This document shows, in pieces, positions 1 through 64,000 of a stretch of DNA of 64,000 nt. Where the stretch lies: positions 11,553 through 75,552 of the IMG/VR virus record IMGVR_UViG_3300042309_001835, one strand, 5' to 3'. A model generated the notes under the pieces. The model saw only the letters and a list, made by a program, of their open reading frames with translations. It was not told where the DNA came from and made no database searches. Source of the DNA: a virus. Numbering within the stretch: position 1 is the stretch's first letter; each line of letters opens with the position of its first letter. Both the position numbers and the translations under genes were made by a program.

Positions 1-2
1 CT

Positions 3-875
3 GCAACGCTCGAGCCACCACCTGAGCCAGGCTCCCCTAAAAAAGAGCGCAAAATAGGCTTTGCCGACAATGCAGCAACATCAGCAGACTACAGGACAGA
101 GGGTGTGTCGGAAATAGAATTTATTTCCGGCAACTATGGCGCAAAACGAATTACCGAATTCAGTATGCCATATGCCCCAGATGATAGATTCATAAAATCA
201 GGCGATGAGTACTATTCGGTAAGTTCCGGGGCAGGCTCAAAAGCCAATATTTTTGGTCGCGTACAGAACAGATTGTTGCTGGCAAATAGGTCGGGACTAA
301 ATGTAACAACAGTTCCAGAATTATTGCCAAACAACCCTTTTGATCCGATAATCATTGAAGCCAATGGTCTGTCGGCGATGTACAGATTAAATGGTACATC
401 ATGGTCTATTGACAGTAGCGGAGTTGTTGTCAGCAGCGATGGGCTATTCTGGGGCGCAGTGGGTGGAACAGGACAGTTCTGGTTCCCGGTTGCTCCTGGT
501 ATAACGTCACTTCCAAGCACACCACCTGCTGTTGACGGGCAGGTAACCGTACCTTATGTTGCCCCTAGTTGGCTGGAAATTATACCAATTACAGCCTCAA
601 CCAGAACGAAAGTAGTCGTTACAAGGTTTCAATATTCTTTGAATTTACTGACCGAGGCAAGCGTGCCAGTCCATACTGAGATTGTGGCCACTAGGGTAAT
701 CAGGTTGGATTCTGTCCAAATCGGGCTTTCTGCTTTGCCTGTCACGGTAAATCATCTAATAAAAACCTCTGCGGTTCAAATTACCGTAACAGCGCTACCG
801 GTTACGACGCTGCATCCGGTAAAAGCTGGTGCAGTTCAAGTTACTCTAACGGCACTGCCCCCGTTGAGCCCATAG
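3..875 (+). CDS. C-terminal part of a virion structural (probably tail) protein, truncated by the window start
   Basis: Frame is open from base 3; Ser/Thr/Val-rich with a repeated C-terminal AVQxTxTALP motif; lies among virion genes. Confidence 0.55.
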   Translation, partial: ATLEPPPEPGSPKKERKIGFADNAATSADYRTEGVSEIEFISGNYGAKRITEFSMPYAPDDRFIKSGDEYYSVSSGAGSKANIFGRVQNRLLLANRSGLNVTTVPELLPNNPFDPIIIEANGLSAMYRLNGTSWSIDSSGVVVSSDGLFWGAVGGTGQFWFPVAPGITSLPSTPPAVDGQVTVPYVAPSWLEIIPITASTRTKVVVTRFQYSLNLLTEASVPVHTEIVATRVIRLDSVQIGLSALPVTVNHLIKTSAVQITVTALPVTTLHPVKAGAVQVTLTALPPLSP

Positions 876-910
876 AAAATTTGGAACCATAGATAAGCCG
901 TTTCAACAAA

Positions 911-1336
911 ATGTCGACCGTATCTCTATATAACCATACCAGCTCATACGTTATGGATCTTGACCTTGACGGATACTCATATTATTTGATGCTATGCGCC
1001 AGCAGTACATTTGACGCAACTGATGCAACATTGGCTGATATAACAAAGACCGAGGTGGCAGGCGGCAATGGCTACACGACGGGCGGACAAGAATTGATGA
1101 ATAAAGCGATTACGACTGTAAATACGAACAACGCCAAGTTCCTGGCCGACAATGTTGAATGGCCAGTAACCAGCGGCAGCATAACCGCAGATAGTGCTAT
1201 TCTGTACTACTCTGATGGAAATACCAACCCGCCACTGCTGCATATCGATTTTGGAGCATCGATTGAAGTTTCATCGGGAAATTCATTCCTCGTCGGATGG
1301 GATCCAGATGGAATAATTGTGCTGGATACACCGTAA
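911..1336 (+). CDS. virion structural protein (small tail/baseplate-type beta protein)
   Basis: TEVAGGNGYTTGGQEL and F-x-ADNVEW motifs typical of small phage tail proteins; late-type motif upstream. Confidence 0.6.
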   Translation: MSTVSLYNHTSSYVMDLDLDGYSYYLMLCASSTFDATDATLADITKTEVAGGNGYTTGGQELMNKAITTVNTNNAKFLADNVEWPVTSGSITADSAILYYSDGNTNPPLLHIDFGASIEVSSGNSFLVGWDPDGIIVLDTP

Positions 1337-1396
1337 CGAGATTACAAAATATAGGAATTATAGCTAAGCAGTACAGGCGTTTCTTCTGTTGTTATT

Positions 1397-1801
1397 ATGG
1401 CATTATCCGCATTGATTAGCACGAAAGAACTGCAAAGACAGGCGGAATTGTGCCTTGAGGGTAATACAGTCAATGTAATGTTATGCAATTCGAGTGGCAA
1501 CAGCTTCACCGCAGAAAGCACTGTAGCCGACTGGCAAACGGCAGAAGTGACTGGGAGTGGCTACGTCAGGTTCAGTCAGACCGTGCAGGCCGGTAGCTAC
1601 AACTCTGGATTGGCTTCTTACGTCATACCAAATATTGATGCTGCTTTTGAATGCGACACAACTCCGTTAAGTTACGATAGGATCATTATATATTTTACTG
1701 GTGAGACATATATCCACAGCATGCTTTCTGAAAACCCGACAATTTCCCTGACACCAGGTCAAGCGCAAACCTACCGCATCAGCCTAAGGCAGGACGACTG
1801 A
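1397..1801 (+). CDS. virion structural protein, distant paralog of 911..1336
   Basis: AEVTGSGYVR motif resembles EVAGGNGYTT of the preceding gene. Confidence 0.55.
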   Translation: MALSALISTKELQRQAELCLEGNTVNVMLCNSSGNSFTAESTVADWQTAEVTGSGYVRFSQTVQAGSYNSGLASYVIPNIDAAFECDTTPLSYDRIIIYFTGETYIHSMLSENPTISLTPGQAQTYRISLRQDD

Positions 1802-3192
1802 TGTCGTTAAATCTGAATATCAATGTTGACTTTGATGGCTTACTGGAATCAGCACGTCAACTGGTAAAAGCAAACAGGCAAAAAATAACCAGAAGGGATA
1901 ATTCGACTGCGGTAAGGAATACAGCCAGCACAACTATAGCAACAAAAAATAAAACACTGGGTCAGACTTACCCCGTAGCGCCACCCCCAGGATTTCCACC
2001 AACGCAAGCACCAACGCAATCACGCCCCAGCGTTAATACCGGCACACCCAGTACAATAAATACAAGCCTTCGAACCCAGACAACATCATCTGGGTCCATG
2101 GCAAATCAAAATATTGGCGCCCCCAAAAAAGATTTTTATCGCGGATCCAAAATAGGAGCAGGGCCTCGACGAGACGGCGAACTGGGATTCTTGCTGCCCT
2201 CTGGCCTGACATTTGACACTTCCATTCAAGGACCGTTTGCAGGCTTATCGACGTCGCCTATTGATTTTCTTTATGGGGACGCATCTAGAGACGGGGCTTT
2301 TTTGGGCAGAGTGAAAGGATATACAAATAACTTTGTGACCAGCCAGGCGATTCATTTTTCTGATGGTTATCCATCGGCGGGCGTTGACACCCTTATTGAC
2401 GCACGTCCTCTTTATTCTAGCGATGGCGGCTACCAAGGCGGCTATTTGACCTACCCAAGAGCTGATACGTTCGACCAGTTAAACATGCCGGACGCTGAAG
2501 CCTCGTTTCTGTATTTATCTCACTTAGTTGCTGCGGGCAGCGCGATACGCACAAAATTTATTGAACGCCCAGGAGGTCTCTTTGATAGAGTTTATGCATC
2601 TGGAGAAAAAATTAGATCAGTGCCGGGCAGATCGAACAGCAAAGGCTTCACACTTGAATTTATTGTTAAACTCGCAGCCTCCGAGACGGGCGTCGGCTAT
2701 TCCAGGGTCATTGCAATTGTTTACGGCTCTGACGAGTACGGTTACGACTCCGCAAATGCCTTCAATATACCGTTCTATGTGGAGGCAATTGATGAACTTA
2801 ACGATAACGGAGCTGGCGCTACGTTTAATGGCTACATAATGAATACAAAAAGCGATAAAAACTGGTATCGGAACGGTAGCTTTAATCATTTTGCCTTTGT
2901 TGTGAAATATGAAGGTCCCGTGTACACCACAGCCTACGTCAATGGAGAGCGAGTAACCAACATCAGTGACTCTGTTACCTTCCCGCCTGGAATAGAATAT
3001 GGACGATCCAGACTTTTCGATATAGAAATCCTTATGGACGATGCCAACAGAGTCCTAAGAGTCGGCCCGGGTAGCTGGATTGCGACAGGCTACCCCGGCA
3101 AGTCAACCTTGAAAGCCTTGCGCTGGACGAACAAGATACTTTATACCGGAAACTCGTTCAACCCACCAACTGACCTTACATCCTTAGCGTAA
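1801..3192 (+). CDS. virion protein with possible C-terminal LamG/concanavalin-like domain
   Basis: FTLEF...NHFAFV...AYVNG...LRWT..LYTGNSFNPP pattern typical of LamG-like folds. Confidence 0.55.
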   Translation: MSLNLNINVDFDGLLESARQLVKANRQKITRRDNSTAVRNTASTTIATKNKTLGQTYPVAPPPGFPPTQAPTQSRPSVNTGTPSTINTSLRTQTTSSGSMANQNIGAPKKDFYRGSKIGAGPRRDGELGFLLPSGLTFDTSIQGPFAGLSTSPIDFLYGDASRDGAFLGRVKGYTNNFVTSQAIHFSDGYPSAGVDTLIDARPLYSSDGGYQGGYLTYPRADTFDQLNMPDAEASFLYLSHLVAAGSAIRTKFIERPGGLFDRVYASGEKIRSVPGRSNSKGFTLEFIVKLAASETGVGYSRVIAIVYGSDEYGYDSANAFNIPFYVEAIDELNDNGAGATFNGYIMNTKSDKNWYRNGSFNHFAFVVKYEGPVYTTAYVNGERVTNISDSVTFPPGIEYGRSRLFDIEILMDDANRVLRVGPGSWIATGYPGKSTLKALRWTNKILYTGNSFNPPTDLTSLA

Positions 3193-3405
3193 GCCTAGCG
3201 ACAGGCCCATTAAATCCAAGCACAAGCACGGATCAATTCTTACATTTAACAGGATAAGGCGCCTCGCTTGATCTGGTTGATATTTGCCAGGAAATTAGAC
3301 CCACCAGCAAAATGCTTCACGACAGAAACTCTACTACGTCAGATGCCATCGACACCTTAATCATGCAAGGAATAATATAGAGACTGATAATAGCTGGAGT
3401 TCAGT

Positions 3406-3540
3406 ATGCCACTGCCAAACGATTACCAAAAAATTAACCTGTTGACCCAAAGTCAATTGCAAACAAAGGTAAACAGGTATATATTCAACCAACAGCAACT
3501 GAATAAAAAAACAGCGGCAGAAATCGCTAAAAGGTTCTAG
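3406..3540 (+). CDS. small hypothetical protein (44 aa)
   Basis: Read manually (MPLPNDYQKINLL...); GGAG RBS and late-type motif upstream. Confidence 0.4.
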   Translation: MPLPNDYQKINLLTQSQLQTKVNRYIFNQQQLNKKTAAEIAKRF

Positions 3541-3586
3541 TTCTTGGCATACTAGCGGGCACTAAATGGCGTGATGCCTGGTAACA

Positions 3587-4324
3587 ATGCCCGAAGACAA
3601 CAGCAATGCACCCGAGACGAGTGCAGACAACACGGAAGAGCAAAAAGCGACGGAAACCGCAGATGATCGCAGCTATTCCGAGGAAGAAGTTCAGAACCTG
3701 CTGAAGGCGCTGAAATCCGAACGTGAAACGCGTAAGATCTACGAGAAAGAGGTAAAGGAGAAAAGCGCCCAACTGGAGAAGTTTGCGCAAATCAACCCAA
3801 ACGAATACCGCAAACTGCAAGAAGAAGCAGCTATCGCTGCGCGTGAAAAGGCTGCTGCCGATGAGCGCACTGCATTGCTGGAGGAAAAGTACGGCAAACA
3901 GGCAGCAGAAGCCGTCCAGCAGCGCGACAGTGCCCACAAGGAACTACTGGAGTTCCGCAAGCGTTATTCACTGGAAAAGGTATTCTTCTCGGCTGGCGGT
4001 CGCACTGATTCCGCAGATGGCGTGTCATTTTTTGACATGTTAGCCAACCAAATCGGTGGCCATTTCCGCCTGGAACCCGACAACAGTATTACTGTTGTTG
4101 ATTCCAACGGTGTGCCGATCCTGGACAAGGAATCCGGCCGCCGGATTAACCCTGAAGATTACCTGGGTGGATTCAAAAACCATCCAATCTATGGCACTTT
4201 CTTCAAGGGCTCCAAGGGGTCTGGTGCTGGTATCGGCTACGGCGGTACCGACACGAATGGCATGACCAGTGAAGACTTGAGCACGCTCAGTCGTGATGAG
4301 TTGTTCCTGAAAGCATTTGGTTGA
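3587..4324 (+). CDS. capsid scaffolding protein
   Basis: Acidic N-terminus, long coiled coil, GSGAG C-terminal region; directly upstream of the major capsid gene. Confidence 0.8.
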   Translation: MPEDNSNAPETSADNTEEQKATETADDRSYSEEEVQNLLKALKSERETRKIYEKEVKEKSAQLEKFAQINPNEYRKLQEEAAIAAREKAAADERTALLEEKYGKQAAEAVQQRDSAHKELLEFRKRYSLEKVFFSAGGRTDSADGVSFFDMLANQIGGHFRLEPDNSITVVDSNGVPILDKESGRRINPEDYLGGFKNHPIYGTFFKGSKGSGAGIGYGGTDTNGMTSEDLSTLSRDELFLKAFG

Positions 4325-4347
4325 TCCCAGGCTTAAATGTTAACTAT

Positions 4348-4372
4348 GGGCCAGCTTTTTGCTGGCCTTTTT
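4348..4372 (+). terminator. intrinsic terminator
   Basis: GGCCAGC/GCTGGCC stem followed by a T-run. Confidence 0.7.
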
Positions 4373-4513
4373 GATTTTTAGGTATCATAAGTTTGAGTAC
4401 CCAGCCCTGAGTTGGTTGTGATGACCTATCGGGGAGGGTCTAGCGCTAATGAATGAGACATTCATGTAGCGATTTACCTTTCCTGTTTACGTTCATCTAC
4501 CCCCATAGGAATC

Positions 4514-5416
4514 ATGGCATTAACTCTTGCTGAAGCCAAGAAGCATTCTACTAACCCGCAGGAACTCGCGATTATCACCGAGCTTGCTGCTGGTCCCCTG
4601 CTGCAAAACCTGCCGTTCCGTGAAGTTCAGGGCAACGGTCTGTTCTGGAAGCGTGAGGAGTCCCTCGGCGACGTGGGTTTCCGTACGTTCAACGCTGGTT
4701 ATACCGAAAGCTATGCCACCGTCAAGCAGCACAGCGAAGCGCTGAAGCTGTTCGGTGGTGACATCAAGGTTGACCGCGCTATCGTCGACCTGGAGGGCCC
4801 CGAGGCTCGCGCCTATCAGGTGCAAGCCAAGACCCGTGCAATGCGTCTGGCCTTTGAGGGCCTGTTCATCAACGGTGACTCCAACGGTAGTGGCGCTGAG
4901 TTTGACGGCCTGGCAAATCGCCTGCCCGTTGGCTCCAGCCAGTACATCGCCAACGGCGTTTCCCCCGCCGCTCTGGACACCGGTGCCCTGGACGAAGCTA
5001 TCGACGCAGTGGATGCACAAGGTGGCACCAAGTACCTTGTGATGTCCAAGTCCGCTCGTCGTCACCTGAGCAAGGTGGCTCGCGCCAACGGTCAGATCGA
5101 CATCGAGCGCAACGACTTCGGCTACCAGCAACTGTTCTACGGTGGCATTCCGGTGCTTGAGCTGGATCGCGACCACCAGAACGTTGCCATCCTGGATAGC
5201 GATGCCAGCGATCAGTCCATCTACGTGGTGGCCTTCGGCAACGATCTGCTGACCGGTCTGCAGAACGGTGGCCCTCAGGTGCGTGACCTTGGTGAAGCGA
5301 CCGATTCGCCCGTCTTGGTTACCCGCGTTGAATGGTATTGCGGGATGGCTTTGATCAATGGCCGAGCCGCTGCCCGTCTCGCCAACGTGGACGCTACTGC
5401 CTCGCTTGTGTCCTGA
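4514..5416 (+). CDS. major capsid protein (HK97-like fold)
   Basis: 300 aa; GGDIKVDRA, FINGD...EFDGL and RVEWYCG motifs; strongly biased codon use; terminator downstream. Confidence 0.9.
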   Translation: MALTLAEAKKHSTNPQELAIITELAAGPLLQNLPFREVQGNGLFWKREESLGDVGFRTFNAGYTESYATVKQHSEALKLFGGDIKVDRAIVDLEGPEARAYQVQAKTRAMRLAFEGLFINGDSNGSGAEFDGLANRLPVGSSQYIANGVSPAALDTGALDEAIDAVDAQGGTKYLVMSKSARRHLSKVARANGQIDIERNDFGYQQLFYGGIPVLELDRDHQNVAILDSDASDQSIYVVAFGNDLLTGLQNGGPQVRDLGEATDSPVLVTRVEWYCGMALINGRAAARLANVDATASLVS

Positions 5417-5432
5417 TCTTACCGAAGCTTCC

Positions 5433-5457
5433 GGGGGCCGCAGGGCCCCCTTTTTTT
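5433..5457 (+). terminator. intrinsic terminator after capsid gene
   Basis: GGGGGCC/GGCCCCC stem followed by T7. Confidence 0.85.
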
Positions 5458-5590
5458 GTCCAGTTACTTGATCCATGCGAAATATCGGTAGTCACTGGTG
5501 GTACTGTTTAGTTGTATGACAAATCCACAACTAGGAACACTAATCTGGTCGAGCCACGTAACGGAAAACTAACTGGAATGAACAAATTCA

Positions 5591-6424
5591 GTGATTTTAT
5601 CGTCTTCTGATATCCTTAGGATTGTTTCCAGTGATCCGGTAATCCGGGTATCGGCACGCGTAAAAATAGTTGAAACCAAGCCTCCGATTGAGACTGTTGA
5701 TAATACCATCATTTACATTGGGAAATATCCAACCACTTCAGATTTCGAAGCTACTTGGAATATTTGGATTGCTGATACTTCGAATGAACCGCTGGATATA
5801 ATCCTGGCGCAACTACAAAAACTGCTGCCAGGATTTACTGTTACTGATAATGGCATCGTTATAAAGGCAACCGTAACAACGCTCAGGTCTGCAAATACTG
5901 AAACCGCACCAGTACCAGAAGTTAATCGCGAGCAAGGCCTGCTTGCTTTGCTGCAGGCAAGATTCGATGACCTGAAGCAGTCAATAGAAGATCGGATGCT
6001 GATTGTTGGCCCCGGCAGGGCTGGCAAGGACGGAAAACCAGGTCGCGATGGCAAAGATGGCAAGAATGGTAAAGATGGCGTCAATGGCCAGGACTTAATT
6101 GCGAGTGAAGCTGAACTGAATGACCTGAAAGACGTCTTCACCAGTGACGCCCAACGCGGTCAGTTCCTGATGTTTGATGGCGCCTCCTGGGTCGCTCGGT
6201 TCGTTCCGCAGATCATCCGAGCCGGTGGAGGCGGCGGTGGCACGGGTGGCGGAATTGAAGAAGCGCCCATTGACGGCAACTATTACGTCAGGCAAGACGG
6301 TCAATGGGTCAATCTGATTGATGCACTGGCTGGCCTTGGCAATATTGATGCTGGTGATTTCACGACTGGCCTGGCAGATACCAATAACTCCAGCCAGTTC
6401 GATGGTGGAGATTTCAGTCAATAA
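5591..6424 (+). CDS. virion protein with short collagen-like segment
   Basis: GKDGKPGRDGKDGKNGKDG triplets and EAPIDGNYYVRQDGQWV fibritin/foldon-like motif. Confidence 0.7.
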   Translation: MILSSSDILRIVSSDPVIRVSARVKIVETKPPIETVDNTIIYIGKYPTTSDFEATWNIWIADTSNEPLDIILAQLQKLLPGFTVTDNGIVIKATVTTLRSANTETAPVPEVNREQGLLALLQARFDDLKQSIEDRMLIVGPGRAGKDGKPGRDGKDGKNGKDGVNGQDLIASEAELNDLKDVFTSDAQRGQFLMFDGASWVARFVPQIIRAGGGGGGTGGGIEEAPIDGNYYVRQDGQWVNLIDALAGLGNIDAGDFTTGLADTNNSSQFDGGDFSQ

Positions 6425-6453
6425 CAGGAAAACTATTCTGATTCACGAAAAGC

Positions 6454-9036
6454 ATGACCACGCCTTCGCCCAGAAATCCAATCAGAATTGCCCGTGGTCT
6501 GTATGCAGATCTGTTGGCATCTGTAGCGGATCTTGGGGAAGGTGAAATTTGTTTTGCACAAGATCAAGACACGTTATATGTAAAAGAGAATGGCGCTCTG
6601 ACACTGGCCTCCGGTGGCGTCAGTTCATCTTTGGTGCGTGAAATAATTGGCATTGATCAAACTGGCGAACCGATGGGTCACGCCAATCGCGCAGATAGCA
6701 ACATTTCATTTGACAGCGGCGAGCGAGTATTCACAATTGAGCCGACCAGTGCATCATTTGACGTATGGTGTCGCGGCATTAAGCACACATACTTCAGCGA
6801 GCAAACTGTAACTATACCTGATGCGACTGGGTTGTATTATGTGTATTTTGATGAAAATGGTGTTCTGCAATATCAGACATCATTCTTTGATCTGGAATAC
6901 CAGGCGCCAACGGCTTACATTTACTGGAACGGCGATACGAACCAAGCTGTATATTTTGGCGATGAACGTCACGGCATTGTGCTGGACTGGCAGACACATG
7001 AATACCTGCACAGGACACGCGGTGCTGCGTTTGCAAGAGGACTGGAGCTGGTAAGTTACACCGTAACTGGCGGCGGTGCAATAAATGCAGATGCGCAAGT
7101 CAGTCTGGAAAATGGAGTATTTTTTGATGAAGACATTGAAGTAGATGTCACCCATTCCGCTGATCCTGTTTCTAATACATGGCAACAAGATTTACAGGGG
7201 CCCGCGCTGATCCCGGTTTTATGGAGAAATGCTACTTCGTGGACACTTGATGTCGCTTCTGAATATCCACTGAAGGCTGGTACCCTCGGGCCGCAATATA
7301 ACCTAGAGGGGATTGGTGGATCATGGAGCGCAGTTGATGTTGGTGCTAACAAATATGTCTGCGTATTTGTTATTGCTACAAACAACTTAAACCACCCTGT
7401 TGTCTGTATTCTTGGTCAGAAGCAGCACAACAACTTAGCTGCCGCTCAAACCGAGACTTGGTCTACGCTTAACCTGACGGGATTCCCTTCGCTTGAATTC
7501 AGACCATTATATCAACTGATCTATCAATGCGGTGCATACGGCAACGCAATCGCCGCCAGACTCAGGGGCGTCTCTGACCTGCGTTACACGCAAGCAGGCA
7601 TTTCAATTACCGGCCAGGTGGGTGCGACAGGTCCAGTGGGCGCTACTGGCGCTATTGGTGCCACGGGTGTTGGAGAGACCGGTCCTACCGGCATCGAGGG
7701 ACCAACAGGTATTACCGGACCCGTGGGCCCGACTGGGCCGATTGGCATTACCGGGCCAACTGGAGTGGATGGTCCGACTGGAGCAAGTGGCCCAACTGGA
7801 CCGACTGGGCCCATTGGTGTCACTGGTGCTACTGGTGTGGTCGGTCCCAGCGGACCCACTGGGCCAACTGGCCCTACAGGCCCTATTGGTATCACTGGCG
7901 CCACTGGTATCGAAGGACCAAGCGGCCCCACCGGGCCTACGGGCCCCACGGGTCCAACTGGACCAATTGGAATTACTGGCGCCACTGGTGTAGTTGGCGT
8001 GTCCGGCGCCACCGGCATTGTCGGTCCCAGTGGTCCCACTGGCCCTACCGGTCCGATTGGCTCAACTGGCCCAACTGGTGTTGCTGGTATCAGCGCAAGT
8101 GGCAGAATTTGGTATTTTGCGCAAGCAGCTTCTGATATCAGTGGATATGAAACATTGCAGCCAGATTCGCCCGATTCGGCGCCGCAAGATGATATGACCG
8201 CTGTTGTCACTAGCTCCAGTGGTGAGGTACTGATCAATGAGTTTGCCACCGCCGTTGGTGACCCCGATCTCGAAGAACTGCCAACCGGTGAGTATGAGAT
8301 TCGCTTTTGGGGCTATGTATCGAGCAACGATGGCGACACGCGGCTTGTGTTCCGTGTCTACAGACGTGCTACGAATGGCACCGAAACTCAGTTATTCTAT
8401 TTGGATTCACCTGAGATTGATGCAACTGCAGCCAGTTACTATAATGAAATCCTGGTCAACACTCAGCCCAATGTAATCGACCCCAGCGACCGTATTGTAA
8501 CAAAAGTATACGCAAAGACCACCAGCAGCAGCAATATAACTGCACACTTTGTGCATTCTGGTACAACGCCTAGCTCCTGGAGGACCGCTGTTACGTTGGG
8601 CTATGTGGGCCCCCAGGGCCCAACTGGTCCAACTGGCGTAGATGGACCGACTGGCCCTGTTGGCATTACTGGAGCGACTGGTCCAGGGGGCCCAACTGGT
8701 CCAACTGGCGTAGATGGACCGACTGGTCCTAGCGGAGCAATTGGCGTCTCTGGCGCGACCGGACCGACCGGCGTTGTTGGCGTAACTGGTGCTACAGGTG
8801 TCGTTGGCATTACCGGCGCCACTGGGGCTGTTGGTGTAACGGGCGCCACAGGGGTCGATGGAGTCACTGGAGCAACGGGTGTTGTTGGCGTAAGCGGTGC
8901 TACCGGTCCCACTGGCGTCATAGCGGATGGCAATAAAGGAGATATTACCATTTCAAGTAATGGTATGTTATTAACAGTTAATCCGGTCGTTTATGGCCGA
9001 CTTCTTGCTGCCCAGTACGGTGCAGCAATGCCCTGA
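6454..9036 (+). CDS. collagen-like fibre protein
   Basis: Two long Gly-X-Thr tracts (GPT/GAT/GIT) separated by globular domains. Confidence 0.85.
7612..8085 (+). repeat. collagen G-X-Y coding repeat 1
   Basis: Degenerate 9-nt periodic repeat. Confidence 0.85.
8608..8920 (+). repeat. collagen G-X-Y coding repeat 2
   Basis: Degenerate 9-nt periodic repeat; CCAACTGGTCCAACTGGCGTAGATGGACCGACTGG occurs twice. Confidence 0.85.
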
Positions 9037-9054
9037 CCCCCGCCTGTAGTCATC

Positions 9055-9507
9055 ATGGCCGCAAACACCTCACCGATCTGGACGCTGACCCCCAACGTCT
9101 CAGGCGCTGACATCACAAACACGGTTGCAAACGTCAACACCAGCGCCCCCGGCACCATCGGGACCAACTGCTTCCTGGCGTTCACTTCCGGCGCAGACGG
9201 CTCCTATCTGCAAAAGATCCGCTTCTCCTTCGTTTCAACCACTGGTGTTATCTCTCCCGTCGCCACAACATTGCAGGTGTATTTGTCCACCATCAACACT
9301 GGTGCGACAACTTCAGCCAACACTGACTTGATCGCTCAAGTCCATGCCGCACCGCAAACAATTACGCTGGTCACAGCAGCACCATACCCGATTGAAATTC
9401 CTTTGAATTTTGCAATCCCGACCAGCAGGTACATCTTAGTAACCCAGTCCGTTGCTCAAACCACCAACGCCAACTGGCACGCAGTTGTAATCGGGGGTAA
9501 CTACTAA
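9055..9507 (+). CDS. fibre-associated small virion protein
   Basis: MAANTSPIW start, beta-rich; sits between the fibre and the Gly-rich gene. Confidence 0.55.
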   Translation: MAANTSPIWTLTPNVSGADITNTVANVNTSAPGTIGTNCFLAFTSGADGSYLQKIRFSFVSTTGVISPVATTLQVYLSTINTGATTSANTDLIAQVHAAPQTITLVTAAPYPIEIPLNFAIPTSRYILVTQSVAQTTNANWHAVVIGGNY

Positions 9508-10451
9508 TGCTCAACCTATTTGACATTCCAAAAGCTCAAACAGGTTACTTGAGCGCTTTTCCGGGTTCTTCTTACACTACCAACGAGAACTGGCTGACTT
9601 GGGAGAAACCTGCCGGGATTAGCATGATTCACATCATGTGCATTGGCCCTGGTGGTGGTGGTAGCAGTGGATTTCCAAGCGCTACCAATACCGCCAGGGG
9701 AGGAGGCGGTGGTGGTGGAAGTGGCAGCGTTTCAACCACGCTAATTCCGGCCGCACTATTGCCTGATATTTTGTACGTTCAGCCTGGAGCTGGAGGAAGA
9801 GGAGGCGCGTCTTCAACAACTACCAGTAATGCTGGAGTAAATGGCTCGAACAGTATTGTCTCCATAGCTCCCATCAATACGGCTTTTTACAACGTTTGTG
9901 TCGGGAATAACGGAAGTCCGGGTGGCGCAGCAAGTGCAACAGTTGTCGGCGGCGGCGGCAGCGCGGGCAGCGCTATTACGGTAGCTGGTAGTTGCCGCAT
10001 GGCCTCGCTAGGAATTTTTACTAGCTTCGCTGGACAGAATGGTGCTGCAGGCGGCGCAGTTGCTAACGGAGCAGGTGCCTCAATTACCTATCCCACAACC
10101 GGGATACTTTTATCTGGCGGTGCTGGAGGAGGTGGGGGTTCAACTGGCGCGGGCGGCGCTATCGCAGCGCCCTCCCTTCAATTTGATACTTTAATCCTTT
10201 TCACAGCATTATCAGGAGGCGCCGCTGGCGCAACCGCGGGCAACGGCTCTCCTGGGCACCGGCGACATACTCCCCTGCTGTCTTGTGGTGGAAGTGGCGG
10301 CGGCTCCAATAGCGGCAATGCGCTCGGCGGTCACGGCGGCACCGGCGGGCCTGGCTCCGGCGGTGGCGGTGGCGGCGCTGGTGGAACAACAGGCGGCGGT
10401 GGCGCGGGCGGCAACGGCGGCCCCGGCCTAGTGCTGATTCACTCGTGGTAA
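9507..10451 (+). CDS. glycine-rich fibre tip/adhesin-like protein
   Basis: TWEKPAG...CIGPGGGG start and GGNGGPGLVLI end typical of phage glycine-rich domains. Confidence 0.7.
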   Translation: MLNLFDIPKAQTGYLSAFPGSSYTTNENWLTWEKPAGISMIHIMCIGPGGGGSSGFPSATNTARGGGGGGGSGSVSTTLIPAALLPDILYVQPGAGGRGGASSTTTSNAGVNGSNSIVSIAPINTAFYNVCVGNNGSPGGAASATVVGGGGSAGSAITVAGSCRMASLGIFTSFAGQNGAAGGAVANGAGASITYPTTGILLSGGAGGGGGSTGAGGAIAAPSLQFDTLILFTALSGGAAGATAGNGSPGHRRHTPLLSCGGSGGGSNSGNALGGHGGTGGPGSGGGGGGAGGTTGGGGAGGNGGPGLVLIHSW

Positions 10452-10542
10452 GCCGGAAAGCCTGATGCAAAAACTGCGGTGACAGCCAGTTACCGCAGTA
10501 TAGTCGCCATCCGCTACACTGTAACCAGATTCAGACCAGCGC

Positions 10543-12150
10543 ATGCGCTTACATTTGGTCGGCATATTCCACACCAAGCATAAAGCATCATTTAGCCACT
10601 GCGCCTTTACCGGTAAAGCGCTGCGCTTTCCCAAGATGATGCAAAAATATGGTCATCATGTCATTGAATACAGCAACGAAGGCAGTGAAAGCACGGCGGA
10701 CGAACACGTGCAAATACTGAATGCCAGTGAGTTTGATGCACTGTATGGATCACGCAAGTCAACTGACTTTTATGGCGACGATGCCACTATAGGAAGCGCT
10801 GGACATACTGCTTTTGAATCTCGCCTGGTTGATGAACTCAGGGAACGCATTCAACCTCAGGACATCGTGTGTCATCCGTTTGGCCACGCCCACCAGCGCC
10901 TGATGGAAGAATTCCCCGATAACCAACATGTAGAAACCGGTATTGGATATCCGACGCTGATGCCATCCAGCTTCAGGATATTTGAAAGCTATGCCTGGAT
11001 GCACTACCATCAGGGCAAGGAAAACAGAAATGGTCGCAACTATGAATGGGTTGTACCAAATTACTACGACTTGGATGATTGGGATCCGAACTACGAGCCT
11101 GGTCAATACTACGCGTTCTTGGGACGTATCACCAGCCTGAAGGGCATGGATACGTTGCGTGCCATGGCTGACTACCTGAGGTATCCAATCGTCCTGCACG
11201 GCCAAGGGAGCCCAGACAAGTGGGCTCATCCCAACATCGAATACAAAGGCCCCCTGAGTGGTCGTGCCCGCAGTAACTTCTTGGGTGGTGCCAGGGCGCT
11301 GCTTGCACCAACGGTATTTACTGAGCCATTTTGTGGCATGGCCGTTGAGGCAATGTTGTGTGGGACGCCTGTCATCTCAGTGGATTACGGGGCGATGACG
11401 GAAACCGTGCAGCCGGGGATGGGTTTCCGTTGTCACACCCTGCAGGACTGGTTGGAAGCAGCCGATGCGGTTGGCGACCTGGACAGGAAGTTTATCGCCG
11501 ATACCGCCCGTGCCAAATACAGCCTGGAAGCGTGTGGTGCCAAATACGACAAAATCTTCAGGCAAATAAATGATCTGTATCGTAAGGGATGGTACGAAGT
11601 AAGTTATTTCAACTATACGGAAATCGAAACAGAAGAAAAGCCCTTTGCTGATCGCCTGGCGGCATGGATAAAAGAAAACATCGGTCCAGTCCATTGCCTG
11701 GATATTGGATGCGGTCCAGGGACGTATGTTCGCTCACTTCGTAATCTCGGATTGGAAGCCGTTGGTATTGATATCGATGAACGCGTCGACAGCATACCGC
11801 ATCTGTATCGACGTAGCATGTTTGACAGCAAGGCGACGGCAGAATTGGTGCTATGTCTTGAGGTCGCCGAACATATTGACAAGGAACTATCAGCAGAGGT
11901 TGCTCGCTCTGTATGTGATAGCGTCAGGAAGCCAGGGATCTTGATATGGTCTGCGGCCCACCCAGGTCAAGGCGGCGTCGGACACATTAACTGTCAACCA
12001 AAGGAATTCTGGCAGGAACTGTTGGAAGTCAATGGTCTTGTCCGTGACGAAGAACTTGAATCGGAAATGATCGAGGATTTATCGAATGGTTACCATATGG
12101 GATGGTTCGTTCAAAACGCAATGATTTTCAGGAATAACTCAACCCAGTAA
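10543..12150 (+). CDS. GT4-like glycosyltransferase fused to a class I SAM-dependent methyltransferase
   Basis: FLGRITSLKG and EPFCGMAVEAMLCGTPVI (GT-B); LDIGCGPG and CLEVAEH (methyltransferase). Confidence 0.85.
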   Translation: MRLHLVGIFHTKHKASFSHCAFTGKALRFPKMMQKYGHHVIEYSNEGSESTADEHVQILNASEFDALYGSRKSTDFYGDDATIGSAGHTAFESRLVDELRERIQPQDIVCHPFGHAHQRLMEEFPDNQHVETGIGYPTLMPSSFRIFESYAWMHYHQGKENRNGRNYEWVVPNYYDLDDWDPNYEPGQYYAFLGRITSLKGMDTLRAMADYLRYPIVLHGQGSPDKWAHPNIEYKGPLSGRARSNFLGGARALLAPTVFTEPFCGMAVEAMLCGTPVISVDYGAMTETVQPGMGFRCHTLQDWLEAADAVGDLDRKFIADTARAKYSLEACGAKYDKIFRQINDLYRKGWYEVSYFNYTEIETEEKPFADRLAAWIKENIGPVHCLDIGCGPGTYVRSLRNLGLEAVGIDIDERVDSIPHLYRRSMFDSKATAELVLCLEVAEHIDKELSAEVARSVCDSVRKPGILIWSAAHPGQGGVGHINCQPKEFWQELLEVNGLVRDEELESEMIEDLSNGYHMGWFVQNAMIFRNNSTQ

Positions 12151-12233
12151 AATACAGGAAGAATATATACAGAATAGCGCCATTACCACTACGAGGCGGA
12201 TTCTACTTAACACCTACCATCAGGAGAATTAAA

Positions 12234-12593
12234 GTGGCTCAACGCTCTACCGGTGTCTTCCCCAGGGAAAAGTTTGACCTGGATTCCGCAATGGAAGTGC
12301 AGTGGGATAACACCACGCAGTCGCCGATCCCCCTGAACAGCGTTAACACCTGGAGGATTATTGTCCTCGGGGCAGACGGTCTTGGAGAAGGCGGTGAAGG
12401 CGGCTACATCCGCGTCAGCACTGGCGGCAAGCAAACGGTCTTTTATGGTGAAGACATCGACGCCAATGGTGTCGGAATTGCTCACGTTCGTGGGTCCAGC
12501 ATCGAAGATGGCCAAAACGGAACATCGTGGGACTATTACAACGGAGCTTCCGCAGAGGCGGTTTACCTGGATGCTGTCGACAACGTCGGCTGA
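12234..12593 (+). CDS. virion protein, paralog 1 (possible capsid decoration protein)
   Basis: Shares MAQRSTGVFPREKFDLD, NGVGIAH-x-RGS and DAVDNVG with the next gene; AGGAG RBS. Confidence 0.6.
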   Translation: MAQRSTGVFPREKFDLDSAMEVQWDNTTQSPIPLNSVNTWRIIVLGADGLGEGGEGGYIRVSTGGKQTVFYGEDIDANGVGIAHVRGSSIEDGQNGTSWDYYNGASAEAVYLDAVDNVG

Positions 12594-12683
12594 ATAGGTA
12601 CTCTAAATTAGGAATCGCGTCACTACTCCACGAGGCGGATTCTGTTTACCTTCATTCCCTTTCTTTCTTTCTAGGAGATTATC

Positions 12684-13034
12684 ATGGCTCAACGTTCTAC
12701 TGGTGTTTTTCCCCGCGAGAAGTTTGACCTGGATGCTGCCATGGCAGTGACCGCCACCCCGACCGCCGCAGGTCTCGACCTGAAGACCATCAAAACTATT
12801 CGCGTGGTGGTTATCGGTGCCGGTGGCATTGACAATGGTGGTACCAACAAGATCACCGTCAACGTGGGTGGTGAGTCTGTTGTTTTCAACGCCAACGACC
12901 TGGATGTCAACGGCGTTGGCATCGCCCATATCCGTGGTTCGCTGTGCGACGCTAACAACAACGTTGACTACGATCTCGGTGGCACCGCAACCCTGGTTGC
13001 CTGCTACATCGACGCCGTGGACAACGTCGGCTGA
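12684..13034 (+). CDS. virion protein, paralog 2 (possible capsid decoration protein)
   Basis: Capsid-like codon bias, AGGAG RBS, own terminator. Confidence 0.6.
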   Translation: MAQRSTGVFPREKFDLDAAMAVTATPTAAGLDLKTIKTIRVVVIGAGGIDNGGTNKITVNVGGESVVFNANDLDVNGVGIAHIRGSLCDANNNVDYDLGGTATLVACYIDAVDNVG

Positions 13035-13050
13035 TAATGCCGTTGCGGAT

Positions 13051-13074
13051 GGCGCCCCTCCGGGGGCGCTTTTT
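13051..13074 (+). terminator. intrinsic terminator
   Basis: GCGCCCC/GGGGCGC stem followed by T5. Confidence 0.75.
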
Positions 13075-13144
13075 AATGCAATCAGATCACTCAGGCCAGG
13101 TAACTCGTGAGCCTAGGAATAATACTAGTGTTCGTGCTACGGTC

Positions 13145-13507
13145 ATGCATCTTAACAATCGGCCTGTCTATTTTGTGAAAGGCTCTCGCCGCAAGGCGGC
13201 ATATTATACGGTGCATATGCGCGAACTGATCGCCGATGGATGGACACAGGAGCAGGAAATCTCCTCGCAACCAGAAGCTCTAGCACCGGAGCATGTCGCC
13301 AGCACGGTGCCCGAATCGCTCGAAGAAGCTATCCCATTTGAATCAACCGAGGAAGAGCTAATCGAAGAGGAGGAACAGGTCAAGGGGATTGATCAAATGA
13401 CAAAAGCAGAGCTGATTGTCTTTGCTCAAAGCAAGGGCGTCGAATTCAAGCAGTATGCAACAAAGTCTGACATCATCGAGGCCTGCCTGGCGGCACAAAA
13501 TGGTTGA
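13145..13507 (+). CDS. hypothetical protein with C-terminal Rho-N/HeH-like helical motif
   Basis: MTKAELIVFAQSKGV...TKSDII; start moved to the ATG after the late-type motif. Confidence 0.55.
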   Translation: MHLNNRPVYFVKGSRRKAAYYTVHMRELIADGWTQEQEISSQPEALAPEHVASTVPESLEEAIPFESTEEELIEEEEQVKGIDQMTKAELIVFAQSKGVEFKQYATKSDIIEACLAAQNG

Positions 13508-13685
13508 GTTCACCCACAGTGAAGGCCCCAGAATCCTGGAAGACGGCACGAATCTGGACAAGGACATTATTTCTGCTGTGCCGCGAATTCAACATCGCAG
13601 CATTACTGATCCTGTTGGTGACGGTAGTCTGGGCGATCCGGGGTATCAGCCAGGACAAAGAAACCTTGATGGTTCTGAACTGTAA
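13500..13685 (+). CDS. hypothetical protein
   Basis: Overlapping start with the previous gene. Confidence 0.45.
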   Translation: MVEFTHSEGPRILEDGTNLDKDIISAVPRIQHRSITDPVGDGSLGDPGYQPGQRNLDGSEL

Positions 13686-13733
13686 GTTGCGGAATCTTCA
13701 GGAACACTAGTAAAAGATTTTGCTGCTGTCGCC

Positions 13734-13829
13734 ATGGCATTACCGTTGGCTATTGCTAAACAGTTCAACGGTAAGAAGCCGATGAAGAAAGGCGGCAAAG
13801 CAAAACCAAAAGGATCGGGTAAACGCTAA
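13734..13829 (+). CDS. small Lys-rich protein (31 aa)
   Basis: Read manually: MALPLAIAKQFNGKKPMKKGGKAKPKGSGKR; stop overlaps the next ATG. Confidence 0.5.
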   Translation: MALPLAIAKQFNGKKPMKKGGKAKPKGSGKR

Positions 13830-14125
13830 TGGCTGCCAAGAAACGCAGTACCGCTGATTTTTACGCCAACAACCCAGAGGCGTATAAAAAGAAGCTGGCG
13901 TATGATAAGAAGCGTAACGCCAAGCCCGATCGCAAGGAGTATCGCGCCGAGCTGGCACGTGAACGCCGCGCACGCGGCATCATGGGCAAAGGAGGGCCTG
14001 ACGTCAGCCATACCACCGATGGCAAGTTCAAGCTGGAGAACCCCAAGACAAACCGCGCCAGAAACGGACACGGTGACAACAAGCGCCTTGCGCCTGGCAA
14101 GGGTACCAAGAAATCAAAACGCTGA
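13829..14125 (+). CDS. basic protein with degenerate HNH-like motif
   Basis: DVSH...ENPKTNRARN. Confidence 0.5.
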   Translation: MAAKKRSTADFYANNPEAYKKKLAYDKKRNAKPDRKEYRAELARERRARGIMGKGGPDVSHTTDGKFKLENPKTNRARNGHGDNKRLAPGKGTKKSKR

Positions 14126-14133
14126 GGTCTGTT

Positions 14134-14298
14134 ATGGCAAAGCCCCGTGGACTGTATGAGAACATCCGCCGCAAGCGGGATCGAATTGAAAACGGAAGCG
14201 ACGAAAAAATGAGGCGTCCCGGCAGCAAAGGTGCCCCCAGTGCTGCTGATTTTCGCGCTGCAGCAAAGACATCACAGAAAAAGAAGAAGAAAACTTAG
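14134..14298 (+). CDS. small basic protein (54 aa)
   Basis: Read manually: MAKPRGLYENIRRKRDRI...MRRPGSKGAPSAADFRAAAKT; GAGG RBS. Confidence 0.6.
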   Translation: MAKPRGLYENIRRKRDRIENGSDEKMRRPGSKGAPSAADFRAAAKTSQKKKKKT

Positions 14299-14333
14299 TA
14301 ACTGGCAAACTAATAACGGAATTGGGTGGCAGC

Positions 14334-14522
14334 ATGACTGGAATCATCGCTTTTATCGTGACCAACGGCCCCGAGATCCTCGGTGTACTATTTGCTGTTC
14401 ACGCGGCGGCCCTGGCAATCGTAAACCTCACGCCAACGCCGAAAGACAATGATGTGGTGGCTAAATACTACCGCATCCTTGAGATCTTGGCTGGTATTGT
14501 TACGCGCCTGTCAAAGGACTGA
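14334..14522 (+). CDS. holin-like membrane protein
   Basis: Hydrophobic helix then IVNLTPTPKDND motif; upstream of the endolysin. Confidence 0.6.
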   Translation: MTGIIAFIVTNGPEILGVLFAVHAAALAIVNLTPTPKDNDVVAKYYRILEILAGIVTRLSKD

Positions 14523-14805
14523 GCCGATCGGATGAACGTTGGCTGCTGCGCTTTTCTACACGCAGCGAACGGGAGGAAGCCGAGCGTCTGATTGAAAAAG
14601 CTGTATTTTACAAAACACTTAGCTCACGCATGGCGGCGGAAATCGCCCGCGTAAAGGCTGAGATGGAGCAGAATGAGCCAGCAGAAAAGCCAACAATAAT
14701 TGAACATGAAATCGATAAGAGCATACAGACGGGTGACCCCGCATTGCTGGGTGGCGCCATCAGTATTCATGCTCATTATAGGAAGACTGATATTATGGTC
14801 GACCC

Positions 14806-15102
14806 ATGGCAATGAACCCTCAGGAACCATCGGTATCTCATATTGAGATATATCACAAACTGGGAACGCTTGAGGGTAAGCTAGATGCGCTGATTACCAG
14901 GACAACTGAATACCGTAACGACCTGCAAACTGCATTCGAAAGGCTGACGAAAGTAGAAAACCGCATGGCGTGGGCAATGGGTGCGGCAGTCGTCATAAGT
15001 ACACTTGTACCGATACTGATAAATATAATCAGCAGCGGCTTCCACATGAGATTTGAACAAAAAGACCTGCCGCCAAAGGCATCCATAATCAACAGGATTT
15101 AA
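14806..15102 (+). CDS. coiled-coil plus transmembrane protein (lysis cassette)
   Basis: LGTLEGKLD...RLTKVEN followed by a hydrophobic segment. Confidence 0.55.
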   Translation: MAMNPQEPSVSHIEIYHKLGTLEGKLDALITRTTEYRNDLQTAFERLTKVENRMAWAMGAAVVISTLVPILINIISSGFHMRFEQKDLPPKASIINRI

Positions 15103-15130
15103 GGTAAACTATCCCGCAAGATAGTTAAGC

Positions 15131-16270
15131 ATGACTTACACAACCTGGGGTGAAGTTGCTAGACTTGCTGGTATAGCTGGCGCTAAATACCCCGAACTTG
15201 TTGCGGCTCAGTGGGCCCTGGAAAGCAATTGGGGCAAAACCATGAGTGGCAAGAATAATCCATTTGGGCTAAAGGGCAAGGGTCAGTCTGTCGAGACCAC
15301 CGAATTTATCGATAACAAAGAAATCAAGCTAGTTGATGAGTTTGCTGATTTTGATGATCTATCAGAGGCGATCAAATACTTAGTGGACAGGTGGTACAAA
15401 GATTTCCGTGGCTACAAAGGCGTGAATAATGCAGAAGACCTCAAGGGCGCTGCAAAGATGCTTGCATCCGAAGGCTATGCCACTGATCCCAAGTATGCAA
15501 ACAAGTTGATCGAAATAATCAACAAGAATAGCGCCCCCGTGGAAGCTCCCACGCAATCTAGTCAGACGATTTCCCTGTCGGAGGCTGCCAAGTGGGATAC
15601 GGGGCTGCCGCATCAGAGGAAGGCATGGCAGAACCTGCAAGCTACGCTGACAAAGGGGCAATTGCTCACTTTTGCCAAGGAGTTCCGTCAGGCATCAGTC
15701 ACTCAGAAGCCGATTGAGGGTAAAAAGCAACCAGCCAATGTTCCATATTTCTATCAGCGCGACAGCAAAACTGGACATGGCGAAAGGTCGTGCCAGTCGT
15801 CAGCTATTGCAATGGTGATCAAGTACTTGAATCCAAAGCTGATTACTGATGACGACAACTATCTGCGGCTTGTGCTTAGGTATGGTGACACGGTATCCCA
15901 ATCAGCACATCAAAAGGCACTAGACAACCTTGGGCTGAAACACAGCTTTCGCATGAACGGCTCAGAAAAGGACCTTATTCGTATTCTGGATTCAGGTTAT
16001 CCAGTTCCGATTGGAATATTGCACAAGGGATCAATCGCGGATCCAACTGGTGGCGGACATTGGGTTACCGTTACTTCTTATGACGATAAATACTTCTATG
16101 TAAATGATCCATTCGGTGAACTGGATTTAATCAATGGTGGATACCTGCTGGCTGGACCAACTGATGGCAAGCAACAGAAGTATACCCGCAAAAACTTGAT
16201 GAAACGTTGGTTAATCAGCAACGACTCTGACGGTTGGTATTGGGATTTAAGCGAGAACAAAAGACAATGA
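15131..16270 (+). CDS. endolysin: GH73 glucosaminidase plus C39-like peptidase
   Basis: AQWALESNWG, NNPFGLK and GYATDPKY; VPYFYQRD, catalytic C in RSCQSS, GGGHW and VNDPFG. Confidence 0.85.
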   Translation: MTYTTWGEVARLAGIAGAKYPELVAAQWALESNWGKTMSGKNNPFGLKGKGQSVETTEFIDNKEIKLVDEFADFDDLSEAIKYLVDRWYKDFRGYKGVNNAEDLKGAAKMLASEGYATDPKYANKLIEIINKNSAPVEAPTQSSQTISLSEAAKWDTGLPHQRKAWQNLQATLTKGQLLTFAKEFRQASVTQKPIEGKKQPANVPYFYQRDSKTGHGERSCQSSAIAMVIKYLNPKLITDDDNYLRLVLRYGDTVSQSAHQKALDNLGLKHSFRMNGSEKDLIRILDSGYPVPIGILHKGSIADPTGGGHWVTVTSYDDKYFYVNDPFGELDLINGGYLLAGPTDGKQQKYTRKNLMKRWLISNDSDGWYWDLSENKRQ

Positions 16271-16461
16271 AATCGCAGTTCATCTTGCCTTTCTTGCCTG
16301 GGTACATGTTCGACGGGTCGCGAGTCGTGTCGACCGGAACTGCGCTACAGCCAACGCAACATATACACCCAGAAACAGGAGAACTGGTGTACTATGTCAG
16401 GCCAATCTTCAGGTGCGGTGGAACCTATGTTGGCATGTACATCCGCCACGCTGGCATAGTA
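16267..16461 (+). other. possible small hypothetical gene region after the endolysin
   Basis: ATGA overlap with the endolysin stop; ORF runs to 16530 and overlaps the convergent gene. Confidence 0.3.
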
Positions 16462-16475
16462 GGCTGGATAAACAG

Positions 16476-16967
16476 TCAGTCTTCCAGGTCTATTGAATCG
16501 TCTGATTCGGAGTCATTACCTGAAACATAAGACAGTCCTGGGATGGCTTCAACGAGATTTCTCATGTATTGATGAATACGAGTTTCATCCCAGTTGCACT
16601 CATTGTACAACCTGGAGCTTAGTTCGTTCAGCGCCATGGAATGGTTGCCGGTCCACGTTTTCCGCTCCAGGGCATCTTCCTTGACCCTGTTTACATTCAT
16701 CAGTATTTCAAGCTCGGTATTGATGTCATACTGATCAATAACCAGCTCGGTATGACTTACTCTATCCCTGTCGATCAGCCATAGCGACATCTTGAATACA
16801 TTTGCTATGGCCGCAAGGATACCGTTGCCGACAGCAGTTATCAACGAAGAAAAGGAATTTGCTATAAAATGAACCACTGAGATGAGTGAATTAAACAGCA
16901 ATTCCAGGAGCTCAATCAGCTCTTCGCCGAAGTCACCGATTATGTCGTACATGATGTTTTTCATCAC
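16476..16967 (-). CDS. hypothetical protein
   Basis: 163-aa ORF coupled to the helicase stop. Confidence 0.6.
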   Translation of the reverse strand: MMKNIMYDIIGDFGEELIELLELLFNSLISVVHFIANSFSSLITAVGNGILAAIANVFKMSLWLIDRDRVSHTELVIDQYDINTELEILMNVNRVKEDALERKTWTGNHSMALNELSSRLYNECNWDETRIHQYMRNLVEAIPGLSYVSGNDSESDDSIDLED

Positions 16968-18733
16968 TTGAACCGCGAGCTTTTGAACACGTTAACATGT
17001 TGCATAGTGTCGTCTGCCTTCAGACTGGCGGTGTGATAATCCAACTGAATGACTGACATTTGGACAAATCCTTGTACTGTCGTGATTTGTTCTTGTGGCG
17101 GCGATCCCTCCCAGAACGCCTGTCGGCCGCGTACCTTAGAATGCCAAAGCTCAAGCTTTTGATCTGACGGTTCTCCTTCTACCTGGCGTTGCTTCCGAAC
17201 AAGCCATACAGCGTGGGAGACATGGGACAGGGCGTCTGTACCCCTGATCTGATCAAGCTCGGGTGGCTTTGGCTGGGACTTCATGTCTTCCTGTTCCCTC
17301 TTGATTCCAACGGTGTTCATCTGCGCCAGTACGAACAGATCAATGTCCAGCTCCTTGGCTGCGGTCATCAGTCGATAGGCTCGTTCTTCAAGCATGGCAG
17401 CGCCATCCCTGGCTGCTTTGTTATGGCGTGACAGTACGTGGAAGTGGTCCAGCACGACGGCCCTGAGTTCCGGCTTGCGGGCCTTCATGGATCTCATCGA
17501 GTTCACCACCGTGTCCACGCAAGCACCCCAGGGGGCTTCAATAATCAACTCTCCATTGCAATTCTGCAGTTCACAGGCCAATGTAACCAACAGGTTGGCG
17601 ATCTGTTCCTTATCTTCGGGATTTGGTACCTGAAGCTCACCGATGCTCACGTAGCCAAGACCAGTACCTGATGACCGCCAGTGATAACCGTGCTTTCCAA
17701 GTAATTTGCGGCTAAGTGACGACAGCAATCTGGCTTCGATTTGGGTATAATCAAGCTCGGCTGATATGAAGCCAACAGTTAACCCTTTACTGCACAAAGC
17801 AGTTGCTATCTGGCAGCCAATTTGTGTTTTACCAATACTGGTTCTGGCGGCCAGGGTAAACAGCCTGCCTCCGCATGGCTTGTTGGGTTTTGCATACTCA
17901 ACGCCACCCTCTATGTCAAGGTCGATTGCATCTATGCCAGTAGATGCGGGTCTGGCCAACTGAGAAAATGCAGAGACACGATCGATCCAGTTTTGACGCT
18001 GCCCTCCGGGATCACCGATAATCACATCCAACAGGCCAACTGCCTGCCCTTGGTTGCCAATGCTGCCACGCATCATGCCGACACCTTCCATGGCACGTTG
18101 CTGCAGGTACTCAAGCGCCTCCTCGAGCTTTGTATCCGCCTTTATGTTTTGCTTTGCTGCATGCAATGTTTCTAGGTACAAGGCTCTGACGCGCACTTGC
18201 TTCAACACGTCAAGAGCCGTATGCCACTCCGACTTGGCATCACCATAGCAATTGATCAATTCTGGATCAGCTAATTGGGTTATGGTCTGGTTGAAGTCCA
18301 TGATCGACACCGATCTTGAGGCGTCGTTCAGGTTTGTGTAACTTGCAATCAGCGATTCTCTGGATATCAATTGGTTGGATCGCTGGCCAGTAAAAGTCAA
18401 GTCTATTTCTTTCGCAATTGCCTTGAAGCAATCATCCGACCACAGTGATATAGGCACCAGTTGACCGTGCCCCATGCCAAATCCTGTTCTCAACTCACCC
18501 CAAAGTTCTCTTGCCAGGCCAGACGGTGACGACAGAGTGCGACTTAGCACAACTGCTTCCTGTGTCAGCGTGTCTTCCCTTTCCTGTGTACTAGTTGGCT
18601 GCAGCTTATCGACTATGCGTGCTACATCCATAGCCGATGTAACAGCTTTTGTCATGCAGCTTATTATTTTGCCGCCATCTGTTTGAAGCAGGCCAAGGTC
18701 AACGGCCTTTTGCAGGTAATAGGGCAGTGTCAT
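16964..18733 (-). CDS. dnaB: DnaB-like replicative helicase
   Basis: AARTSIGKT Walker A, ISAEL, VVLDHFH, LAQMN, IRGTD motifs; start likely MTLPYY next to the upstream stop. Confidence 0.85.
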   Translation of the reverse strand: MTLPYYLQKAVDLGLLQTDGGKIISCMTKAVTSAMDVARIVDKLQPTSTQEREDTLTQEAVVLSRTLSSPSGLARELWGELRTGFGMGHGQLVPISLWSDDCFKAIAKEIDLTFTGQRSNQLISRESLIASYTNLNDASRSVSIMDFNQTITQLADPELINCYGDAKSEWHTALDVLKQVRVRALYLETLHAAKQNIKADTKLEEALEYLQQRAMEGVGMMRGSIGNQGQAVGLLDVIIGDPGGQRQNWIDRVSAFSQLARPASTGIDAIDLDIEGGVEYAKPNKPCGGRLFTLAARTSIGKTQIGCQIATALCSKGLTVGFISAELDYTQIEARLLSSLSRKLLGKHGYHWRSSGTGLGYVSIGELQVPNPEDKEQIANLLVTLACELQNCNGELIIEAPWGACVDTVVNSMRSMKARKPELRAVVLDHFHVLSRHNKAARDGAAMLEERAYRLMTAAKELDIDLFVLAQMNTVGIKREQEDMKSQPKPPELDQIRGTDALSHVSHAVWLVRKQRQVEGEPSDQKLELWHSKVRGRQAFWEGSPPQEQITTVQGFVQMSVIQLDYHTASLKADDTMQHVNVFKSSRFK

Positions 18734-18734
18734 G

Positions 18735-19763
18735 TCACAGTTCGTCGTCGTATATCCAGGTAACCTTGCGGCTATCTTCTGGCTCTGGTACATCTGTTGG
18801 CCATGAGCTTAGCTGGTATTTCATCCTGAACCTGGCGGGGTCCAGACCAGCATCACGGATGCGTTGTTCTGTTTCTATGATTCTGTCGTTGAATACATGT
18901 TCCTTGCCTGGGTCTGCTCTTAGTGTATTGAAATACATGTAGTGCAGATTTTCGTATTCATCAATAGTCCTTCTCATGCTTGCCTTGATAATAACTTCGT
19001 CACTACGATCCTCTTCTTTTACCGCTTGCGGTTTTTCGTAGTTCAAACCTTCATTGTAAAGTGAATAGACGTTCTGATACTTTTTAGTTTGAGGCTGGCC
19101 AATGCCAACGATGCTTTGAAGTGTTTTACTGGTGTTCTCTTTCGACCAGAATACAGAATGATCAACTCCAGCCTTGAGTACAGAGAAGAACCCCTTGTAA
19201 TCATGCGACTTGTGTCCAAGTGCTTTTATATGCAAATCGACTGCCTTCAGGAGCTGAGCGCTGAGTCTATTTATTTTCGCATAATTAACTGGCCTGTATT
19301 CATTCCACGCATTTGTAGCTTCATCAAAGTAATTTGCCCGCGCTTTTGGCGGCGCAACTTTCTTCTTGACCTCCTGATAGGGCTGAAGCATCTGCTCCTC
19401 TACGATTGCCCTTGATTCTGCATCAACTTCTCTTAGGCGGCGCAATATCGGCACTGGATCATGTAGGATGATATGTTCTGGAGTACCGGATACCAGGCCA
19501 AGCTCTTTCAGGTCGGCCATGCAGCGAATCCTGGTCGCTCTATGTATGCCTATCCTGCGATCAAGGACTGTCCTGCAGATCGGACCAAACTGTACTTGAT
19601 TGGCAAGAACAATCCAAAGAAGTTTACTGTTTGGCGTTAAATCGTCGCACAACAACAACTCCAGGGGTGCCTTTGCATAGACAACTGGCTCCCATGGCGT
19701 GTCCTTGGAGACGGAGATCTTCACGAGCGGGGACGGTTGTGTACCCACACTAGCGACCGGCAT
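18735..19763 (-). CDS. putative replication initiator (N-terminal HTH)
   Basis: LTPNSKLLWIVL...RATRIRCMADLKELGLV winged-HTH pattern; between iterons and helicase. Confidence 0.6.
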   Translation of the reverse strand: MPVASVGTQPSPLVKISVSKDTPWEPVVYAKAPLELLLCDDLTPNSKLLWIVLANQVQFGPICRTVLDRRIGIHRATRIRCMADLKELGLVSGTPEHIILHDPVPILRRLREVDAESRAIVEEQMLQPYQEVKKKVAPPKARANYFDEATNAWNEYRPVNYAKINRLSAQLLKAVDLHIKALGHKSHDYKGFFSVLKAGVDHSVFWSKENTSKTLQSIVGIGQPQTKKYQNVYSLYNEGLNYEKPQAVKEEDRSDEVIIKASMRRTIDEYENLHYMYFNTLRADPGKEHVFNDRIIETEQRIRDAGLDPARFRMKYQLSSWPTDVPEPEDSRKVTWIYDDEL

Positions 19764-19807
19764 CAAAGCAGGCAACCGGCATTTGTTAAGACTTGCTGCA
19801 AAAACAG

Positions 19808-20030
19808 GTTGCATTTTGCGACAGTGTTGCATTTTGCGACAAAAACACGTTGCATAGTGCGACAAAGGCCGTCGCTTTTTGCAACACGGGTTGACGCTTT
19901 TTGCAACATGCCGTGCGGGATTGCGTTGCAAAATGCGTCACTTAAAAAGAAGCTCTTAGCTTTAAGATACTTGTCTACGGTTTTAGGTTTACTTCTTACT
20001 GTAAAAGAATAGAAAATATTAAGAAAAGAA
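19808..20030. repeat. putative replication origin: six iterons plus AT-rich tract
   Basis: GTTGCAnnnnGCGWC at 19808, 19826, 19849, 19925 (+) and 19871, 19893 (-); AT-rich 19941-20030. Confidence 0.7.
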
Positions 20031-20068
20031 AGCGCGTACGCGCTGGGGCGGGTTGGTATGGTGGTGAC

Positions 20069-20404
20069 ATGGGAAAGACCAAGCCACTGACAGCCGCAGA
20101 GCAGGCAGCCCTTGAGGAGGGGTGGCTGGAAATCGGCGAGTCCCTGGCCGCCACGATCCTTGTCGGGAAGCGCACAAAAAAATGGGCATGGAGCCTGATT
20201 GGGTCGCTTGGGCTGTACAAGCGATGGATGATTGATTTCTGGGTCGAACGGTATCAAGATGAACATCCTGAGCTGAATTCGCCAGTTACGAAGGCGAAAG
20301 AGGGGCCCAGCAGGGACTGGCTGGCGCAGCGAAAATCAAAGTTCACAAAACGTGACCAAATAAAAGAGGCCCTTGAGTTGCTAAATGCCAGGACGAACCG
20401 CTAG
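20069..20404 (+). CDS. hypothetical protein
   Basis: 111-aa ORF, first of the rightward operon. Confidence 0.6.
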   Translation: MGKTKPLTAAEQAALEEGWLEIGESLAATILVGKRTKKWAWSLIGSLGLYKRWMIDFWVERYQDEHPELNSPVTKAKEGPSRDWLAQRKSKFTKRDQIKEALELLNARTNR

Positions 20405-20427
20405 AGTGAATCATCTGACAAATCGTC

Positions 20428-21201
20428 ATGCCCGACTGTATCCCCAATCTCGCAGGTGTCGCAACTAAGAATCTGGTTGAGACGATTGGAACTGGCAGCT
20501 ACAAAGCAAGTTATATCAACTGGGCTCGGACGTTTAACCTGCTGCATGAGCATGCTCCCGGCTGGTACCTGGATGTAGTCCTGTCGCCGGAAGGAGCCGC
20601 TGTCTGGCGGGCACCCGGCAATGGCGGTTATCTGATGCTGCGGTTCTGCCATGTCGATGGCACGTGCCTGGCTCCAGCGCCGCAGGCGATCATGGACAAC
20701 CGGAACGGGTCCATTCCGTTCGACAAGATTTCCGCCAGGGATGTGACCGACACGCACCGCCGTGGTGGCTGCATGCTGGCTGCCATGACATTTGGCCTGG
20801 CGGTTGAGCTGTGGGCGAAGATGCCACTGGAGAGCGGCTACGGACAGGCCCCTGAGGGCGACGCTACGGCCCCTGTAAGCCCCGTAAGCGGCATCCGTGC
20901 CACTACTGCGCCTGCAGCCCCCGCAGAGGCCTTCACGGCCGAAAAACAGGCCACTATGCAGGACTTCCTGGAGGCCTGTCTGGAAAAGGGGCTGTCGCCA
21001 GTGGCGGCAGATAAGTTGCTTGAGGTGATTGGCTCAAATTACGCCGGAGGAATCAAAACCCTTGCCAGCAAGACAGAAGCATGGGTGGTTGAGCAAAACC
21101 AGAAGGCGAATCCCGAGGAATCGGCGCAGCCTCAACAGGAGAAGCCCGCCAAGGCCGTAAAAAAGACTCCCACACAGAAGTCGAATCCAGAAGCGTACTG
21201 A
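20428..21201 (+). CDS. Sak3/DUF1071-like single-strand annealing protein
   Basis: SYINWA...AIMDNRN...DVTDTHRR...AMTFGL..LW pattern. Confidence 0.7.
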   Translation: MPDCIPNLAGVATKNLVETIGTGSYKASYINWARTFNLLHEHAPGWYLDVVLSPEGAAVWRAPGNGGYLMLRFCHVDGTCLAPAPQAIMDNRNGSIPFDKISARDVTDTHRRGGCMLAAMTFGLAVELWAKMPLESGYGQAPEGDATAPVSPVSGIRATTAPAAPAEAFTAEKQATMQDFLEACLEKGLSPVAADKLLEVIGSNYAGGIKTLASKTEAWVVEQNQKANPEESAQPQQEKPAKAVKKTPTQKSNPEAY

Positions 21202-21378
21202 AGAACGCTCAGCACTTCCCAAGGCTGGAGGATTCACAGCAACGCACCAAGATGGATTTCATTGACTGGGCGGCCCAGTTCTTTGCAAAGGAATTCCATG
21301 GTGTGATCATAAGAGATTATAAAGAGCCTTAGACAGGCTCTTTTTCTCGTCTATCATTCTCTTGACTGTTCCCGACCA

Positions 21379-22176
21379 ATGTCGAAAAGCTTGAGCAACG
21401 AAATTACTGCTTGGATGAACGCCGCAGGCAGTAAGCCGGTCTTGAGTAAAGAAGAAATGCTGATCATCGCAAAGAAGATTAAGTCACACGAGGTCGGGAG
21501 CCCAAAGTATAAGTTCTATGTGAACAAGTTGGTGTCTCATAATTTGAGACTGGTTATCAGGTCGGTCCACTTGTACATGGACGGCAAGATGAAGAAAGGA
21601 TGGGGAGGCCCGGAGACGCTCGATCTGCTACAGACAGGAGCGCTCGGCCTGATAAGGGCTGCAGAAAAGTATGACCCAGAAACTGGTTATACTTTTGCCA
21701 CATACGCAACCTACTGGATCAGGTCTTTTGTCGGTCGTTACGCGATCAAGGCATCCAGTATATTTCATATACCGGAAAATGCCTGTCGTGATGCCTACTC
21801 CTTCGAAAAGTACGGATTCGTCAAAAACAAAAGCCACAACGTGAGTGAGGCGTTGACGAAACTTGTGCGCTCCGCTCAAGCGGTAATCTCTGTCGACGCA
21901 CCACTAGGCGAAGATGGCGATATTTCGATCATTGATTGCCTAGAAAGTAAGTATCCGCCCAGCACCGAAGGCGCGGCTCGTTTTTCGTGTGAAATGGATG
22001 ATCTGATCCAAGCGGCAGGGCTAAGTGACGATCAGGTCAAGGTACTGGAAAACCTGTTCATAGATGAGATGAAAGTTAAAGACATAATGCACGCCAATTC
22101 GATCTCCAGGGTAAAGGTTGCGGCTTTGCGTGAAACCGCCCTTGAGAAACTCAGGCGGATTACCCCTGCGGCATAG
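21379..22176 (+). CDS. RpoD-like sigma-70 family factor
   Basis: LVSHNLRLV, DLLQTGALGLIRAAEKYDPETGYTFATYATYWIR, ISVDAPLG. Confidence 0.9.
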   Translation: MSKSLSNEITAWMNAAGSKPVLSKEEMLIIAKKIKSHEVGSPKYKFYVNKLVSHNLRLVIRSVHLYMDGKMKKGWGGPETLDLLQTGALGLIRAAEKYDPETGYTFATYATYWIRSFVGRYAIKASSIFHIPENACRDAYSFEKYGFVKNKSHNVSEALTKLVRSAQAVISVDAPLGEDGDISIIDCLESKYPPSTEGAARFSCEMDDLIQAAGLSDDQVKVLENLFIDEMKVKDIMHANSISRVKVAALRETALEKLRRITPAA

Positions 22177-22212
22177 CTGCCGGTCGGGTGTAACCAGTTC
22201 ACCAAAACTCGA

Positions 22213-22218
22213 TATAAT
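22213..22218 (+). promoter_or_regulatory. sigma70-type -10 box; others at 24140, 24941, 26010, 30587, 54122
   Basis: Perfect TATAAT shortly upstream of gene starts. Confidence 0.55.
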
Positions 22219-22242
22219 GTACTGTAGGCCCCAACTTAAACG

Positions 22243-22593
22243 ATGGCTACCATTAGTATTGCAGGAACCGTAACTGGCCGCGCCGGTGAATCGCCGGTAA
22301 CCGTGAAGACCTTTGAGACTGGCGACCCTGTTGCCAGCTTCTCTGTCGCTGACCGCGCTTACGTTTACACGAAACCTGGCTCTGAACGTCAGGGACAGTT
22401 CTATCGATGCGAAGTGCGGGGCAAGACCGCCGAAATCGTGGCGGAACGGATCAAGCGCGGTGATAAAGTCGGTGTTTCGGGTCAGCTCGTGCAGCGAATG
22501 TACAACGAAAAGCTGTTCCTGGACATCAAGAATGCTTCCGTTACCTTCCTTGAGGATCGAGCTAAAGGCGAGGAACAGGAACTTCCCTTCTGA
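22243..22593 (+). CDS. ssb: single-stranded DNA-binding protein
   Basis: OB-fold pattern (GKTAE...GDKVGVSGQL) and acidic ELPF tail. Confidence 0.85.
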   Translation: MATISIAGTVTGRAGESPVTVKTFETGDPVASFSVADRAYVYTKPGSERQGQFYRCEVRGKTAEIVAERIKRGDKVGVSGQLVQRMYNEKLFLDIKNASVTFLEDRAKGEEQELPF

Positions 22594-22656
22594 GGTATCC
22601 TAGACTTAGACACAACGGCCAGGCGTAGCCTGGCTGTTTTTCTTTTTGGAGTAGTT

Positions 22657-23136
22657 ATGTACCAGTCGCCGAGGATCGATGAGATTGCACCTGGGGCGTG
22701 TGGGTTACTGATGGATGAAACGCCGATGTTGTTGGCCTCAAATGTAAGGCCATATGTGATTGCAATACTGTTACATCGCGGCGCTGTACGCCGCCACGAA
22801 ATCCAAGCTAGTTTGGTACCCCATTGTTCGACCAGCGATTTGAAAGTTGGTGGATGGGATCCACTCAATGAAGATTACTGTGAAAATACCAGACTTGAAG
22901 AACTGATCGATGAAGCACTTGGCGACCTTGTTAGTGAAGGTATCCTTCGATACAACGAAAGCCAAGATCTATGGGTTCTAACTGGTGGCAATATTTCTGC
23001 AATTATTTCCTGGGCCGCAGCTACTGGAGCAAAGTTGCCTCAGCATCTTATAATGGAGTTAACCAGCAAACGATTCAACCGTATTCCAGACTATGTTAAG
23101 CCAGACTATGCAACCAACCAAGAAGTCAAAGTCTAA
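22657..23136 (+). CDS. hypothetical protein (possible winged helix)
   Basis: 159-aa ORF with GGAG RBS. Confidence 0.6.
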   Translation: MYQSPRIDEIAPGACGLLMDETPMLLASNVRPYVIAILLHRGAVRRHEIQASLVPHCSTSDLKVGGWDPLNEDYCENTRLEELIDEALGDLVSEGILRYNESQDLWVLTGGNISAIISWAAATGAKLPQHLIMELTSKRFNRIPDYVKPDYATNQEVKV

Positions 23137-23353
23137 GGCAGTCCCTGACCACAAAAGACTGGCGGGGCCATCTTTTCCACTGCCGATCTTTCGCAAGGGA
23201 ACGATGGTTCAGGTCTATTTGGGAGCCGGTTGGAGTACTGGGCGCGTCATAGCCAGCAAGCAAGATCAGTGCCAGGTTACGCTAACGATGGGTAACCGGA
23301 CAATTACCGTATTTGACGCCAGGTCGATTCGCCAAACTGAAAGCAATGATTGA
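23108..23353 (+). CDS. small SH3/Tudor-like hypothetical protein
   Basis: FRKGTMVQV...WSTGRVI. Confidence 0.45.
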   Translation: MQPTKKSKSKAVPDHKRLAGPSFPLPIFRKGTMVQVYLGAGWSTGRVIASKQDQCQVTLTMGNRTITVFDARSIRQTESND

Positions 23354-23789
23354 TACACAACAGGAGATCTCTAGGGTTTGCGATGATATCAAAAACCTGT
23401 TGCTGCAAAAGAACGAAAAGTACGGAGATTCTGCGCTGAATCCATCCAGGATCTTCAGCAAGGCGGACACCCGTGAGCAGTTGTGCGTCAGGATTGATGA
23501 TAAGCTAACGCGCATCGCCAAGGGCGTAGGTTTATTGGCAACAGACGAGGATGTCCTGCAGGATCTGATAGGTTATCTGGTTTTGTTGAAGATATCCATT
23601 TCCAGGACTGATAACACAAAAACAGTTCAACCGGCGCCGGTTGATCAGTGGGATGGCTCTGATATTGAGCCATATATGAAGAACTGGGCTGAATTCTGGA
23701 ATACTCAAGACAAGCGTCAAATGGATGCAGTTAATTCAGATGACGCAGAAGTACTTGAGCTGCACACTTCCGGCGATAGATTCGGCTGA
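23346..23789 (+). CDS. nucleotide-modification-associated domain protein (DUF1599-like)
   Basis: KNEKYGDS...VRIDDKLTRI...DLIGYLVL. Confidence 0.7.
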   Translation: MIDTQQEISRVCDDIKNLLLQKNEKYGDSALNPSRIFSKADTREQLCVRIDDKLTRIAKGVGLLATDEDVLQDLIGYLVLLKISISRTDNTKTVQPAPVDQWDGSDIEPYMKNWAEFWNTQDKRQMDAVNSDDAEVLELHTSGDRFG

Positions 23790-24144
23790 TCACGTATTGG
23801 TCATCAAAAGACCGTTGTTCTCGAAGGCACGTCCACGACTAACCAGAACCGGTCACGCATTCATGCCGCCAGCCTATAAACTGGCGCAAGCGGAGATGCG
23901 TAAGCTGATCCGTGAGCAATGGGATTATGGCCCCTTGGAAGGCCCCGTATCACTGAAGCTGATCGTCAAGGGTGAAGGCCGGGGAGATACGGACAACATC
24001 GCTGGGGCGTTTATGGATGCCGCCCAGGGAATCCTGTGGATCGATGACCGGGTCAGTGTAATACCAAAGCTGTCAATTGAATGGCAGAGGGCCGCCAAGG
24101 TTGATTCGGAATGGATCGCAATCATTCATCACACCTCCGTATAA
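23740..24144 (+). CDS. rusA: RusA-like Holliday junction resolvase
   Basis: SKARPR, DTDNIAGAFMDA, IDDR. Confidence 0.8.
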   Translation: MTQKYLSCTLPAIDSADHVLVIKRPLFSKARPRLTRTGHAFMPPAYKLAQAEMRKLIREQWDYGPLEGPVSLKLIVKGEGRGDTDNIAGAFMDAAQGILWIDDRVSVIPKLSIEWQRAAKVDSEWIAIIHHTSV

Positions 24145-24166
24145 TGTAGATTATAAGCGACACGCA

Positions 24167-25018
24167 ATGGCGACGGTAGCTTACAACCAACCTGATCCCG
24201 ACTACCGCAGAGAGCTGGGGGAGAATCAAAGCTACCTTAAGAATATCTTAATAAGTCCAGCTCATTACAGGGCTGGCAAAAAGAGAAAGTTCGCTCCTAC
24301 CATCAACATGGAGATCGGCTCTGCTTTGCATTGCCTGGTCCTGGAGGGCAAGGAGGAGTTTGATCGTCGCTACATGCTGAAGCCGGAAGACATTTCCCTG
24401 GCCACCAAGGAGGGAAAAGAATGGAAGGCAAGCCAAAAAGGTAAAACAATCCTGACGAATAACGAAAAAGAAAAGGCCTGGGACAGCGTTCATGGCATGG
24501 CCGAATCACTACTGCGCCTGGAGTGGTTCAACCAATCCCAGGTCGATTATCGCAAATACAACGAGCTGTCTATTTACTGGGAAGCGGATGGTATTCCCTG
24601 CAAGGGGCGACTTGACAGACTGGTCGACATGGGCGATCATTTGATGATATTGGATCTCAAGAGCACCGATTCGGTCGAATATAGCACCTTTCTTAAGAAG
24701 CTGGTAGGTGGCATGAATTATCTGTTTCAGTCGGCATGGTACGCAGAGGCCGCCAGTCTTGCGTATAACAAACCATGCAAGTTTGTTTTTGCCGCAATCG
24801 AAAGGACGGAACCGTGGACATTGTCTCTGTTTGAGATTTCAGATGAGATGATGGACGAAGGTAATCGTCAGATCAAGCGAGCGCGGCAGTTGTTGAAAAA
24901 GTGTTTAGATGCCAAGGATTGGCCTCGACCAGAGGTTTGCTATAATGTACTGAGCCTGCCAACTTGGTACCGCTCACCAGTTTCGAACTACAGCCCCGAA
25001 TTTGAGGACTTGTTCTGA
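24167..25018 (+). CDS. RecE/ExoVIII-like PD-(D/E)XK exonuclease
   Basis: GSALHCLVLE, CKGRLD, ILDLKST, YLFQSAWY. Confidence 0.85.
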   Translation: MATVAYNQPDPDYRRELGENQSYLKNILISPAHYRAGKKRKFAPTINMEIGSALHCLVLEGKEEFDRRYMLKPEDISLATKEGKEWKASQKGKTILTNNEKEKAWDSVHGMAESLLRLEWFNQSQVDYRKYNELSIYWEADGIPCKGRLDRLVDMGDHLMILDLKSTDSVEYSTFLKKLVGGMNYLFQSAWYAEAASLAYNKPCKFVFAAIERTEPWTLSLFEISDEMMDEGNRQIKRARQLLKKCLDAKDWPRPEVCYNVLSLPTWYRSPVSNYSPEFEDLF

Positions 25019-25224
25019 TGAGCAATCAACAAAGCGTAAACATAGGCAGCGCCAGTGGAACCACACTGCTTGGTGTTCTGTTTGTTGGACTGAAGTTGAC
25101 TGGTTACATTAACTGGCCGTGGGTGTGGGTGTTGTCTCCATTCTGGATGCCCCTGGCAATAGTGTTGGCCCTGGCCCTCCTTGCCTTTATCGTTTACGCA
25201 GTAGCCTCTATCGGTAAGAAGTGA
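25018..25224 (+). CDS. small membrane protein
   Basis: LKLTGYINWPWVWVLSPFW, common phage membrane family pattern. Confidence 0.65.
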   Translation: MSNQQSVNIGSASGTTLLGVLFVGLKLTGYINWPWVWVLSPFWMPLAIVLALALLAFIVYAVASIGKK

Positions 25225-25226
25225 TC

Positions 25227-25997
25227 ATGGCCACAGAAAAAACCATCAGGCCAGTTCGCGCCTCTGATCTTCTTAGCCTGGACGAAAGGTTGACGGTAAA
25301 AGTTCTGGACTGCTACGCCGACCCCGAAAGGGCGACTTGGCAGGCCGGTAAGAATGACTACTCCGAGGTTCCTATCCACGAGGTCAAGCCCCTGAAGCGA
25401 GAAGAGGCTGGCAAGTGGATTGTTGACCACTTGCTGTCGGGCGAGAAGGGGCACTACGGCCCACTGGAACACCCACAGATAACACTGTCTTGTGCCGGTT
25501 ATGTGCACAGTGTCATAGTGCAAGCACGCACGCATCGAATCGGCACTTCGTGGGATGTTCAATCTCAGCGGTATACCGGCAAGCGTGTCCTGAGGGTTGC
25601 TGACCGCGAAATTGACGTGGAAGACGTTTTCTACATCAGGCCGCCTGGTCTTTACACAAATCGACAGGGCAAGAAGTATGAGTGGACCAAAGAAAACATT
25701 GAAGACAAAAGAGGCAAAATAATTCTTGCCTGTGAGGATTACGCCAAAGATTACAAAAATGGCTGCTCCGAAGAGCACATTCGCGATTACCTGCCTCAAG
25801 GTATCAGGCAAAACTTTGTTGTATCATTCAACCTGAGGTCCGTGTTGCATTTCATGGATCTCAGATCCAAGTTAGATGCACAACTGGAGATCGAGGCACT
25901 ATGTGAGCAGTTTATACCAATCCTGAAGGATTGGGCTCCATCTGTGTGGGGTTACTATGAAGCGAAACGCTTGCACAAGGCCAGGCTTTCACCGTAA
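25227..25997 (+). CDS. thyX: flavin-dependent thymidylate synthase
   Basis: GHYGPLEH, RTHRIGTSWDVQSQRY, NLRSVLHFMDLR. Confidence 0.9.
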   Translation: MATEKTIRPVRASDLLSLDERLTVKVLDCYADPERATWQAGKNDYSEVPIHEVKPLKREEAGKWIVDHLLSGEKGHYGPLEHPQITLSCAGYVHSVIVQARTHRIGTSWDVQSQRYTGKRVLRVADREIDVEDVFYIRPPGLYTNRQGKKYEWTKENIEDKRGKIILACEDYAKDYKNGCSEEHIRDYLPQGIRQNFVVSFNLRSVLHFMDLRSKLDAQLEIEALCEQFIPILKDWAPSVWGYYEAKRLHKARLSP

Positions 25998-26026
25998 AAC
26001 CAGTATTGGTATAATAGTTTACGCAG

Positions 26027-26665
26027 ATGAATGAAAAAGAACCAGTGTCCGACTGGCCAGAATCCAAACCAATAAAAGGTGATGCTGGCCCTATTTACGG
26101 GTTTCGGCGTGGCTATCGTGTCAAGGATGCTGGCCGCCATGAAAGCGCTGACCAATTCAATTGCTTCCAGAAATTCCTGTTGCTTCAAGGTACCAGGGCG
26201 TTCTCTGACCTGGAAACCGTAACCGGCCATTGTGCTCCATCTTTATCAAGATGGGCTTCAACTTACAACTGGCAACGCCGTGCTGCGGCTTACGACAAGG
26301 ATCAACTTGCTATTGTATGGAAAGAAGCCGAAAAGTTCCAGAAAAATACCCACAGGGAAGCAATCGTAGAATTCAGGGAGTCGTCCGAACGCCAAGCCAG
26401 GATGATGGCACGCGTCTCAGAAGATCTGTTGCGCGTGCTTGGCAAGCGCATTGAAAAGGCGGAAGTCGAGGGCGAGGAGGTGCCGATGGCGCTGGTCTCA
26501 GGCTTGTTGCGTGCCGCTGCTAACATAAGCGAGCAATCACGCCAGTCTTGGGCCAATTCGCTGGGCATCAACGAGATGCTTGAGATGGTTGATTCCGAGA
26601 TGACCAAAGCAAACGTTGAGGATGTAACCGATGTCGACGCCTACGAAATCCCAATCGATGAGTGA
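26027..26665 (+). CDS. probable terminase small subunit
   Basis: HTH with RWASTYNWQRRAAAYD; helical; upstream of the large subunit. Confidence 0.65.
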   Translation: MNEKEPVSDWPESKPIKGDAGPIYGFRRGYRVKDAGRHESADQFNCFQKFLLLQGTRAFSDLETVTGHCAPSLSRWASTYNWQRRAAAYDKDQLAIVWKEAEKFQKNTHREAIVEFRESSERQARMMARVSEDLLRVLGKRIEKAEVEGEEVPMALVSGLLRAAANISEQSRQSWANSLGINEMLEMVDSEMTKANVEDVTDVDAYEIPIDE

Positions 26666-26861
26666 AGACTTCCCGGTTATCGTTACGATAAACGAGGATG
26701 ACTCCATTACAATTGAGTGGGACGAGAATCATCCAGTCACATCGGTTTTCAATACATGGACCGAAAAGGACTTCCTGGATTCAATACTGAATGGCTGTAA
26801 AGATGTGATTGGCGAAGAAGAATACGATAGAATAAAGAAAGAGCACCTTCCCAAGGAATAG
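26658..26861 (+). CDS. hypothetical protein
   Basis: Overlaps the previous stop and abuts the terminase start. Confidence 0.55.
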   Translation: MSEDFPVIVTINEDDSITIEWDENHPVTSVFNTWTEKDFLDSILNGCKDVIGEEEYDRIKKEHLPKE

Positions 26862-28379
26862 ATGGCTACCAGAGCTGGCAAACAATTCCTGGAAAAAGCT
26901 GGCTCAGATCGCGAAATGGTTCGCGAGTTGAGAAGGGTAAAAACCCAAAAGAAGGAAGGCGGACAGCAAATAGTCTTGCATCAATTCATAAAATCAGTAT
27001 CTCCCAATTACAAGTTCTATAAAGTACACGCAGAACTGACAAAACAACTGCAGGCCATCATTGATGGAAAATGCAAGAGGCTTATTATACAGGTGCCGCC
27101 ACGTATTGGAAAGTCATACCTGTCCTCTAAGTTATTTCCTGCTGCTTATCTACTGGCCCACCCAGACAGATATGTCGGCCTAGTATCCTATAGTGCTGAA
27201 CTTGCGGAGGGTTTCTCTAGGTCGGCGCGGGACTACTACAGGCAAGCTGGTGGTACATTTGATCCGTACAAGCAAGCTGTCAATGACTGGGGAACGCAGG
27301 GCGGTGGCGGCCTGTGGGCAGCGGGTGTTGGCGGTGCTATTACTGGTCGATCGGGTCACCTGTTAATTATCGATGACCCGGTCAAAAACAGAGAAGATGC
27401 CGACAGTCCCAGGGTGATGGAAAAACTATGGGATTGGTATACGTCAACCCTGTATACACGGCTTGAGCCAAATGTCGGTTCAATTGTCGTAATTCAGACG
27501 AGATGGAGTGAAAACGACCTGATCGGACGATTGATTGAATCAGAGATGAATGTATCCGAGAAAGGTCGAGAGGGCTGGACAATTCTTGATTTACCCGCTA
27601 TATCCGAGGATCCGGGTTCCAGGCCACCTTTACCGGAGCACTGCAATATAGTAACTGATTGGCGAGAGGAGTCTGGTCTGGCATTATGCCCACAGCGATA
27701 TGGAATCGACGAATACGAGCGCATCCGCGAGGCAATTGGCACAAGGGATTTTGCGGCACTGTATCAGCAAAGACCGGCGCCAGAAGGTGGTAATATGTTC
27801 GATCCGACTTGGTGGCAGTATTATGACCAACTAAAAGAACTGCCTGAATTTCAACGCGTTATCCTTAGTGTTGACTGTACCTTTACAAATACAAGTTCCA
27901 GTGACTATGTCGTTGGCAGTGTCATAGGACAAGCTGGCAACAGTTTCTACGTGCTGGATATGGCCAGAGAGAAATTGGACATTATTGGTACTATCAATAT
28001 GATATCAAGGATGTATAAGAAGCACGCATTAAGCGGAACGGTTATCGAGCTAGCTGCTTCTGGATATGCTGCATATCAGTTACTGCAAAAGAAAGTACCT
28101 GGCCTCATTGGTTTCAAGCCAGAGAAATCAAAAGTAGCTCGCGCTGCTGGCATCGTGCCAATAGTAGAGGCTGGTAATGTCTATTTGCCAGCAAGTGCTC
28201 CTTGGCTGGACGTATTTATGAACGAATTCAGCCTGTTTCCTGCCGCAAAGAATGACGACATAATCGACTCAATTGGTATGGCCATTAACTACATGTCGCA
28301 ACGCACTGTTCCTGTTATGACTGAGGTAAGCTGGGGAAGAGGAACTGCCTTACCGGCAACACCATACAGGATTGACTAA
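26862..28379 (+). CDS. terL: terminase large subunit
   Basis: PPRIGKS Walker A, LLIIDDPVK Walker B, QTRW, LYQQRP, NDDIID. Confidence 0.95.
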   Translation: MATRAGKQFLEKAGSDREMVRELRRVKTQKKEGGQQIVLHQFIKSVSPNYKFYKVHAELTKQLQAIIDGKCKRLIIQVPPRIGKSYLSSKLFPAAYLLAHPDRYVGLVSYSAELAEGFSRSARDYYRQAGGTFDPYKQAVNDWGTQGGGGLWAAGVGGAITGRSGHLLIIDDPVKNREDADSPRVMEKLWDWYTSTLYTRLEPNVGSIVVIQTRWSENDLIGRLIESEMNVSEKGREGWTILDLPAISEDPGSRPPLPEHCNIVTDWREESGLALCPQRYGIDEYERIREAIGTRDFAALYQQRPAPEGGNMFDPTWWQYYDQLKELPEFQRVILSVDCTFTNTSSSDYVVGSVIGQAGNSFYVLDMAREKLDIIGTINMISRMYKKHALSGTVIELAASGYAAYQLLQKKVPGLIGFKPEKSKVARAAGIVPIVEAGNVYLPASAPWLDVFMNEFSLFPAAKNDDIIDSIGMAINYMSQRTVPVMTEVSWGRGTALPATPYRID

Positions 28380-28383
28380 GGTT

Positions 28384-29040
28384 ATGGCAAAGAAACCGCA
28401 AAGCTTTCAGTTAACACCAGAGCAGCAAAAAATGGCCACAGAGAATATAAATCTGGCGAGAAGGGAGGCTTGGCGTGTTCAGAGAACGACTGGTATTGAA
28501 TACTCGATTCTGGAGGGTGCTGCATTCCTTGGTTTATGCAAAGCATGCCATCGATATGATCCAGAATCGGGCTACAAGTTTTCCAGTTTAGCGACACCAA
28601 CAATAAGGGGCGAGATCCTGCACTGGGTAAGGGATCGCACTTATGCAATGCGTTTGTCACATCGCATGCGAGAAAATTGGGTTAAAGGACGCAAATTACT
28701 GTTCAATGGATCTAATGACATAGCAATATCCGAAAAACTGGGCATATCACTGGGGGAATGGCAGGAAACCAGATCAGCATGCTCTGGCCCGCCGCTTGAA
28801 TTAAAAGATCAGGCGATGCCAACAGATCCGTTGGAGCCGGAAGAGATGGATTTCAAAATAGACTATCGAGAAAAGGCGAGGGAAATGGTTGAAGCACTAT
28901 CCACCAAGGATTATAACTCTATGGCAGCTTACTGCAGGGGCGACCTGTCGAAACCACCGGTCAGGCAGTTCACGTCGATGACCAGCGGCCTGAGGCAACA
29001 AAAATTATCAATGACAGACCCGGCTACCCGGCTAGACTGA
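28384..29040 (+). CDS. SigF/SigB-like alternative sigma factor
   Basis: GLCKACHRYDPESGYKFSSLATPTIRGEILHWVRD resembles group-3 sigma region 2. Confidence 0.85.
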   Translation: MAKKPQSFQLTPEQQKMATENINLARREAWRVQRTTGIEYSILEGAAFLGLCKACHRYDPESGYKFSSLATPTIRGEILHWVRDRTYAMRLSHRMRENWVKGRKLLFNGSNDIAISEKLGISLGEWQETRSACSGPPLELKDQAMPTDPLEPEEMDFKIDYREKAREMVEALSTKDYNSMAAYCRGDLSKPPVRQFTSMTSGLRQQKLSMTDPATRLD

Positions 29041-29060
29041 GGCCAGTTCTCAGCGCCATT

Positions 29061-30644
29061 GTGAAATCTGTAATCAGCGATTACACAATAAAGGCGGTCA
29101 AAGATATACCAATTACAAATGTACTAGACAGTCAACACGTAGAGTACAAAAAAATAGGGAAAGAGGCGATAACATTATGCCCTTGGCACAATGATAGAAA
29201 TCCATCGTTAACCATAAACGATGAAAAAAGCCTGTGTTATTGTTTTGTTTGCCAGACGGGCGATGATGGCATAGGTTTCATTCAGGCAAAGCTTGGGCTG
29301 TCTTTTGCGGAAGCGGTAGAAAAGATAGCCATTTCCAACAACATAGAGGTAATATACGAAAACCTGAATCCAGAGCTTGCGCTAAAGGAGGCAAGGCGAA
29401 AGGTTCAGTTGATGAATCAACTGACAATTGAGCACGAATCTTACCGTAGATTCCTGAAGGACTCAAGGGCTCAGAGAATACGAGACTTTCTGGATAACAG
29501 GGGCATAGAACCAGCCACTTCTAAGCACTTTCAGCTTGGGTATTGTCCTCGAGGATTTTTTGGCGACAGGATTACTGTGCCGATTCATGACCACATTGGC
29601 ACATTGGTTGGTTTCGCCGGTAGGGCTACAAGTAGTACAATTAAACCAAAATTCAAGAATTCTGAGAACAGTGAATATTTCGACAAATCAAAACTGGTAT
29701 TCAATGAGCACAGAGCTATTCAACACATCAGGGAAGCTGATAGCCTTATTTTTGTGGAAGGCCATTTTGATGTAATATCACTGTGGCAATTTGGTATCAA
29801 AAATGTAGTAGCCCTCCAGGGTACAGCGACACCAAGTGATTCCATACTGCACAGACTGGCTAGAAGGACAAAGAGATTCATACTGTGTTTCGATGCAGAT
29901 GAAGGTGGGCTAAAGGCAACAGAGGCGTTTATTAAGTCCGCCGGTCCGATGGCATGTCGCGGTGATCTAAGCCTATCGGTTGCACAGTTGCCGGACGGCA
30001 AGGATCCCGAAGACTGTATTAACAGTGGCCTGGACTTGTTTAACATAATTGAAAGCGCAAAACCATGGCTCGACTGGCAGCTTGATGTGTGGTTAAAATC
30101 CGTAGACAGATCAGACACTGCGCGATACACAGAGATAGAAGCCAGAATACGTGCCCTGGTTGAATCAATACATTCCCCAACCCTGAGGCAGTATTATATC
30201 GACAAAGCATCACTGGCCCTATCGCAGGATCCAGAGTCAGCCGCAAAAACTGCAAAAGATTGGTTCAAGAATACATCAACGATAAATAGCAGGAAAAGGT
30301 GGCTGAAGCCAAGTCCACTTGAAACCAGGATAATGGCAGAGCGAAGACTACTCAGGTTGTATATTCACTTCCCGGAGCTAAGGTCAGATCTTGTTGATCT
30401 GATGGATAGGTTGTATTCACCTGCACATAAGTGGTTATGGCAAAGGTTGCGGGAAATAGAAGATTTCTGTGATGGTGCAAACATGATTGAGACACTTTTG
30501 GCTGTGTACTGCGTGTCGGAACCGCATTACACGAGACAACTCAGATCAATAGCCATGCCGACGATCAAGGTACACAGTGATTCTGGTATAATGGATCATA
30601 TCAAGAACATCTTGTCGCAGGAGCTTGTCGTGAATGGCATCTGA
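29061..30644 (+). CDS. dnaG: DNA primase
   Basis: CPWH...CFVC zinc finger, GFAGR, PKFKNS, VEGHFD, CFDAD TOPRIM. Confidence 0.95.
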   Translation: MKSVISDYTIKAVKDIPITNVLDSQHVEYKKIGKEAITLCPWHNDRNPSLTINDEKSLCYCFVCQTGDDGIGFIQAKLGLSFAEAVEKIAISNNIEVIYENLNPELALKEARRKVQLMNQLTIEHESYRRFLKDSRAQRIRDFLDNRGIEPATSKHFQLGYCPRGFFGDRITVPIHDHIGTLVGFAGRATSSTIKPKFKNSENSEYFDKSKLVFNEHRAIQHIREADSLIFVEGHFDVISLWQFGIKNVVALQGTATPSDSILHRLARRTKRFILCFDADEGGLKATEAFIKSAGPMACRGDLSLSVAQLPDGKDPEDCINSGLDLFNIIESAKPWLDWQLDVWLKSVDRSDTARYTEIEARIRALVESIHSPTLRQYYIDKASLALSQDPESAAKTAKDWFKNTSTINSRKRWLKPSPLETRIMAERRLLRLYIHFPELRSDLVDLMDRLYSPAHKWLWQRLREIEDFCDGANMIETLLAVYCVSEPHYTRQLRSIAMPTIKVHSDSGIMDHIKNILSQELVVNGI

Positions 30645-30864
30645 AGAAAAACCGAAATTCCTGATGTACACACTGGCTGGTTGCTCTTATTGCAATCAAG
30701 CAAAGGCATTATTTGATCACTATGATGTCAAGTATCAAGTGAAATACGAGAAGGCACCCGACTGGGACACCTTCCCTGGTATCTATAAAATCACAGACGA
30801 TGGCATGGAGTTGATAGGCGGCTTCTCCGAGCTGGCTGAATACTCATACAAGGATGGGCTGTGA
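30634..30864 (+). CDS. glutaredoxin
   Basis: CSYC, TFPGI, IGGFSEL. Confidence 0.8.
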   Translation: MASEEKPKFLMYTLAGCSYCNQAKALFDHYDVKYQVKYEKAPDWDTFPGIYKITDDGMELIGGFSELAEYSYKDGL

Positions 30865-31139
30865 GGCGTGGTCGGGATCTCCGTCCACGCTCGATTGCTG
30901 TTTAATCCTTAAGGCATGGATAACTTGCGAAAAAATTCGAGTTGTCGTGACTAAGATGGACCCGTCAGCACCGTTCCCTGGTTCGCTCCAACATGGCGAA
31001 GGCACCCTCTGAGAAAAAGACACTAAGCGGCAACAATCGCCCACTGGAGCGTATCGGGAAAAAGACGACACAAGGTTCCGGTCTCCGGTCTAAGCCAAAG
31101 AGGGGGCAAAAGCCTTATCGCGGCCAGGGACGATAGGCA

Positions 31140-31442
31140 ATGGAGCATTCAGTATCTAAGCAACAGGTCTGGAGGTCTACTATAGCTGCCAAGCAGGCCA
31201 TAGCAGAGGGCAGGCTTGCAGATGCAGTAAACTTGCTATACTTTATGCACAAAAACCATATAATGGAATGGGTGCGCGTAAAGCGAGAACTGCTTGCTTC
31301 GGCGCAAGACTCCAGATCGTTGCTAACAATAGCTACCGTGCTGGATGCATCAAAGAAAAGCACACTTTCTGAGTCCGCCAGGATAATACCCGGCCTCTCT
31401 GATTTGCTTCATCAGGATCCGTATCAAGAGTTGCTCGATTAA
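31140..31442 (+). CDS. hypothetical protein
   Basis: 100-aa ORF. Confidence 0.5.
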   Translation: MEHSVSKQQVWRSTIAAKQAIAEGRLADAVNLLYFMHKNHIMEWVRVKRELLASAQDSRSLLTIATVLDASKKSTLSESARIIPGLSDLLHQDPYQELLD

Positions 31443-31514
31443 ATCGATTTACGGCTTGAATACGGCTATTTTTTGCGTCACTTGCGGCAATCTAAAGTCC
31501 CTTTAATTTCAATC

Positions 31515-33866
31515 ATGTCGGAATTCGGTCAATTTGCTCCTTCTGGGCCTGCGGTTTTCTATCGTTCGTATTCCCGGCGCAAAGCAGACGGGTCGCGTGA
31601 AAACTTCGAAGAGGCAATTACGCGTACAATATCTGCCATCGCAGAGGTAGGCAAATTCACTGAGGAACAGAAGGCGTTATGTATTCAGGCTGGACTGAGG
31701 CGGCAATGCTTTCCCAGCGGTCGTGCACTGTGGGTTGCGGGTACGGAATGGTCCAAGAAGCAAGAGAACTTCCCTGGATATTACAACTGCTGCTCGATGC
31801 ACGCAAATGATCCCTCGATGTTTGGCCTGCTGATGGAGCTGGCCATGATGGGAACAGGCACTGGTGCTGTCATGGAGGAAGACGTCGTAAGTAACATGCC
31901 TCCAATTCAAAGAAAAGTTTCTATTAGCAATATCAGGAACAACGAAGGAATCAAAGGTGGTGACGCAGATACAACCATCAGGTTCACTGGGATTGTTGAT
32001 GAAAAACCAATCATTACAATCAAGGTTGGCGATTCCCGTCAGGGCTGGGCTAGTGCCTATCAGGGTCTGATTACCCTGGCTATGGGGTACCCGGCTCAAG
32101 ACGAGGAGGAGGACACGGCCCATTGCGATGCCGAAATAGTCCTGGATCTGAGCCACGTCCGCCAGGCGGGTGAACCCCTTAAGGGCTTTGGTGGCACCGC
32201 TAACCCTGTTCGGCTGCGGGAGACGTTTGAGCGGGCAGCAAAAGTGCTCTGCAGGGCCAAGGGGCGCAAGCTGACGTCAATTGAGTGCTGCCTGCTGATT
32301 GATGAAGCAGCCAGCGCAGTGGTGGCCGGAAACATCCGCCGCAGTGCAGGCATGCGTCAATTTTCGTCCTGTGATAATGAGGCCGCTTCAGCAAAAGATG
32401 GTCTGTATAAGCAGGATGAAAACGGCAACTGGAGTGTAGATCCCGAAAAAGAAGCACTCAGGATGGCCAATCACACCCTGTGCTTCCACATGAAACCTGA
32501 CCATGAAACGATCAAAGCCAGCATCGAAAAGCAGTTTTGGTCCGGCGAAGGTGCCATCATGTATGTACCCGAGTCAATCGCCAGGGCAAATGCTGACCTG
32601 TTGAACACAGAACAACTAAAGAAGCGATTCCTTGCTTTGTACGTGCGCAGTCAGGATGATGCACGTCAGATGCTGATCGAATTAGCGGAAAAGGTTGGTG
32701 AACCAACCGACGAACGCATTATTCAGCATCGGATGGACAGGTACGGACTTAACCCCTGCGGCGAAATCCTTATGCGTGACAACGTATGCAACCTCAGTGA
32801 GGTTCATCTGAATACCATCGATCCAAATGATTCAGAGCTGCAGCGTCAGGCATTCTATGCCGGTGGTCTGCAAGTTGCGGCCCTGCTACAGCATAAATTT
32901 GTCCCCGAACGCCTTGCTTATAGCCGTGAAAACGATCCGATTGTTGGCGTCAGTTTTACTGGCCTGTTTGACTTTTTTGTGCATGCTTTTGGTGCCCCTT
33001 GGCTGAAGTGGATGATGAAAGGTCGCCCTGGTGGTGCTGAGTACAAGAAGTACGATGCCAGGGAAAAGAAATTCCTCAGGGGTTGGAGGATTGCTGCCGA
33101 GCAGGGTGTCAGGGATTACTGCGAGCAGCATGGTATTCGTGTCCCGAACAGGTTCACCACAGTGCAACCCGCTGGCTCCAAGAGCCTGCTGACTGGCGCT
33201 AGCAGCGGCTGGCATCCACCGAAAGCGCAGCGCTTCATTCGCCGCATTACCTTTGGCGTAAATGATCCATTGGTCAGTGCATTGCGTGATTACGGCTACA
33301 ACGTAATTCCAGCGCAAAGTGCTAGGGACGAAGACGGCAACCTGCTTGATGACATCAGCGATCCCAGGGTTCGCGAGGTGTTGGTTGAAATCCCAACAGA
33401 AGTATCGTGGGCTAACTTGCCTGGTTGTGATGAGTTTGACCTCAGTAAACTACCAGTCGGCGCCCAATGGGGGCTCTACATGCAAGTTCAAAAAGAATAC
33501 ACCCAGCACAACACATCGGCAACCCTAGAGTTTCGTCAAGATGAAATAGACCAACTGACTGATTTGGTCCATAGGTCCATCCAGTCGGATGATGGATACA
33601 TTTCGGCTGCGCTGCTTGCCAGGTTCGATGCAAACGAAACATTCCCACGATTGCCATTTGAACCAATCGATAAGCAGATGTACGAACGTCGTATGGCTAC
33701 GGTGAAAATCGTTCGTGCAACGCTGCCGGAAGATGTTACATTTCTTGACTTGTTAAAGAAGTATGACAACGCGGACTATGAACTGAAAGGTGCTGCTGGC
33801 TGTGATTCAGCTAAGTGTTTAACAGAATCAGAGAAAGACTCTGATCAAGCTGGATTGCTCAAGTGA
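31515..33866 (+). CDS. nrdJ: class II (B12-dependent) ribonucleotide reductase
   Basis: PSGRALW, GNIRRSA, GLNPCGE, CNLSEV, TVQPAG; no beta-subunit gene nearby. Confidence 0.9.
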   Translation: MSEFGQFAPSGPAVFYRSYSRRKADGSRENFEEAITRTISAIAEVGKFTEEQKALCIQAGLRRQCFPSGRALWVAGTEWSKKQENFPGYYNCCSMHANDPSMFGLLMELAMMGTGTGAVMEEDVVSNMPPIQRKVSISNIRNNEGIKGGDADTTIRFTGIVDEKPIITIKVGDSRQGWASAYQGLITLAMGYPAQDEEEDTAHCDAEIVLDLSHVRQAGEPLKGFGGTANPVRLRETFERAAKVLCRAKGRKLTSIECCLLIDEAASAVVAGNIRRSAGMRQFSSCDNEAASAKDGLYKQDENGNWSVDPEKEALRMANHTLCFHMKPDHETIKASIEKQFWSGEGAIMYVPESIARANADLLNTEQLKKRFLALYVRSQDDARQMLIELAEKVGEPTDERIIQHRMDRYGLNPCGEILMRDNVCNLSEVHLNTIDPNDSELQRQAFYAGGLQVAALLQHKFVPERLAYSRENDPIVGVSFTGLFDFFVHAFGAPWLKWMMKGRPGGAEYKKYDAREKKFLRGWRIAAEQGVRDYCEQHGIRVPNRFTTVQPAGSKSLLTGASSGWHPPKAQRFIRRITFGVNDPLVSALRDYGYNVIPAQSARDEDGNLLDDISDPRVREVLVEIPTEVSWANLPGCDEFDLSKLPVGAQWGLYMQVQKEYTQHNTSATLEFRQDEIDQLTDLVHRSIQSDDGYISAALLARFDANETFPRLPFEPIDKQMYERRMATVKIVRATLPEDVTFLDLLKKYDNADYELKGAAGCDSAKCLTESEKDSDQAGLLK

Positions 33867-33878
33867 TCCAAGGGGCCG

Positions 33879-34160
33879 GTGATGCTATACTGGGCTATCC
33901 GGCCCCATCAGATGATCTCTTCTTCTGAGGAACCTCTGGATCATAGTCACTATGGCCCAGAGGTTCAAGAAAAGCTGAGCATATTCCAGGATCTGTACAA
34001 AAGCTATTACAACATTACCTGGATTAAGTTCAAGGAGAACTCAAACCGCTTGGACACCATACAAAGCGCTTGGGATGCACTTGCTCGTGCCAGAAAGAAG
34101 GAAACTGGCACCGGGTTCTATCTTACACCAGAGCAGTACAACAATGTCCACAATCGTTGA
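33879..34160 (+). CDS. hypothetical protein
   Basis: ORF overlapping the dcd start. Confidence 0.45.
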   Translation: MMLYWAIRPHQMISSSEEPLDHSHYGPEVQEKLSIFQDLYKSYYNITWIKFKENSNRLDTIQSAWDALARARKKETGTGFYLTPEQYNNVHNR

Positions 34161-34659
34161 TTCTCAAATACTGTCCATGTGCCTTTCAGGGGAGGGGCTA
34201 ATCATGCCTTTTCACCCCAGCCAGGTAAACCCTGCTTCCTATGATGTAAGGCTCGGTGAGACAGTGCTGATAGAGCAACCAGAAGGTGGTTGGATCGAGA
34301 AATCTTTGCCATATTCACTGGCGCCAGGTGAATTTATTCTTGGCTGCACCAAAGAATGGGTAAATATCCCATCTGATATGGAGGCAGTATTTCAACTGAA
34401 ATCTTCCAGGGCTCGTGAAGGCTACGAGCATGTTCTTGCTGGCTACATCGATCCAGGGTTCTCTGGAAAGGTGACGCTGGAGTTAGTCAATGTGAATCGA
34501 TATACGACCCTGCATTTGGTAAAGGATATGCTAATTGGACAGCTCAGATTCATGAAAACGGATCAGCCCTGCCGGATTCCGTATTCACAAAAGGGGCATT
34601 ATCACAATGACAACAAAGTAACCGCCTCTAAGGTGAATGCTTTTGGATTTATTTCCTGA
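34144..34659 (+). CDS. dcd: dCTP deaminase
   Basis: NPASYDVRLG, KSSRAREG, IDPGFSGKVTLE, IGQL. Confidence 0.9.
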   Translation: MSTIVDSQILSMCLSGEGLIMPFHPSQVNPASYDVRLGETVLIEQPEGGWIEKSLPYSLAPGEFILGCTKEWVNIPSDMEAVFQLKSSRAREGYEHVLAGYIDPGFSGKVTLELVNVNRYTTLHLVKDMLIGQLRFMKTDQPCRIPYSQKGHYHNDNKVTASKVNAFGFIS

Positions 34660-34730
34660 ATTCATAGTATTCCTGGAACCCTAGGGGAGCCAAAGGCGAG
34701 ACGCCGGCAGAACTTTAGGCGCGATGCCCC

Positions 34731-36224
34731 ATGAAGGTCGTACATCCAACCGACAATCCAGGACTGGTTAGCTATCACCGGCCAGAGCTGGTTGATCTGT
34801 TGCCCGGTCTGGAACTGGCGCTAGACTGTTGGAATTTGCTGGATACAAACGGCAGGGGGTCGGCTAAGCCTAAATATCTGGTACAGGAACCGGCTGAGCC
34901 AAAGAAAGCCTACGAAGCCAGATTACACAGGTCTACTTATACGCCTATTTTTAGGGATTCAATCCGGGCTTATGCGGGTCTGTTGAATCGCTTCCAGCTT
35001 GTTGATGCACCCCCTAGTCTTGGCAAGTCAGAAAGCAATGTTGACCTGCAGGGATCTAGTATCCACAGTTTCTGGAATCGTTGTGACGAATTAGCCATTC
35101 GAGACGGTGGTGTCTTCGTGATGGTTGACATGATGCCAGAGCAGGACCAAACATCGAATTTCTTGGATCAGCAGCGTGATGGCCGCAGGCCCTATGTGAT
35201 CTTGATAGAAAGAAAAGATGTCATAAACTGGTCTGTTGCTTACAACGGTGGACGTGAATTTGTTCAGCATGCAACAATTCGCCAGATCAAGTCCATGCCA
35301 ATGGAAAATGGATTTGGTGTTAGGCTTGAGCCCGTTTATTATGTACTGAAGCCAAATCTTGTAGAAGAATACAGGATGGAGAAGAAAGATGGCAAATGGA
35401 GGCAGGCACTGACCAATTCTGTACCAACGACGTTGCCTGTTGTTCCGTTGATATGGTACGGCGCATCAACCAGCAGATTTGCTCAAGGTGATTTACCAAT
35501 GAATGGCCTTGCTGAACTGAGTATTCAGCACTACCAGATGCGATCCGACCTGACGGAATTGCTGCATAAATGCGCCATGCCAGTGCCGGTCAGAAAAGGT
35601 GCTCCAGTTGGCCCAGACGGACGCACTGCACCACTGATTCTGGGGCCAAATACTGCGGTTGACCTGCCAGCGGATGGCGGCGAGTTTGGTTTTGCCGAGC
35701 CGACTGGCCGCAGCCTTGAGCGCCACCAAGCCGAAGTGACGCACCTGGAAGCGTTGATGGACAGGTCTGGTCTCAATTTCCTGTATGGGGCAAATATCAA
35801 GACAGCAACAGAGGCATCACTGAGGGCTTCCCAGATAGCATCACAAGTTGCGTCCCTGGTGCGTAATAAAACCAGTTCGTTCAACACTGTTATGCGACTG
35901 TGGTCTATTTATGCTGGGGAACTGGCAAGTCTGACGACGGAATCCGGCATAGCACTTAACGATAGTCTGATAAATCGACCCATTGATCCAAGTGGCATCG
36001 CTCAACTGGTTAATCTGTATAACTCGAAACTGCTTAGCGGTCAAACAGTACTGGCGGAACTGCAGCGCGGCGGAATCCTGGATCCCGATATGAAGATCAA
36101 AGAAGAAATGAGCAGAATTTCGAAAGAGGGAGCTGCATTAAACGGCGGCAGCGATAATCCGCCGTTAACCAGGACCGCCAATAACCGAACCCAGGTAGCC
36201 GAACCGCCAGCACAAAATCCTTAG
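34731..36224 (+). CDS. portal protein (DUF4055-like)
   Basis: YL..EP.E...YEARL, DLQG, HYQMRSD, KTATE motifs; 497 aa. Confidence 0.8.
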   Translation: MKVVHPTDNPGLVSYHRPELVDLLPGLELALDCWNLLDTNGRGSAKPKYLVQEPAEPKKAYEARLHRSTYTPIFRDSIRAYAGLLNRFQLVDAPPSLGKSESNVDLQGSSIHSFWNRCDELAIRDGGVFVMVDMMPEQDQTSNFLDQQRDGRRPYVILIERKDVINWSVAYNGGREFVQHATIRQIKSMPMENGFGVRLEPVYYVLKPNLVEEYRMEKKDGKWRQALTNSVPTTLPVVPLIWYGASTSRFAQGDLPMNGLAELSIQHYQMRSDLTELLHKCAMPVPVRKGAPVGPDGRTAPLILGPNTAVDLPADGGEFGFAEPTGRSLERHQAEVTHLEALMDRSGLNFLYGANIKTATEASLRASQIASQVASLVRNKTSSFNTVMRLWSIYAGELASLTTESGIALNDSLINRPIDPSGIAQLVNLYNSKLLSGQTVLAELQRGGILDPDMKIKEEMSRISKEGAALNGGSDNPPLTRTANNRTQVAEPPAQNP

Positions 36225-36289
36225 GTAAACCACTAAAGAGTCTGTTTGGTTCAATGTTATACTGGAATATAAGGCAGAAACCCAGACCC

Positions 36290-36502
36290 ATGGTCATCGC
36301 TCGTATCGAGTTCCTGCAAGAGCACGCTCATTGCTACGTGCAACAAGGGGACGATGGCAGCCAGCCTGTGTTTGCGGAGATGCAGTTCGATTCACCAGAA
36401 GAGCTGATCGTAGTCCTTAAGGAATTTGAGTACGCAATCAAAGATTGCACGGCGGATATCAATGGTAGACTGATTTCCTTGAGCGGATTTAAGACCACGT
36501 GA
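36290..36502 (+). CDS. hypothetical protein
   Basis: ORF after a TATACT -10 box. Confidence 0.5.
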   Translation: MVIARIEFLQEHAHCYVQQGDDGSQPVFAEMQFDSPEELIVVLKEFEYAIKDCTADINGRLISLSGFKTT

Positions 36503-36882
36503 ATCATCCGTTAAATAACGGCAAATTCATCAGGTCTCCTGGCGGCAGCTTCCTGTACTGCGTCCAGGGGCCGGTCTGCCGCTTATATGACAGAGAAGAC
36601 TTGCCCTGGCCCTGCTGTCGCCTGAGCTGGAAGGGCAAAGAGCCGAGTTGGAATCGAGTAGGCCGACGCTTTGTTCCAGATCTGGCCACATCCAGGTGTC
36701 CGAGCTATGCTGTTATAGCAACAGATCAGACTGGACACCAGTGGACCCAGATCTTGACGATTTACAACAGAAAGCTGACACCGGTAGAAAGGGATTGGTG
36801 GATAACAAAAAAGCCAGCAAACAAGGAGTATCCACCATTACCGGCAGACCTCTCAGAGGCCAGGACTGGACAAGCATTCTAA
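36499..36882 (+). CDS. hypothetical protein
   Basis: 127-aa Trp/Cys-rich ORF with GTGA overlap. Confidence 0.55.
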   Translation: MNHPLNNGKFIRSPGGSFLYCVQGPVCRLYDREDLPWPCCRLSWKGKEPSWNRVGRRFVPDLATSRCPSYAVIATDQTGHQWTQILTIYNRKLTPVERDWWITKKPANKEYPPLPADLSEARTGQAF

Positions 36883-36945
36883 GGAAGATCAACCTGGAGG
36901 CACCCGGCTACCAGGAAACAGTAGAAAAGATAAAAGAAGAAAAGG

Positions 36946-37233
36946 ATGCCAGGTAAATGGCTATACTGTGTCAGTTACCTGCCAGACTTGGCGACCATGA
37001 AGGACGCTGTTGCCGATCGTTATAACCGACTAAAGCGTGCCGCTCAAATCATCTCCAACATTTACGACAATCCCGATCAAAAGCTGATCAGGTTGGCGGA
37101 AAATGCTGGCTGCCTCGACGAGCTTGAGTTCCTGTTGGAGGAGTCGCGGAAATGGTTGGACGACGACGACTACTTCGGCGATGTGGCGTGGACCATGGTA
37201 AATGACCCAGGTTCACTTGTTGGTGTTTGTTGA
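36946..37233 (+). CDS. hypothetical protein
   Basis: ORF in operon context. Confidence 0.45.
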   Translation: MPGKWLYCVSYLPDLATMKDAVADRYNRLKRAAQIISNIYDNPDQKLIRLAENAGCLDELEFLLEESRKWLDDDDYFGDVAWTMVNDPGSLVGVC

Positions 37234-37302
37234 GATTTGTAACAATTTTCACACAAGGGGGCGGCCGTGCTAATGTTGAGCCTGTTGTAGAGGGAAGACC
37301 CC

Positions 37303-37911
37303 GTGACCATTGATACGCTTTCATCCGATGAAATCGACGGCGCACCTGTCAGGCGCTCAAACCGCCCCCTGACCCAGTTCGCCGTTCGAGAGGTCGAAGA
37401 CTTTCTGCTTGGCAAGTCGGAAGCGCACCGCACTTCGATTCACAATACGACCATTGATGTCGTGCAAGAGGACAAGCGCAGCAAAAGTCTGTTCGTTCGA
37501 CTGCATGGTGAGACAATCCTTGCATTGTCCATCTCTTTGCCCGACGAAGAGGTCATTCATGCACAAATCTCCCTTGGTACCACTTTTACTGCGGATGGCT
37601 GCCCCACGAAGACAACGGTGGAAAGGCTGAATGGTCTGCTTGACTGCCTTGGCACGCATGGCGTGATCCCCGAAAAGGTCAGGATATTCAGGGATCCCAG
37701 TGGCGGTGGTTCTTTCTTCTTTGGCAAAGGAGAAGAGAAGACCCCTGTTGGGCAGCGCTATGCCAGGAACATTGTCATGAAGTCGGATCCCGATGAGTTA
37801 TTGATCGAGTCGTCTGATATCAATCAAGACTGGGCAATCATGAAGAAAAAGATGGTTGGCGGTACCGTGACTTACGAGAAAAACAAAAGGCTGGCTTCTC
37901 GTAATGCCTAG
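37303..37911 (+). CDS. hypothetical protein
   Basis: 202 aa; VRLHGETI...TKTTVERLNGLL. Confidence 0.6.
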   Translation: MTIDTLSSDEIDGAPVRRSNRPLTQFAVREVEDFLLGKSEAHRTSIHNTTIDVVQEDKRSKSLFVRLHGETILALSISLPDEEVIHAQISLGTTFTADGCPTKTTVERLNGLLDCLGTHGVIPEKVRIFRDPSGGGSFFFGKGEEKTPVGQRYARNIVMKSDPDELLIESSDINQDWAIMKKKMVGGTVTYEKNKRLASRNA

Positions 37912-38197
37912 GCAAATCCCGTACCCAGACTACATCTGCAATGATTGTGGTCACCAATACGGCAGGTGGTACGCCTCTGGATCTTACACAGGTCCGTCCG
38001 ACAGTTGTTCCACCTATCACGAGGGAAAATGTGACATTTGCGCTAAGCAAAATGTCCCAGTAACAGAGCCACGCGACTTTGGTTATCTCTTAAACTGGAG
38101 TGCGGTCCAGCATAAGATTCGTGAAAAAAGAAAGATTCGCAAGAACAAGAACAATTGCGAAGAACCTGGGAAGGTTCAGGAAGTGGACACTGCTTGA
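37904..38197 (+). CDS. small zinc-binding protein
   Basis: CNDCG...H..KCDIC...VTEPRDFGY. Confidence 0.55.
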   Translation: MPRQIPYPDYICNDCGHQYGRWYASGSYTGPSDSCSTYHEGKCDICAKQNVPVTEPRDFGYLLNWSAVQHKIREKRKIRKNKNNCEEPGKVQEVDTA

Positions 38198-38896
38198 ATT
38201 GCTGCTAATCCGTTATCCAAACGGATCAAGTGTTGACACGTCAATCAGCCTTGCGATTGGCAAACAACACGGAATAGGGATCAGCTTGCTGTGTCCCTAT
38301 TTTTTGTTGGAATTGAATCTGCTGCCTTTAACCAGTTGCACTCATTCATATTATATGGAGAATGGCCGATGACGTTATTGACAAAGGCTTATCCAAAAGC
38401 CCTGCATATGTACAGAATATTGTACAGCGATAACTCTTTCAGGATACTATATACCTGTGGCATGACACACGCACACGTAACATCCAGGGAGTACTGGCCA
38501 GGGCAAGAAGTTAAAAGTATTGTTCAGTTAGATGACTCATGGAAGAACTGAATACTGTGCTTTACGCATTCAATGTATCCTTGGTAGCAGGCATTGCCAT
38601 CTTTTTGATTCTTTACTTTGGTGAACGCGGGTGACAACATTAGAATCTTTCTGGTATTCGTTTGCTCCAATTTTGACTGTGCTGCTGACCGGCTATTTGT
38701 CGACTAAGCTTGTCTCTCGCGCATTGCGTGACCACAGGAACCATACTGATACCGATTAGTGTCAGCAAAACCTGACACCTTAGACAAAAACTACTGGGCT
38801 TCGGTAGCCTGTCAATACCAACCATTTTTTGAGTGGTTCCAATCATTTCTGGATCTGACTACTGGGTGGCAGTAGTGTAGAGTTCTGTTTCGATCA

Positions 38897-39265
38897 TTGC
38901 TTAAAACAATCAGCCTGCTTGGCGTTGCTTCGCTGGTCTTCTCATCATTCAATCCAGCACAAGCAATCAACAAGCAATGCACTACGGCCTCTTATTATGG
39001 CCATGGTGATGGTTTTCATGGTAAAAAAACCGCTAATGGGGAACGATTCAATGGACATGGCATCACCACGGCCCATCCTCGCCTGCCATTCGGATCCATG
39101 CTCCTGGTGTTCAACCCTGACACAGGAAAATCTGTAACAGTTCGTGTCAATGATCGCGGCCCGTATGCTCATGGCCGTGGGTTGGACCTGAGCTACGGCG
39201 CCTTCCTGAAGGTGGCCAACCCCTCGCAGGGGACCGCCAAGGTCTGTTATACGCGGCTAACTTGA
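38897..39265 (+). CDS. rlpA: RlpA-like lytic transglycosylase (DPBB domain) with signal peptide
   Basis: ASYYG...TANGERF...AHPRLPFGS...VRVNDRGPY...LDLS. Confidence 0.9.
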   Translation: MLKTISLLGVASLVFSSFNPAQAINKQCTTASYYGHGDGFHGKKTANGERFNGHGITTAHPRLPFGSMLLVFNPDTGKSVTVRVNDRGPYAHGRGLDLSYGAFLKVANPSQGTAKVCYTRLT

Positions 39266-39304
39266 CGCCGAACAGCTAATGTGGGGGGGACTCCCCCCTT
39301 TTTT

Positions 39305-39799
39305 ATGGTTGAGTTTTTCTTTACACCCGCGCAACGTCAGCGTGCCCTAGAGGAGGCCACAAGGCGGCAGGACTCCAATCAAAGGCTTGGGCGCAAAGGT
39401 CGCAACAAGGGGCCTACAACGGGGCCAGAGGCCCTGGAAAAGCACAAAATAGGAGCCGGGGCAGAGTTAGCGGTAGCAATTTATCTTGGACTTGAGGAAT
39501 TTGTATTTCAGGATACGAATCCCGTCAGGGGGTCTTCCGATTTGCCTGGAAAGATCGATGTAAAGTGCAGGCCTTGTCATCATTGGGATTTATTGGTACA
39601 ATTGGATGACGACCTTGAAAAGACCTATGTGCTAGTTACGATACAACACAGGCGTATATTTATCCATGGATGGATTCATGGCTCCATGATCCCCAAGGAA
39701 TGTATAAAAGAGTACGCCCCAGGAAGACCCTGTTACAGCATCCCACAATCAAACCTGAAACCAATTGAGGACTTGAAATGTCAGGCGGAAGCTGCTTAA
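39305..39799 (+). CDS. putative PD-(D/E)XK-type nuclease-fold protein
   Basis: GAGAELAVA...DL...IDVK. Confidence 0.5.
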   Translation: MVEFFFTPAQRQRALEEATRRQDSNQRLGRKGRNKGPTTGPEALEKHKIGAGAELAVAIYLGLEEFVFQDTNPVRGSSDLPGKIDVKCRPCHHWDLLVQLDDDLEKTYVLVTIQHRRIFIHGWIHGSMIPKECIKEYAPGRPCYSIPQSNLKPIEDLKCQAEAA

Positions 39800-39963
39800 G
39801 TCGTCATGATTGCTGGCTCTCCTGGGAAGAACAAGATGGAGAGGAGTTTGCTGTTCTTAACTTTTCGGATGACCTGATATCCCAGCTTGGATGGGAAGAA
39901 GGGGACGAGTTAGACTGGACCCAAAACGATAATGGCTCAATTTCCATCGCTAGGCCAAAATAA
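39778..39963 (+). CDS. AbrB/MazE-like small protein
   Basis: LISQLGWEEGDELDW. Confidence 0.6.
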   Translation: MSGGSCLSRHDCWLSWEEQDGEEFAVLNFSDDLISQLGWEEGDELDWTQNDNGSISIARPK

Positions 39964-40163
39964 TGGACAAGCCGCTGCACATGCGCGAGTTAAGACAGAA
40001 AGTCGCTGAGCGAATGTGGAGCGTTTGTCGGTCAGAACTTGATCCAGTTGAGCCGCCGCCGGTAATATATGCCATGACAGAAACGGCGATCAATGAGATA
40101 TATATGAATATCGATAAGATGCTAATGCAAACCATAAAGGACAGACTTGAGAGGCTGATATGA
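39963..40163 (+). CDS. hypothetical protein
   Basis: Stop/start coupled. Confidence 0.5.
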   Translation: MDKPLHMRELRQKVAERMWSVCRSELDPVEPPPVIYAMTETAINEIYMNIDKMLMQTIKDRLERLI

Positions 40164-40836
40164 CCGATGAAGAAATCATAAAGACAATCCACGCTAAGAT
40201 CCGTGACCACGAGGTCCGAGTCGCCATCGTGTCTGGTACCCTGGGTCTGGCAATCCTGACCGGAATCTTCCATGCAATTCATCTCAACCACACCTTGCTG
40301 TCTCGATAGCTTGACTCAAGACGAGCGGGATGAGCTGAATGTATTGAAGGCAGCGATCAGTTACCTGCCCAGCACGGTCCACCCTGCTAAGATGATGCGG
40401 TTCACTCAGCTCTGCGCCCGGTGCCTGTGTGGCAAGGGCGATCCCTCTTGCTAATGACAAATAACCTTGAACACAACAAGGATGGTTTTGCGATCAAATA
40501 TCGCATTGGCGACTATATGAATTACTTGCGATTTAACGATACAACTGCACAGCGCTCCATTTCTAATATTGCTATATTTTTGATTGGATGTGGATTTGGT
40601 CGCTCGGCCGTCATCCAAGGACTTAGGGACGCAGCGGACCAGATGGAGTCAGATTGGAACTGATCCCCTGGCGGAACGCGTCTAGACCCCGGCACCGTAA
40701 GACCCACCATTGGTGCCTGGGTCAATTCTGAACAAATCCCGAAGATCTTGACACCATGACAAGCTGGGGTCTATGGTTGAGACACAGGCAAGCAACCTGT
40801 TGTTATGCAATCAAATCCCACTGCTCTGATTAAAAA

Positions 40837-41274
40837 ATGGAACGAATCCTTGATTTCTGCGACGTAACAAGCTGCGACCTCAGTCTGTCCGGCCCAGGCC
40901 TGGTACTAAGGTTGTCTCAAGGGGATGTTGTCACGAAAATCAGGATCGGTACTGACAAATTCGCAGAAACCCACCCGCCAGTAAAAGCGATCACAAACAC
41001 TGTCAGCGTGACACCAGCCGCAACAGGCCGCCAGCAGGCCGTAGTTGGACTAATTGAGAAGGCTACATCAGTGGCACTCGCGGGCAGATCCAAGCGCGTA
41101 CCCCAGCGTCGACTGAACGAACAAGACGTTAAGGAGATCAGACGAAACTGGGATGCAACCGTAAAAGCCTGCGGTTCCAAAAATGCCGCCGCAGAGCAAC
41201 TTGGACGCATCTATAACTGCAGCGCCAAAAACGTATATGCAATTATTTACAGATATTCATGGGTGAACATCTGA
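40837..41274 (+). CDS. protein with C-terminal HTH
   Basis: LNEQDVKEIR...LGRIYNCSAKNVYAI...SW. Confidence 0.6.
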   Translation: MERILDFCDVTSCDLSLSGPGLVLRLSQGDVVTKIRIGTDKFAETHPPVKAITNTVSVTPAATGRQQAVVGLIEKATSVALAGRSKRVPQRRLNEQDVKEIRRNWDATVKACGSKNAAAEQLGRIYNCSAKNVYAIIYRYSWVNI

Positions 41275-41361
41275 TGGTCCGCTAGACTGGGCACGCGGCA
41301 AAGGGTTGCCGTGTGTGAGGAGAGTGCTAAACTGGCGCTGGCCATGAGCTAGCGCTTTTTT

Positions 41362-41718
41362 ATGTCTAACGAAATCGGTCGGCAATCCTGCATGGTTATC
41401 ACCCTGGATGACTACAAGTTTCAGCTCGAGGATGCGAATGAGCCGGATGGGTTTGCTGAATACAAGGGAAAGATGGAAGTGTCTTATGATGGAGAATTTC
41501 TTGGTATAGACGTCTGGGAAGCTCCAGTTAACAGTGATTTTATCGATTCGCCTGTTCAACAAATAACTCTTGCTGGCCCAGATCAGGCTAACCTGCTGGT
41601 GGGTGCGATCCTTGCTTTGTTGGAATCTTATGGTCATCAGACTGTACTAGATGACGAGGATATCCAGGAGGAGTACAAGCAATTGGCAGAGGAGGCCCAA
41701 GGCACAGTATTCAGGTAA
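41362..41718 (+). CDS. acidic hypothetical protein
   Basis: 118-aa ORF. Confidence 0.5.
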   Translation: MSNEIGRQSCMVITLDDYKFQLEDANEPDGFAEYKGKMEVSYDGEFLGIDVWEAPVNSDFIDSPVQQITLAGPDQANLLVGAILALLESYGHQTVLDDEDIQEEYKQLAEEAQGTVFR

Positions 41719-41726
41719 ACTTTTGT

Positions 41727-41963
41727 ATGGACACGCAGCCATTAAAACGTACCTGGGACACCCCCATCAGGGAGCGATGGAATGCCCCTATCCATCACTG
41801 CCTAAAGGCTATTGATGGCCACGTTGATTTGTACCTGAAGACAGGCGATAGGTGGCACATCGAGCAGGCCAACTTTCTGCGTTCTTATGTAGGGCGACTA
41901 AAGACCTGGATTCATGAGGAAGAAGACTGCCTGAAGTATCGCAACGCAGAAGACACCGAATGA
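41727..41963 (+). CDS. hypothetical protein
   Basis: WDTPIRERWNAPIH motif. Confidence 0.55.
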   Translation: MDTQPLKRTWDTPIRERWNAPIHHCLKAIDGHVDLYLKTGDRWHIEQANFLRSYVGRLKTWIHEEEDCLKYRNAEDTE

Positions 41964-42166
41964 CTTTCGGGTCGAAGTCCAGTTTCTTTGTGCCATTTTA
42001 TCATTGTATCTTGACGTAGCGGACCGCGATCAAAATAAACCTTGAAGTTCTGGTGGCTGGCAAGTTCAACCAATTCACGCACGCTGCCACTGTGCCTAAG
42101 TCGTTCGTGTATAACCAGCTCTGGACGTTGGTCGTACAGCTCCCCGTATGCGTTGTATTCAGTCAT
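41912..42166 (-). CDS. hypothetical protein
   Basis: 84-aa ORF. Confidence 0.4.
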   Translation of the reverse strand: MTEYNAYGELYDQRPELVIHERLRHSGSVRELVELASHQNFKVYFDRGPLRQDTMIKWHKETGLRPESHSVSSALRYFRQSSSS

Positions 42167-42418
42167 TAGCTGTGGTCCGAATAGATGGCGTTTACTTGGA
42201 TTACCGATATTCTACCCATGTAAATGAAATACTGTTGCGCGTGTGACAATTTAATGTGCTGTTAATCGGCTCGCAAGATCTTGTTGCATTCACCGAATGG
42301 TTTAGTAATCGACGGGCATGGTTCAGAGGGACCGTAGATTAACAAATCCTGGAATGCCAGCACCAGAACCAGTACCGCAATGTAGCTGATACTCATCAAT
42401 ATCATCAGCCCGTCAATG

Positions 42419-42562
42419 CTACCGCTTGCGCTTTTTCTTTTTGCTAGATGCGGCTTGACTAAGAGCAATTGCTTGAGCTTGTTTTGGGTCACGGCCTTCC
42501 TTGATTAGTGTGCGGATGTTGCTGCTGATCGTTTTCTGACTGGGGCCCTTCCTTAACGGCAT
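42419..42562 (-). CDS. small basic protein (47 aa)
   Basis: Read manually: [37 protein letters not shown]...; GGAG RBS. Confidence 0.65.
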
Positions 42563-42668
42563 TCGCGTTCTCCAGGTGATCGTAAGCTAGGACCCATACG
42601 ATTGTCAACAAGGTCCCCAGTAATACGATACCTAATCCGATTGCAATATCCCACGGGAACTCAGTCAT

Positions 42669-42959
42669 CTACCATAACTCCTTGTTAGCCCAGTAAGCAC
42701 CGGAAAGTTTTCCACGTGCAATATTCTTTGCGTGCCTACTTTTGAAAGATTCACGCCTTGCTTTGTCTTTAGCAGAATCACTGGCACTAGGTTTACCCGC
42801 TGTAGTCATTTTTTGATCGCCAAAACGTACCAGTTTCACGGTATCGCCATCTTTCGCGAGAACTACGCCTTTTTTTGTTGGATGGTCAGGGGTTCGCTTC
42901 GGCTTGTTGTAACCCTCTAGACCATATTTTTCGAGACGGGGATCCTTCTTTTTGGCCAT
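42669..42959 (-). CDS. small basic protein
   Basis: GYNKPKRTPDHPTK...RFG...FKSRH...YWANKELW. Confidence 0.7.
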   Translation of the reverse strand: MAKKKDPRLEKYGLEGYNKPKRTPDHPTKKGVVLAKDGDTVKLVRFGDQKMTTAGKPSASDSAKDKARRESFKSRHAKNIARGKLSGAYWANKELW

Positions 42960-43027
42960 GGAATCACGAATCCGATTCCTTAGATTTCCTGAATGCGTCC
43001 CTATAATGCCTTAGGTGCAACAAAGAC

Positions 43028-43339
43028 TTGCCGTACAGCGACCTTGACACGCAAAGGCAGCCCTGCCGAGCACTTCAAAAAAGAAAAGATATGGTTAACA
43101 GCGCCAAGGAGAAACCCTGTGCACATTGCAATCAGAATTACCCACGTCCTGTAATGGACCTGCATCACATTGACCCATCCAAGAAGGGGTTAGAAATATC
43201 TAAATTGGTGTACAGGTGCAGTTACAGTGCGCTCCAGGAAGAAATAAGTAAGTGCGTCCCACTCTGCGCCAACTGCCACAGGATGGTCCACGCCGGACTA
43301 ATTGAACTGGAAGACCCGGAAATCCAGCCAAAAGAATAA
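43028..43339 (+). CDS. HNH endonuclease
   Basis: CAHC...LHHIDP...LCANCH. Confidence 0.75.
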   Translation: MPYSDLDTQRQPCRALQKRKDMVNSAKEKPCAHCNQNYPRPVMDLHHIDPSKKGLEISKLVYRCSYSALQEEISKCVPLCANCHRMVHAGLIELEDPEIQPKE

Positions 43340-43347
43340 AGAATAAA

Positions 43348-43428
43348 TGGCCTCAACGAGAGTCGAACTCGTACACCCTGCGGCGGCGCATTTTAAGTGC
43401 GCTGTGTCTACCGTTTCACCATGAGGCC
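43348..43428 (-). tRNA. tRNA-Leu(UAA)
   Basis: GGCCTCA/TGAGGCC acceptor, GCGCA-CTTAAAA-TGCGC anticodon arm, long variable arm, TTCGA T-loop. Confidence 0.9.
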
Positions 43429-43504
43429 TGGTGCTCCCTGCGTGGATCGAACACGCCTAAGGTCGATTATGAGTCGACTGCATTCACCAGATTGCTAAGG
43501 GAGC
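43429..43504 (-). tRNA. tRNA with CAU anticodon (probably Ile2, otherwise Met), CCA encoded
   Basis: GCTCCCT/AGGGAGC acceptor, GTCGA-CTCATAA-TCGAC, TTCGA T-loop, ACCA end. Confidence 0.9.
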
Positions 43505-43621
43505 AGCAACCGTCACACTGTAGCCGATGCGGGTCGTCTTTGTAATATCCTCGTCCCATGATCTCCTGTAGACGGTTGCCACCGGGCACGCTAATGTCCA
43601 CCTAAGGCCCTGCGACCTACA

Positions 43622-43996
43622 ATGCCCCGTCCAATCAAGCCACGTTCAAGCCGTCGCCGCCTGCAGGGACAGCGCATCCTAAGCTTTGTCGCAACCCATC
43701 AAATCGATGGCAACGGCATCCAAGGTGTTACGGCTGCCAGGAAATTCGTATCACAAAATAATGTTTGCTATCCGGCAATCATTCGCGTTCATCGCAACAG
43801 GTATACAATCGACAGTTTTTTCCTCGCGGAAAAGGGAATGTTCGGATTGGCATATGCTGAATTCAATTGGATGGTATTTCCGTGCCTTCGGCAACTGGTC
43901 GAAAAAATTGGCCCAAGAGAGCTTTTCACTGACTTGGGCCTTTATGATTGGGCTTCCGAAGAAGAGAGCTACAGGGCGGAATACGCTTTTATCTAA
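43622..43996 (+). CDS. hypothetical protein
   Basis: 124-aa ORF. Confidence 0.55.
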   Translation: MPRPIKPRSSRRRLQGQRILSFVATHQIDGNGIQGVTAARKFVSQNNVCYPAIIRVHRNRYTIDSFFLAEKGMFGLAYAEFNWMVFPCLRQLVEKIGPRELFTDLGLYDWASEEESYRAEYAFI

Positions 43997-44415
43997 GCGA
44001 CCCTAGTTAGCCTGTTTCCGAAGTTGAACTTATAGCCCTCGACGGTTTGATCCTGACAGGGCTCCATGTATGTTCTGAAGCAACAAATCTTGTTGATTGC
44101 CGTGGTGTCAACGCCAAACTCTTTGGCAATGTCACCCTGCTTTTCACCCAAGTGGGCCCTTAGGCGAATTTCGTAAATCTGACGATCGCTGAAAAAGCCT
44201 TGCTTGCGTCCACGCTTGACTGGATCGACGCTCACGGGTGGCCGACGCATAACACGTCTGACAACGCGGCCAGGAGTGCTGGCCGAAACGTCTGTAATCC
44301 TGGCTATGCTGTCATAGTCATAACCTTGGCACCTCAGGTCCCAAATGCGGTCTTCTTTGGGAATGGAAACTCTTCCTCTTGCTCTGGTCATGGTTTCGGG
44401 TAATGGGTATCCCAC
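43993..44415 (-). CDS. double-HTH DNA-binding protein
   Basis: YDSIARITDVSAST and QGDIAKEFGVDTTAINKI. Confidence 0.6.
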   Translation of the reverse strand: MGYPLPETMTRARGRVSIPKEDRIWDLRCQGYDYDSIARITDVSASTPGRVVRRVMRRPPVSVDPVKRGRKQGFFSDRQIYEIRLRAHLGEKQGDIAKEFGVDTTAINKICCFRTYMEPCQDQTVEGYKFNFGNRLTRVA

Positions 44416-44719
44416 TGCCCTTCTATCTTAGACGAATACTGGAGGGAAGCAACCCCCGGCCCGCCGCAGTGTTACAATTTATTGACACGCCACATCAGGC
44501 GTAACCGTTGCATTACGTTACAATCCCCTTGTTTCATAGTATCCACGATTTAATTGAACCCAGAAAGCGGATGCTTCAATGCGCTGGCTCCAGGCTTCTG
44601 GGTCCGATGGGTCGTGGATATTTTGCAGATATATTGGCGGGAACATTGAACGCTTCCAGGCCCTGAAGGCCCAATAAATATAGCCCACGCTATTGCAGAC
44701 AAACTAGCATAGATTACCA

Positions 44720-44821
44720 GCGCCCAGACGGGAATCGAACCCGCATCGTAGTCCTGTCATATAGCATTGCGTCCAACGCATCAGCCAGGTACCGACCTGT
44801 CCAGTTGGTTCGGACTGGGCG
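44720..44821 (-). ncRNA. tRNA-like RNA with canonical acceptor and T-arm but no normal anticodon arm
   Basis: CGCCCAG/CTGGGCG, GCGGG-TTCGATT-CCCGT; 102 nt. Confidence 0.6.
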
Positions 44822-44822
44822 A

Positions 44823-44896
44823 CGACTCAGACAGGACTCAAACCTGTGACCGACCGCTTAGAAGGCGGTTGCTCTATTCAACTGAGCTACTGAGCC
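44823..44896 (-). tRNA. tRNA-Arg(UCU)
   Basis: GGCTCAG/CTGAGTC acceptor, ACCGC-CTTCTAA-GCGGT anticodon arm. Confidence 0.9.
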
Positions 44897-44909
44897 ATTA
44901 GTCAGGCAG

Positions 44910-45365
44910 GGCGTCTTACCGTATCGGGCGGTATCTCCTGGCTATGTGCCAGGCGTGTTCCTTACACCAAGACGCAGTGACCCTCCTGTTTGTGCATCAT
45001 CCAGCGTCCTGGGGCTAAGCATAGAGGGTGTTTGCACGGATCTAACCTGCGATCCGTAAGGGGTACCTTCTCCCTAAGGGGCCCCGCCGGGTCCGGGACG
45101 GTTGGTCAACCGTATGCAGTCCGTCGAGCTTGCCAAGTGGGTCGAGGGCTCAACCGTGGACTAGACGGGCGGAGGTGATCAACCCTCCGGCCTGGAAACC
45201 CAGGACTTCACGCAGGTCAACAACGATCGAAAATTTCCGATCCAGAATCGACGCAGTGCCCATTCCTGTTGACTGCACCCCGCCGACAGAGCAGCGTGGG
45301 GGGTTAACAGAAGGATTGGGCGTGACCGGATACAAAAGTAACCAGACAGTGGCCCAACCTCTGTC
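44910..45365 (-). ncRNA. candidate large structured RNA region, including a mini-cloverleaf at 44910-44975
   Basis: About ten adjacent hairpins, a 7-bp loop-to-distal complementarity, no credible ORF, promoter upstream. Confidence 0.55.
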
Positions 45366-45371
45366 ACTAAC

Positions 45372-45380
45372 AGTATACCA
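45372..45380 (-). promoter_or_regulatory. extended -10 promoter (TG-G-TATACT) for the RNA cluster
   Basis: Plus strand AGTATACCA directly upstream of the structured region. Confidence 0.5.
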
Positions 45381-45385
45381 CAAAG

Positions 45386-45913
45386 TCAGTCCACGTTGAC
45401 TGCCATCTCAGACCTGATTTGCTCAAAGTCGATTGGCCTGTAGTCCGTATGTTCTACGCATACGCATCTGTATCTGAGATCGGGCTCATCTTTCTCATCC
45501 AAGACTTGTCGGTAATGTAAATGTCCATGGATATTGCCCTTGTACCTGATGACTCCACAAGTGTGAACAGGAATATGCGTCAGGACATAATGATCCAGGT
45601 AATGACACCCTCTGATGTCATCAAAATATTTCACATAGTCCTGTAGCTTGAAAATATCATGATTTCCTCTGATTAGAATCTTCCTGCCATTCAGCCTTTC
45701 TAGACACTTCAGTCCACGCCTGGGAATAGCCACGTCTCCAAGGTGGTAAACTTTATCCTTGGGGCTAACGGTGTTGTTCCAGTTGTCGATCAATGCTTCA
45801 TTCATTTCATCTACGTCATCCCAGGGCCTGAGCTTGGAGCCGTCGTCCCTGGTGAATCGGCAGACGCCGCCATGCCCGAAATGTGTATCAGAGATTAAGA
45901 ATGTCTTCGTCAT
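45386..45913 (-). CDS. calcineurin-like metallophosphoesterase
   Basis: DTHFGH, LGD, GNHD, THIP, HGHLH. Confidence 0.9.
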   Translation of the reverse strand: MTKTFLISDTHFGHGGVCRFTRDDGSKLRPWDDVDEMNEALIDNWNNTVSPKDKVYHLGDVAIPRRGLKCLERLNGRKILIRGNHDIFKLQDYVKYFDDIRGCHYLDHYVLTHIPVHTCGVIRYKGNIHGHLHYRQVLDEKDEPDLRYRCVCVEHTDYRPIDFEQIRSEMAVNVD

Positions 45914-46414
45914 TACAGGAATTGTTCCATTAAGCTCACCTTAGCTTGACAGGACGAGATGATGGTATAAGTTGTTATCGCACTCTGACTTTACAGCAGG
46001 ATGACCCCCAGGACTCCAGTCGAGGTACTGCCCGCCAAGCCAAACAGTGACTACCGAGCCACCTATCGCTTGGACGGTGAGGTGTCTAAGCTGAACGTCA
46101 ATGCTGCAAGTTACTACGAAGTGTGGCTTATTGTAAAGCGCACGTATCCAATGGCCTCTGTGGTTGCCATTTTGCTTGTGACCGTCTAAGGTCCGTCCAA
46201 TGTTCGCAATGATCAACAAATGAATGGATAACCTGGTAGAGATCACGTCAGCCCTGATCGAAACAGGCAACCGCAGTCCCCGCGCTACGGCAATCGCTGT
46301 ACTCAGGGCACTGTCCGCAACACTGAGGATTTATCCAGATCCAGGCGACCTTAATCTGGAGGACTGCGCCGACTGGATTGACTCACAGCTTGAACAAACT
46401 AAACCATTCAAAAA

Positions 46415-46777
46415 ATGAACCCTAGTACACTTGTTGCTGCTGGCTTCGCCAACGAACTGGCTGAAGTCCTGGAACTTAAACTGTTGGGAGTTGATGCTGT
46501 TGGTGAAAACTCTTGGGACGATCATGCGCGTCAAGTCCTGGAGGGATACCACAAGACTCTTGACCGGGGCGTGTCGACGTATCTACCGCTTTGGCGTTCA
46601 CTTCATGAAGCCTATAGCTCAATCGACAGAACCAGCCCGCCGTATGTAATCTTTTCCGCGCTGATCACGGCTTTCTGCGATCGAATGGAATCGGATTTCC
46701 CTGTGCATGAAATAGATAAAAGCGTTTTGATTGGTTACTTGCGTGACGAAGCGGAAAAAGCACTGGTTTGTGAGTAA
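46415..46777 (+). CDS. hypothetical protein
   Basis: ATGA-coupled ORF. Confidence 0.5.
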   Translation: MNPSTLVAAGFANELAEVLELKLLGVDAVGENSWDDHARQVLEGYHKTLDRGVSTYLPLWRSLHEAYSSIDRTSPPYVIFSALITAFCDRMESDFPVHEIDKSVLIGYLRDEAEKALVCE

Positions 46778-47142
46778 TGAAGAGTAAATCGAATCGTCTT
46801 GGATTGAATCGAGACGATATGATGACATCCGCAGCCGTTCTGTTTCGTTTGGCAACAGCCCTAAGGAAGAACAATTTACCCAAGATCACACCAGATGAAC
46901 TCGACCACATGGCCCGCACCATCAGAAAGAAGGCAGATTCTAAGTAGAACTATGCCGCGAGCGCCCCACGAGAATGGAGCGCCAATCGTCACTCCGGCGT
47001 GCTGCCCTGCCTGGAAGGCTATCAGGAACCAGCTTGATTGGTATCCTTTTGCTGATTATCCAGATCATGTTTGCATGCCATGTATCGGCCAGTGGCGCGT
47101 TAACCAGTGCCCGTCATGTGGCGCTGATGTTCGCATGTCTGT

Positions 47143-47442
47143 ATGGAGGCTGCCTTGACCAACAAGCGTCAGTTCAACCAACCCCCGCGTGAACTGTTAG
47201 AGCAGTGGGTTGAAGAAGCCGATCAAAAGCTGACGACCCTGGAGGCATGCCAGCACGTCGCTCAGAAGGCCTCTGAGTGGGGTTTCGCCACAGCACTGTG
47301 CCCTGACCCCAATAGCCTGAAACAACGCGCCCTGAGGGGCCTGGAGCGCATCAAGAACCTTGGTGTGGTATCGACATGGGTGGGCAAGGACGTATTTCAA
47401 GTAATCGAGGAGGCCCTGGAGAGTCTGCCAGACAATACATAA
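47143..47442 (+). CDS. modular array family A, divergent copy
   Basis: PPRELLEQW...ASEWG...SLKQRAL...IEEALESLPD. Confidence 0.65.
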   Translation: MEAALTNKRQFNQPPRELLEQWVEEADQKLTTLEACQHVAQKASEWGFATALCPDPNSLKQRALRGLERIKNLGVVSTWVGKDVFQVIEEALESLPDNT

Positions 47443-47527
47443 GCAATACTAATGGTTTGAGGTATTGACCTGCGGGTGTCTAGCGGATAATTTAGATATG
47501 TCCTTAGACGCCAACAGGCTCTTAGCC

Positions 47528-48409
47528 ATGCAGATCACCAAGCCCATGCTCGCCGGAACCTATGACGCCTGTAAGGCGCGTTTCCCTTATATGGCGACTC
47601 CCAAGATTGACGGCATCCGTTTTGTCATGGTCGAGGGTGTTGCCCTGAGTCGTTCGTTTAAGCCGATCCGTAATGCTTACGTGCAAAGCACGCTAAGGAG
47701 CTGCTTGCCGGATGGCGTTGACGGCGAATTGACTTGCGGTGATACGTTCCAGTCGTCATCATCGGCAATCATGTCAACCGATGGCACGCCGGATTTCAAT
47801 TGCTGGATTTTTGATTATGTCGACCCGTTTAGCGATATCGTAGCACCCTATCGAGATCGGATCACTGATCCAGCGCTAGTTGAACTGGAAACTGAGCAGT
47901 TCATTACCATCCTGAAGCCAGAACTGGTTGCCAACGAACAGGAGCTGCGAGCAGTAGAAGAACGTTACCTTGATGCGGGGTTTGAGGGCGTAATGGTGCG
48001 TGACCCGGATGGAGGGTACAAGTTTGGCCGCTCCACGGTCAAAGAGAACACTTTACTGAAAGTGAAGCGTTTTGTTGATGACGAAGCAATCCTGGTCGGA
48101 GTGCTGGAAAAGCAGCACAACATGAACCAAGCCATGCAAGATGCGTTTGGGCGCACAAAGCGCTCTACCAGTCAAGACGGCAAAGTTGGTGCCAATACTG
48201 CTGGTACGTTGGTCGTGCGTAACGCAGATGGCGTTGAGTTTGGTATCGGCACAGGGCTCGATGAGGCCATGCGTGCTAAAATTTGGTCCAATCCTGGTGA
48301 ATTCGTTGGCATGATGGTTAAGTACAAGTATTTTCCCGTTAGCGTCAAGGAGAAGCCGCGACACCCTGTTTTTCTGGGATTTCGCCATCGCGATGATATT
48401 TCGTCATGA
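47528..48409 (+). CDS. ATP-dependent DNA ligase
   Basis: KPMLA, KIDGIR, DGEL, FEGVMVR, LLKVK, PRHPVF. Confidence 0.9.
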   Translation: MQITKPMLAGTYDACKARFPYMATPKIDGIRFVMVEGVALSRSFKPIRNAYVQSTLRSCLPDGVDGELTCGDTFQSSSSAIMSTDGTPDFNCWIFDYVDPFSDIVAPYRDRITDPALVELETEQFITILKPELVANEQELRAVEERYLDAGFEGVMVRDPDGGYKFGRSTVKENTLLKVKRFVDDEAILVGVLEKQHNMNQAMQDAFGRTKRSTSQDGKVGANTAGTLVVRNADGVEFGIGTGLDEAMRAKIWSNPGEFVGMMVKYKYFPVSVKEKPRHPVFLGFRHRDDISS

Positions 48410-48748
48410 ATGCCTCGCTTCTGATCTTCTATTTGCTCTTGTTGTACATTGCATTACTGCAAGCTTCTCAGTAATGCAAGTTACACCACTGATCCTGTTC
48501 TCTGTAGATGAACAAATGCCACCAAACGAATACCGACGCAACGCACGTTTTGATTCTTTGGCAGAGTATGACCACCTTGCTAAGTCAGACGACTTCATCG
48601 AAGTAACCGAATGGCACAACGGTGAAGGTTTTGATGTACACCTTAGTACCAATGCTGGTGAACAACGTATGTCATTTAGCTGGGGTGAGTACCAAGCATT
48701 GAAAGCAACCCTTGGTGACTGGGCTGAAAACAATCTGGAGGATGAAAA

Positions 48749-49069
48749 ATGACTAATCAACACCCGATTACCCCACCACTCGAGCTGTTAAATAAGTGGA
48801 ACAACCTGCCATTAAGCAATCAAGAGATCCTTGTGATTGTCGCCCAATGGGGCGCCGACCAGGAGCTGGCGGCGTGCTGTGAGTGGCTGGAAAACCAGCC
48901 TCAGTGGATGGAAGATCTTCGTTCTGCCCGCCGCCCCAAGCTGCCGAGCTTGAAGGAACAGGCGCTGAAAACGTTGCAAAGGCTGTCCAAAGATGGATTC
49001 CCCTGCAACTATCAAGAATACTCTGATTGGGACACCATCCGCCGCGCACTGGAGGCGCTACCTGAATGA
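48749..49069 (+). CDS. modular array family A1
   Basis: HPITPP / QWGADQEL / ARRPK / LKEQAL / IRRALEALP anchors. Confidence 0.75.
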   Translation: MTNQHPITPPLELLNKWNNLPLSNQEILVIVAQWGADQELAACCEWLENQPQWMEDLRSARRPKLPSLKEQALKTLQRLSKDGFPCNYQEYSDWDTIRRALEALPE

Positions 49070-49413
49070 CTGACAACCACCCGATTACCGTCCCCGCTGG
49101 ATCCATCACCGGATGGAAACTGCTTTATTGTAATTATCAAGGGGATCTTTCTGAAACCGAATATATTGTCCTAAAATCCGCTCAATGGGGCGCCGACAAG
49201 GAGCTGGAGGCGTGCTGTGAATACATTGCCATGAAAGGCAAATGGTTTGCTGACTCACATTTTCGCTTGAAGGAACTTCGCGCCGCCCGCCGCCCTAAGC
49301 CATCGAGCTTGAGGGAGCAGGCGTTAGAAGCCATGCACCGCAACTGGAACCCACGCAACAGCGACGACTTCGACATTATCCGCCGCGCACTGGAGACTCT
49401 GCCCAATGACTGA
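49066..49413 (+). CDS. modular array family A2
   Basis: Same anchors, different intervening segments. Confidence 0.75.
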   Translation: MTDNHPITVPAGSITGWKLLYCNYQGDLSETEYIVLKSAQWGADKELEACCEYIAMKGKWFADSHFRLKELRAARRPKPSSLREQALEAMHRNWNPRNSDDFDIIRRALETLPND

Positions 49414-49756
49414 CCAACATCCCATCACCCCACCGCCGGAGCTGGTGCAGCAGTGGTGGGAGCAAGCCGATCAGTATCAAGACGATCCAAAGACTTACTT
49501 CGACTTTATAGTTACCGAAGTAGCCCAATGGGGTGCGGACCAAGAATTGAAAGCTGTTTGTCAGCTTTTGTTTTCAGACCCGTCAGTTACCTATACCCTT
49601 TCCGACATCCGCGCCGCCAGGCGCCCTAAACCGCCGACGCTGAAGGAGCAGGCTTTGGAGCAACTGGACGGAATCGCAACTGTATTTCGTATGACTCACG
49701 GTGGCAACATCGTGTGCGACAAAATCCTCGCTGCTTTGGAGGCGCTACCCGAATGA
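49406..49756 (+). CDS. modular array family A3
   Basis: Same anchors, different intervening segments. Confidence 0.75.
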   Translation: MTDQHPITPPPELVQQWWEQADQYQDDPKTYFDFIVTEVAQWGADQELKAVCQLLFSDPSVTYTLSDIRAARRPKPPTLKEQALEQLDGIATVFRMTHGGNIVCDKILAALEALPE

Positions 49757-49930
49757 AGCCAGCGCATAAACGGGCTCTCCGTTGCTTTCTTCTTGAGAAA
49801 CTCCGCGAAGTGACGTGTCTACAGTTAAGCGAACTAGCCGAAACTCATGACTGCCAGCCGTTTGATATGGCTGAACAATTTGAGATTGAGGTTGGACGTA
49901 TTGAAAAACTCTTTTGTTACCCGCACTACG

Positions 49931-50188
49931 ATGGCTGAACCTATCTCCCCCGCCGCGCAGGCGGTGCTACGTGCCTACATGAACAACTGTGGTTGGCTAG
50001 ACGGCCCTCTCAAAAAAGACTACCAATGTGCCGCCGCCGTCCTGCGAGCTGCTGCGAATCAGGTGGTGCCACCCAGCCTTGAAACAGAGTTTTACGATCG
50101 CAATCCAAGTTTGACGCTGCAAAAAGCGGTGGAGATCCGCCAGCGTCTGCTCGCCATCGCCGCCGAACTGGAGGGTAACAATGTGTAA
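49931..50188 (+). CDS. modular array family B1
   Basis: SPAAQAVL / LRAAANQVVP / LAIAAELEG anchors. Confidence 0.75.
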   Translation: MAEPISPAAQAVLRAYMNNCGWLDGPLKKDYQCAAAVLRAAANQVVPPSLETEFYDRNPSLTLQKAVEIRQRLLAIAAELEGNNV

Positions 50189-50471
50189 TAAATCGCAGGG
50201 TTTTTACGGTTTGGACGGTATGCTTTCCCCCGCTACTCAAGCAATCATGGTTGCCTGGGAAAGCGAATGGAGTAAGGGAAGTTTTTGCCATGAAGAACGC
50301 TCCGTGGCCGCTGCACTCCGCGCTGCGGCGGATCAGGTGGTGCCGGAAGAGGATTCCTACGAAGGGGGATTCTCAGATTCACTTGAGCACCAATGCCGAG
50401 CATCTGAACGCAGACTTGCTCGCGCCGAACTCCTTGCTCTCGCCGCCGAGCTGGAGGGTGGCAATGACTGA
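50181..50471 (+). CDS. modular array family B2
   Basis: LSPATQA / AAALRAAADQVVP / ALAAELEGGND. Confidence 0.75.
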   Translation: MCNKSQGFYGLDGMLSPATQAIMVAWESEWSKGSFCHEERSVAAALRAAADQVVPEEDSYEGGFSDSLEHQCRASERRLARAELLALAAELEGGND

Positions 50472-50994
50472 CTTTCGTGCGCTGTGCGCTGAGCTGGCTG
50501 ATTCCGTAGAGCTGTTGCTTGAAATGCGGAGCAATGATCGACCGATGCGGGTAACAGAGGATCGCCTTAACCGCGCCCGCGCCGCCCTGGAGGCCCAGCC
50601 CGAGCCGCAGGGGCCAACGGATGAGGAGCTAGAGGATTTCGCACTGCAAAATGGTGGTGGCTATTTCAACTGCGACTGCCAGGAAGAAGCTGACATTCTC
50701 ACCCGGAAACACATGAGCAACTATCGCGCCGTACTCACCCGCTGGGGCCGCCCCGCCATCGAGCCGGTGCCGGTGAGTGAGGGGATGCCTGGCCCGGAGG
50801 ATGTAAACGACGATGGCGAAGTATGGGTCGAAGAGCCCGCTTACGATTATCCGTTGGGTGACACTGGCGATTACGACAGCGAGCCCGGCAGATGGGTGCT
50901 AAAGCCGCTCTCGTCCCTTGATAAGCGCTTCAAACGACGCTGGCTCCCCCACTCGGCGTTGCCGGTGCCTGGGGTGGAGGGTGCCGATGGCTGA
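50464..50994 (+). CDS. modular array family C1
   Basis: MTDFRALCAEL / RARAALEAQPEPQGP / RWGRPAIEPV / WLP..ALPVPG. Confidence 0.75.
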   Translation: MTDFRALCAELADSVELLLEMRSNDRPMRVTEDRLNRARAALEAQPEPQGPTDEELEDFALQNGGGYFNCDCQEEADILTRKHMSNYRAVLTRWGRPAIEPVPVSEGMPGPEDVNDDGEVWVEEPAYDYPLGDTGDYDSEPGRWVLKPLSSLDKRFKRRWLPHSALPVPGVEGADG

Positions 50995-51300
50995 CGCCCT
51001 GCTTGCCCTCGCCCTACTGCTCGCCCTCGGCGCAGCGATTGAGCTGTGCATCAAGGCGATCTTCGTGCGCCTGCTGCCGTTGCTGCTGAGGTTGCCTGGT
51101 AGTTAAACAACCGTACCATCATTTCAAAATGAAAGCAGAAGTCCTGTATGACCCGCTCGCTAACACCTACTGCTGGAAGCTGTGGACAGGTCCAGACGGC
51201 ATTGACGAATATCGTGGTATCGCAGCCTCTATTGGAGAAGCGTTTGAAGCGCTGATTAGAGCAGAAACCATTAACTCTCTTCATTACACAGCATAAAGCA

Positions 51301-51615
51301 ATGACCGAAACCAGACAACTCTCTGACCTGGCGATGGACTTTGACACCAAATACAAAGTTAACGAAAAGCCCGTCAAGCAACAGGAGGAAAAGTTAGCAG
51401 AATACCACTTAAAGTACTGCGGGCCACTCTGGCAGCGCATTGGCGGTAAGACAGGGCCATACGACCTGGGGCCAGGCGAGATCGCAAGTATTTTGAGACT
51501 GATCGCTGACGAGGCAGAGCATCGCGGCGAAATAGACTATGGCCGCGATCCGGGGGAAACTGTTGACTGGCTGCGTTCTCAGGCTATGATTGCAGAGTCC
51601 GCCATAGGCCTTTAG
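51301..51615 (+). CDS. hypothetical protein
   Basis: 104-aa ORF. Confidence 0.5.
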   Translation: MTETRQLSDLAMDFDTKYKVNEKPVKQQEEKLAEYHLKYCGPLWQRIGGKTGPYDLGPGEIASILRLIADEAEHRGEIDYGRDPGETVDWLRSQAMIAESAIGL

Positions 51616-51620
51616 CCATC

Positions 51621-52019
51621 ATGAGACACAGCTTGACCTACGAGTCACTCTTGGCTGACCAGGAGCGTGCCCGTAAAGCATTTGGTTATATGATACGCTC
51701 TTGGCGTATCAGGAACAAGTGGACGCAGTACACTGCTCACAAATGGGCAAAAGAGGCAGGTTTTGAAGCCATTTCATACGGCAATCTGTCTTGCATTGAA
51801 CAAGGCAAGGCCGGTGAGTTACGCCAGAAGGCGTTCTTCCAATTGGAAGAATTGAACAGGCGCCTCAATGCCAAGGATTGGGGAAGCGTTAAAACACAAG
51901 AAATCAAACAAAAATTGGAGCACTCTCAGCCACTGATTGATGACGATGGCAAGCTTTGGGATGCTGTTGATTTTTGGGCTTGCTACGTTGGTTACAAAGC
52001 AACCCCGAAGGTTTGCTAA
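51621..52019 (+). CDS. XRE-like HTH protein
   Basis: FGYMIRSWRIRNKWTQ...ISYGNLSCIEQGK. Confidence 0.65.
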   Translation: MRHSLTYESLLADQERARKAFGYMIRSWRIRNKWTQYTAHKWAKEAGFEAISYGNLSCIEQGKAGELRQKAFFQLEELNRRLNAKDWGSVKTQEIKQKLEHSQPLIDDDGKLWDAVDFWACYVGYKATPKVC

Positions 52020-52071
52020 TGAATAACTGATTTCCGCTATTGTTTAACCTAAGCATCGAAACTTCTTCAAA

Positions 52072-52479
52072 ATGAAAATCAAAAACGGATTCATCGACCC
52101 TGCTTATGCCACCGTTGTTGCCGGCGCAGTCTTGCTACTCGGTCTTGTCTTTGTAGGTGGACCAATGTATAATGTGTGGCAACAATCTCTTGCCGGTAAG
52201 GCAGAACTACAGAAGGCAGAATACACTCGCCAGGTAGCAGTTCTGGAAGCACAAGCAAAGAAAGATAGTGCTCAGCTAAATGCTGATTCTGAGGTGATTC
52301 GTGCGGGTGGCGTTGCCAAAGCAAACCAAATCATTGGTGATTCCCTGAAGGACAACCGCGAGTACCTCCAGTATCTGTACATCACTGGGCTGGAAGAAGG
52401 TTCCAGCAAAGGTAACGTAACCGTCTACGTTCCCACTGAGGGTGGAATGCCTGTTCCTACTCTGCAAATGAACAAATAA
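52072..52479 (+). CDS. membrane-anchored protein resembling an SPFH/Band-7 C-terminus
   Basis: TM helix, AEA-type coiled coil, YLQYLYI...VYVPTEGGMP. Confidence 0.65.
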   Translation: MKIKNGFIDPAYATVVAGAVLLLGLVFVGGPMYNVWQQSLAGKAELQKAEYTRQVAVLEAQAKKDSAQLNADSEVIRAGGVAKANQIIGDSLKDNREYLQYLYITGLEEGSSKGNVTVYVPTEGGMPVPTLQMNK

Positions 52480-52520
52480 TCTGAAAGAATTATCCAGCTT
52501 ACCCTGTCGCTTATCTTTCA

Positions 52521-52778
52521 ATGACTGATTCCAGGTACCCCTACACTCACGCGGCTGATTTCATCCGTCGTGTTGGCCCCGTAAGTAGTTCCGGTGTTGT
52601 TTTGTCGCGTGGCGATGCTTCTGCTATTCGTAGAGCAATTGCAGTTGCGATACAAATAGAAGATTTCAGGTTAGCTTGCATGCTGGCTGATGCTGAACTC
52701 AAGTATCAAGAAAGCTCAGAAGCAGTGCAAAAGGAGACTGAGCGTGTTTTGCGTGCAATCAGGGGGAGGAATCAATGA
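52521..52778 (+). CDS. hypothetical protein
   Basis: SRYPYTHAADFIR motif; ATGA-coupled to A4. Confidence 0.55.
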   Translation: MTDSRYPYTHAADFIRRVGPVSSSGVVLSRGDASAIRRAIAVAIQIEDFRLACMLADAELKYQESSEAVQKETERVLRAIRGRNQ

Positions 52779-53098
52779 CTGATCTGTATTCTTCCACCGT
52801 GCCACCAGCAGTACTGCAAAAATTACGCAGTACAGCTCCAACTTCAGGTTGGCCTCGTGATGCTTGGATTGCTGAGCAAGCCGCCCAATGGGGCGCGGAT
52901 CAAGAATTGGAAGCGTGCTGTGAGTGGTTAGAGAACCAGCCTCAGTGGATGGAAGATCTCCGCGCCGCCCGCCGCCCCAAGCCGCAGACACTAAATAGCA
53001 TTGCGCTGGAAATGCTGGGAACGATTGAAAAAATGGATGTAGTGATTCCAGAGATCACCGACACCATCCGCCGCGCACTGGAGGCGCTTCCTGAATGA
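52775..53098 (+). CDS. modular array family A4
   Basis: QWGADQELEACCEWLENQPQWMEDLRAARRPK ... DTIRRALEALPE. Confidence 0.75.
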   Translation: MTDLYSSTVPPAVLQKLRSTAPTSGWPRDAWIAEQAAQWGADQELEACCEWLENQPQWMEDLRAARRPKPQTLNSIALEMLGTIEKMDVVIPEITDTIRRALEALPE

Positions 53099-53337
53099 GT
53101 GAACCTCTCTCCCCCGCCGCGCAGGCGGTGCTGGATGCTTACATCAATGCTCCATGTGGAAAGTCACGCGGTGTTTGGGTCGCCGCCGCCCTCCGCGCTG
53201 CTGCTGATCAGGTGGTGCCACCTGCTTTAATGTGTGAGTATTACGAGCGCAATGAAAGCCCTGTGTTAGGGAAAGCGCTTGAAATTAGGGGCAAACTCCT
53301 CGCCATCGCCGCCGAGCTGGAGGGTGGCAATGACTGA
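53095..53337 (+). CDS. modular array family B3
   Basis: EPLSPAAQAVL ... LAIAAELEGGND. Confidence 0.75.
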   Translation: MSEPLSPAAQAVLDAYINAPCGKSRGVWVAAALRAAADQVVPPALMCEYYERNESPVLGKALEIRGKLLAIAAELEGGND

Positions 53338-54097
53338 CTTTCGTGCGCTGTGCGCTGAGCTGGTAGACGAGTTGCACTGCTACAAATACGTGCATCCTCA
53401 ACACGACACTGACCTAATTGACCGCGCCCGCGCCGCCCTGGAGGCCCAGCCCGAGCCGCAGGGGCCACCAAAGAATTGCTGGCTCGACGATGAGCCGTAT
53501 CTTTGCCCTAGCCCCTGTGTATTTGACGATCCTTCCGAAGTGATTGACAACTGCTTGGAGGCGCGCCACCTGAGCGAAAAAAACAAACCAAAGGAGGCAT
53601 GTAAGTATTACCGCACTACTGCCCAGCCCGAGCCGGTGGTACTGACCCGCCCCGACTGCTTTAACTTCGCCATGGACTTCTTGGGCGGCACAGAAGAAGT
53701 CGAGGTGCGTAATTACATCGAAAGGCTTGAGTCCGCCGCCCGCGCCGTCCTAGCCCAGCCCGAGCCGCAGGGGCCGACGAATGAGGAGCTGCTGGCATCA
53801 GTGCGTCACTTTTATGGCGATCAGGCTGCTGCCGACATGGGAGCAGAAGACGATCTGCGTACAGCCCGCGCCGTCTTTGCCCGCTGGGGCCGCCCCGCCA
53901 TCGAGCCGGTGTCGGGGAGTGAGCGCCTGCCGGGGCCGGAGGATTGCGATGCGGAGGGAAGGTGTTGGTGGTGGAACTCTTATGAAAACATGTGGGATTT
54001 AATTGACCTTGAGTACCGAGTCCGGGCTGAGTTTCCACATAGCACCCACTGGCTCCCCCGCTGGGCGCTGCCGGTGCCTGGGCTGAAGGGTGAGTGA
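53330..54097 (+). CDS. modular array family C2
   Basis: Same anchors as C1, with three AQPEP modules. Confidence 0.75.
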   Translation: MTDFRALCAELVDELHCYKYVHPQHDTDLIDRARAALEAQPEPQGPPKNCWLDDEPYLCPSPCVFDDPSEVIDNCLEARHLSEKNKPKEACKYYRTTAQPEPVVLTRPDCFNFAMDFLGGTEEVEVRNYIERLESAARAVLAQPEPQGPTNEELLASVRHFYGDQAAADMGAEDDLRTARAVFARWGRPAIEPVSGSERLPGPEDCDAEGRCWWWNSYENMWDLIDLEYRVRAEFPHSTHWLPRWALPVPGLKGE

Positions 54098-54153
54098 CCA
54101 ACACTAGAATCCGCTCAACAGTATAATTGTACTGAACCAGTCAACTGAAACGA

Positions 54154-54819
54154 ATGTATTTTTTGATTGAGCCACTGCTGACATCAGAGCAGTGTAATAC
54201 TTTTTTACGCGCACTTGATGCACCTGAAGCTGATTGGCGTCCTGGGGCTGACACCGCCGGCTGGCATGCCCGCACCGTCAAGCAGAATCAACAGCTAGCA
54301 TCAAATAGCCATTTGCGACACAATCTGGAACAAAAAATCCAAGGCTATTTTCTGGATAATCCGCTGTTTCAAGCTGCTGCTTTCCCGCGTTCAATCCACA
54401 GTATTCTATTCAGTCGTTATAGTGCCGGTCAAAGTTATGGTCGCCATGTAGATAATGCCTGGATGGGCGCCAATCGAAGTGACCTTTCTTTTACGTTGGC
54501 CCTGAACAGTACTGACGACTATACAGGCGGCGAACTGGTACTGGAGCTGCCGACCAAGGAACAGGCATTTCGGCTGCCTCAAGGTCACGCCCTGGTGTAT
54601 CCCAGTACATTATTGCATCGCGTTGAGCCGGTAACCTCAGGGGAGCGGGTGGTAGCGGTGGGATGGACCCAGAGCCGCATACGCCATGCCGATCAACGTG
54701 AATTGCTGTTTGACTTGGATACCGCTCGACGGGCTTTGTTCGGGCGCGGTGGCAAGGATGAATTGTTCGACCTGATCAGTCGCAGCTACACCAACCTGCT
54801 GCGCCGCTGGGACGACTGA
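54154..54819 (+). CDS. PKHD-type Fe(II)/2-oxoglutarate dioxygenase (PiuC/YbiX-like)
   Basis: YGRHVDN, RSDLSFT, YTGGEL, LHRVEPVTSGER, QRELLFDLD, YTNLLRRW. Confidence 0.9.
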   Translation: MYFLIEPLLTSEQCNTFLRALDAPEADWRPGADTAGWHARTVKQNQQLASNSHLRHNLEQKIQGYFLDNPLFQAAAFPRSIHSILFSRYSAGQSYGRHVDNAWMGANRSDLSFTLALNSTDDYTGGELVLELPTKEQAFRLPQGHALVYPSTLLHRVEPVTSGERVVAVGWTQSRIRHADQRELLFDLDTARRALFGRGGKDELFDLISRSYTNLLRRWDD

Positions 54820-54923
54820 GCAATATCATTAGTCTAGTTGGACGCAAAGTGAGACAGCCAACCGCTTGACACGCTTGCTAAGATAAGCCAGGTAACAACC
54901 ATTCCTGGCCTTCTCGCTTACCA

Positions 54924-55283
54924 GTGGACCACAACCTGCACACCATCAAGATTACTGGTCACCTGACCTTTGATTCTAGGTACAAAAGCTTCCGTTCTGC
55001 TTTTCGTGATTTTATCGAAGACCCAACCAGCGAGGGTATTCAATTACAAGTCACCGATATGGTAAATGCAGACATTCCTTCAATGGAAATTGGCGCCAAG
55101 ATATCAATTTCCAGAACCATAACCAGTGTAGCCGACGCACGTTTTGCACAGGCCGATAAGACCAAGCCACAGGTAGCACGTAAACCTGTTGAAAAGCCTG
55201 TGGAAAACCGGATTAAGGCCGATAAGCCGGTCAATAATCGACAATTGCTCACCGTAAACGGTAGTGATACCTGTTTCCACTGA
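54924..55283 (+). CDS. hypothetical protein
   Basis: 119-aa ORF. Confidence 0.5.
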   Translation: MDHNLHTIKITGHLTFDSRYKSFRSAFRDFIEDPTSEGIQLQVTDMVNADIPSMEIGAKISISRTITSVADARFAQADKTKPQVARKPVEKPVENRIKADKPVNNRQLLTVNGSDTCFH

Positions 55284-55310
55284 CGAACCAATCAATCAGG
55301 AGCCAAATCA

Positions 55311-55706
55311 ATGGATACACGAATCATCCGTACAGCGCAAAGGGTAAAGAGCGACTCTCGCCAAGAGAAATTCAGGGCGCTTGAAGTAATGGCCAGAGAC
55401 AGGATAGTATTCTCTGCTTTTTATCCAGGCACGATGGTCAGGCACACATATCATGACATTGCAGAATTTTCATCACCCAAGGAGTTGGGTCCCAAGGACT
55501 GCCGGAATGTGGTAGCCGTCGCCGTTGTTTACATAGACAATGACAAGACTACGCGCATGCCATTGTTATCACAATGCCAACTGGATGATTTTATCGTGTC
55601 CGCGCTGGCGGAAGGGAAAAGTGTCATTGACTTAAGAAAGCTTGGTGATCAAAAGATAAGACAATTGTACACCCTAGCGAAACAATCAATCGACGTCCTG
55701 TCATGA
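55311..55706 (+). CDS. hypothetical protein
   Basis: AGGAG RBS. Confidence 0.55.
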   Translation: MDTRIIRTAQRVKSDSRQEKFRALEVMARDRIVFSAFYPGTMVRHTYHDIAEFSSPKELGPKDCRNVVAVAVVYIDNDKTTRMPLLSQCQLDDFIVSALAEGKSVIDLRKLGDQKIRQLYTLAKQSIDVLS

Positions 55707-56059
55707 GCTACGACATAGATCTGTGCGATCCGGTAACAAAAGAAGTTTTGAAACTGGATGAAAATCACTTCATGGCCGGTGGTACTTACGCTATTGGCGG
55801 CACCAACGAGATGTGCCTCAATGTTACCTACAACTATCGCAAGGCGTTTGTCAAGACGATGGGAGAAAAAGGTATCCGCACTATTTATGGAATGACCGGC
55901 GCCGATAGCATTCCACTGCTGGATCAAGCTATTGATAACCTAGCGGATGATAAGACTGATAACTATTGGGAACCAACTGAAGGAAATGCCAAAGCAGCTT
56001 TAATCCAATTGAAAACATTGGCTAAGATGCGCCCAGATGGTATCTGGAGGGGTGACTGA
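55703..56059 (+). CDS. hypothetical phage protein
   Basis: MSYDIDL...NVTYNY...YWEPTEGNA...RPDGIW. Confidence 0.65.
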   Translation: MSYDIDLCDPVTKEVLKLDENHFMAGGTYAIGGTNEMCLNVTYNYRKAFVKTMGEKGIRTIYGMTGADSIPLLDQAIDNLADDKTDNYWEPTEGNAKAALIQLKTLAKMRPDGIWRGD

Positions 56060-56358
56060 TGGAAAGCATTCGTTCGCTGTACGGTGAAATGCTGGGAGAG
56101 TTGCAGACCGCTCTTGACGGCGACCAGCAGGGCGATCTCCCTGGTCTGGTCTGGCGTGCTAATGCTGCCCTGCAGTACGTCGATAGCACAAAGCAATCAT
56201 GGCCAGTAGTGTTGCCACCGCAACCTTCACTGGATGATTGGCTTCAGGTCGAGACCAATCGTCAGTCATTGTTGCGTTACCTGATGCGAATTGGGGTATT
56301 AAGCCAATTTGGCACGCTAATGCCGGCTTGGGTAGATGACTTCGAGTTGCTAGAATGA
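56059..56358 (+). CDS. hypothetical protein
   Basis: Stop/start coupled. Confidence 0.5.
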   Translation: MESIRSLYGEMLGELQTALDGDQQGDLPGLVWRANAALQYVDSTKQSWPVVLPPQPSLDDWLQVETNRQSLLRYLMRIGVLSQFGTLMPAWVDDFELLE

Positions 56359-56389
56359 ATTGTACGCACCGTCCGTGGCAAATGGAAAA

Positions 56390-56929
56390 ATGACCAACCC
56401 AGTTTTTGAAATCGGAGATCTTGTTATCAAGACCTACGGCAGGAATCCTGCAAAAGTCATCAGGAAAGTAGCATGGAACAACAATTACTACTGCAAGTAC
56501 GAACACAGTGGCGCTTGCTTTGAAGCTAGCGCACAAGAGTTGAAACTTTACGACACACCCGACGAAGAAGTCATGGCTGAAACCAAAACTCTGTATTCCT
56601 TTCAGAAGGAAGATAAAACTGTCGGTTACGGCAGTCACATTGGCACCAATTCCAGCAACCAGTACCTGATCGAAGAGAAAGGTACCAATACCATTCATGT
56701 CTTTGACCCCAAAGACCTGGAAGAGGTATTGCCTTATACGTTTTCCGCCACCATGAACGGCAAGGAGACTCATTACATCGCCAGTCCGGGTTCACTGAAG
56801 AAAGGTGACTACCTGCTTTACACCAGCGGGTCCCAGCCTATGATTGCGGTTGTAACCGCCGTAGACACCAAGAACAAGTCAGCTCGTACCAAGTTCAAGG
56901 GTCTGCGACTGATGGCAGAACCCATCTGA
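56390..56929 (+). CDS. hypothetical beta-rich protein
   Basis: FEIGDLV start; 179 aa. Confidence 0.6.
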   Translation: MTNPVFEIGDLVIKTYGRNPAKVIRKVAWNNNYYCKYEHSGACFEASAQELKLYDTPDEEVMAETKTLYSFQKEDKTVGYGSHIGTNSSNQYLIEEKGTNTIHVFDPKDLEEVLPYTFSATMNGKETHYIASPGSLKKGDYLLYTSGSQPMIAVVTAVDTKNKSARTKFKGLRLMAEPI

Positions 56930-56935
56930 ATACAC

Positions 56936-57006
56936 CTCCAACCAACCTACCGTCGAATCTGACGACTTGAAGCTCACTCCAAGCAACCTACCGTCTAATC
57001 TGACGA
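56936..57006 (+). repeat. 30-bp direct repeat, two copies
   Basis: CTCCAA(C/G)CAACCTACCGTC(G/T)AATCTGACGA at 56936 and 56977. Confidence 0.85.
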
Positions 57007-57329
57007 TCCATCAATGGCAGAGCCTGTTGGTAGCTGCCATTGATTTGTTGCAAAATACAACCAACGCAGAAGAAGACTTGGCTTACACCCAATGGTTAAT
57101 CGAACAATGGCGACTTGACCAGCAACGCATTATTCACCAACAAACCATTCTTCATAAACAAAATGAGCAGTCATGACCACTGACAGGCAATGTTCCTTCG
57201 ATCCGATGGCCGAGGCATATATCGGGGCACCAATCGGAATGTTTCATTGCCCATTGTGCGGCGAAATGGTACTGGCGGGCATGCCTCATCCAGACTACAG
57301 TATATGGGACATGATCGACGAGGTAGAAC

Positions 57330-57482
57330 CTAGCCCCCAGCCCTCTTGCCAGTCTTCTTCTTGCGACTGACCATCAGCTTGCCGTCTTTCTCGGTAACAC
57401 TCATGCCAGCTTGTTCTGTTTGACGCTTCAGATCAGCATACTTTTCGGCTGCCGTCATTTTCTTTGCTTTCTTAGGAGTCAC
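57330..57482 (-). CDS. small basic protein
   Basis: KKAKKMTAAEKYADLKRQTE...; late-type motif upstream; start uncertain. Confidence 0.5.
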   Translation of the reverse strand: MTPKKAKKMTAAEKYADLKRQTEQAGMSVTEKDGKLMVSRKKKTGKRAGG

Positions 57483-57517
57483 GGCAACCAATCCAATCAA
57501 ACCATAGGCTTCCAGCC

Positions 57518-57703
57518 ATGAAACCAAAAATCCGACCATTATTACAGCAGTGCATCGAAAATGGTATCCGCCGTGGCTACCACCGTATTCACAAGCATTC
57601 GATAGGCGCTGTACCTGAAGAAGACATATTTTCTGCCATCGAAGAAGCAATCATGGGTGAGCTGTACGAATGGTTTGATTTCCCGCCAACCAATGACGAT
57701 TGA
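57518..57703 (+). CDS. hypothetical protein
   Basis: CIENGIRRGYHRIHKH...EWFDF. Confidence 0.55.
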   Translation: MKPKIRPLLQQCIENGIRRGYHRIHKHSIGAVPEEDIFSAIEEAIMGELYEWFDFPPTNDD

Positions 57704-57907
57704 GACCCCCACAGACCATGACAATGCCTTTACGGAAGCGGAGCATGCCCACCGATTGGCATATGCTCTGAGAGCCGTCCTGGTGAGCCTGGAAGCCACT
57801 GGAAACTTGGAAAAGGTATCAATGAGCCTGCGAAGGTTGGTACTGCACACCCTGAGCACTTACTTCAGGGACGACCACTCAGTGTTAAACAATTCCACAT
57901 CAAAACG

Positions 57908-58084
57908 ATGATTGTAATCCCAACAGAACAGATCGATGAATGGGATTCAGAATATGACAGATTGCAACTGAGCAAACAGGTCTCACGCATCTCGTTCATG
58001 GCGCATTGTGCAGCAGTGTGGGGCTACGACCAGGGCTTAACAGCAATGGACCAATTGTTCAGAACAGATCCAGAATTGGAATAA
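57908..58084 (+). CDS. distant half-length relative of array family A
   Basis: Read manually: IPTEQIDEW...AAVWGYDQGL. Confidence 0.45.
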   Translation: MIVIPTEQIDEWDSEYDRLQLSKQVSRISFMAHCAAVWGYDQGLTAMDQLFRTDPELE

Positions 58085-58429
58085 TATTCCCTTTACAATC
58101 GCTTTACGGTCCTTAACCAGATCAAATCAGAATTTATCCGGTAGTGCGGTTGAAATGCCGCAGATATGGCCTAGCATAGGGCGAATTCAATCCACCGATG
58201 GAAATCACCGGCCAAGGCGCTCACCCCATCATGCAGCTCCATGATGACATATCAAACTTCCTGGAAGCGATAGACCCCCAACCAGGAAGCGAAATATTTG
58301 AAACCGGATTCAAATTCACCAGGTTGTTGAATGAATTACATGAAACGTATGTGATGGAATATGCCGTCGAACACATGGAGTCATGTTTCCATTGCCCATC
58401 AGCCAACAGCCATCCAGCGGAGTAAAGAA

Positions 58430-59260
58430 AGAAAGTGGACAAAGAAAGAAAGGTAACTAGTATTTATAGCTATAAGTCATAGCATATAGTGTATAGTATA
58501 TAATATATATTATAATATACACCATAGTGGGTTTAATGGCTGTTACCTTCTATTTTCTCTCCAATTATATACAACCTACCGAACCTTGCGAAGGCAAGGT
58601 TCCCTGGGTAAGTGCCTTGAACGGGAGCCTTGATAGAGATATACATGCCATAGGTTCTTAAATCCCCTAGGTAATGTTGGTTTATAGTATATATTATATT
58701 CTATAAAGGTAGAATATATTATGCACTATAGGGCCATTCCTGGCAGGCATTCAACCACTGACCGGAATTACTCGTTGAACGGGAACCCGGTCACCTGGTT
58801 GTTGATTGAAACCTCGTGACAGGTGCCCAGGAGCGCCAGGAAGGCGTGTGTGGAGGCCTTTGGCTGTACTGACACGGTAGGGGGTGTTTCAGGGGCCTTA
58901 CAGGGGCAGCTAGAGGGCAGTTTGGTTTCAGGCCCTGCAGGTGGGCAGTGGGCAGTGGGCAGTGATCATCTCACCAGGAATTACCGGTTGCGTCAATTTT
59001 CACTGAAATGGCAATTTTCAACATTTGCTGAAAGCCTGAAATCTTGAAAATTGTAGCGTACTGAACAGTTTTGTGTAAATAATCGTTACAGTATTCGGCG
59101 TATCAGCCAACGTTTTCTGTCTCAAATCTGTCTCAAATCTGTCTCAACTGCACACAGAATGAAACCTCGTTACATTTTCTTAAGATTTACAGAACGATAT
59201 AGCTGAAGGTACTATTGCGGTGCCGTGGCCTTATAGGTACCTTAAATTCCGATGCCGTTA
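58430..59260. other. long non-coding region with AT-rich tracts and short tandem repeats
   Basis: No credible ORF; (GTGGGCA)3 at 58941, (TCTGTCTCAAA)~3 at 59116. Confidence 0.6.
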
Positions 59261-59267
59261 GTCGGGA

Positions 59268-59669
59268 TTATGAGCGATGTAAAGGTGTGTTGCCGTTTGG
59301 TTGTGGTGGATTGGCGAATAATGGACAAAGTGACATGTATTGGTATAACTGGATTCTGATGCGTTGTATTTCCATTTGCGGGTTGTAAGTATTTTCCCCT
59401 TTAGCCGCTTCCCATTCCAGGACGTCTGCTTTAATTAGGATGCGACCGTTACTGTTAGTGTTTAGGTCAACCAGTTTAGCTTGAGCGTTTTCGAATTGAT
59501 CAACCAGGTCTAGGACATTGGATACCGCTAACGTAGATAGTGTACCAAGATCATTCATCGATTGAGTGATGACTGAAAGTTGGTAGGAGCCAACAGATAG
59601 GCCACTAGCGATTAGCAGGCGGATTTGATCACCTTGGGACCAACCGTAAGCAGTGTTTAGTGTTGGCAT
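59268..59669 (-). CDS. probable virion protein (possible head-tail adaptor)
   Basis: LIKADVLEW motif, about 130 aa helical; late-type motif upstream. Confidence 0.45.
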   Translation of the reverse strand: MPTLNTAYGWSQGDQIRLLIASGLSVGSYQLSVITQSMNDLGTLSTLAVSNVLDLVDQFENAQAKLVDLNTNSNGRILIKADVLEWEAAKGENTYNPQMEIQRIRIQLYQYMSLCPLFANPPQPNGNTPLHRS

Positions 59670-59753
59670 TCTTCCGTGGGATTATACCTTTATGATTCCG
59701 TTAATCAATTTATTGTTCCAATGATTATACTGTGTCGTATACCTTAATAATAT

Positions 59754-59975
59754 ATGTCAAATTCACGCCAGTTTATTGAGCAGAATCCAACGGTGGCGAT
59801 TACGGATGCGTTGGCGTTGTGGTTGGCGATCAAGGAGCGGGATGAGATACCTGTCAGGCAGTTGCTGCGTGAGTTCGAATCAGCGTATCCGGTGGGATAC
59901 GGCAAGCAGATGGTGGTAAAGATGATGCCATTCCTGGCGGCGGATGATAAGGAGTGGCTGCGTGAGCTGTACTGA
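59754..59975 (+). CDS. hypothetical protein
   Basis: 73-aa ORF after TATACT. Confidence 0.5.
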   Translation: MSNSRQFIEQNPTVAITDALALWLAIKERDEIPVRQLLREFESAYPVGYGKQMVVKMMPFLAADDKEWLRELY

Positions 59976-60410
59976 GGCGGCCACTACATGTCGCAAGGCG
60001 GTCTCATAATGAGACTGTCGAGTTGTACATTACCGGGCGCGAGCACCGCCGCAGGTCGAGCATCGTGGCATCTGATGTTAAGAAATATAACAAAAATAGA
60101 ATCGGGGACCCTCGCGCTCCTGATCGTGACCGCCAAACGCGCTGTTCACGCTCATAAAATTGTATCGCCGCGAACACAAATCCTTGAGTTTCTTAATGAA
60201 ACCTGGAAAAACGCCCCCGGCTTCCGAGAATGCTGGAATGTTGAAAAATGTTACGATTTGGCTGGATCTGGCTCGGGTGCGCCGGCTGGCGCGATCGTGA
60301 ACGCCCACCGGGCGGTCGCCCACGATCACCATTTGCTATTTGCGAATAACGAATAAGCATAAAAAAACCACCCCGAATTGGAGTGGAATGACTCATGAAT
60401 TGGGTGCCAA

Positions 60411-62189
60411 TCAGCAGGGATCGGGGCTAGTCAACTCCAGCTCAGTCTCCTCAACTGGTGCTAACTCAGCAGAGCGGATTTGCAGGGCTTTGCCAAATGC
60501 CGATTCATAGAATGTACGCTGATCCGGTGACAATGATTTATTGCAAGTGTCAGCGATTTGGTCAATAATTAGCTGACCATTGTTCAACCTAGCCTGAACG
60601 GTGTAGCGTGGATCACCGTTAAGCATCACCAGAACGATGAAGTGAGTTTTTTTCTTGATGCCAGCGCGATAGCTATTTGCGGACCCCACACAATTCCGCA
60701 CAGCCTTGCCCCATGATGCGAGCTGATGCACGTCGCATGGCTGAAAGAAGGAGTATTTCTGTCCAGGCTCTTCCACCCGAACCGGCTTCGGGAACAGGTC
60801 TTGAGGCAGAACTTCGTTGGGCGTGCTGACCTTAAAGCATTCCCCAACCAGATAATCGTGGAACTCAGTCAGCCGCCAGCGATTAGGCCGCGCCAGTTCC
60901 AGCTTGCCGTCGCTGTTATCTTTATTCTGGTGGTGGTGAAGCTGATCCAGCATGGACATACTATCGTTCAAGGTGTGCAGAGTAATAGTACGGGTGCCAG
61001 TGCGCCAGTTGGTGTACCTCTCGCCAGGCAAACGATCTTCAATGTCCTTACTGACGATCTGAAGGAAGCTGGAGATAGGCATGTTATTGCTCAGCCACTC
61101 ACGTGCTCCACTGCGGTACGATACCCTGAAGTCTTCGACGTTGGAGGCCAACTCCCACATTTGCTGGCAGTGATCCAGGGAGGCATCGCCATAAAGCTTC
61201 AGGAAGCTTTGCATCACATCAACCTTGTGCTTGAACAATTGGGTAGCCATCGCCACCACCTCACGGCAATCTGTCTCGGGATCGGTATAGACTTTAACCG
61301 TTTTATCAAACACTTTGTTTGCTTCTTTCTTGAAGTATGGTGTTTGAAATACCTGTTCCAGTTTGGGATTCGAACCTTGCCGAAGCACTGAGTTTTTAAT
61401 CAGCAATTCAACGAAGCTGAGGTTAGCTTGATTCCCTTTAACACAGCCAAGACCAAATACGCACTTGCGAATGTCACCGTCTTCCCTGATTCTAGCAAAA
61501 AGATGTTCGTTTTTCCACTTGGGAATGGTCTCCATAAATGCTGTTAACCACGCGGAAATTGCATTGCGCTTTGCCACTAGGGCGCGGCCATACTGAGTCA
61601 AGGGGCCGCGCATCGGAATGTTAGCCATCCCATCAATCACCATTTGACGGGTCACGCGCAGGGTTTTTAGAACAAACCTAGAACGACCAGTTTTAACCTC
61701 AGAGCGAATAGCGCAATCGTTCAACATAAGAGGATCGCTGTCACTCGGACCAGTCCAACCGAGTGTCATGTCGTTAGCGTCATTCTTTTCAACTGCTGCC
61801 GGTGTATTCTTGAATGCCACCGAGAAACCATACAGATAGTTATGCTTCTCGGCAACTTCAGGATGCTTTGCGATGTATTCCGGCTTGATGAACCACCAAG
61901 CAAGCCATTGAGATTTGTGGTGCATGATAAGTGCACGGCACTCCTCTGCGTCAACGTGCATGAAGCGACGATTAACTTCTTCCTGGTTCAGTCCGGTGGT
62001 AGCGTTAAGCTGTGCCGATGCGCCGATCAGATCGGTGGGAACCAAACAATCAATAACGCCAGCAGTAAGGCGCGGGGCAGTCGAGCCAGCTTTCTTGTTG
62101 CCGCCAGCCATGGCTGCATAAACAGGCTTAAGGACCGGATCGTATGCGACGACTTCCTTGAGCAGATTCTGGGGGAGTTGGAATTGCAT
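60411..62189 (-). CDS. PcfJ-like domain protein
   Basis: EFHDYL...LASWGKAVRNCVGS..Y C-terminal pattern; GGAG-like context. Confidence 0.65.
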   Translation of the reverse strand: MQFQLPQNLLKEVVAYDPVLKPVYAAMAGGNKKAGSTAPRLTAGVIDCLVPTDLIGASAQLNATTGLNQEEVNRRFMHVDAEECRALIMHHKSQWLAWWFIKPEYIAKHPEVAEKHNYLYGFSVAFKNTPAAVEKNDANDMTLGWTGPSDSDPLMLNDCAIRSEVKTGRSRFVLKTLRVTRQMVIDGMANIPMRGPLTQYGRALVAKRNAISAWLTAFMETIPKWKNEHLFARIREDGDIRKCVFGLGCVKGNQANLSFVELLIKNSVLRQGSNPKLEQVFQTPYFKKEANKVFDKTVKVYTDPETDCREVVAMATQLFKHKVDVMQSFLKLYGDASLDHCQQMWELASNVEDFRVSYRSGAREWLSNNMPISSFLQIVSKDIEDRLPGERYTNWRTGTRTITLHTLNDSMSMLDQLHHHQNKDNSDGKLELARPNRWRLTEFHDYLVGECFKVSTPNEVLPQDLFPKPVRVEEPGQKYSFFQPCDVHQLASWGKAVRNCVGSANSYRAGIKKKTHFIVLVMLNGDPRYTVQARLNNGQLIIDQIADTCNKSLSPDQRTFYESAFGKALQIRSAELAPVEETELELTSPDPC

Positions 62190-62364
62190 GGGAGGAACCC
62201 TCTGACTTGTCTAATGTAGCATCCTGGCCTGGCTAATGCAACGCCTGACCGGAACAGGTTGGCCGTCGCAACATAAGTTAACATTATATGCAGCGATCGT
62301 GACTCAGCACTTGCCTTCGGCGCTGAGTCACGCTCACCCGGCACCTGTTATTTGTTGTTTTAAC

Positions 62365-62871
62365 TCAGAACATGCTTCCGATTTCCATATATTGTGGCGT
62401 CGGATCATGGGGGCCTAGTGCTAGTTCACACTTGCCGTGTTCTGCTGCTACGTGAGCGATTAGGTCAATCAGTTCGGATGACATAGTGCCCTCGTTTTCA
62501 TCCAGGATACTGCAGTCTGGCGTGCTATATGTGGCTTTCCAGTAAATACCGATATGATCCGGCAAGTGCTTAATGTCATTCCATCCCGCCCTGGGCCTCT
62601 CATCAATTGTGCATTGAGTTGCGTCTATCGTTATATCTAAATCCTCTAGGGCTGGAGATAGCGTCAGAGTGCCAATGTATCTGAGCAATTGCTCTACGGT
62701 GCCGCGATGATATTCTGTCCGGGCCTCATTTTTCTTGGTTTGTTTGCTATAGCTAAAGCTCTGTGTTGACCATTCAACCATGCCAGAAGGCTCAGCGCTG
62801 GAGGCGGTAACCCAGTCGGGCTCCATGGGGGCGGTGGTCATTTGGGTTTTCCCGGTTGGCCCTGTCATCAT
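62365..62871 (-). CDS. hypothetical protein
   Basis: 168-aa ORF. Confidence 0.5.
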   Translation of the reverse strand: MMTGPTGKTQMTTAPMEPDWVTASSAEPSGMVEWSTQSFSYSKQTKKNEARTEYHRGTVEQLLRYIGTLTLSPALEDLDITIDATQCTIDERPRAGWNDIKHLPDHIGIYWKATYSTPDCSILDENEGTMSSELIDLIAHVAAEHGKCELALGPHDPTPQYMEIGSMF

Positions 62872-62904
62872 AGCAAGAAACCGGCCCGAAGGCCGGTTGT
62901 TAAG

Positions 62905-63228
62905 TTACGAATACGTGTAAAGGCTATCTTCCGGCTGCCGCCATGGCGGGTTTTGCATTTGACTGATCTCGGCAATTTCCTCCCAAGTTAATTGTGCTCC
63001 TGCAGCCTTTTTATCGTTGAGCTGTTTCCATCGTCGCCTGTATTGTTCATGTAAAATGGGGTCAAAGTTTGACGCATGAGGAACTGGCTTAAATTTGTTT
63101 TTATAGTAAGCCTCCTCCAATAATGGAAGAAGAACTATTGCGCCTATCGCAAGCAGCAGGAAGGGTGATGCTGGCAACGCCGAGAAACTGCCGGTTTTGC
63201 TATCATAGGCCCATTTAATTTCACTCAT
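62905..63228 (-). CDS. hypothetical membrane-anchored protein
   Basis: One hydrophobic helix. Confidence 0.5.
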   Translation of the reverse strand: MSEIKWAYDSKTGSFSALPASPFLLLAIGAIVLLPLLEEAYYKNKFKPVPHASNFDPILHEQYRRRWKQLNDKKAAGAQLTWEEIAEISQMQNPPWRQPEDSLYTYS

Positions 63229-63936
63229 TCAGTTCACCATTGCGTAGCGATTCCGGCTGCGACCATGGGCATGAATCACCACGTTAGCAGAGGCGCCGTC
63301 ACATAGCGAACAAACAGAACATTCTGTTTTGTGGCCACGTTCATCGGATGCCGCACAATGTACCGTACCGGCGGGATCCTTTGAGTCTACGGGTGTGACC
63401 AGATACGTCTTCCACCCGTTAGCAGTTGCCTGCAAATAGTCCTCAAATCCATCACAAGAAGCCTGGGCGATTCCTTTCATGTATTGCGCCCAAGGTTGCC
63501 GCCATTGATGCGTATAGGCCGTGTGAGTGCGGCAGCGAAGCAAAGGCTCAGTCCAAACATCTGCGGGCACCATTGCACCATCGCCAGCGGAGCCAATCCG
63601 CAAGGCTACGTTATCGAACAGGTGCCAATCGTCGCCGATCGGTGCATAATTGCCACGCTTGTAGCAGTTCCACACTGATAGCGGACCCTGGTACCAAATA
63701 ACATAGCAGGTACCATCGTTGTAACCAGCGTGCAAACAATTGCCGCAGACTGATCTACCTAGGCCGTTCTTAAATGCTTCATTCGGTTTGACATCCTGAC
63801 GCATGATCCAGGTTTGAATCATTGCGCCTGTTTTGCTGTTACTACTGGACTCCTCGAAGCCCGTAGTAATAACAACAATAGGAGCGCCGTCTAAATTAGA
63901 CGGACCCTCCCAAATGATGCGGCCGTTGTTGTTCAT
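63229..63936 (-). CDS. Cys-rich phage protein, possibly Fe-S/radical-SAM-like
   Basis: SNSKTG, CGNCLH...CY, LRIGSAGD, YTHQW, CSVCSLC. Confidence 0.55.
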   Translation of the reverse strand: MNNNGRIIWEGPSNLDGAPIVVITTGFEESSSNSKTGAMIQTWIMRQDVKPNEAFKNGLGRSVCGNCLHAGYNDGTCYVIWYQGPLSVWNCYKRGNYAPIGDDWHLFDNVALRIGSAGDGAMVPADVWTEPLLRCRTHTAYTHQWRQPWAQYMKGIAQASCDGFEDYLQATANGWKTYLVTPVDSKDPAGTVHCAASDERGHKTECSVCSLCDGASANVVIHAHGRSRNRYAMVN

Positions 63937-64000
63937 TTGGGTTAACCCAGTGAGGACTCTCACATGATAGCACACGCCGCAGGCTTGAAAGGTGAACAAA

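What the first reader, a model, noticed from the sequence alone, without database searches (positions are those of the whole stretch)
44720..44821. tRNA mimic: perfect acceptor stem and T-arm, anticodon arm replaced by a long irregular stem
Seen (minus strand): CGCCCAG...CTGGGCG-C acceptor and GCGGG-TTCGATT-CCCGT T-arm. The 70-nt interior forms a bulged stem (GTA/TAC, CCTG/CAGG, TGCGT-TGG-ACGCA) with no 7-nt anticodon loop. It starts 1 nt after tRNA-Arg ends, consistent with release by tRNA-processing enzymes. It lacks the G3-U70 pair and tag ORF of tmRNA. Inference: possible decoy for tRNA-targeting defence nucleases, or a Y-RNA-like or other elbow-mimicking regulator.
Basis: partly seen in the sequence, partly recalled or inferred. 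Interest (0 to 1): 0.72.

Follow-up and report, generated by a model that had tools for sequence, protein, structure and literature searches.

The report
Anticodon-less tRNA-shaped RNA of lake cyanophages
This is a real, conserved small RNA gene of uncultured lake cyanophages: it folds like a tRNA but has a plain hairpin where the anticodon should be, so it cannot decode, and it often sits directly behind an RNA hairpin of the type that silences the bacterial AbiF defence toxin.

Summary
On the minus strand, 44821-44720 carries a perfect 7-bp acceptor stem, a canonical T-arm and a discriminator. It begins one base after tRNA-Arg(TCT). ARAGORN and Rfam call nothing there.

It is neither a decaying tRNA nor a tRNA with an intron. 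Two narrow D-loop patterns recover about 125 IMG/VR contigs holding about 80 distinct sequences, in two size classes:
- 74-83 nt: a 6-bp stem with a YGCU tetraloop replaces the anticodon arm.
- 100-105 nt: a long bulged arm capped by a GACG-loop hairpin (the form in this window).

Compensatory changes support the acceptor, T, D and middle stems in two separate sequence sets. All tRNA core invariants except U33 are kept. A covariance model gives members 60-94 bits and true tRNAs at most 34.

Apart from one phage-like fragment binned with a cyanobacterial genome, the family was not found in bacterial genomes. It was also not found in GenBank phages.

Like neighbouring tRNAs, it encodes no CCA and usually has U after the discriminator. 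A stable stem always ends 0-6 nt (up to 18 in a few) upstream of it, and in several relatives that stem is an abiF antitoxin motif scoring above Rfam's threshold.

Most likely it is excised by RNase P and RNase Z as a non-decoding tRNA-like RNA. Whether it is mainly a processing module or a decoy is open.

Earlier scan notes covered this same genome only.

The parts
44720..44821 (-). The tRNA-like RNA gene (102 nt including the discriminator). It is a long-arm member of a phage family.
   Evidence: Sequence. Model R1 gives 73.5 bits, against at most 34 for true tRNAs. Family alignment A1.
44815..44821 (-). Acceptor 5' strand (positions 1-7). It pairs with 44721-44727.
   Evidence: All 7 pairs show compensatory changes and are 99% paired in two sequence sets.
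44792..44814 (-). U8, N9 and the D-arm (positions 8-30). The stem is extended (10-29, 11-28, 13-27, 14-26, 15-25, with A12 unpaired). The 9-nt loop carries the A14, R15, G18G19 and A21 equivalents.
   Evidence: These columns are invariant. Pair 15-25 is CG:21 / UA:16 and CG:33 / UA:6. RNAalifold predicts the same stem. Positions 13 and 27 co-vary as G.A / A.G.
44749..44791 (-). Long bulged arm (positions 31-73) in place of the anticodon arm. The apical hairpin at positions 43-58 closes a GACG tetraloop.
   Evidence: RNAalifold on 9 long-form members. Apical pairs 43-58, 44-57 and 46-55 show compensatory changes, and basal pairs 30-74, 31-73 and 32-72 are predicted.
44745..44748 (-). 4-nt variable region CGAU (positions 74-77). 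U77 is the equivalent of Y48.
   Evidence: C74, G75 and U77 are invariant and A76 is at least 90% conserved in 41 sequences.
44728..44744 (-). T-arm: 5-bp stem and a TTCGATT loop.
   Evidence: 100% paired, with compensatory changes in 4 of 5 pairs. The G53, T54, Y55, C56, A58 and C61 equivalents are invariant.
44720..44727 (-). Acceptor 3' strand (44721-44727) and discriminator C (44720). It is followed by U, and no CCA is encoded.
   Evidence: U at +1 in 39 of 42 distinct members and CCA in 0 of 42.
44823..44896 (-). tRNA-Arg(TCT), one base upstream of the element.
   Evidence: Rfam tRNA 63.8 bits. ARAGORN.
44909..44976 (-). A second non-canonical tRNA-like unit (the 'mini-tRNA'): tiny D-loop, anticodon-like loop CACAUAG with A at position 33, degenerate T-loop.
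   Evidence: Read. ARAGORN calls it tRNA-Met(CAT) only at a relaxed threshold. Homologous units occur in L006, L009, L020 and L041.
44980..45028 (-). abiF-like RNA hairpin carrying an inserted GACG-loop hairpin. It ends in the tail UCACU directly before the mini-tRNA.
   Evidence: RF03085 gives 16.5 bits, below the gathering score of 37. Homologous motifs in relatives reach 39-56 bits.
45030..45366 (-). Upstream structured non-coding RNA of the same transcription unit.
   Evidence: Fold z = -3.46. No Rfam match. Short metatranscriptome contigs from 4 runs cover 45066-45352 only.
45372..45380 (-). Extended -10-like box (TGnTATACT), the candidate promoter of the array.
Evidence: Read. Not found by the two-hexamer scan.
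44683..44700 (-). Terminator-like hairpin followed by a T-rich run, 20 nt downstream of the element.

Best explanation
The element is a gene for a non-decoding, tRNA-shaped small RNA. It belongs to a conserved family carried by uncultured lake phages that include S-CBS2-like Synechococcus siphoviruses.

Shown here:
- The RNA keeps a 7-bp acceptor stem, a 5-bp T-stem, a D-arm with the elbow-forming GG, and the tRNA core invariants.
- The anticodon arm is replaced by a closed hairpin. In this window it is expanded to a 43-nt bulged arm.

Inferred:
- The element is transcribed at the end of a roughly 650-nt array: promoter, large structured RNA, abiF-like hairpin, mini-tRNA, tRNA-Arg, element, terminator.
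- Host RNase P cuts before C44821 and RNase Z cuts after C44720. CCA is then added, giving a stable RNA of about 105 nt that cannot enter decoding.
- The RNase P cut also gives the upstream RNA a hairpin-closed 3' end with a short tail. In relatives where the element directly follows an abiF antitoxin-type hairpin, this would release that hairpin with the same short tail that follows the motif in the two cyanobacterial AbiF loci examined.

I therefore read it first as a built-in tRNA-like processing and end-forming module of phage RNA operons. Its released product probably has a further role in trans, because its arm loops are conserved.
For: Family and structure:
- 75 of 78 hits to the first D-loop pattern are full elements, and 50 of 55 hits to the second pattern score as members, 49 of them at 60-91 bits and one, cut off at the end of its contig, at 42.
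- Compensatory changes occur in all 7 acceptor pairs, in the T-stem, in one D pair and in the middle-arm pairs, in two separate sets of 41 and 39 distinct sequences.
- RNAalifold predicts a cloverleaf on its own.
- The invariant columns match the tRNA core.
- Members score 60-94 bits against at most 34 for tRNAs.

Not a decoder:
- The short forms have a 4-nt loop.
- ARAGORN and Rfam give no call. Forced calls are inconsistent, and only 3 of 41 family sequences are called when introns are allowed.

Processing signals:
- No CCA is encoded in 0 of 42 members, and U follows the discriminator in 39 of 42 and 28 of 38. The 26 tRNAs of the same loci show the same pattern.

Upstream partner:
- The 45 nt before the element fold at -12.2 against -8.2 kcal/mol in same-locus controls (Mann-Whitney p = 6e-9). 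In most loci the last stem ends 0-6 nt before the element (7-18 nt in five of the 42, where the upstream stem can also be weak).
- abiF RNA above Rfam's gathering score lies 3-7 nt upstream in five loci. An abiF-like motif lies within 330 nt upstream in about 22 of 81 distinct loci, separated by zero to a few tRNA-like units.
- In other phages a mini-tRNA or a true tRNA-Pro takes the place behind the motif.
- The cyanobacterial AbiF locus has the same motif and the same tail but no tRNA-like unit.
Against: - No RNA data show the mature species. The metatranscriptome contigs laid on the region did not cover the element. This is uninformative, because small modified RNAs are poorly recovered.
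- A pure processing handle would not need the family-specific D-stem, the conserved YGCU or GACG loops, or two conserved size classes.
- In this window the element follows a true tRNA, where no extra handle is needed.
- Most family loci (about 73%) have no abiF-like motif nearby.
- The family sequences are phylogenetically related, so the p-value is inflated.
Confidence: 0.5

Rival explanations
1. Trans-acting tRNA decoy or inhibitor. The mature RNA occupies the tRNA-binding site of a host factor, most plausibly a tRNA-directed defence RNase such as a HEPN toxin of the AbiF/Abi_2 type. Its anticodon loop is replaced by a closed stem, so it cannot be inactivated by anticodon-loop cleavage. Processing by RNase P and RNase Z is then only its maturation route. 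This can be true together with the best explanation.
For: - The tRNA body is fully conserved while only the anticodon loop is removed.
- The arm loops are sequence-conserved within each size class.
- It is physically linked to abiF antitoxin-type hairpins in about a quarter of loci.
- Abi_2 genes with that motif exist in the likely host order, in 4 of 151 genomes searched.
- The phage itself has no Abi_2 gene.
- Published work shows that the abiF RNA blocks the AbiF HEPN site and that Cas13a, a relative, cuts tRNA anticodon loops (PMC12373285, PMC13064643).
Against: - No binding or phenotype data exist.
- The RNA target of AbiF is not established in the papers read.
- Three quarters of family loci lack the motif.
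- Abi_2 is rare in the host order sampled.
Confidence: 0.3
2. A chargeable but non-decoding tRNA. A synthetase that ignores the anticodon aminoacylates it, and it serves as an amino-acid donor or as a sink for a synthetase or EF-Tu.
For: The acceptor helix, core and CCA-less tRNA-type 3' end are intact. C1-G72 with C73 occurs in most members.
Against: - The discriminator varies: C 53, A 15, U 11 and G 2 of 81.
- No G3-U70 is present.
- There is no long variable arm.
- No aminoacyl-transferase or synthetase gene recurs among the neighbours.
Confidence: 0.07
3. A true decoding tRNA whose long arm is a removable insertion (intron), or which has an unusual anticodon loop.
For: Homologues about 27 nt shorter exist, so the long arm is an expansion of a shorter arm. 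At very relaxed settings ARAGORN can force an intron-containing call.
Against: - The short homologues have a 6-bp stem and a 4-nt loop, with no U33 and no 7-nt loop.
- The forced calls disagree on identity (Ala, Pro, Gly, Ile, Leu). Only 3 of 41 are called with introns allowed.
- The insertion is far too small to be a group I intron (my own knowledge), and I did not look for an archaeal-type bulge-helix-bulge motif.
- The arm pairs co-vary as a stable helix.
Confidence: 0.03
4. A decaying tRNA pseudogene left behind in a phage tRNA cluster.
For: It lies in a cluster with other degenerate tRNA-like units.
Against: About 80 distinct sequences keep every stem through compensatory changes and keep the tertiary-core invariants. 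The neighbouring phosphoesterase is only about 50% identical between phages that carry the element.
Confidence: 0.02

Closest known systems
Canonical tRNA (Rfam RF00005)
   Same: 7-bp acceptor stem, discriminator, T-arm, D-loop GG, the U8, A14, A21, G53, T54, Y55, C56, A58 and C61 equivalents, a 4-nt variable region, a position inside a phage tRNA cluster, no encoded CCA and U after the discriminator.
   Different: No 7-nt anticodon loop, no U33 and no anticodon. The D-stem is extended to five pairs plus an unpaired A. The element is not detected by the Rfam tRNA model or by ARAGORN.
tRNA-like processing signals: mascRNA behind MALAT1, and the t-elements of plant mitochondrial mRNAs (from my own knowledge, not checked in papers here)
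   Same: Cloverleaf-like RNAs without a working anticodon loop that RNase P and RNase Z cut. The cut defines the 3' end of the upstream RNA. Here a stable stem ends a few bases upstream of every family member.
   Different: Those are eukaryotic or organellar. No sequence relationship is known. Cleavage of the phage element has not been shown.
tRNA-like domain of tmRNA
   Same: A tRNA-shaped RNA with acceptor and T-arm but no anticodon. tmRNA genes are also found in some phages.
   Different: No G3-U70 pair. A true D-stem is present. There are no pseudoknots and no tag reading frame. The element is only 75-105 nt long and is not called by ARAGORN or Rfam.
Phage T4 RNAC and RNAD (species 1 and 2 RNAs)
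   Same: Small stable phage RNAs of still unknown function (PMC9697503). From my own knowledge, they are encoded in the T4 tRNA gene cluster.
   Different: No sequence or structure comparison was made here. T4 infects enterobacteria.
abiF RNA (RF03085), the RNA antitoxin of AbiF/Abi_2 HEPN toxins
   Same: This is the frequent upstream neighbour of the element, not the element itself. Copies above the Rfam threshold lie 3-7 nt upstream in five relatives.
   Different: The element does not match RF03085. In this window the neighbouring motif scores only 16.5 bits, and no Abi_2 gene is present in the phage.
YrlA / bacterial Y RNAs with a tRNA-like module
   Same: A non-coding RNA that mimics the tRNA elbow.
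   Different: From my own knowledge, in YrlA the RNA ends form the Ro-binding stem and the tRNA-like part is internal. Here the ends form the acceptor stem. No Rfam match was found.

Membership tests
Canonical tRNA | 7-bp acceptor stem with a discriminator, and a 5-bp T-stem with a TYC-type loop | tested here: met
   Covariation.
Canonical tRNA | D-arm and tertiary-core invariants (U8, A14, G18G19, A21, Y48) | tested here: met
   These columns are invariant in 41 sequences. The D-stem is longer than usual.
Canonical tRNA | 5-bp anticodon stem with a 7-nt loop, U33 and an anticodon | tested here: not met
   The loop is a tetraloop in the short forms. The long forms have a 43-nt arm with a GACG loop.
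Canonical tRNA | Detected by the Rfam tRNA model (29 bits) or by ARAGORN | tested here: not met
Intron-containing tRNA | Removing the insert leaves a canonical anticodon arm, and homologues without the insert are normal tRNAs | tested here: not met
   The short homologues are not tRNAs. Forced intron calls are inconsistent.
tmRNA | G3-U70 alanine identity pair | tested here: not met
   The 3-70 pair is C-G in 37 and U-A in 4 of 41 sequences.
tmRNA | Tag reading frame and pseudoknots between the halves of the tRNA-like domain | tested here: not met
   Only 102 nt. There is no tmRNA call at default settings and no Rfam tmRNA match.
tRNA-like processing element (mascRNA / t-element type) | Cleaved by RNase P at its 5' end and by RNase Z at its 3' end, which defines the end of the upstream RNA | not testable with these tools
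   Indirect evidence only: the tRNA-type trailer and the structured RNA ending 0-6 nt upstream.
abiF RNA (RF03085), for the neighbouring hairpin at 44980-45028 | Score at or above the gathering score of 37 bits | tested here: not met
   16.5 bits in this window. Relatives L134, L111, L110, L132 and L130 reach 39-56 bits.
Y RNA / YrlA | Ro-binding stem formed by the RNA ends, and an Rsr (Ro) gene nearby | not tested
   No Rfam match. The topology differs by inspection. Rsr was not searched for.

The most novel reading that the evidence does not exclude
Lake cyanophages carry an RNA-only counter-defence operon. An orphan copy of the host's AbiF antitoxin hairpin is cut out of a tRNA-like array by RNase P. 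The anticodon-less tRNA-shaped RNAs released with it act as uncleavable tRNA mimics that help neutralise a tRNA-directed HEPN toxin. The adjacent metallophosphoesterase, with a nearby ligase, might heal RNA cut by the toxin.
Probability: 0.15. Interest if true: 0.88.

Novelty: new variant of a known kind. Interest (0 to 1): 0.68.

Why it matters
tRNA-shaped RNAs that do not decode are rare and have been informative where found (tmRNA, mascRNA, viral tRNA-like ends). This family has about 80 distinct sequences, clear covariation and a well-defined architecture. It is confined to uncultured phages and is unnamed in Rfam. Its repeated fusion to the RNA antitoxin motif of the AbiF toxin (the proposed ancestor of Cas13) points to a testable way for phages to produce antitoxin mimics using the host's own tRNA-processing enzymes. 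It also raises the question of whether anticodon-less tRNA bodies can blunt tRNA-directed immunity. In practical terms, tRNA finders miss these genes, so phage 'intergenic' regions near tRNA clusters are under-annotated.

Tried and rejected
- Single-sequence folding: the minimum-energy fold is not better than shuffles (z = -0.98). Its D-arm pairing uses G7 and is contradicted by homologues.
- Expression: four lake or river metatranscriptome runs were laid on 44500-45500. Their contigs cover only 45066-45352, plus fragments over the tRNA-Arg gene that run on unlike this DNA and so seem to come from other organisms. There was no cover on the element. This says nothing about its expression, because only contigs were available.
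- GenBank phages: blastn with the long and the short form found nothing. Model R1 found nothing in S-CBS2, S-CRES1 or S-CRES3.
- Bacterial genomes: the D-loop pattern gave 91 hits, about what I estimate chance would give for a pattern this loose. Only one is a full element, and it lies on a 3.3-kb contig with a phage tail-like ORF. R1 found no other copy in 151 genomes of that cyanobacterial order.
- A functional link to the neighbouring phosphoesterase was considered. The gene lies within 3 kb on the same strand in 16 of 42 loci. However, it resembles the DNA-repair enzyme PdeM and aq_1665 only weakly, so shared synteny cannot be excluded.
- A resemblance of the D-region to the 5' part of the tmRNA tRNA-like domain was considered and dropped, because the element has a co-varying D-stem and no G3-U70.
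- Literature searches for phage tRNA-like RNAs without an anticodon found no description of this family. A catalogue of IMG/VR structured-RNA candidates (PMC10690425) mentions tRNA-like candidates but could not be matched to it.

Full report
**What is in the window.** There is a 7-bp acceptor stem (CGCCCAG with CTGGGCG), discriminator C, and a T-arm with a GCGGG/CCCGT stem and a TTCGATT loop. tRNA-Arg(TCT) ends at G44823 by the Rfam alignment, so a single U separates the two genes. ARAGORN and Rfam call three ordinary tRNAs in the window and nothing here, even at E up to 10. ARAGORN run with introns allowed also calls nothing. Only at very loose thresholds does it force mutually inconsistent calls. 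The single-sequence fold is no better than shuffles (z = -0.98), so the sequence alone could not settle whether the structure is real.

**The organism.** The window is part of a 75.5-kb IMG/VR virus record rated complete. It encodes a major head protein, portal, terminase, primase, helicase, ribonucleotide reductase, endolysin and tail fibre. Its large terminase is 70-72% identical to those of the Synechococcus siphoviruses S-CBS2 and S-CRES1-3. DNA runs that hold the stretch are lake-water metagenomes. Relatives carry glutamine riboswitches, which from my own knowledge are typical of cyanobacteria and their phages. This points to a lake cyanosiphovirus.

**Homologues.**
- Exact copies of the element lie in two other IMG/VR contigs.
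- I fetched loci through the neighbouring phosphoesterase. nhmmer and blastn against them found shorter relatives that match both ends of the element but lack about 27 nt in the middle (L009 and L072). ARAGORN does not call them either.
- A degenerate pattern written from the shared D-region hit 78 viral contigs, and 75 of them have the full acceptor and T-arm arrangement, giving 40 distinct sequences.
- A one-base-shorter pattern hit 55 more contigs, of which 50 are members by the covariance model.
- Lengths fall into two classes: 74-83 nt and 100-105 nt.

**Structure.**
- In an alignment of 41 sequences, all seven acceptor pairs and four of five T-stem pairs show compensatory changes and are 99-100% paired. 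No shuffle or slid register comes close.
- A second set of 39 distinct sequences, not used to build the model, gives the same result and also supports the middle-arm pairs. That alignment is fitted to the model, which favours the structure somewhat.
- RNAalifold on nine long-form members predicts a four-arm cloverleaf on its own.
- The invariant columns are the tRNA core: U8, the A14/R15 pair of adenines, the GG of the D-loop, A21, the last base of a 4-nt variable region CGAU, and the G53, T54, Y55, C56, A58 and C61 equivalents.
- The D-stem is unusual. Two constant pairs are followed by an unpaired A, a G.A/A.G co-varying position, a constant C-G, and a Y-R pair that switches cleanly between C-G and U-A.
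- In the short class, the anticodon arm is replaced by a 6-bp stem closed by a YGCU tetraloop.
- In the long class, it is replaced by a bulged arm whose apical 6-8-bp hairpin closes a GACG-type loop, with compensatory changes.
- A covariance model built from the family scores members at 60-94 bits and every ordinary tRNA in 648 kb of phage DNA at 34 bits or less.

**What it is not.**
- It is not a tRNA with a removable insert, because the versions without the insert have no anticodon loop either.
- It is not a pseudogene, because the stems are maintained by compensatory change across phages whose neighbouring protein is only about 50% identical.
- It is not tmRNA: the 3-70 pair is C-G or U-A, there is a true D-stem, and there is no room for a tag frame.
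- It matches no Rfam family.

**Distribution.**
- The D-loop pattern gave 91 hits in one genome each of 185,579 bacterial and archaeal species, about the number I estimate chance would give for a pattern this loose.
- Only one hit is a full element. It lies on a 3.3-kb contig of a Cyanobacteriota bin that also encodes a phage tail-like protein.
- The model found no other copy in 151 genomes of that order, none in the three nearest cultured phages, and blastn found none in 50,697 GenBank phage records.
- As far as searched, the family is confined to uncultured phages.

**Processing signals and neighbours.**
- No member encodes CCA. The base after the discriminator is U in 39 of 42 and 28 of 38 distinct members. 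The 26 ordinary tRNAs of the same loci behave the same way.
- From my own knowledge, CCA-less genes with U at that position are the substrates preferred by RNase Z.
- The 45 nt immediately upstream fold more stably than same-locus controls (-12.2 against -8.2 kcal/mol, Mann-Whitney p = 6e-9; the sequences are related, so this is inflated). In most loci the last stem ends 0-6 nt before the element, though in five of the 42 the gap is 7-18 nt.
- That upstream partner is a tRNA, another tRNA-like unit, a GC-rich hairpin or an abiF RNA motif.
- In five relatives the abiF motif passes Rfam's gathering score (39-56 bits against 37) and ends 3-7 nt before the element. An abiF-like motif lies within 330 nt upstream in about 22 of 81 distinct loci.
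- In this window the motif (44980-45028) is degenerate at 16.5 bits. It is separated from the element by a mini-tRNA-like unit and by tRNA-Arg.

**Why the abiF link matters.**
- The abiF RNA is the antitoxin of the AbiF/Abi_2 HEPN toxin and blocks its active site (PMC12373285, PMC13064643).
- The phage has no Abi_2 gene.
- Abi_2 genes occur in 4 of 151 genomes of the likely host order. Two of them carry, about 120 nt upstream, an abiF motif at 31-34 bits whose sequence and 3' tail resemble the phage copies. There is no tRNA-like unit there.
- The phage motif therefore looks like an orphan antitoxin mimic.
- In phages it is regularly followed by something tRNA-shaped: this element, the mini-tRNA, or a true tRNA-Pro. 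That is what one would expect if RNase P is used to cut the hairpin free with a defined tail.

**Mechanism: what is shown and what is inferred.**
- Shown: a conserved, phage-restricted, tRNA-shaped RNA gene without an anticodon loop, with tRNA-type flanks, always abutting a structured upstream RNA.
- Inferred: excision by RNase P and RNase Z, CCA addition, and a role in forming the end of the upstream RNA.
- The conserved loops of the middle arm, the two conserved size classes, and the placement here behind a true tRNA argue that the released RNA also acts in trans. A decoy for a tRNA-binding toxin is the most attractive idea, but it is untested.
- I give the processing-module reading about 0.5 and the decoy reading about 0.3. 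The two are compatible.

**Expression.** Contigs from four metatranscriptome runs cover 45066-45352, the large structured RNA at the head of the array, and stop inside the non-coding region. This is a weak hint that the array is transcribed from the TATACT box at 45372-45380. The element itself was not covered, which is uninformative.

**Earlier notes.** Two first-reader notes on this same genome had flagged the surrounding array and the upstream structured RNA. Their module list agrees with what I found for the mini-tRNA and the abiF-like rod. They are not independent evidence. The scan had not noted this element on other DNA.

**Verdict.** This is a genuine new family of non-decoding tRNA-like RNAs in lake cyanophages, with a plausible but unproven tie to counter-defence against AbiF.

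Noticed in passing
window 44980-45028 (-); L134 1302-1338, L111 7516-7552, L110 6389-6425, L132 151-187, L130 2503-2534: Phage-borne abiF RNA motifs (RF03085) with no Abi_2 gene in the phage. This window's copy scores 16.5 bits, while relatives reach 39-56 bits against a gathering score of 37. Two cyanobacterial Abi_2 loci (L256, L257) have a very similar motif with the same UCACU tail. This looks like an orphan antitoxin mimic.
   Followed up: partly
window 44909-44976 (-); L006 about 5420-5487; L020 about 3922-3990; L041 about 3915-3985; L009 4746-4816: A second family of non-canonical 'mini-tRNAs'. They have a 4-bp D-stem with a 3-5-nt loop and an anticodon-like loop CA[G/C/A]AUAG with A where U33 should be. 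They usually follow an abiF-like motif directly. ARAGORN calls some of them Ile or Met only at relaxed settings.
   Followed up: partly
window 45030-45366 (-): A roughly 330-nt structured non-coding RNA at the head of the array (fold z = -3.46, no Rfam match). Short contigs from four lake or river metatranscriptome runs cover 45066-45352 only. Part of it (about 45090-45160) is conserved upstream of the abiF motif in L111 and L132.
   Followed up: partly
L007 4631-4711; L006 about 4535-4600: A third anticodon-less tRNA-like unit, with a GCAGG/CCTGC T-stem and a middle arm closed by a tetraloop. It sits next to tRNA-Arg(TCT) in the two closest relatives that lack this element. ARAGORN mis-calls it a 93-nt tRNA-Phe in L007.
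   Followed up: no
window 45386-45913 (-) and 47465-48409 (+); L020-L050 around 3900-4001: A metallophosphoesterase (PHROG 547) with weak matches to PdeM and to PDB 1xm7. An abiF-like motif plus one mini-tRNA lies 82-91 nt upstream of its start in many phages (24 of 78 loci have a motif within 400 nt; the background is 0.03 per window). In this window an ATP-dependent ligase lies 1.5 kb away. This may be a cassette, and a role in RNA end-healing would be worth testing.
   Followed up: partly
window 45000-45011 and 44770-44781 (-): The same type of hairpin, a G-C pair closing a GACG loop, appears both as the insert in the abiF-like motif and as the tip of the element's long arm. It recurs at both sites in relatives (L009, L117, L139). 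It may be a shared protein-binding module.
   Followed up: no
L147 9476-9496 and 9746-9766: Two copies of the family's D-loop pattern lie 270 nt apart in one contig, suggesting a tandem duplication of the element.
   Followed up: no
L009 5353-5484; L111 6509-6563: Glutamine riboswitch (38.5 bits) and glutamine-II riboswitch (39 bits) lie above their gathering scores in related phage contigs. This is consistent with cyanobacterial hosts.
   Followed up: no
L090 499-753 and eight other loci, about 150 nt downstream of the element; window 43993-44415 (-): Small HNH endonuclease genes recur just downstream of the element (9 of 42 loci). The ORF downstream in this window has weak HNH and HTH matches. 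These may be homing endonucleases of the kind found in phage tRNA clusters.
   Followed up: no

Follow-up and report, generated by a model that had tools for sequence, protein, structure and literature searches.

Swappable RNA modules beside the tRNA genes of a lake cyanophage and their relatives at Abi_2 genes of picocyanobacteria

Described RNAs and the phage array

The abiF motif is an RNA found before the genes of Abi_2 (AbiD/AbiF) toxins. RCd22, from the Clostridioides difficile phage phi027, contains two such motifs; it binds AbiF and neutralises it in cis as well as in trans (PMC12373285). We describe here a phage RNA array in which one module, M5, is built on this plan, with a basal stem of 6 bp, a bulged A, a second stem of 3 bp and a 3' internal loop rich in CAAA. 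The differences are substantial. M5 is an orphan with no Abi_2 gene, it consists of one classic motif instead of two, and it lies within a multi-module RNA, where its 3' side is fused to a tRNA-like element and not followed by a terminator or a toxin ORF. In the window (the whole stretch of 64,000 nucleotides which we have analysed) its tip has 23 nt in place of about 11 nt, and it stays under the Rfam gathering score.

An abiF sRNA has been reported in the cyanomyovirus S-CREM1, within an array of tRNA, wcaG and manA RNAs; no link to the Abi_2 leaders of the hosts was drawn (PMC9964418). S-CREM1 is a phage of estuarine Synechococcus, and over 45 nt its hairpin shares 95.6% identity with the short version of the phage M5. 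There the short hairpin stands alone, amid genuine tRNAs and known Rfam motifs, whereas in the window a composite of about 470 nt also comprises M1, M2, M3/M4a and M4b/c, modules that Rfam does not contain.

The closest analogy is found in Pectobacterium phage PhiTE, which evades ToxIN via a pseudo-ToxI RNA (PMC3475682): in both cases a phage RNA resembles the RNA antitoxin of a host toxin and is proposed to restrain an abortive-infection RNase. ToxI is formed by tandem 36-nt repeats which the toxin processes, whereas the array has single hairpins of two leader types together with unrelated domains, and it is probably freed by tRNA-processing enzymes. The function has been shown for PhiTE, while for the array it is a prediction. 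In the alignments of the array no ToxI-like tandem repeats are seen, and a toxin gene is absent.

Two other groups of RNAs deserve comparison. GOLLD and ROOL are also structured non-coding RNAs of several hundred nucleotides found by phage tRNA genes, but they have single conserved folds, while the phage array is a combination of small independent modules. RNA anti-CRISPRs are solitary mimics of CRISPR repeats carried by phages. The concept is the same, a phage copy of the RNA partner of a defence protein which misleads the host; it concerns another defence system and another RNA, and no sequence similar to a CRISPR repeat was seen in the array. The AbiF/Abi_2 nuclease family is related to the ancestors of Cas13.

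A non-coding RNA gene built of modules

The source record is a complete virus of 75.5 kb from IMG/VR (IMGVR_UViG_3300042309_001835). It is a lake cyanophage, and freshwater picocyanobacteria of the Cyanobium type are its likely hosts. In its tail-fibre genes it is similar to the cyanosiphoviruses S-CBS2 and S-CRES. Glutamine-II riboswitches, which are typical of cyanophages, are present in related loci. A first-pass annotation had singled out positions 44976-45365 as a large, densely structured non-coding RNA next to a tRNA cluster. The RNA and all three tRNAs which ARAGORN detects in the window lie on the minus strand. We find that the unit extends past this stretch, from about 45366 down to 44683, and that it holds the gene of a non-coding RNA of about 0.5 kb, assembled from swappable folded modules, M1 to M6. 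Its features are collected in Table 1.

Table 1. Features of the RNA unit in the window. The alignment coordinate q is 45386 minus the window position.
Feature	Position	Strand	q	Basis
Extended -10 element TGgTATACT	45372-45380	-		read from sequence
M1, long hairpin with variable tip	45306-45369	-	17-80	alignment A5 and model R3
M2a, hairpin with near-invariant 10-nt loop UGCUCUGUCG	45267-45303	-	83-119	alignment A1
M2b, variable hairpin region including GATCG/CGATC stem	45214-45271	-		alignment
M3/M4a, pseudoknotted domain of about 100 nt	45115-45213	-	173-271	alignment A6
M4b/c, swappable segment	45034-45116	-		alignment, structure partly resolved
M5, abiF-type hairpin with enlarged tip	44973-45033	-	353-413	Rfam, model R2, covariation
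M6, miniature tRNA-like cloverleaf directly 3' of M5	44908-44975	-	411-478	alignment
tRNA-Arg (anticodon UCU)	44821-44897	-		ARAGORN and Rfam tRNA model, 63.8 bits
tRNA-like element, acceptor and T arms with aberrant middle	44720-44821	-		read from sequence
Terminator-like hairpin	44700-44683	-		terminator scan

The extended -10 box which had been proposed on the minus strand is indeed there. Its hexamer is kept in 14 homologs as TATACT, TATAAT, TATAGT or TACAAT, at a constant distance from a GAYAGAGG start; judging from the sequence, transcription would begin at about 45364-45368. The terminator-like hairpin is the probable end of the unit. The stretch is non-coding, as had been claimed: its four ORFs of 62-89 aa gave no Pfam family, and the homologs vary through exchanged modules and through indels of lengths which would break a reading frame. 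The dense structure is also borne out by a minus-strand fold of -160.2 kcal/mol, with z -3.36 against shuffled controls; the plus strand reaches z -2.04.

The RNA as a whole belongs to no Rfam family, in agreement with the first-pass annotation: none attains its gathering score over the annotated stretch. With E<=10 on both strands of 44500-45600 the only matches are the tRNA-Arg and a weak abiF (44980-45028, 16.5 bits); GOLLD, ROOL and the other large non-coding RNAs of Rfam do not appear even at this level. A blastn search with 44700-45400 against 50,697 phage records gave the tRNA-Arg as sole match. Short resemblances to tmRNA, RNase P RNA, SRP RNA and a group I intron were considered and discarded: they have no support from Rfam models or ARAGORN, which finds no tmRNA in the window, and they fall in stems which pair otherwise.

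Metatranscriptome contigs of 165-291 nt come from four runs of three studies, all of them inside 45066-45352, and one runs on into the different M1 of a relative. They are a weak hint of expression: strand and level do not follow from them, and DNA carry-over could explain them. The flanking genes and positions 44924-45065 have no such contigs, which is not evidence of absence.

To collect homologs, we took a neighbouring phosphoesterase of 175 aa (phrog_547) as bait, together with two DNA motifs that are conserved, and then ran nhmmer. Relatives of the RNA are found in 79 fetched loci, 56 of them distinct, so that at least 56 distinct IMG/VR cyanophage contigs carry it, always on the strand equivalent to the minus strand of the window. 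The modules form 22 combinations among these 56 instances, each module being gained or lost independently. M5 is the most frequent (41 instances), followed by M1 (39), M3 (32) and M4a (24). The full set, in constant order, is present in 12 of the 56, and the minimal forms are M5+M6 or M1+M5+M6. The proposal of a large RNA beside tRNAs stands as far as structure, promoter and location are concerned, but a single RNA in the manner of GOLLD is contradicted by the 22 combinations.

The structures were evaluated by counting pairs on MAFFT alignments, in comparison with shuffles and with the same structures slid by 1-3 columns. For the modules counted in this way no shuffle, or almost none, attained the observed covariation score, and the slid structures were reduced to 10-60% paired. 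Covariation backs M1, M2a, M3/M4a and M5. In M2a (alignment A1, 23 copies) 92.9% of the cells are paired, five of the eight pairs show two-sided changes, and none of 500 shuffles attained its covariation score. When we searched 301 host-family genomes for its loop pattern, with 3 mismatches allowed, only noise was found. The stem of M2b changes among homologs from GAUCG/CGAUC to GUUCG/CGAAC and GACUGG/CCGGUC, as read from the alignment and not pair-counted. A tRNA-like 'top half' closure at about 45163-45284 was discarded: it is not conserved, since the 3' strand of M2a varies while GCCCG is constant.

M3/M4a has two hairpins, CCUGG-GUUU-CCAGG and CGGAGG-GUUGAUCA-CCUCCG, a pseudoknot CCG/CGG, an outer stem GUCC/GGAC and an inner stem UGAGC/GCUCG which bears the conserved loop GACCCA..UUGGCAAG. 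Alignment A6, with 18 copies, contains 25 pairs with 99.3% of cells paired; nine of them are doubly changed, including the pseudoknot helix, one pair of which is CG in 13 copies and AU in 5. Counted alone, M3 is 100% and M4a 95.6% paired. No counterpart of this domain appears in the hosts. Model R1, built for M3/M4a, was run on sets of 5, 151 and 28 genomes of the host clade, on the sequence before the Abi_2 genes of 19 cyanobacteria and on the phages S-CBS2, S-CRES1 and S-CRES3, and it gave no credible match. A single 25-bit match was discounted, as it falls inside a coding region. Scanning metagenomes for the M3/M4a pattern gave 31 loci; 29 are the same phage-type arrays, and none of the 31 has Abi_2 beside it.

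The M4b/c segment of the window contains a hairpin CGGUUG-AC-CAACCG, a mini-hairpin CCC-GGCG-GGG, another hairpin ACGGAUC-GCAGGUUA-GAUCCGU and a possible G/C-rich pseudoknot. This version is found in about four independent sequences only (L006, L068, L095 and the window); other contigs have unrelated segments at this position. A BLAST comparison of the whole RNA with five Cyanobium-type genomes gave only chance matches of 18-22 nt within coding regions.

Most of the local stems which had been proposed at first covary among the homologs. ACCCTC/GAGGGT is the basal stem P1 of M5, CGGAGG/CCTCCG and CCTGG/CCAGG are the hairpins of M3, AGTCC/GGACT is the outer stem of M4a, and GATCG/CGATC and ACGGTTG/CAACCGT are real, covarying helices seen in the homolog alignment. 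The long-range helices have fared differently. A long stem GCCCA..TGTTGAC/GTTAACA..TGGGC is not borne out, as GCCCAA pairs instead with TTGGGC within M1, in six covarying pairs. The same applies to a multibranch loop closed by CCGCC/GGCGG: the GGCGG belongs to the local mini-hairpin, which is CUC-GGCA-GAG in relatives, and CCGCC overlaps the covarying M3 hairpin B and the pseudoknot helix. Both sides of a suggested long-range pseudoknot, ACCTGCG/CGCAGGT, are present in four distinct sequences; three can pair through one-sided, wobble-allowing changes and one is unpaired.

M5, M1 and the leaders of host Abi_2 genes

In the window M5 reads CCCUCU-A-UGC-[23 nt]-GCA-CAAACA-GGAGGG-U. This agrees with the consensus architecture of the abiF motif: a 6-bp P1, a bulged A, a 3-bp P2 and a 6-nt 3' internal loop similar to CAAAUC. 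P1 and P2 covary in 18 phage copies, one P2 pair being UA in 10 and AU in 8. Owing to its enlarged tip, the window copy has only 16.5 bits (E 9.1) against RF03085, whose gathering score is 37; homologs in four other loci (L080, L102, L142 and L134) reach 55.3-55.7 bits. Sequence and structure thus assign M5 to the abiF RNA motif (RF03085). The hairpin spans unrelated phage types, since it is found both in siphovirus-like contigs and in T4-like Kyanoviridae. An Abi_2 gene is absent from the complete 75.5-kb phage record and also from 146 related phage loci (1.2 Mb).

A pattern derived from M5 was searched across bacterial contigs, with one genome per species. It was found in 36 places, 16 or 17 of them in freshwater Cyanobium, Synechococcus or Prochlorococcaceae genomes. 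The host hairpin is nearly identical and comes after a TTGACC promoter. Thirteen host hairpins are located about 16 nt upstream of an ORF, which is Abi_2 according to Pfam (172 bits), while four copies are orphan leaders without Abi_2 (L156, L176, L162 and a second copy in G055). The Cyanobium leaders score under the gathering threshold of RF03085 despite their position before Abi_2. Five other matches of the pattern are in unrelated MAGs and bear the short hairpin of phage type; they are probably mis-binned phage DNA.

Model R2 (alignment A7) was trained solely on 16 host Abi_2 leaders. It matches the window at 44972-45034 with 28.3 bits (E 3e-6) and picks up M5 in 30 phage loci, the window included. 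As the host loci of R2 were found with a pattern derived from phages, this comparison is partly circular, which is offset by a second route where the Abi_2 genes were located by Pfam alone. They are present in 19 of 401 cyanobacterial genomes, and just upstream of them we found R2 in 11 cases, the Rfam abiF motif at threshold in 4 and R3, the model of M1 described below, in 1. Three of the leaders found by this route have an interior, UAAGCCUCUUAACAAUGCUCAAA, identical to the phage copies L134 and L079; the basal stem alone differs.

M1 corresponds to a second type of leader. Its sequence plan is GACAGAGG-UUGGGC...GCCCAA-UCCUUCUGU; in 25 phage copies (alignment A5) the six inner pairs are always formed and covary heavily, for example with CG 10, UA 10, GC 3 and AU 1. 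Model R3 was trained on these 25 phage copies alone. It matches exactly three of 151 host-family genomes (G051, G068 and G144), with 50.5-50.9 bits and E of about 1e-9. All three matches are on the same strand as, and just upstream of, an Abi_2 ORF which had been found independently. These host leaders, seen in these three genomes only, have a TTGACA promoter before them and end about 16 nt ahead of a probable TTG start codon; their Abi_2 genes have no leader of M5 type. Phage M1 and host leaders have in common GAUAGAG, a 6-bp stem, CCNCUGU, a tip hairpin, UCACGC, the returning strand and CAUC. By sequence comparison, M1 and a second kind of Abi_2 (AbiF) leader in picocyanobacteria, absent from Rfam, are homologs. 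Its plan is also similar to that of M5, with a basal stem, a second stem starting with AAGC, CUCUG, a tip hairpin and returning strands, and M1 is probably a divergent abiF motif. The earlier view of an unfamiliar RNA therefore requires a correction: it holds for the whole, which has no match in Rfam, but not for M5, an abiF motif, nor for M1, the homolog of a host Abi_2 leader.

Abi_2 genes are present in only six of the 151 host-family genomes: two have M5-type leaders, three have M1-type leaders and one is a pseudogene. With a gene so sporadic (19 of the 401 cyanobacteria have it), a counter-measure that is always carried would pay only against some hosts.

tRNA-like elements, proposed function and rival explanations

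M6 lies outside the stretch annotated at first, yet it is part of the same unit. Its acceptor stem covaries, with GCGUCUU/AAGACGC versus GCAUCUU/AAGAUGC, and the T loop is UUCGAUU in relatives; the M6 of the window is called neither by ARAGORN nor by the Rfam tRNA model. The junction with M5 is highly regular. A tRNA or tRNA-like element, recognised as a 7-nt segment closed by its own complement 56-98 nt downstream, starts within -1 to +3 nt of the M5 end (...GGGUCACU) in 44 of 45 distinct phage copies. Among these 44 followers, 39 have a T-loop motif and 20 are called as a tRNA by ARAGORN; the last is the firm figure, since the closure test had no random control. The same arrangement is found in cultured T4-like cyanophages. 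In S-CREM1 the hairpin annotated as abiF is placed 4 nt before a tRNA-Gly, within a run of tRNAs, wcaG and manA RNAs, and in S-SZBM1 it comes immediately before a tRNA-Ala. Such regularity would be expected if RNase P sets the 3' end of the hairpin.

We consider it fairly probable that the unit is a promoter-driven precursor which is cut by tRNA-processing enzymes and yields orphan mimics of the AbiF antitoxin, so that AbiF abortive infection is disarmed. The extended -10 promoter would drive a minus-strand precursor, from about 45366 to 44683, formed by modules which fold independently and ending with a tRNA-like cloverleaf, the tRNA-Arg and a second tRNA-like element. This precursor would be made during infection. 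RNase P would cleave at the junction of M5 with its tRNA-like element, on the 5' side of the latter, and the rest would be trimmed by further enzymes of tRNA processing. The freed M1 and M5 might then bind the AbiF of the host as surrogate antitoxins; the nuclease would be kept inactive and abortive infection would fail.

Four other explanations are each less well supported than mimicry of the AbiF antitoxin. The array might be a leader or attenuator acting in cis on its neighbours, either the phosphoesterase or the tRNAs, and reusing the attenuation of abiF leaders. RCd22 does reduce abiF expression in cis (PMC12373285), M5+M6 ends 12-20 nt ahead of the phosphoesterase start in many relatives, and among the loci found by DNA motif alone about half have this gene next to the array in the same orientation. 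Such a role is rather unlikely: about half of these loci lack the gene, in the window the array is downstream of it with a promoter of its own, what follows M5 is a tRNA-like element and not a terminator or a ribosome-binding site, and S-CREM1 and S-SZBM1 have the hairpin between tRNAs. That the modules are domains of one large RNA which folds globally as a single structure and has one function, as in GOLLD or ROOL, appears unlikely. The dense structure (z -3.36) adjoining phage tRNAs, as is often the case for GOLLD and ROOL, the constant order of all modules in 12 of 56 instances and the possible long-range pseudoknot, which pairs in three of four sequence types, would fit with it. Against it, the modules come and go independently of one another, giving 22 combinations, M1 and M5 stand alone in hosts as leaders of about 60 nt, covariation contradicts both long-range helices proposed at first, and GOLLD and ROOL give no match at E<=10.

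The modules and tRNA-like elements could also be decoy substrates for HEPN or anticodon nucleases, or take part in RNA repair together with the phosphoesterase. Abi_2 is placed within the HEPN RNase superfamily (PMC3710099, PMC12373285), the arrays abound in tRNA look-alikes and the metallophosphoesterase (phrog_547) often adjoins them. We give this a small probability, since M1 and M5 match the leader of the toxin itself and no known target, and the only solved relative of the phosphoesterase, a distant one, is the hypothetical protein aq_1665, which is uninformative. It is very improbable that the array is a functionless, decaying remnant of captured host abiF loci, which lost the toxin and kept the leader, plus intergenic debris. 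Orphan leaders do exist in host genomes too (the four copies mentioned above), but in the phages compensatory changes keep the stems across dozens of diverged genomes, one hairpin is shared by siphovirus-like phages and T4-like Kyanoviridae, and its junction with the tRNA-like element is precise and conserved.

Mimicry of the AbiF antitoxin leaves a part of the array unexplained: M2a, M2b, M3/M4a and M4b/c, more than half of the region annotated at first, have no host counterpart. M2a and M3/M4a may be additional decoys. In its extended form, which we put forward as a tentative and rather doubtful possibility, the whole RNA would be a cassette of decoys with several targets, with every module imitating an RNA to which another defence protein of the host binds. 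Two subtypes of AbiF would be covered by M1 and M5, while M3/M4a and M2a would inhibit defence proteins not yet recognised as regulated by RNA. The modules would be reshuffled to match the defence repertoire of the hosts, with the tRNA-like elements as built-in processing signals.

Several elements are new: the M1-type leader RNA of Abi_2 genes, absent from Rfam, the pseudoknotted domain M3/M4a of about 100 nt, the host Abi_2 leaders as counterparts of M5 and the rule of the tRNA junction. A tractable test system is provided by two cultured phages which share the hairpin, S-CREM1 and S-SZBM1, on Synechococcus CB0101. If mimicry of the AbiF antitoxin is true, phages build combinatorial arrays of RNA mimics against AbiF/Abi_2, which goes beyond a single antitoxin look-alike, and these mimics are released with the help of tRNA-like elements. 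Through the modules still without explanation, defence systems might come to light whose control by RNA has so far not been recognised.

Leader RNAs of the host Abi_2 genes

We will start with the leader RNAs found directly upstream of Abi_2 abortive-infection nuclease genes in the host. A group of picocyanobacterial Abi_2 genes (loci L208, L209 and L210) has a leader of 60 nt, organized as GAUAGAGCUCAAGCCCCUGU-hairpin-UCACGCUUGAGCCAUC. It is absent from Rfam and we consider it a candidate new abiF-associated motif. Cyanobium-type Abi_2 genes (L148, L155, L158 and others) have instead a leader hairpin of 53 nt. It falls below the gathering score of the Rfam abiF model, but it is clearly the same motif, which indicates that the model under-detects cyanobacterial members with an extended tip.

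Leaders of the abiF type without an intact Abi_2 gene are also present in host genomes (L156, L176, L162 and G055:C64:13900-13960); they look like remnants left after deletion of the toxin gene. The phage-type short hairpin appears in MAGs assigned to Rubrivivax, Methylacidiphilales, Bacteroidetes and Acidimicrobiaceae. On a contig of a "Chitinophaga pinensis" MAG there is a Cyanobium Abi_2 locus with 99% protein identity. These cases (genome_contigs; loci L151, L157, L173, L178 and L169) are probably due to binning errors.

Positions of the features described (in the window unless a locus is given)
Feature	Position	Strand	Characteristics
Leader RNA of host Abi_2 genes	1501-1560 of L208, L209, L210		60 nt
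M6, miniature cloverleaf	44908-44975	minus	covarying acceptor stem, short D arm, anticodon-like loop, T loop
Second tRNA-like element	44720-44821	minus	begins directly 3' of tRNA-Arg
Metallophosphoesterase (phrog_547)	45386-45913	minus	175 aa; adjoins RNA array, co-oriented
Terminator-like hairpin	45387-45402	minus	immediately 3' of phosphoesterase stop codon

tRNA-like elements of the array

The anticodon loop of M6, the cloverleaf module of the RNA array, is CACAUAG in the window, with A in position 33 and CAU in the anticodon position. Its T loop is CCCGAUA, whereas relatives have UUCGAUU. Some of these relatives are called tRNA-Met or tRNA-Ile by ARAGORN; the window copy is given no tRNA call either by ARAGORN or by the Rfam tRNA model. 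The anticodon-like arm of M6 is identical in sequence to the tip hairpin of module M1 (UUAGG-CACAUAG-CCUAG) in several relatives (L123, L095, L068, L134 and L097): one small hairpin thus recurs in two different modules. In the second tRNA-like element the acceptor stem (CGCCCAG/CTGGGCG) and the T arm are well formed, with a long and irregular middle in place of the anticodon arm.

Neighbours of the array

Related phage contigs (L044, L036, L018, L102, L142 and L007) contain aptamers of glutamine-II and glnA-type glutamine riboswitches, no more than a few kb away from the array. The terminator-like hairpin overlaps the stretch just upstream of the -10 box of the array. The metallophosphoesterase has no Pfam match at E<=0.01. 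Its gene adjoins the array, co-oriented with it and either upstream or downstream, in many contigs (L002-L081). Hypothetically, it is conceivable that this enzyme is tied to the healing of RNA ends after nuclease attack.

Follow-up and report, generated by a model that had tools for sequence, protein, structure and literature searches.

The 64,000-nucleotide window, part of a 75.5-kb cyanophage genome, contains an array of small genes in which short GC-rich anchors, conserved as DNA, alternate with variable modules. The same gene families are found in about 190 related viral loci. Comparison of these loci supports a swapping of modules at the anchors, or connectors, between phages at the level of the population. 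Connector-mediated module shuffling between co-infecting phages is probably the explanation of the array.

The sequence-only reading had described ten genes in three families, A, B, and C. The families and the gene order are correct, A1-ligase-(X)-A2-A3-A4-(E)-B1-B2-C1-(D) followed by (Y)-A5-B3-C2, but the list was incomplete and missed the coupled genes X, E, D, and Y. The proposed coupling is also borne out, the junction overlaps being either the 4-nt ATGA or the 8-nt ATGACTGA. A GGAGG motif lies 7–11 nt upstream of nearly all coupled start codons. All genes and anchors described below lie on the + strand, and related loci are designated by L numbers.

Family A corresponds to phrog_32006, which A2–A5 match with E values of 1e-21 to 1e-28. 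A1 (47143..47442, 99 aa) is a diverged and distant member (E 2.8e-4) that matches A2 and A4 at E 1e-4 in tblastn, and its synonymous sites are near saturation relative to the other A genes. A2 (48749..49069, 106 aa, E 3.7e-23) is ATGA-coupled to X (48474..48752), an open reading frame (ORF) for an acidic protein of 92 aa (pI 4.3). The 3′ part of X shares 91.6% identity with L085, and X-like genes adjoin A genes in other loci. Positions 48841–48966 of A2 are 98.4% identical to L150 and the flanks differ. A3 (49066..49413, 115 aa, E 1.5e-28) has more than 5500 homologues and is predicted by AF2 to be all-helical, with five helices and a mean pLDDT of 80.7. The first variable module of A4 (49406..49756, 116 aa, E 6e-28), at 49424–49549, shares 95.2% identity with L060, L109, and L173. 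A5 (52775..53098, 107 aa, E 1.7e-21) shares its middle module with A2 (85% over 107 nt) and is ATGA-coupled to Y (52521..52778, 85 aa), an ORF whose 3′ end holds the ribosome-binding motif GGGGGAGG for A5. Outside the array, a half-length A-like ORF (57908..58084, 58 aa) matches phrog_32006 at E 5.9e-4 and, in tblastn, A4 at E 3.6e-4.

B1–B3 are mutually similar in tblastn, as are C1 and C2. B1 (49931..50188, 85 aa) is 61% identical to B3 (E 2e-20), and its 3′ half (50032–50183) matches L011 and L020 at 96% identity. B2 (50181..50471, 96 aa) matches B1 and B3 at E 3e-6 and carries the B anchors. B3 (53095..53337, 80 aa) has more than 2600 homologues, and both its variable modules occur with other partners. 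The ORF E (49753..49938, 61 aa) is coupled to A4 by ATGA and to B1 by an 8-nt overlap. Its region (49737–49969) is found at 94–95% identity in L070, L146, and L166, and the order A, E, B is seen again in L070, L146, and L150. C1 (50464..50994, 176 aa) has more than 1200 homologues. Its AF2 model (mean pLDDT 79) shows a helical hairpin, a linker, a helical domain, a second linker, and a beta domain. Each of its three variable modules is present elsewhere in other combinations. C2 (53330..54097, 255 aa), assigned by the C protein alignment and the repeat families, contains additional modules in its middle part and a QPEP connector that occurs three times. The last gene of the first chain, D (50987..51106), overlaps the C1 stop codon and encodes a hydrophobic 39-aa peptide (GRAVY 1.74). 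In 31 distinct homologues the D reading frame remains open. More than 40 loci carry the D sequence at 90–96% identity, and this similarity stops sharply on the right at 51096. Within-type dN/dS for D is 0.12 over 4 sequences.

The connectors are of two kinds. An in-frame connector encodes a helix end and a proline-rich linker (WGADQEL, RRPKPPSLKEQAL, AQPEPQGP, RWGRPAIEP); in the C1 model, the anchors map to helix ends and linkers. In a junction connector, the end codons of one gene (..ALEALPE, ..AELEGGND) encode a GGAGG ribosome-binding site together with the overlapping stop and start codons. These translation signals by themselves place a constraint on the junction anchors.

The anchor at the end of B and the start of C (50427..50502) includes the ribosome-binding site, with GGAGG 7–11 nt ahead of the start codon, the ATGACTGA overlap, and the conserved N terminus of C. 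Its second copy (53293..53368) has an identical 58-nt core. C anchor 2 (50569..50616) encodes a helix end and the AQPEPQGP linker. It recurs in C2 at 53420..53470, with a third copy at 53727–53776, and its 23-nt core is present exactly in more than 120 viral contigs. C anchor 3 (50725..50805) runs from a helix end through the RWGRPAIEP linker into the first part of the beta domain. It is 86% identical to 53867–53944, within the C2 copy (53867..53947), and a 26-nt core is exact in 74 viral contigs. C anchor 4 (50940..50983), a WLP..ALPVPG tail that contains the ribosome-binding site of D, is 89% identical to 54049–54092. In family A, the WGADQELEACC anchor (48839..48889) has copies at 49177–49227, 49520–49570, and 52880–52930, and many tracts of high identity begin within it, at 48841. 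The RAARRPKPPSLKEQAL anchor (48917..48976) is repeated at 49273–49335, 49607–49666, and 52958–53017. The A-end/A-start junction anchor (49031..49095), which spans IRRALEALPE, the stop/start codons, and MTD and has a ribosome-binding motif inside, is repeated at 49372–49435, 49718–49760, and 53060–53102. The B anchor AAALRAAADQVVP (50027..50077; copies 50301–50347 and 53176–53226) is almost invariant over 68 homologues.

Four repeats quoted in the sequence-only reading were recovered as described: 58/58 nt between 50440–50497 and 53306–53363 across the B/C junction, 47/47 nt between 50570–50616 and 53421–53467, 32/32 nt between 50738–50769 and 53880–53911, the core of C anchor 3, and 38/39 nt between 49031–49069 and 53060–53098. 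Their GC content is 64–85%. Exact repeats of 32–58 nt inside 9.5 kb cannot be due to chance. Anchor codons are generally GC-rich, with a GC3 of 0.70 and a GC12 of 0.62, compared with 0.56 and 0.50 for variable codons (Fisher p = 4e-7). The enrichment at codon positions 1 and 2 results from the abundance of Ala, Arg, Pro, and Gly in the anchors.

This composition would suit ordinary paralogues, in which the anchors are protein motifs separated by fast-evolving loops and the DNA identity stems from recent duplication and codon bias. The gene pairs that include A1 or A4 agree with such a view, as protein conservation persists there despite synonymous saturation (9–22 same codons against 8–19 expected). 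Across phages, however, the synonymous sites of the anchors are unsaturated. At conserved columns, the probability that two sequences use the same codon is 0.63, 0.67, and 0.75 for families A, B, and C, respectively, against 0.30–0.31 expected from codon usage. It remains 0.59–0.72 among representatives less than 50% identical, so that codons are reused at about twice the predicted rate. Ordinary genes common to the same loci, used as a control, give 0.28–0.52, near saturation. Families A and B were collected without selection on DNA pattern. In addition, non-preferred codons are fixed across loci in C anchors 1 and 4, which played no part in locus selection. The codon conservation of the anchors thus goes far beyond the need of the protein. 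Together with the reassortment and recombinants described below, this makes ordinary paralogy improbable.

The connectors might instead be kept because they act as nucleic acid, for example in translational coupling, in mRNA structure, or as a regulatory site, and recombination at them would be incidental. Junction connectors do hold GGAGG at ribosome-binding distance and overlapping stop and start codons, and the internal C anchor 2 also has CTGGAGG. Yet the internal A and B connectors lie far from start codons and their synonymous sites are equally conserved. No Rfam family was matched, and neither promoter-like sites (7 versus 7.0 expected) nor terminator-like sites (9 versus 10.3) are enriched. 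Such a function would account for conservation but not for reassortment, and it is a highly improbable explanation of the array. The connectors could nevertheless be kept for the sake of the protein or of translation, and recombination would then only exploit them.

Reassortment of modules is apparent when adjacent variable segments are compared. As the sequence-only reading had anticipated, they are incongruent. The 112 distinct C proteins fall into 108 module combinations, with 56, 64, and 34 module types at the three positions; these counts are biased, as the C set was assembled by similarity to C1. Four-gamete violations occur in every pair of C modules, which are near linkage equilibrium: C pairs with a common first module also have the second in common in 4% of cases, against a baseline of 1.9%. 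The pattern is the same in families A and B. The variable modules are unequal in length and unalignable with one another, yet single modules recur at 95–99% identity in other combinations, contrary to what is expected of ordinary paralogues. Among five segments tested, within-type dN/dS reaches 0.60 in the C1 beta module but stays at 0–0.12 in the other four, and most modules therefore resemble functional domains. The families also cross phage types: the T7-like S-RIP1 has an A gene, the siphovirus S-CBS2 has an A-B pair, and further members are on contigs of 125–243 kb.

The breakpoints lie in anchors. Of 42 ends of high-identity tracts, 30 are no more than 3 nt from an anchor, where 47% would be expected (p = 0.0014). 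Several explicit recombinants are seen. L010 is 90% identical to 53107–53944 and then continues as C1, so that its C gene is C2-like followed by C1-like; the switch falls inside C anchor 3, within a 28-nt block identical in all three. L006 is 99.4% identical over 514 nt from 50583, inside C anchor 2, and its 6-kb flanks are unrelated. Unrelated inserts of 373 and 345 nt distinguish L010 and L007, whose sequences on either side are about 97% identical. This replacement is bounded on the left by anchor 1, the B/C junction, and on the right by the QPEP anchor equivalent to the third C2 copy. L024 and L011 differ by a replacement of the same kind. C::A chimeras in L021 and L068 are joined at a connector, the A anchor RAARRPKPPSLKEQAL. 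The L010 switch and the L010/L007 replacement further contradict ordinary paralogy.

The comparative evidence comes almost wholly from metagenome-assembled IMG/VR contigs, and exact connector repeats in many co-occurring phages are the very condition for tangled assembly graphs, in which short-read assemblers could mis-join related phages. However, the connectors (23–58 nt) are below typical read and final k-mer lengths. Identical or 97–100% identical mosaics were obtained from separately assembled metagenomes: over 8.1 kb, L007 shows 100% identity to L008, and L011 agrees closely with L020, as does L012 with L013. The exact A3 protein is found on 12 contigs and the exact C1 protein on 2. The cultured phage S-CBS2 carries its A-B pair with the same junction. 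An assembly artefact, which the earlier reading had named as a danger to its proposal, is therefore very unlikely.

That reading had placed sub-gene swapping both within and between genomes. Exchange between genomes is upheld by the recombinants that switch inside anchors, but there is no evidence of exchange between paralogues inside the array's own genome. The identity of the C1–C2 connectors is 0.89, which ranks only 14 of 132 in comparison with C genes of other phages (median 0.82). This result bears on a programmed, high-frequency diversification of one lineage, in which paralogue cassettes are switched or converted at each infection in the style of pilin, Vls, shufflon, or DGR systems. 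Several paralogues of the genome have exact connectors in common, A5 and B3 appear chimeric when compared with the first cluster, and the phage appears to encode its own recombination enzymes. The claimed RecE-like PD-(D/E)XK exonuclease (24230..24931) is solid, matching PF12684 (DUF3799) at E 1.2e-28, above the curated cut-off, and is candidate recombination machinery. For the claimed Sak3-like annealase, a Sak-like match exists but is weak: a possible Sak-type single-strand annealing protein (20449..20805) matches PF06378 (SSAP_Sak) at E 3.8e-4 and 15.8 bits, below the family cut-off. On the other hand, the 75.5-kb genome contains no reverse transcriptase and no tyrosine or serine recombinase, consistent with the absence noted earlier. 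Silent donor cassettes are absent, since each gene copy of the array comes with a ribosome-binding site and a start codon of its own. The same mosaic is stable over independent samples. Programmed switching is hence an unlikely reading.

Connector-mediated shuffling between phages would operate as follows. The array is a train of small acidic protein modules. Some are coded by individual genes linked through translational coupling (A, B, D, X, and E), others by fused multi-domain genes (C), and the connectors are kept as DNA throughout a large pool of picocyanobacterial phages. During co-infection, homologous recombination at near-identical connectors of 25–60 nt, which is the likely mechanism, would trade modules while preserving reading frame and coupling, probably with help from the exonuclease and annealase pair of the phage itself. 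A large number of old module types that cannot be aligned with each other would persist, probably by diversifying or frequency-dependent selection. Repeated recombination would re-homogenise the connectors, leaving them GC-richer and their synonymous sites unsaturated. The result would be a combinatorial repertoire of the phage population rather than programmed switching within a single genome. The array proteins match no Pfam family and no known fold. Our working guess is that they are non-structural, are co-expressed with the replication and recombination genes, and bind variable targets of the host or of rival phages, in host takeover or anti-defence.

The array can be compared with several known systems. 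Neisseria pilE/pilS and Borrelia vlsE are antigenic variation loci that act by gene conversion. There too, invariant segments between variable mini-cassettes serve as homology anchors for segmental exchange. These loci combine one expression site with silent donor copies in one genome, whereas every copy in the array is expressible and the documented exchange is between genomes.

Botstein's modular theory is said to invoke conserved linker sequences. Rad52-like/SSAP recombinases of phages drive relaxed homologous recombination and thereby generate mosaicism (De Paepe et al. 2014, PMC3945230). In both cases, as in the array, diverged phages exchange at short stretches of identity, with a phage exonuclease and annealase as the likely agents in relaxed recombination. 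The array differs in that the exchanged units are sub-gene modules of 60–150 nt and that the homology blocks are kept population-wide, in more than 100 contigs and several phage morphotypes.

In T4-type phages, small early genes are shuffled by mobile regulatory cassettes termed PeSLs (Arbiol et al. 2010, cited in PMC3157838). As summarised there, small non-essential genes of hyperplastic regions likewise lie between conserved short sequences, which allow the shuffling of whole genes. By that account a PeSL is an intergenic promoter with a stem-loop, whereas the junction blocks of the array are coding overlaps with a ribosome-binding site and lack promoter enrichment.

An alternation of motifs and hypervariable segments in T-even adhesins was reportedly described by Tetart and colleagues in 1998. 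In the tail-fibre adhesins gp37/gp38, hypervariable segments are separated by conserved glycine-rich motifs or His boxes (Trojet et al. 2011, PMC3157838), and a combinatorial set of recognition determinants results. The array resembles them in its short conserved motifs between hypervariable segments. It has no homology to the adhesins, however, is not virion-associated, and lies amid replication and recombination genes. Several families of small acidic proteins make it up, encoded in coupled arrays, and its connectors are linkers and gene junctions rather than a structural core. Motif-mediated module shuffling is best known from these adhesins, and the array is another form of it.

The source record is 75,552 bp long (estimated completeness 100%), and the window covers its bases 11553–75552. 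DNA and protein matches place the window among Synechococcus-type picocyanobacterial phages. Matches to bacterial bins are few and come from uncultured Synechococcus and Cyanobium bins and one Gammaproteobacteria bin. The array contains ten small genes, designated A1–A5, B1–B3, and C1–C2, and their division into three families, proposed from the sequence alone, is borne out. A2–A5 match phrog_32006 over profile positions 2–114 of 116 (E 1.7e-21 to 1.5e-28), and B1–B3 and C1–C2 match one another. A1 is a distant member of family A with a partial phrog_32006 match (E 2.8e-4). When the whole genome is searched, phrog_32006 matches occur at five places. A ligase, a phosphoesterase, and a 2OG oxygenase gene neighbor the array.

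The array genes listed in the sequence-only reading are real, but the chain is longer than that list, as X (48474–48752), E (49753–49938), Y (52521–52778), and D (50987–51106) are likewise coupled into it. The first block is a single unbroken overlapping run, X-A2-A3-A4-E-B1-B2-C1-D. Array genes overlap by 4–8 nt and leave zero intergenic space. In other loci, too, X and E lie next to A or B genes, and X, E, and Y may be additional module families. D encodes a hydrophobic protein of 39 residues and overlaps the stop codon of C1 (ATGGCTGA). At the DNA level it is conserved at 90–96% identity across more than 40 viral loci, and this similarity breaks off abruptly on the right at 51096; no D follows C2. 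One possibility is that D is a small membrane peptide closing the cassette.

The GC content of the array region (50001–54000) is 0.54–0.55, compared with 0.45–0.52 across most of the genome, and AATGACTGAC is a junction sequence of this GC-rich mini-gene array. A half-length A-like ORF of 58 residues lies 4 kb past the array at 57908–58084; it comprises an N-terminal module and a WGYDQ motif and is ATGA-coupled to the ORF before it. An SPFH/band-7-like 'protease subunit' gene (52072–52479; phrog_11227, E 6e-52) lies between both arrays. Its DNA is 77–83% identical to that of genes in two cyanomyoviruses, S-SZBM1 and S-PM2, suggesting that it has been exchanged between phage types.

The variable modules alternate with connectors, or anchors, that are conserved in DNA. 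In family C, anchor 1 is the B/C junction, anchor 2 the AQPEPQGP (QPEP) linker, anchor 3 the RWGRPAIEP linker, and anchor 4 the C-terminal tail. The four repeats first quoted as examples have identities of 58/58, 47/47, 32/32, and 38/39 and GC contents of 64–85%, as claimed. A repeat search of the array region recovers 15 direct-repeat families that correspond to the same anchors, and just four weak inverted pairs. The GC richness of the anchors also holds at the codon level: GC3 is 0.70 in anchor codons versus 0.56 in variable codons (p = 4e-7), and anchor codons are GC-richer at positions 1 and 2 as well. Within the window, identical residues share a codon at roughly double the expected rate in the pairs A2–A3, A2–A5, B1–B3, and C1–C2 (for example, 55/74 versus ~25), and at close to the expected rate in pairs containing A1 or A4. 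This mixed result indicates that the anchors are old protein motifs, of which some copies have recent DNA ancestry in common.

All three families are very large: A has more than 5500 homologues, B more than 2600, and C more than 1200, nearly all of them unnamed metagenome proteins. About 190 viral loci were used for comparison. Exact copies of a 23-nt core from C anchor 2 occur in at least 120 viral contigs, and a 26-nt core from C anchor 3 is matched exactly in 74. Same-codon probability was assessed at conserved degenerate columns of 141 A, 143 B, and 185 C non-identical ORFs, with the prediction taken from the codon usage of the variable parts. It reaches 0.63 for A, 0.67 for B, and 0.75 for C against a predicted 0.30–0.31, so that synonymous sites in the anchors are unsaturated and conservation at the protein level only is contradicted. 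The A and B values are unbiased, because A and B DNA was never used to select loci. Among representatives less than 50% identical, the excess is kept (A 0.59, B 0.63, C 0.72). Ordinary genes common to the phage and the same loci, including the ligase (59–77% amino-acid identity), give 0.28–0.52. In C anchors 1 and 4, which played no part in selection, non-preferred codons are fixed. A GGAGG motif lies 7–11 nt 5′ of nearly every coupled start, within the final conserved codons of the preceding gene. This placement puts a translational constraint on the junction anchors and adds none to the internal ones.

Comparison of individual loci confirms the expectation that breakpoints fall at anchors. 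A 72-kb phage (L006) shares a 514-nt tract with the window at 99.4% identity and is otherwise dissimilar in the 6-kb flanks; this tract begins within anchor 2 and stops at the end of D. The C gene of a second locus, L010, tracks C2 (90%, 851 nt) and then C1 (95.7%, 372 nt), and the switch lies within a 28-nt block identical in all three genes. Between L010 and a third locus, L007, the flanks are ~97% identical and enclose unrelated segments of 373 and 345 nt between the B/C junction anchor and a QPEP anchor. A replacement of the same kind distinguishes L024 from L011. For tracts at least 90% identical and anchors defined from the window alone, 30 of 42 distinct tract ends lie within 3 nt of an anchor, versus 47% expected (p = 0.0014). 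Most of the remaining ends are located at family-level anchors outside the window-only definition. The C genes in L007:6001–6776 and L010:5626–6429 differ in layout: one phage has a single long C gene, and the other a short two-module C gene plus a second C start. Module fusion or fission thus goes along with replacement.

An assembly artefact is an unlikely source of such a mosaic. The connectors are shorter than typical reads. L007 and L008, from separate metagenomes, are 100% identical over 8.1 kb including the mosaic, and the pairs L011/L020 and L012/L013 agree at 97–99.7%. In the cultured siphovirus S-CBS2, gp065 and gp066 form an A–B pair whose ATGACTGA junction is that of the array. In the T7-like S-RIP1, an A gene adjoins the primase/helicase.

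When 55 C proteins are aligned, C1's first variable module is found combined with a wide range of second and third modules, and the other C1 modules likewise occur with varied partners. A set of 112 distinct full-length C proteins was cut at the anchors and each segment was clustered. The three segments fall into 56, 64, and 34 types that form 108 combinations, counts that are indicative rather than exact because the set was collected by similarity to C1. All segment pairs contain four-gamete violations (1, 13, and 40), and C proteins with the same first module have the second in common in 4% of cases versus a 1.9% baseline. The predicted incongruence between segments is therefore observed, and the C modules reassort. 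Families A and B display a similar pattern, judged by eye. Every array module of the window has a 90–99% identical counterpart in some locus with different neighboring modules.

Reassortment extends to gene order and family boundaries. A fixed A-B-C order is ruled out by nearly equal numbers of B-then-C (52) and C-then-B (53) adjacencies among loci; A usually comes first. Two loci contain C::A chimeras, at L021:6001–6445 and in an ORF at 10963–11338 in strand coordinates on the minus strand of L068. In these single ORFs, C-type N-terminal modules are fused to an A-type C-terminal module at a proline-rich connector, and modules thus cross family boundaries. This suggests one module pool, in which a connector serves either as an in-frame linker or as a stop/start junction. 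The C terminus of A (LEALPE, stop, then MTD) resembles the C linker (LEAQPEPQGPTD), which would fit a single pool.

The AF2 model of C1 (mean pLDDT 79) is composed of a helical hairpin (residues 4–44), a linker, a helical domain (53–94), a second linker, and a small β domain (119–148). The anchors correspond to helix ends, linkers, and the C-terminal tail. The A3 model is all-helical. The A, B, C, X, and E proteins are all acidic (pI 4.3–6.3). Of five segments tested for within-type dN/dS, four, among them D, have values of 0–0.12 and the C1 β module has 0.60, all from small samples. The low values indicate that most modules behave as functional domains rather than junk.

Pfam yields no match at or near cut-offs for the ten array proteins or for 55 C and 74 A homologues, and in PHROGs family A alone is matched, to phrog_32006, which has no function. 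Foldseek searches of the C1 model against PDB and BFVD and of the A3 model against PDB, as well as VIA-align wide with A3, give no match at E ≤ 0.001; the best Z score, 5.2, is on helical hairpins. The A and B profiles reach at best E 0.78 against PDB sequences. A marginal profile match of C to a syntaxin-type helical bundle (E 7e-4) is attributed to coiled-helix composition. For the C-terminal β domain of C, an ESM Atlas feature match to DUF551 (PF04448; 0.82) serves only as a lead. In the BFVD search with the C1 model, DUF551 proteins rank 27th, 34th, and 41st (E 0.6–0.75), and the DUF551 HMM has no match at E ≤ 10 in the genome and none in 55 family members. No Rfam family is found in 46500–54500.

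The central proposal, that anchors act as points of module swapping, is supported between genomes by these sequence comparisons. It had also included swapping within a genome, a part that stays unproven: C1 and C2 connectors are 0.89 identical, which ranks 14th of 132 among comparisons with C genes of other phages (median 0.82). They are no more alike than many of those pairs and so give no sign of programmed within-genome conversion. As originally read, no reverse transcriptase or site-specific recombinase is encoded, and RVT_1, Phage_integrase, and Resolvase profiles are unmatched throughout the 75.5-kb genome. The RecE-like exonuclease is clear, but the match of the Sak-type annealase is weak. 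The most likely mechanism is homologous recombination between short, near-identical connectors during co-infection. The exchange would act on a pool of old module types maintained by selection, and recombination would homogenize the connectors and may enrich GC there. Such a process would be relaxed recombination of the kind that phage annealases are described to carry out (PMC3945230). We think it improbable that the connectors were themselves selected as recombination handles, making a natural DNA-shuffling array in which an annealase drives exchange between co-infecting phages and between paralogues, assembling a combinatorial library of acidic effectors with several domains against variable host defences or rival phages. 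If true, the array would parallel antigenic variation at the population level, in non-structural genes and across sipho-, podo-, and myovirus-sized cyanophages.

Full-text literature searches on the motifs and on cyanophage module shuffling found no description of families A, B, or C, and the analysis brings to notice three very large uncharacterised protein families of picocyanobacterial phages, whose hosts are ecologically important. Their module types are ancient and close to linkage equilibrium, and most types are under purifying selection; this is the trace expected of an arms-race interface and makes the families good candidates for host-takeover or anti-defence factors. The origin of phage mosaicism is an old question, with homologous exchange at short conserved sequences set against random illegitimate joins filtered by selection. 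The array offers hundreds of natural recombinants with junctions in DNA-conserved connectors, in genes small enough to recode and cross, and makes the question directly testable. The layout of conserved linkers and variable domains is also a possible template for engineered domain shuffling.

Several known diversification systems differ from the array. A diversity-generating retroelement (DGR) consists of a reverse transcriptase gene and a template/variable repeat pair differing at adenines. In contrast, the array genome lacks an RVT_1 match, and its variable segments are unalignable and of unequal lengths rather than A-mutated copies. A shufflon combines a site-specific tyrosine or serine recombinase with inverted crossover sites, whereas the array repeats are direct and the genome has no Phage_integrase or Resolvase match. 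Silent-cassette antigenic variation (pilE/pilS, vlsE) uses one expression locus and promoterless or startless donors in the same genome. Nearly every array copy, A1 excepted, instead has an ATG start after a GGAG-type motif, and within-genome connector identity is unexceptional. In a PeSL cassette, an intergenic early promoter and a stem-loop flank each small ORF; the array genes overlap, and promoter-like (7 versus 7.0) and terminator-like (9 versus 10.3) sites are near the numbers expected.

Among described systems, the T-even adhesin locus comes closest. Its hypervariable segments are interspersed with conserved motifs, either glycine-rich or His boxes, and exchange occurs in or near the motifs (PMC3157838). 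The array proteins show no sequence or fold homology to gp38 or gp37, with no match in Pfam or, at E ≤ 0.001, in PDB and BFVD. The array is also non-structural, lies outside the tail-fibre locus, and contains several families in coupled arrays, with linkers and gene junctions as its connectors. It likewise alternates motif and variable segments, and its recombinants cross in the motifs. The array works like gp38 without being a member of that group.
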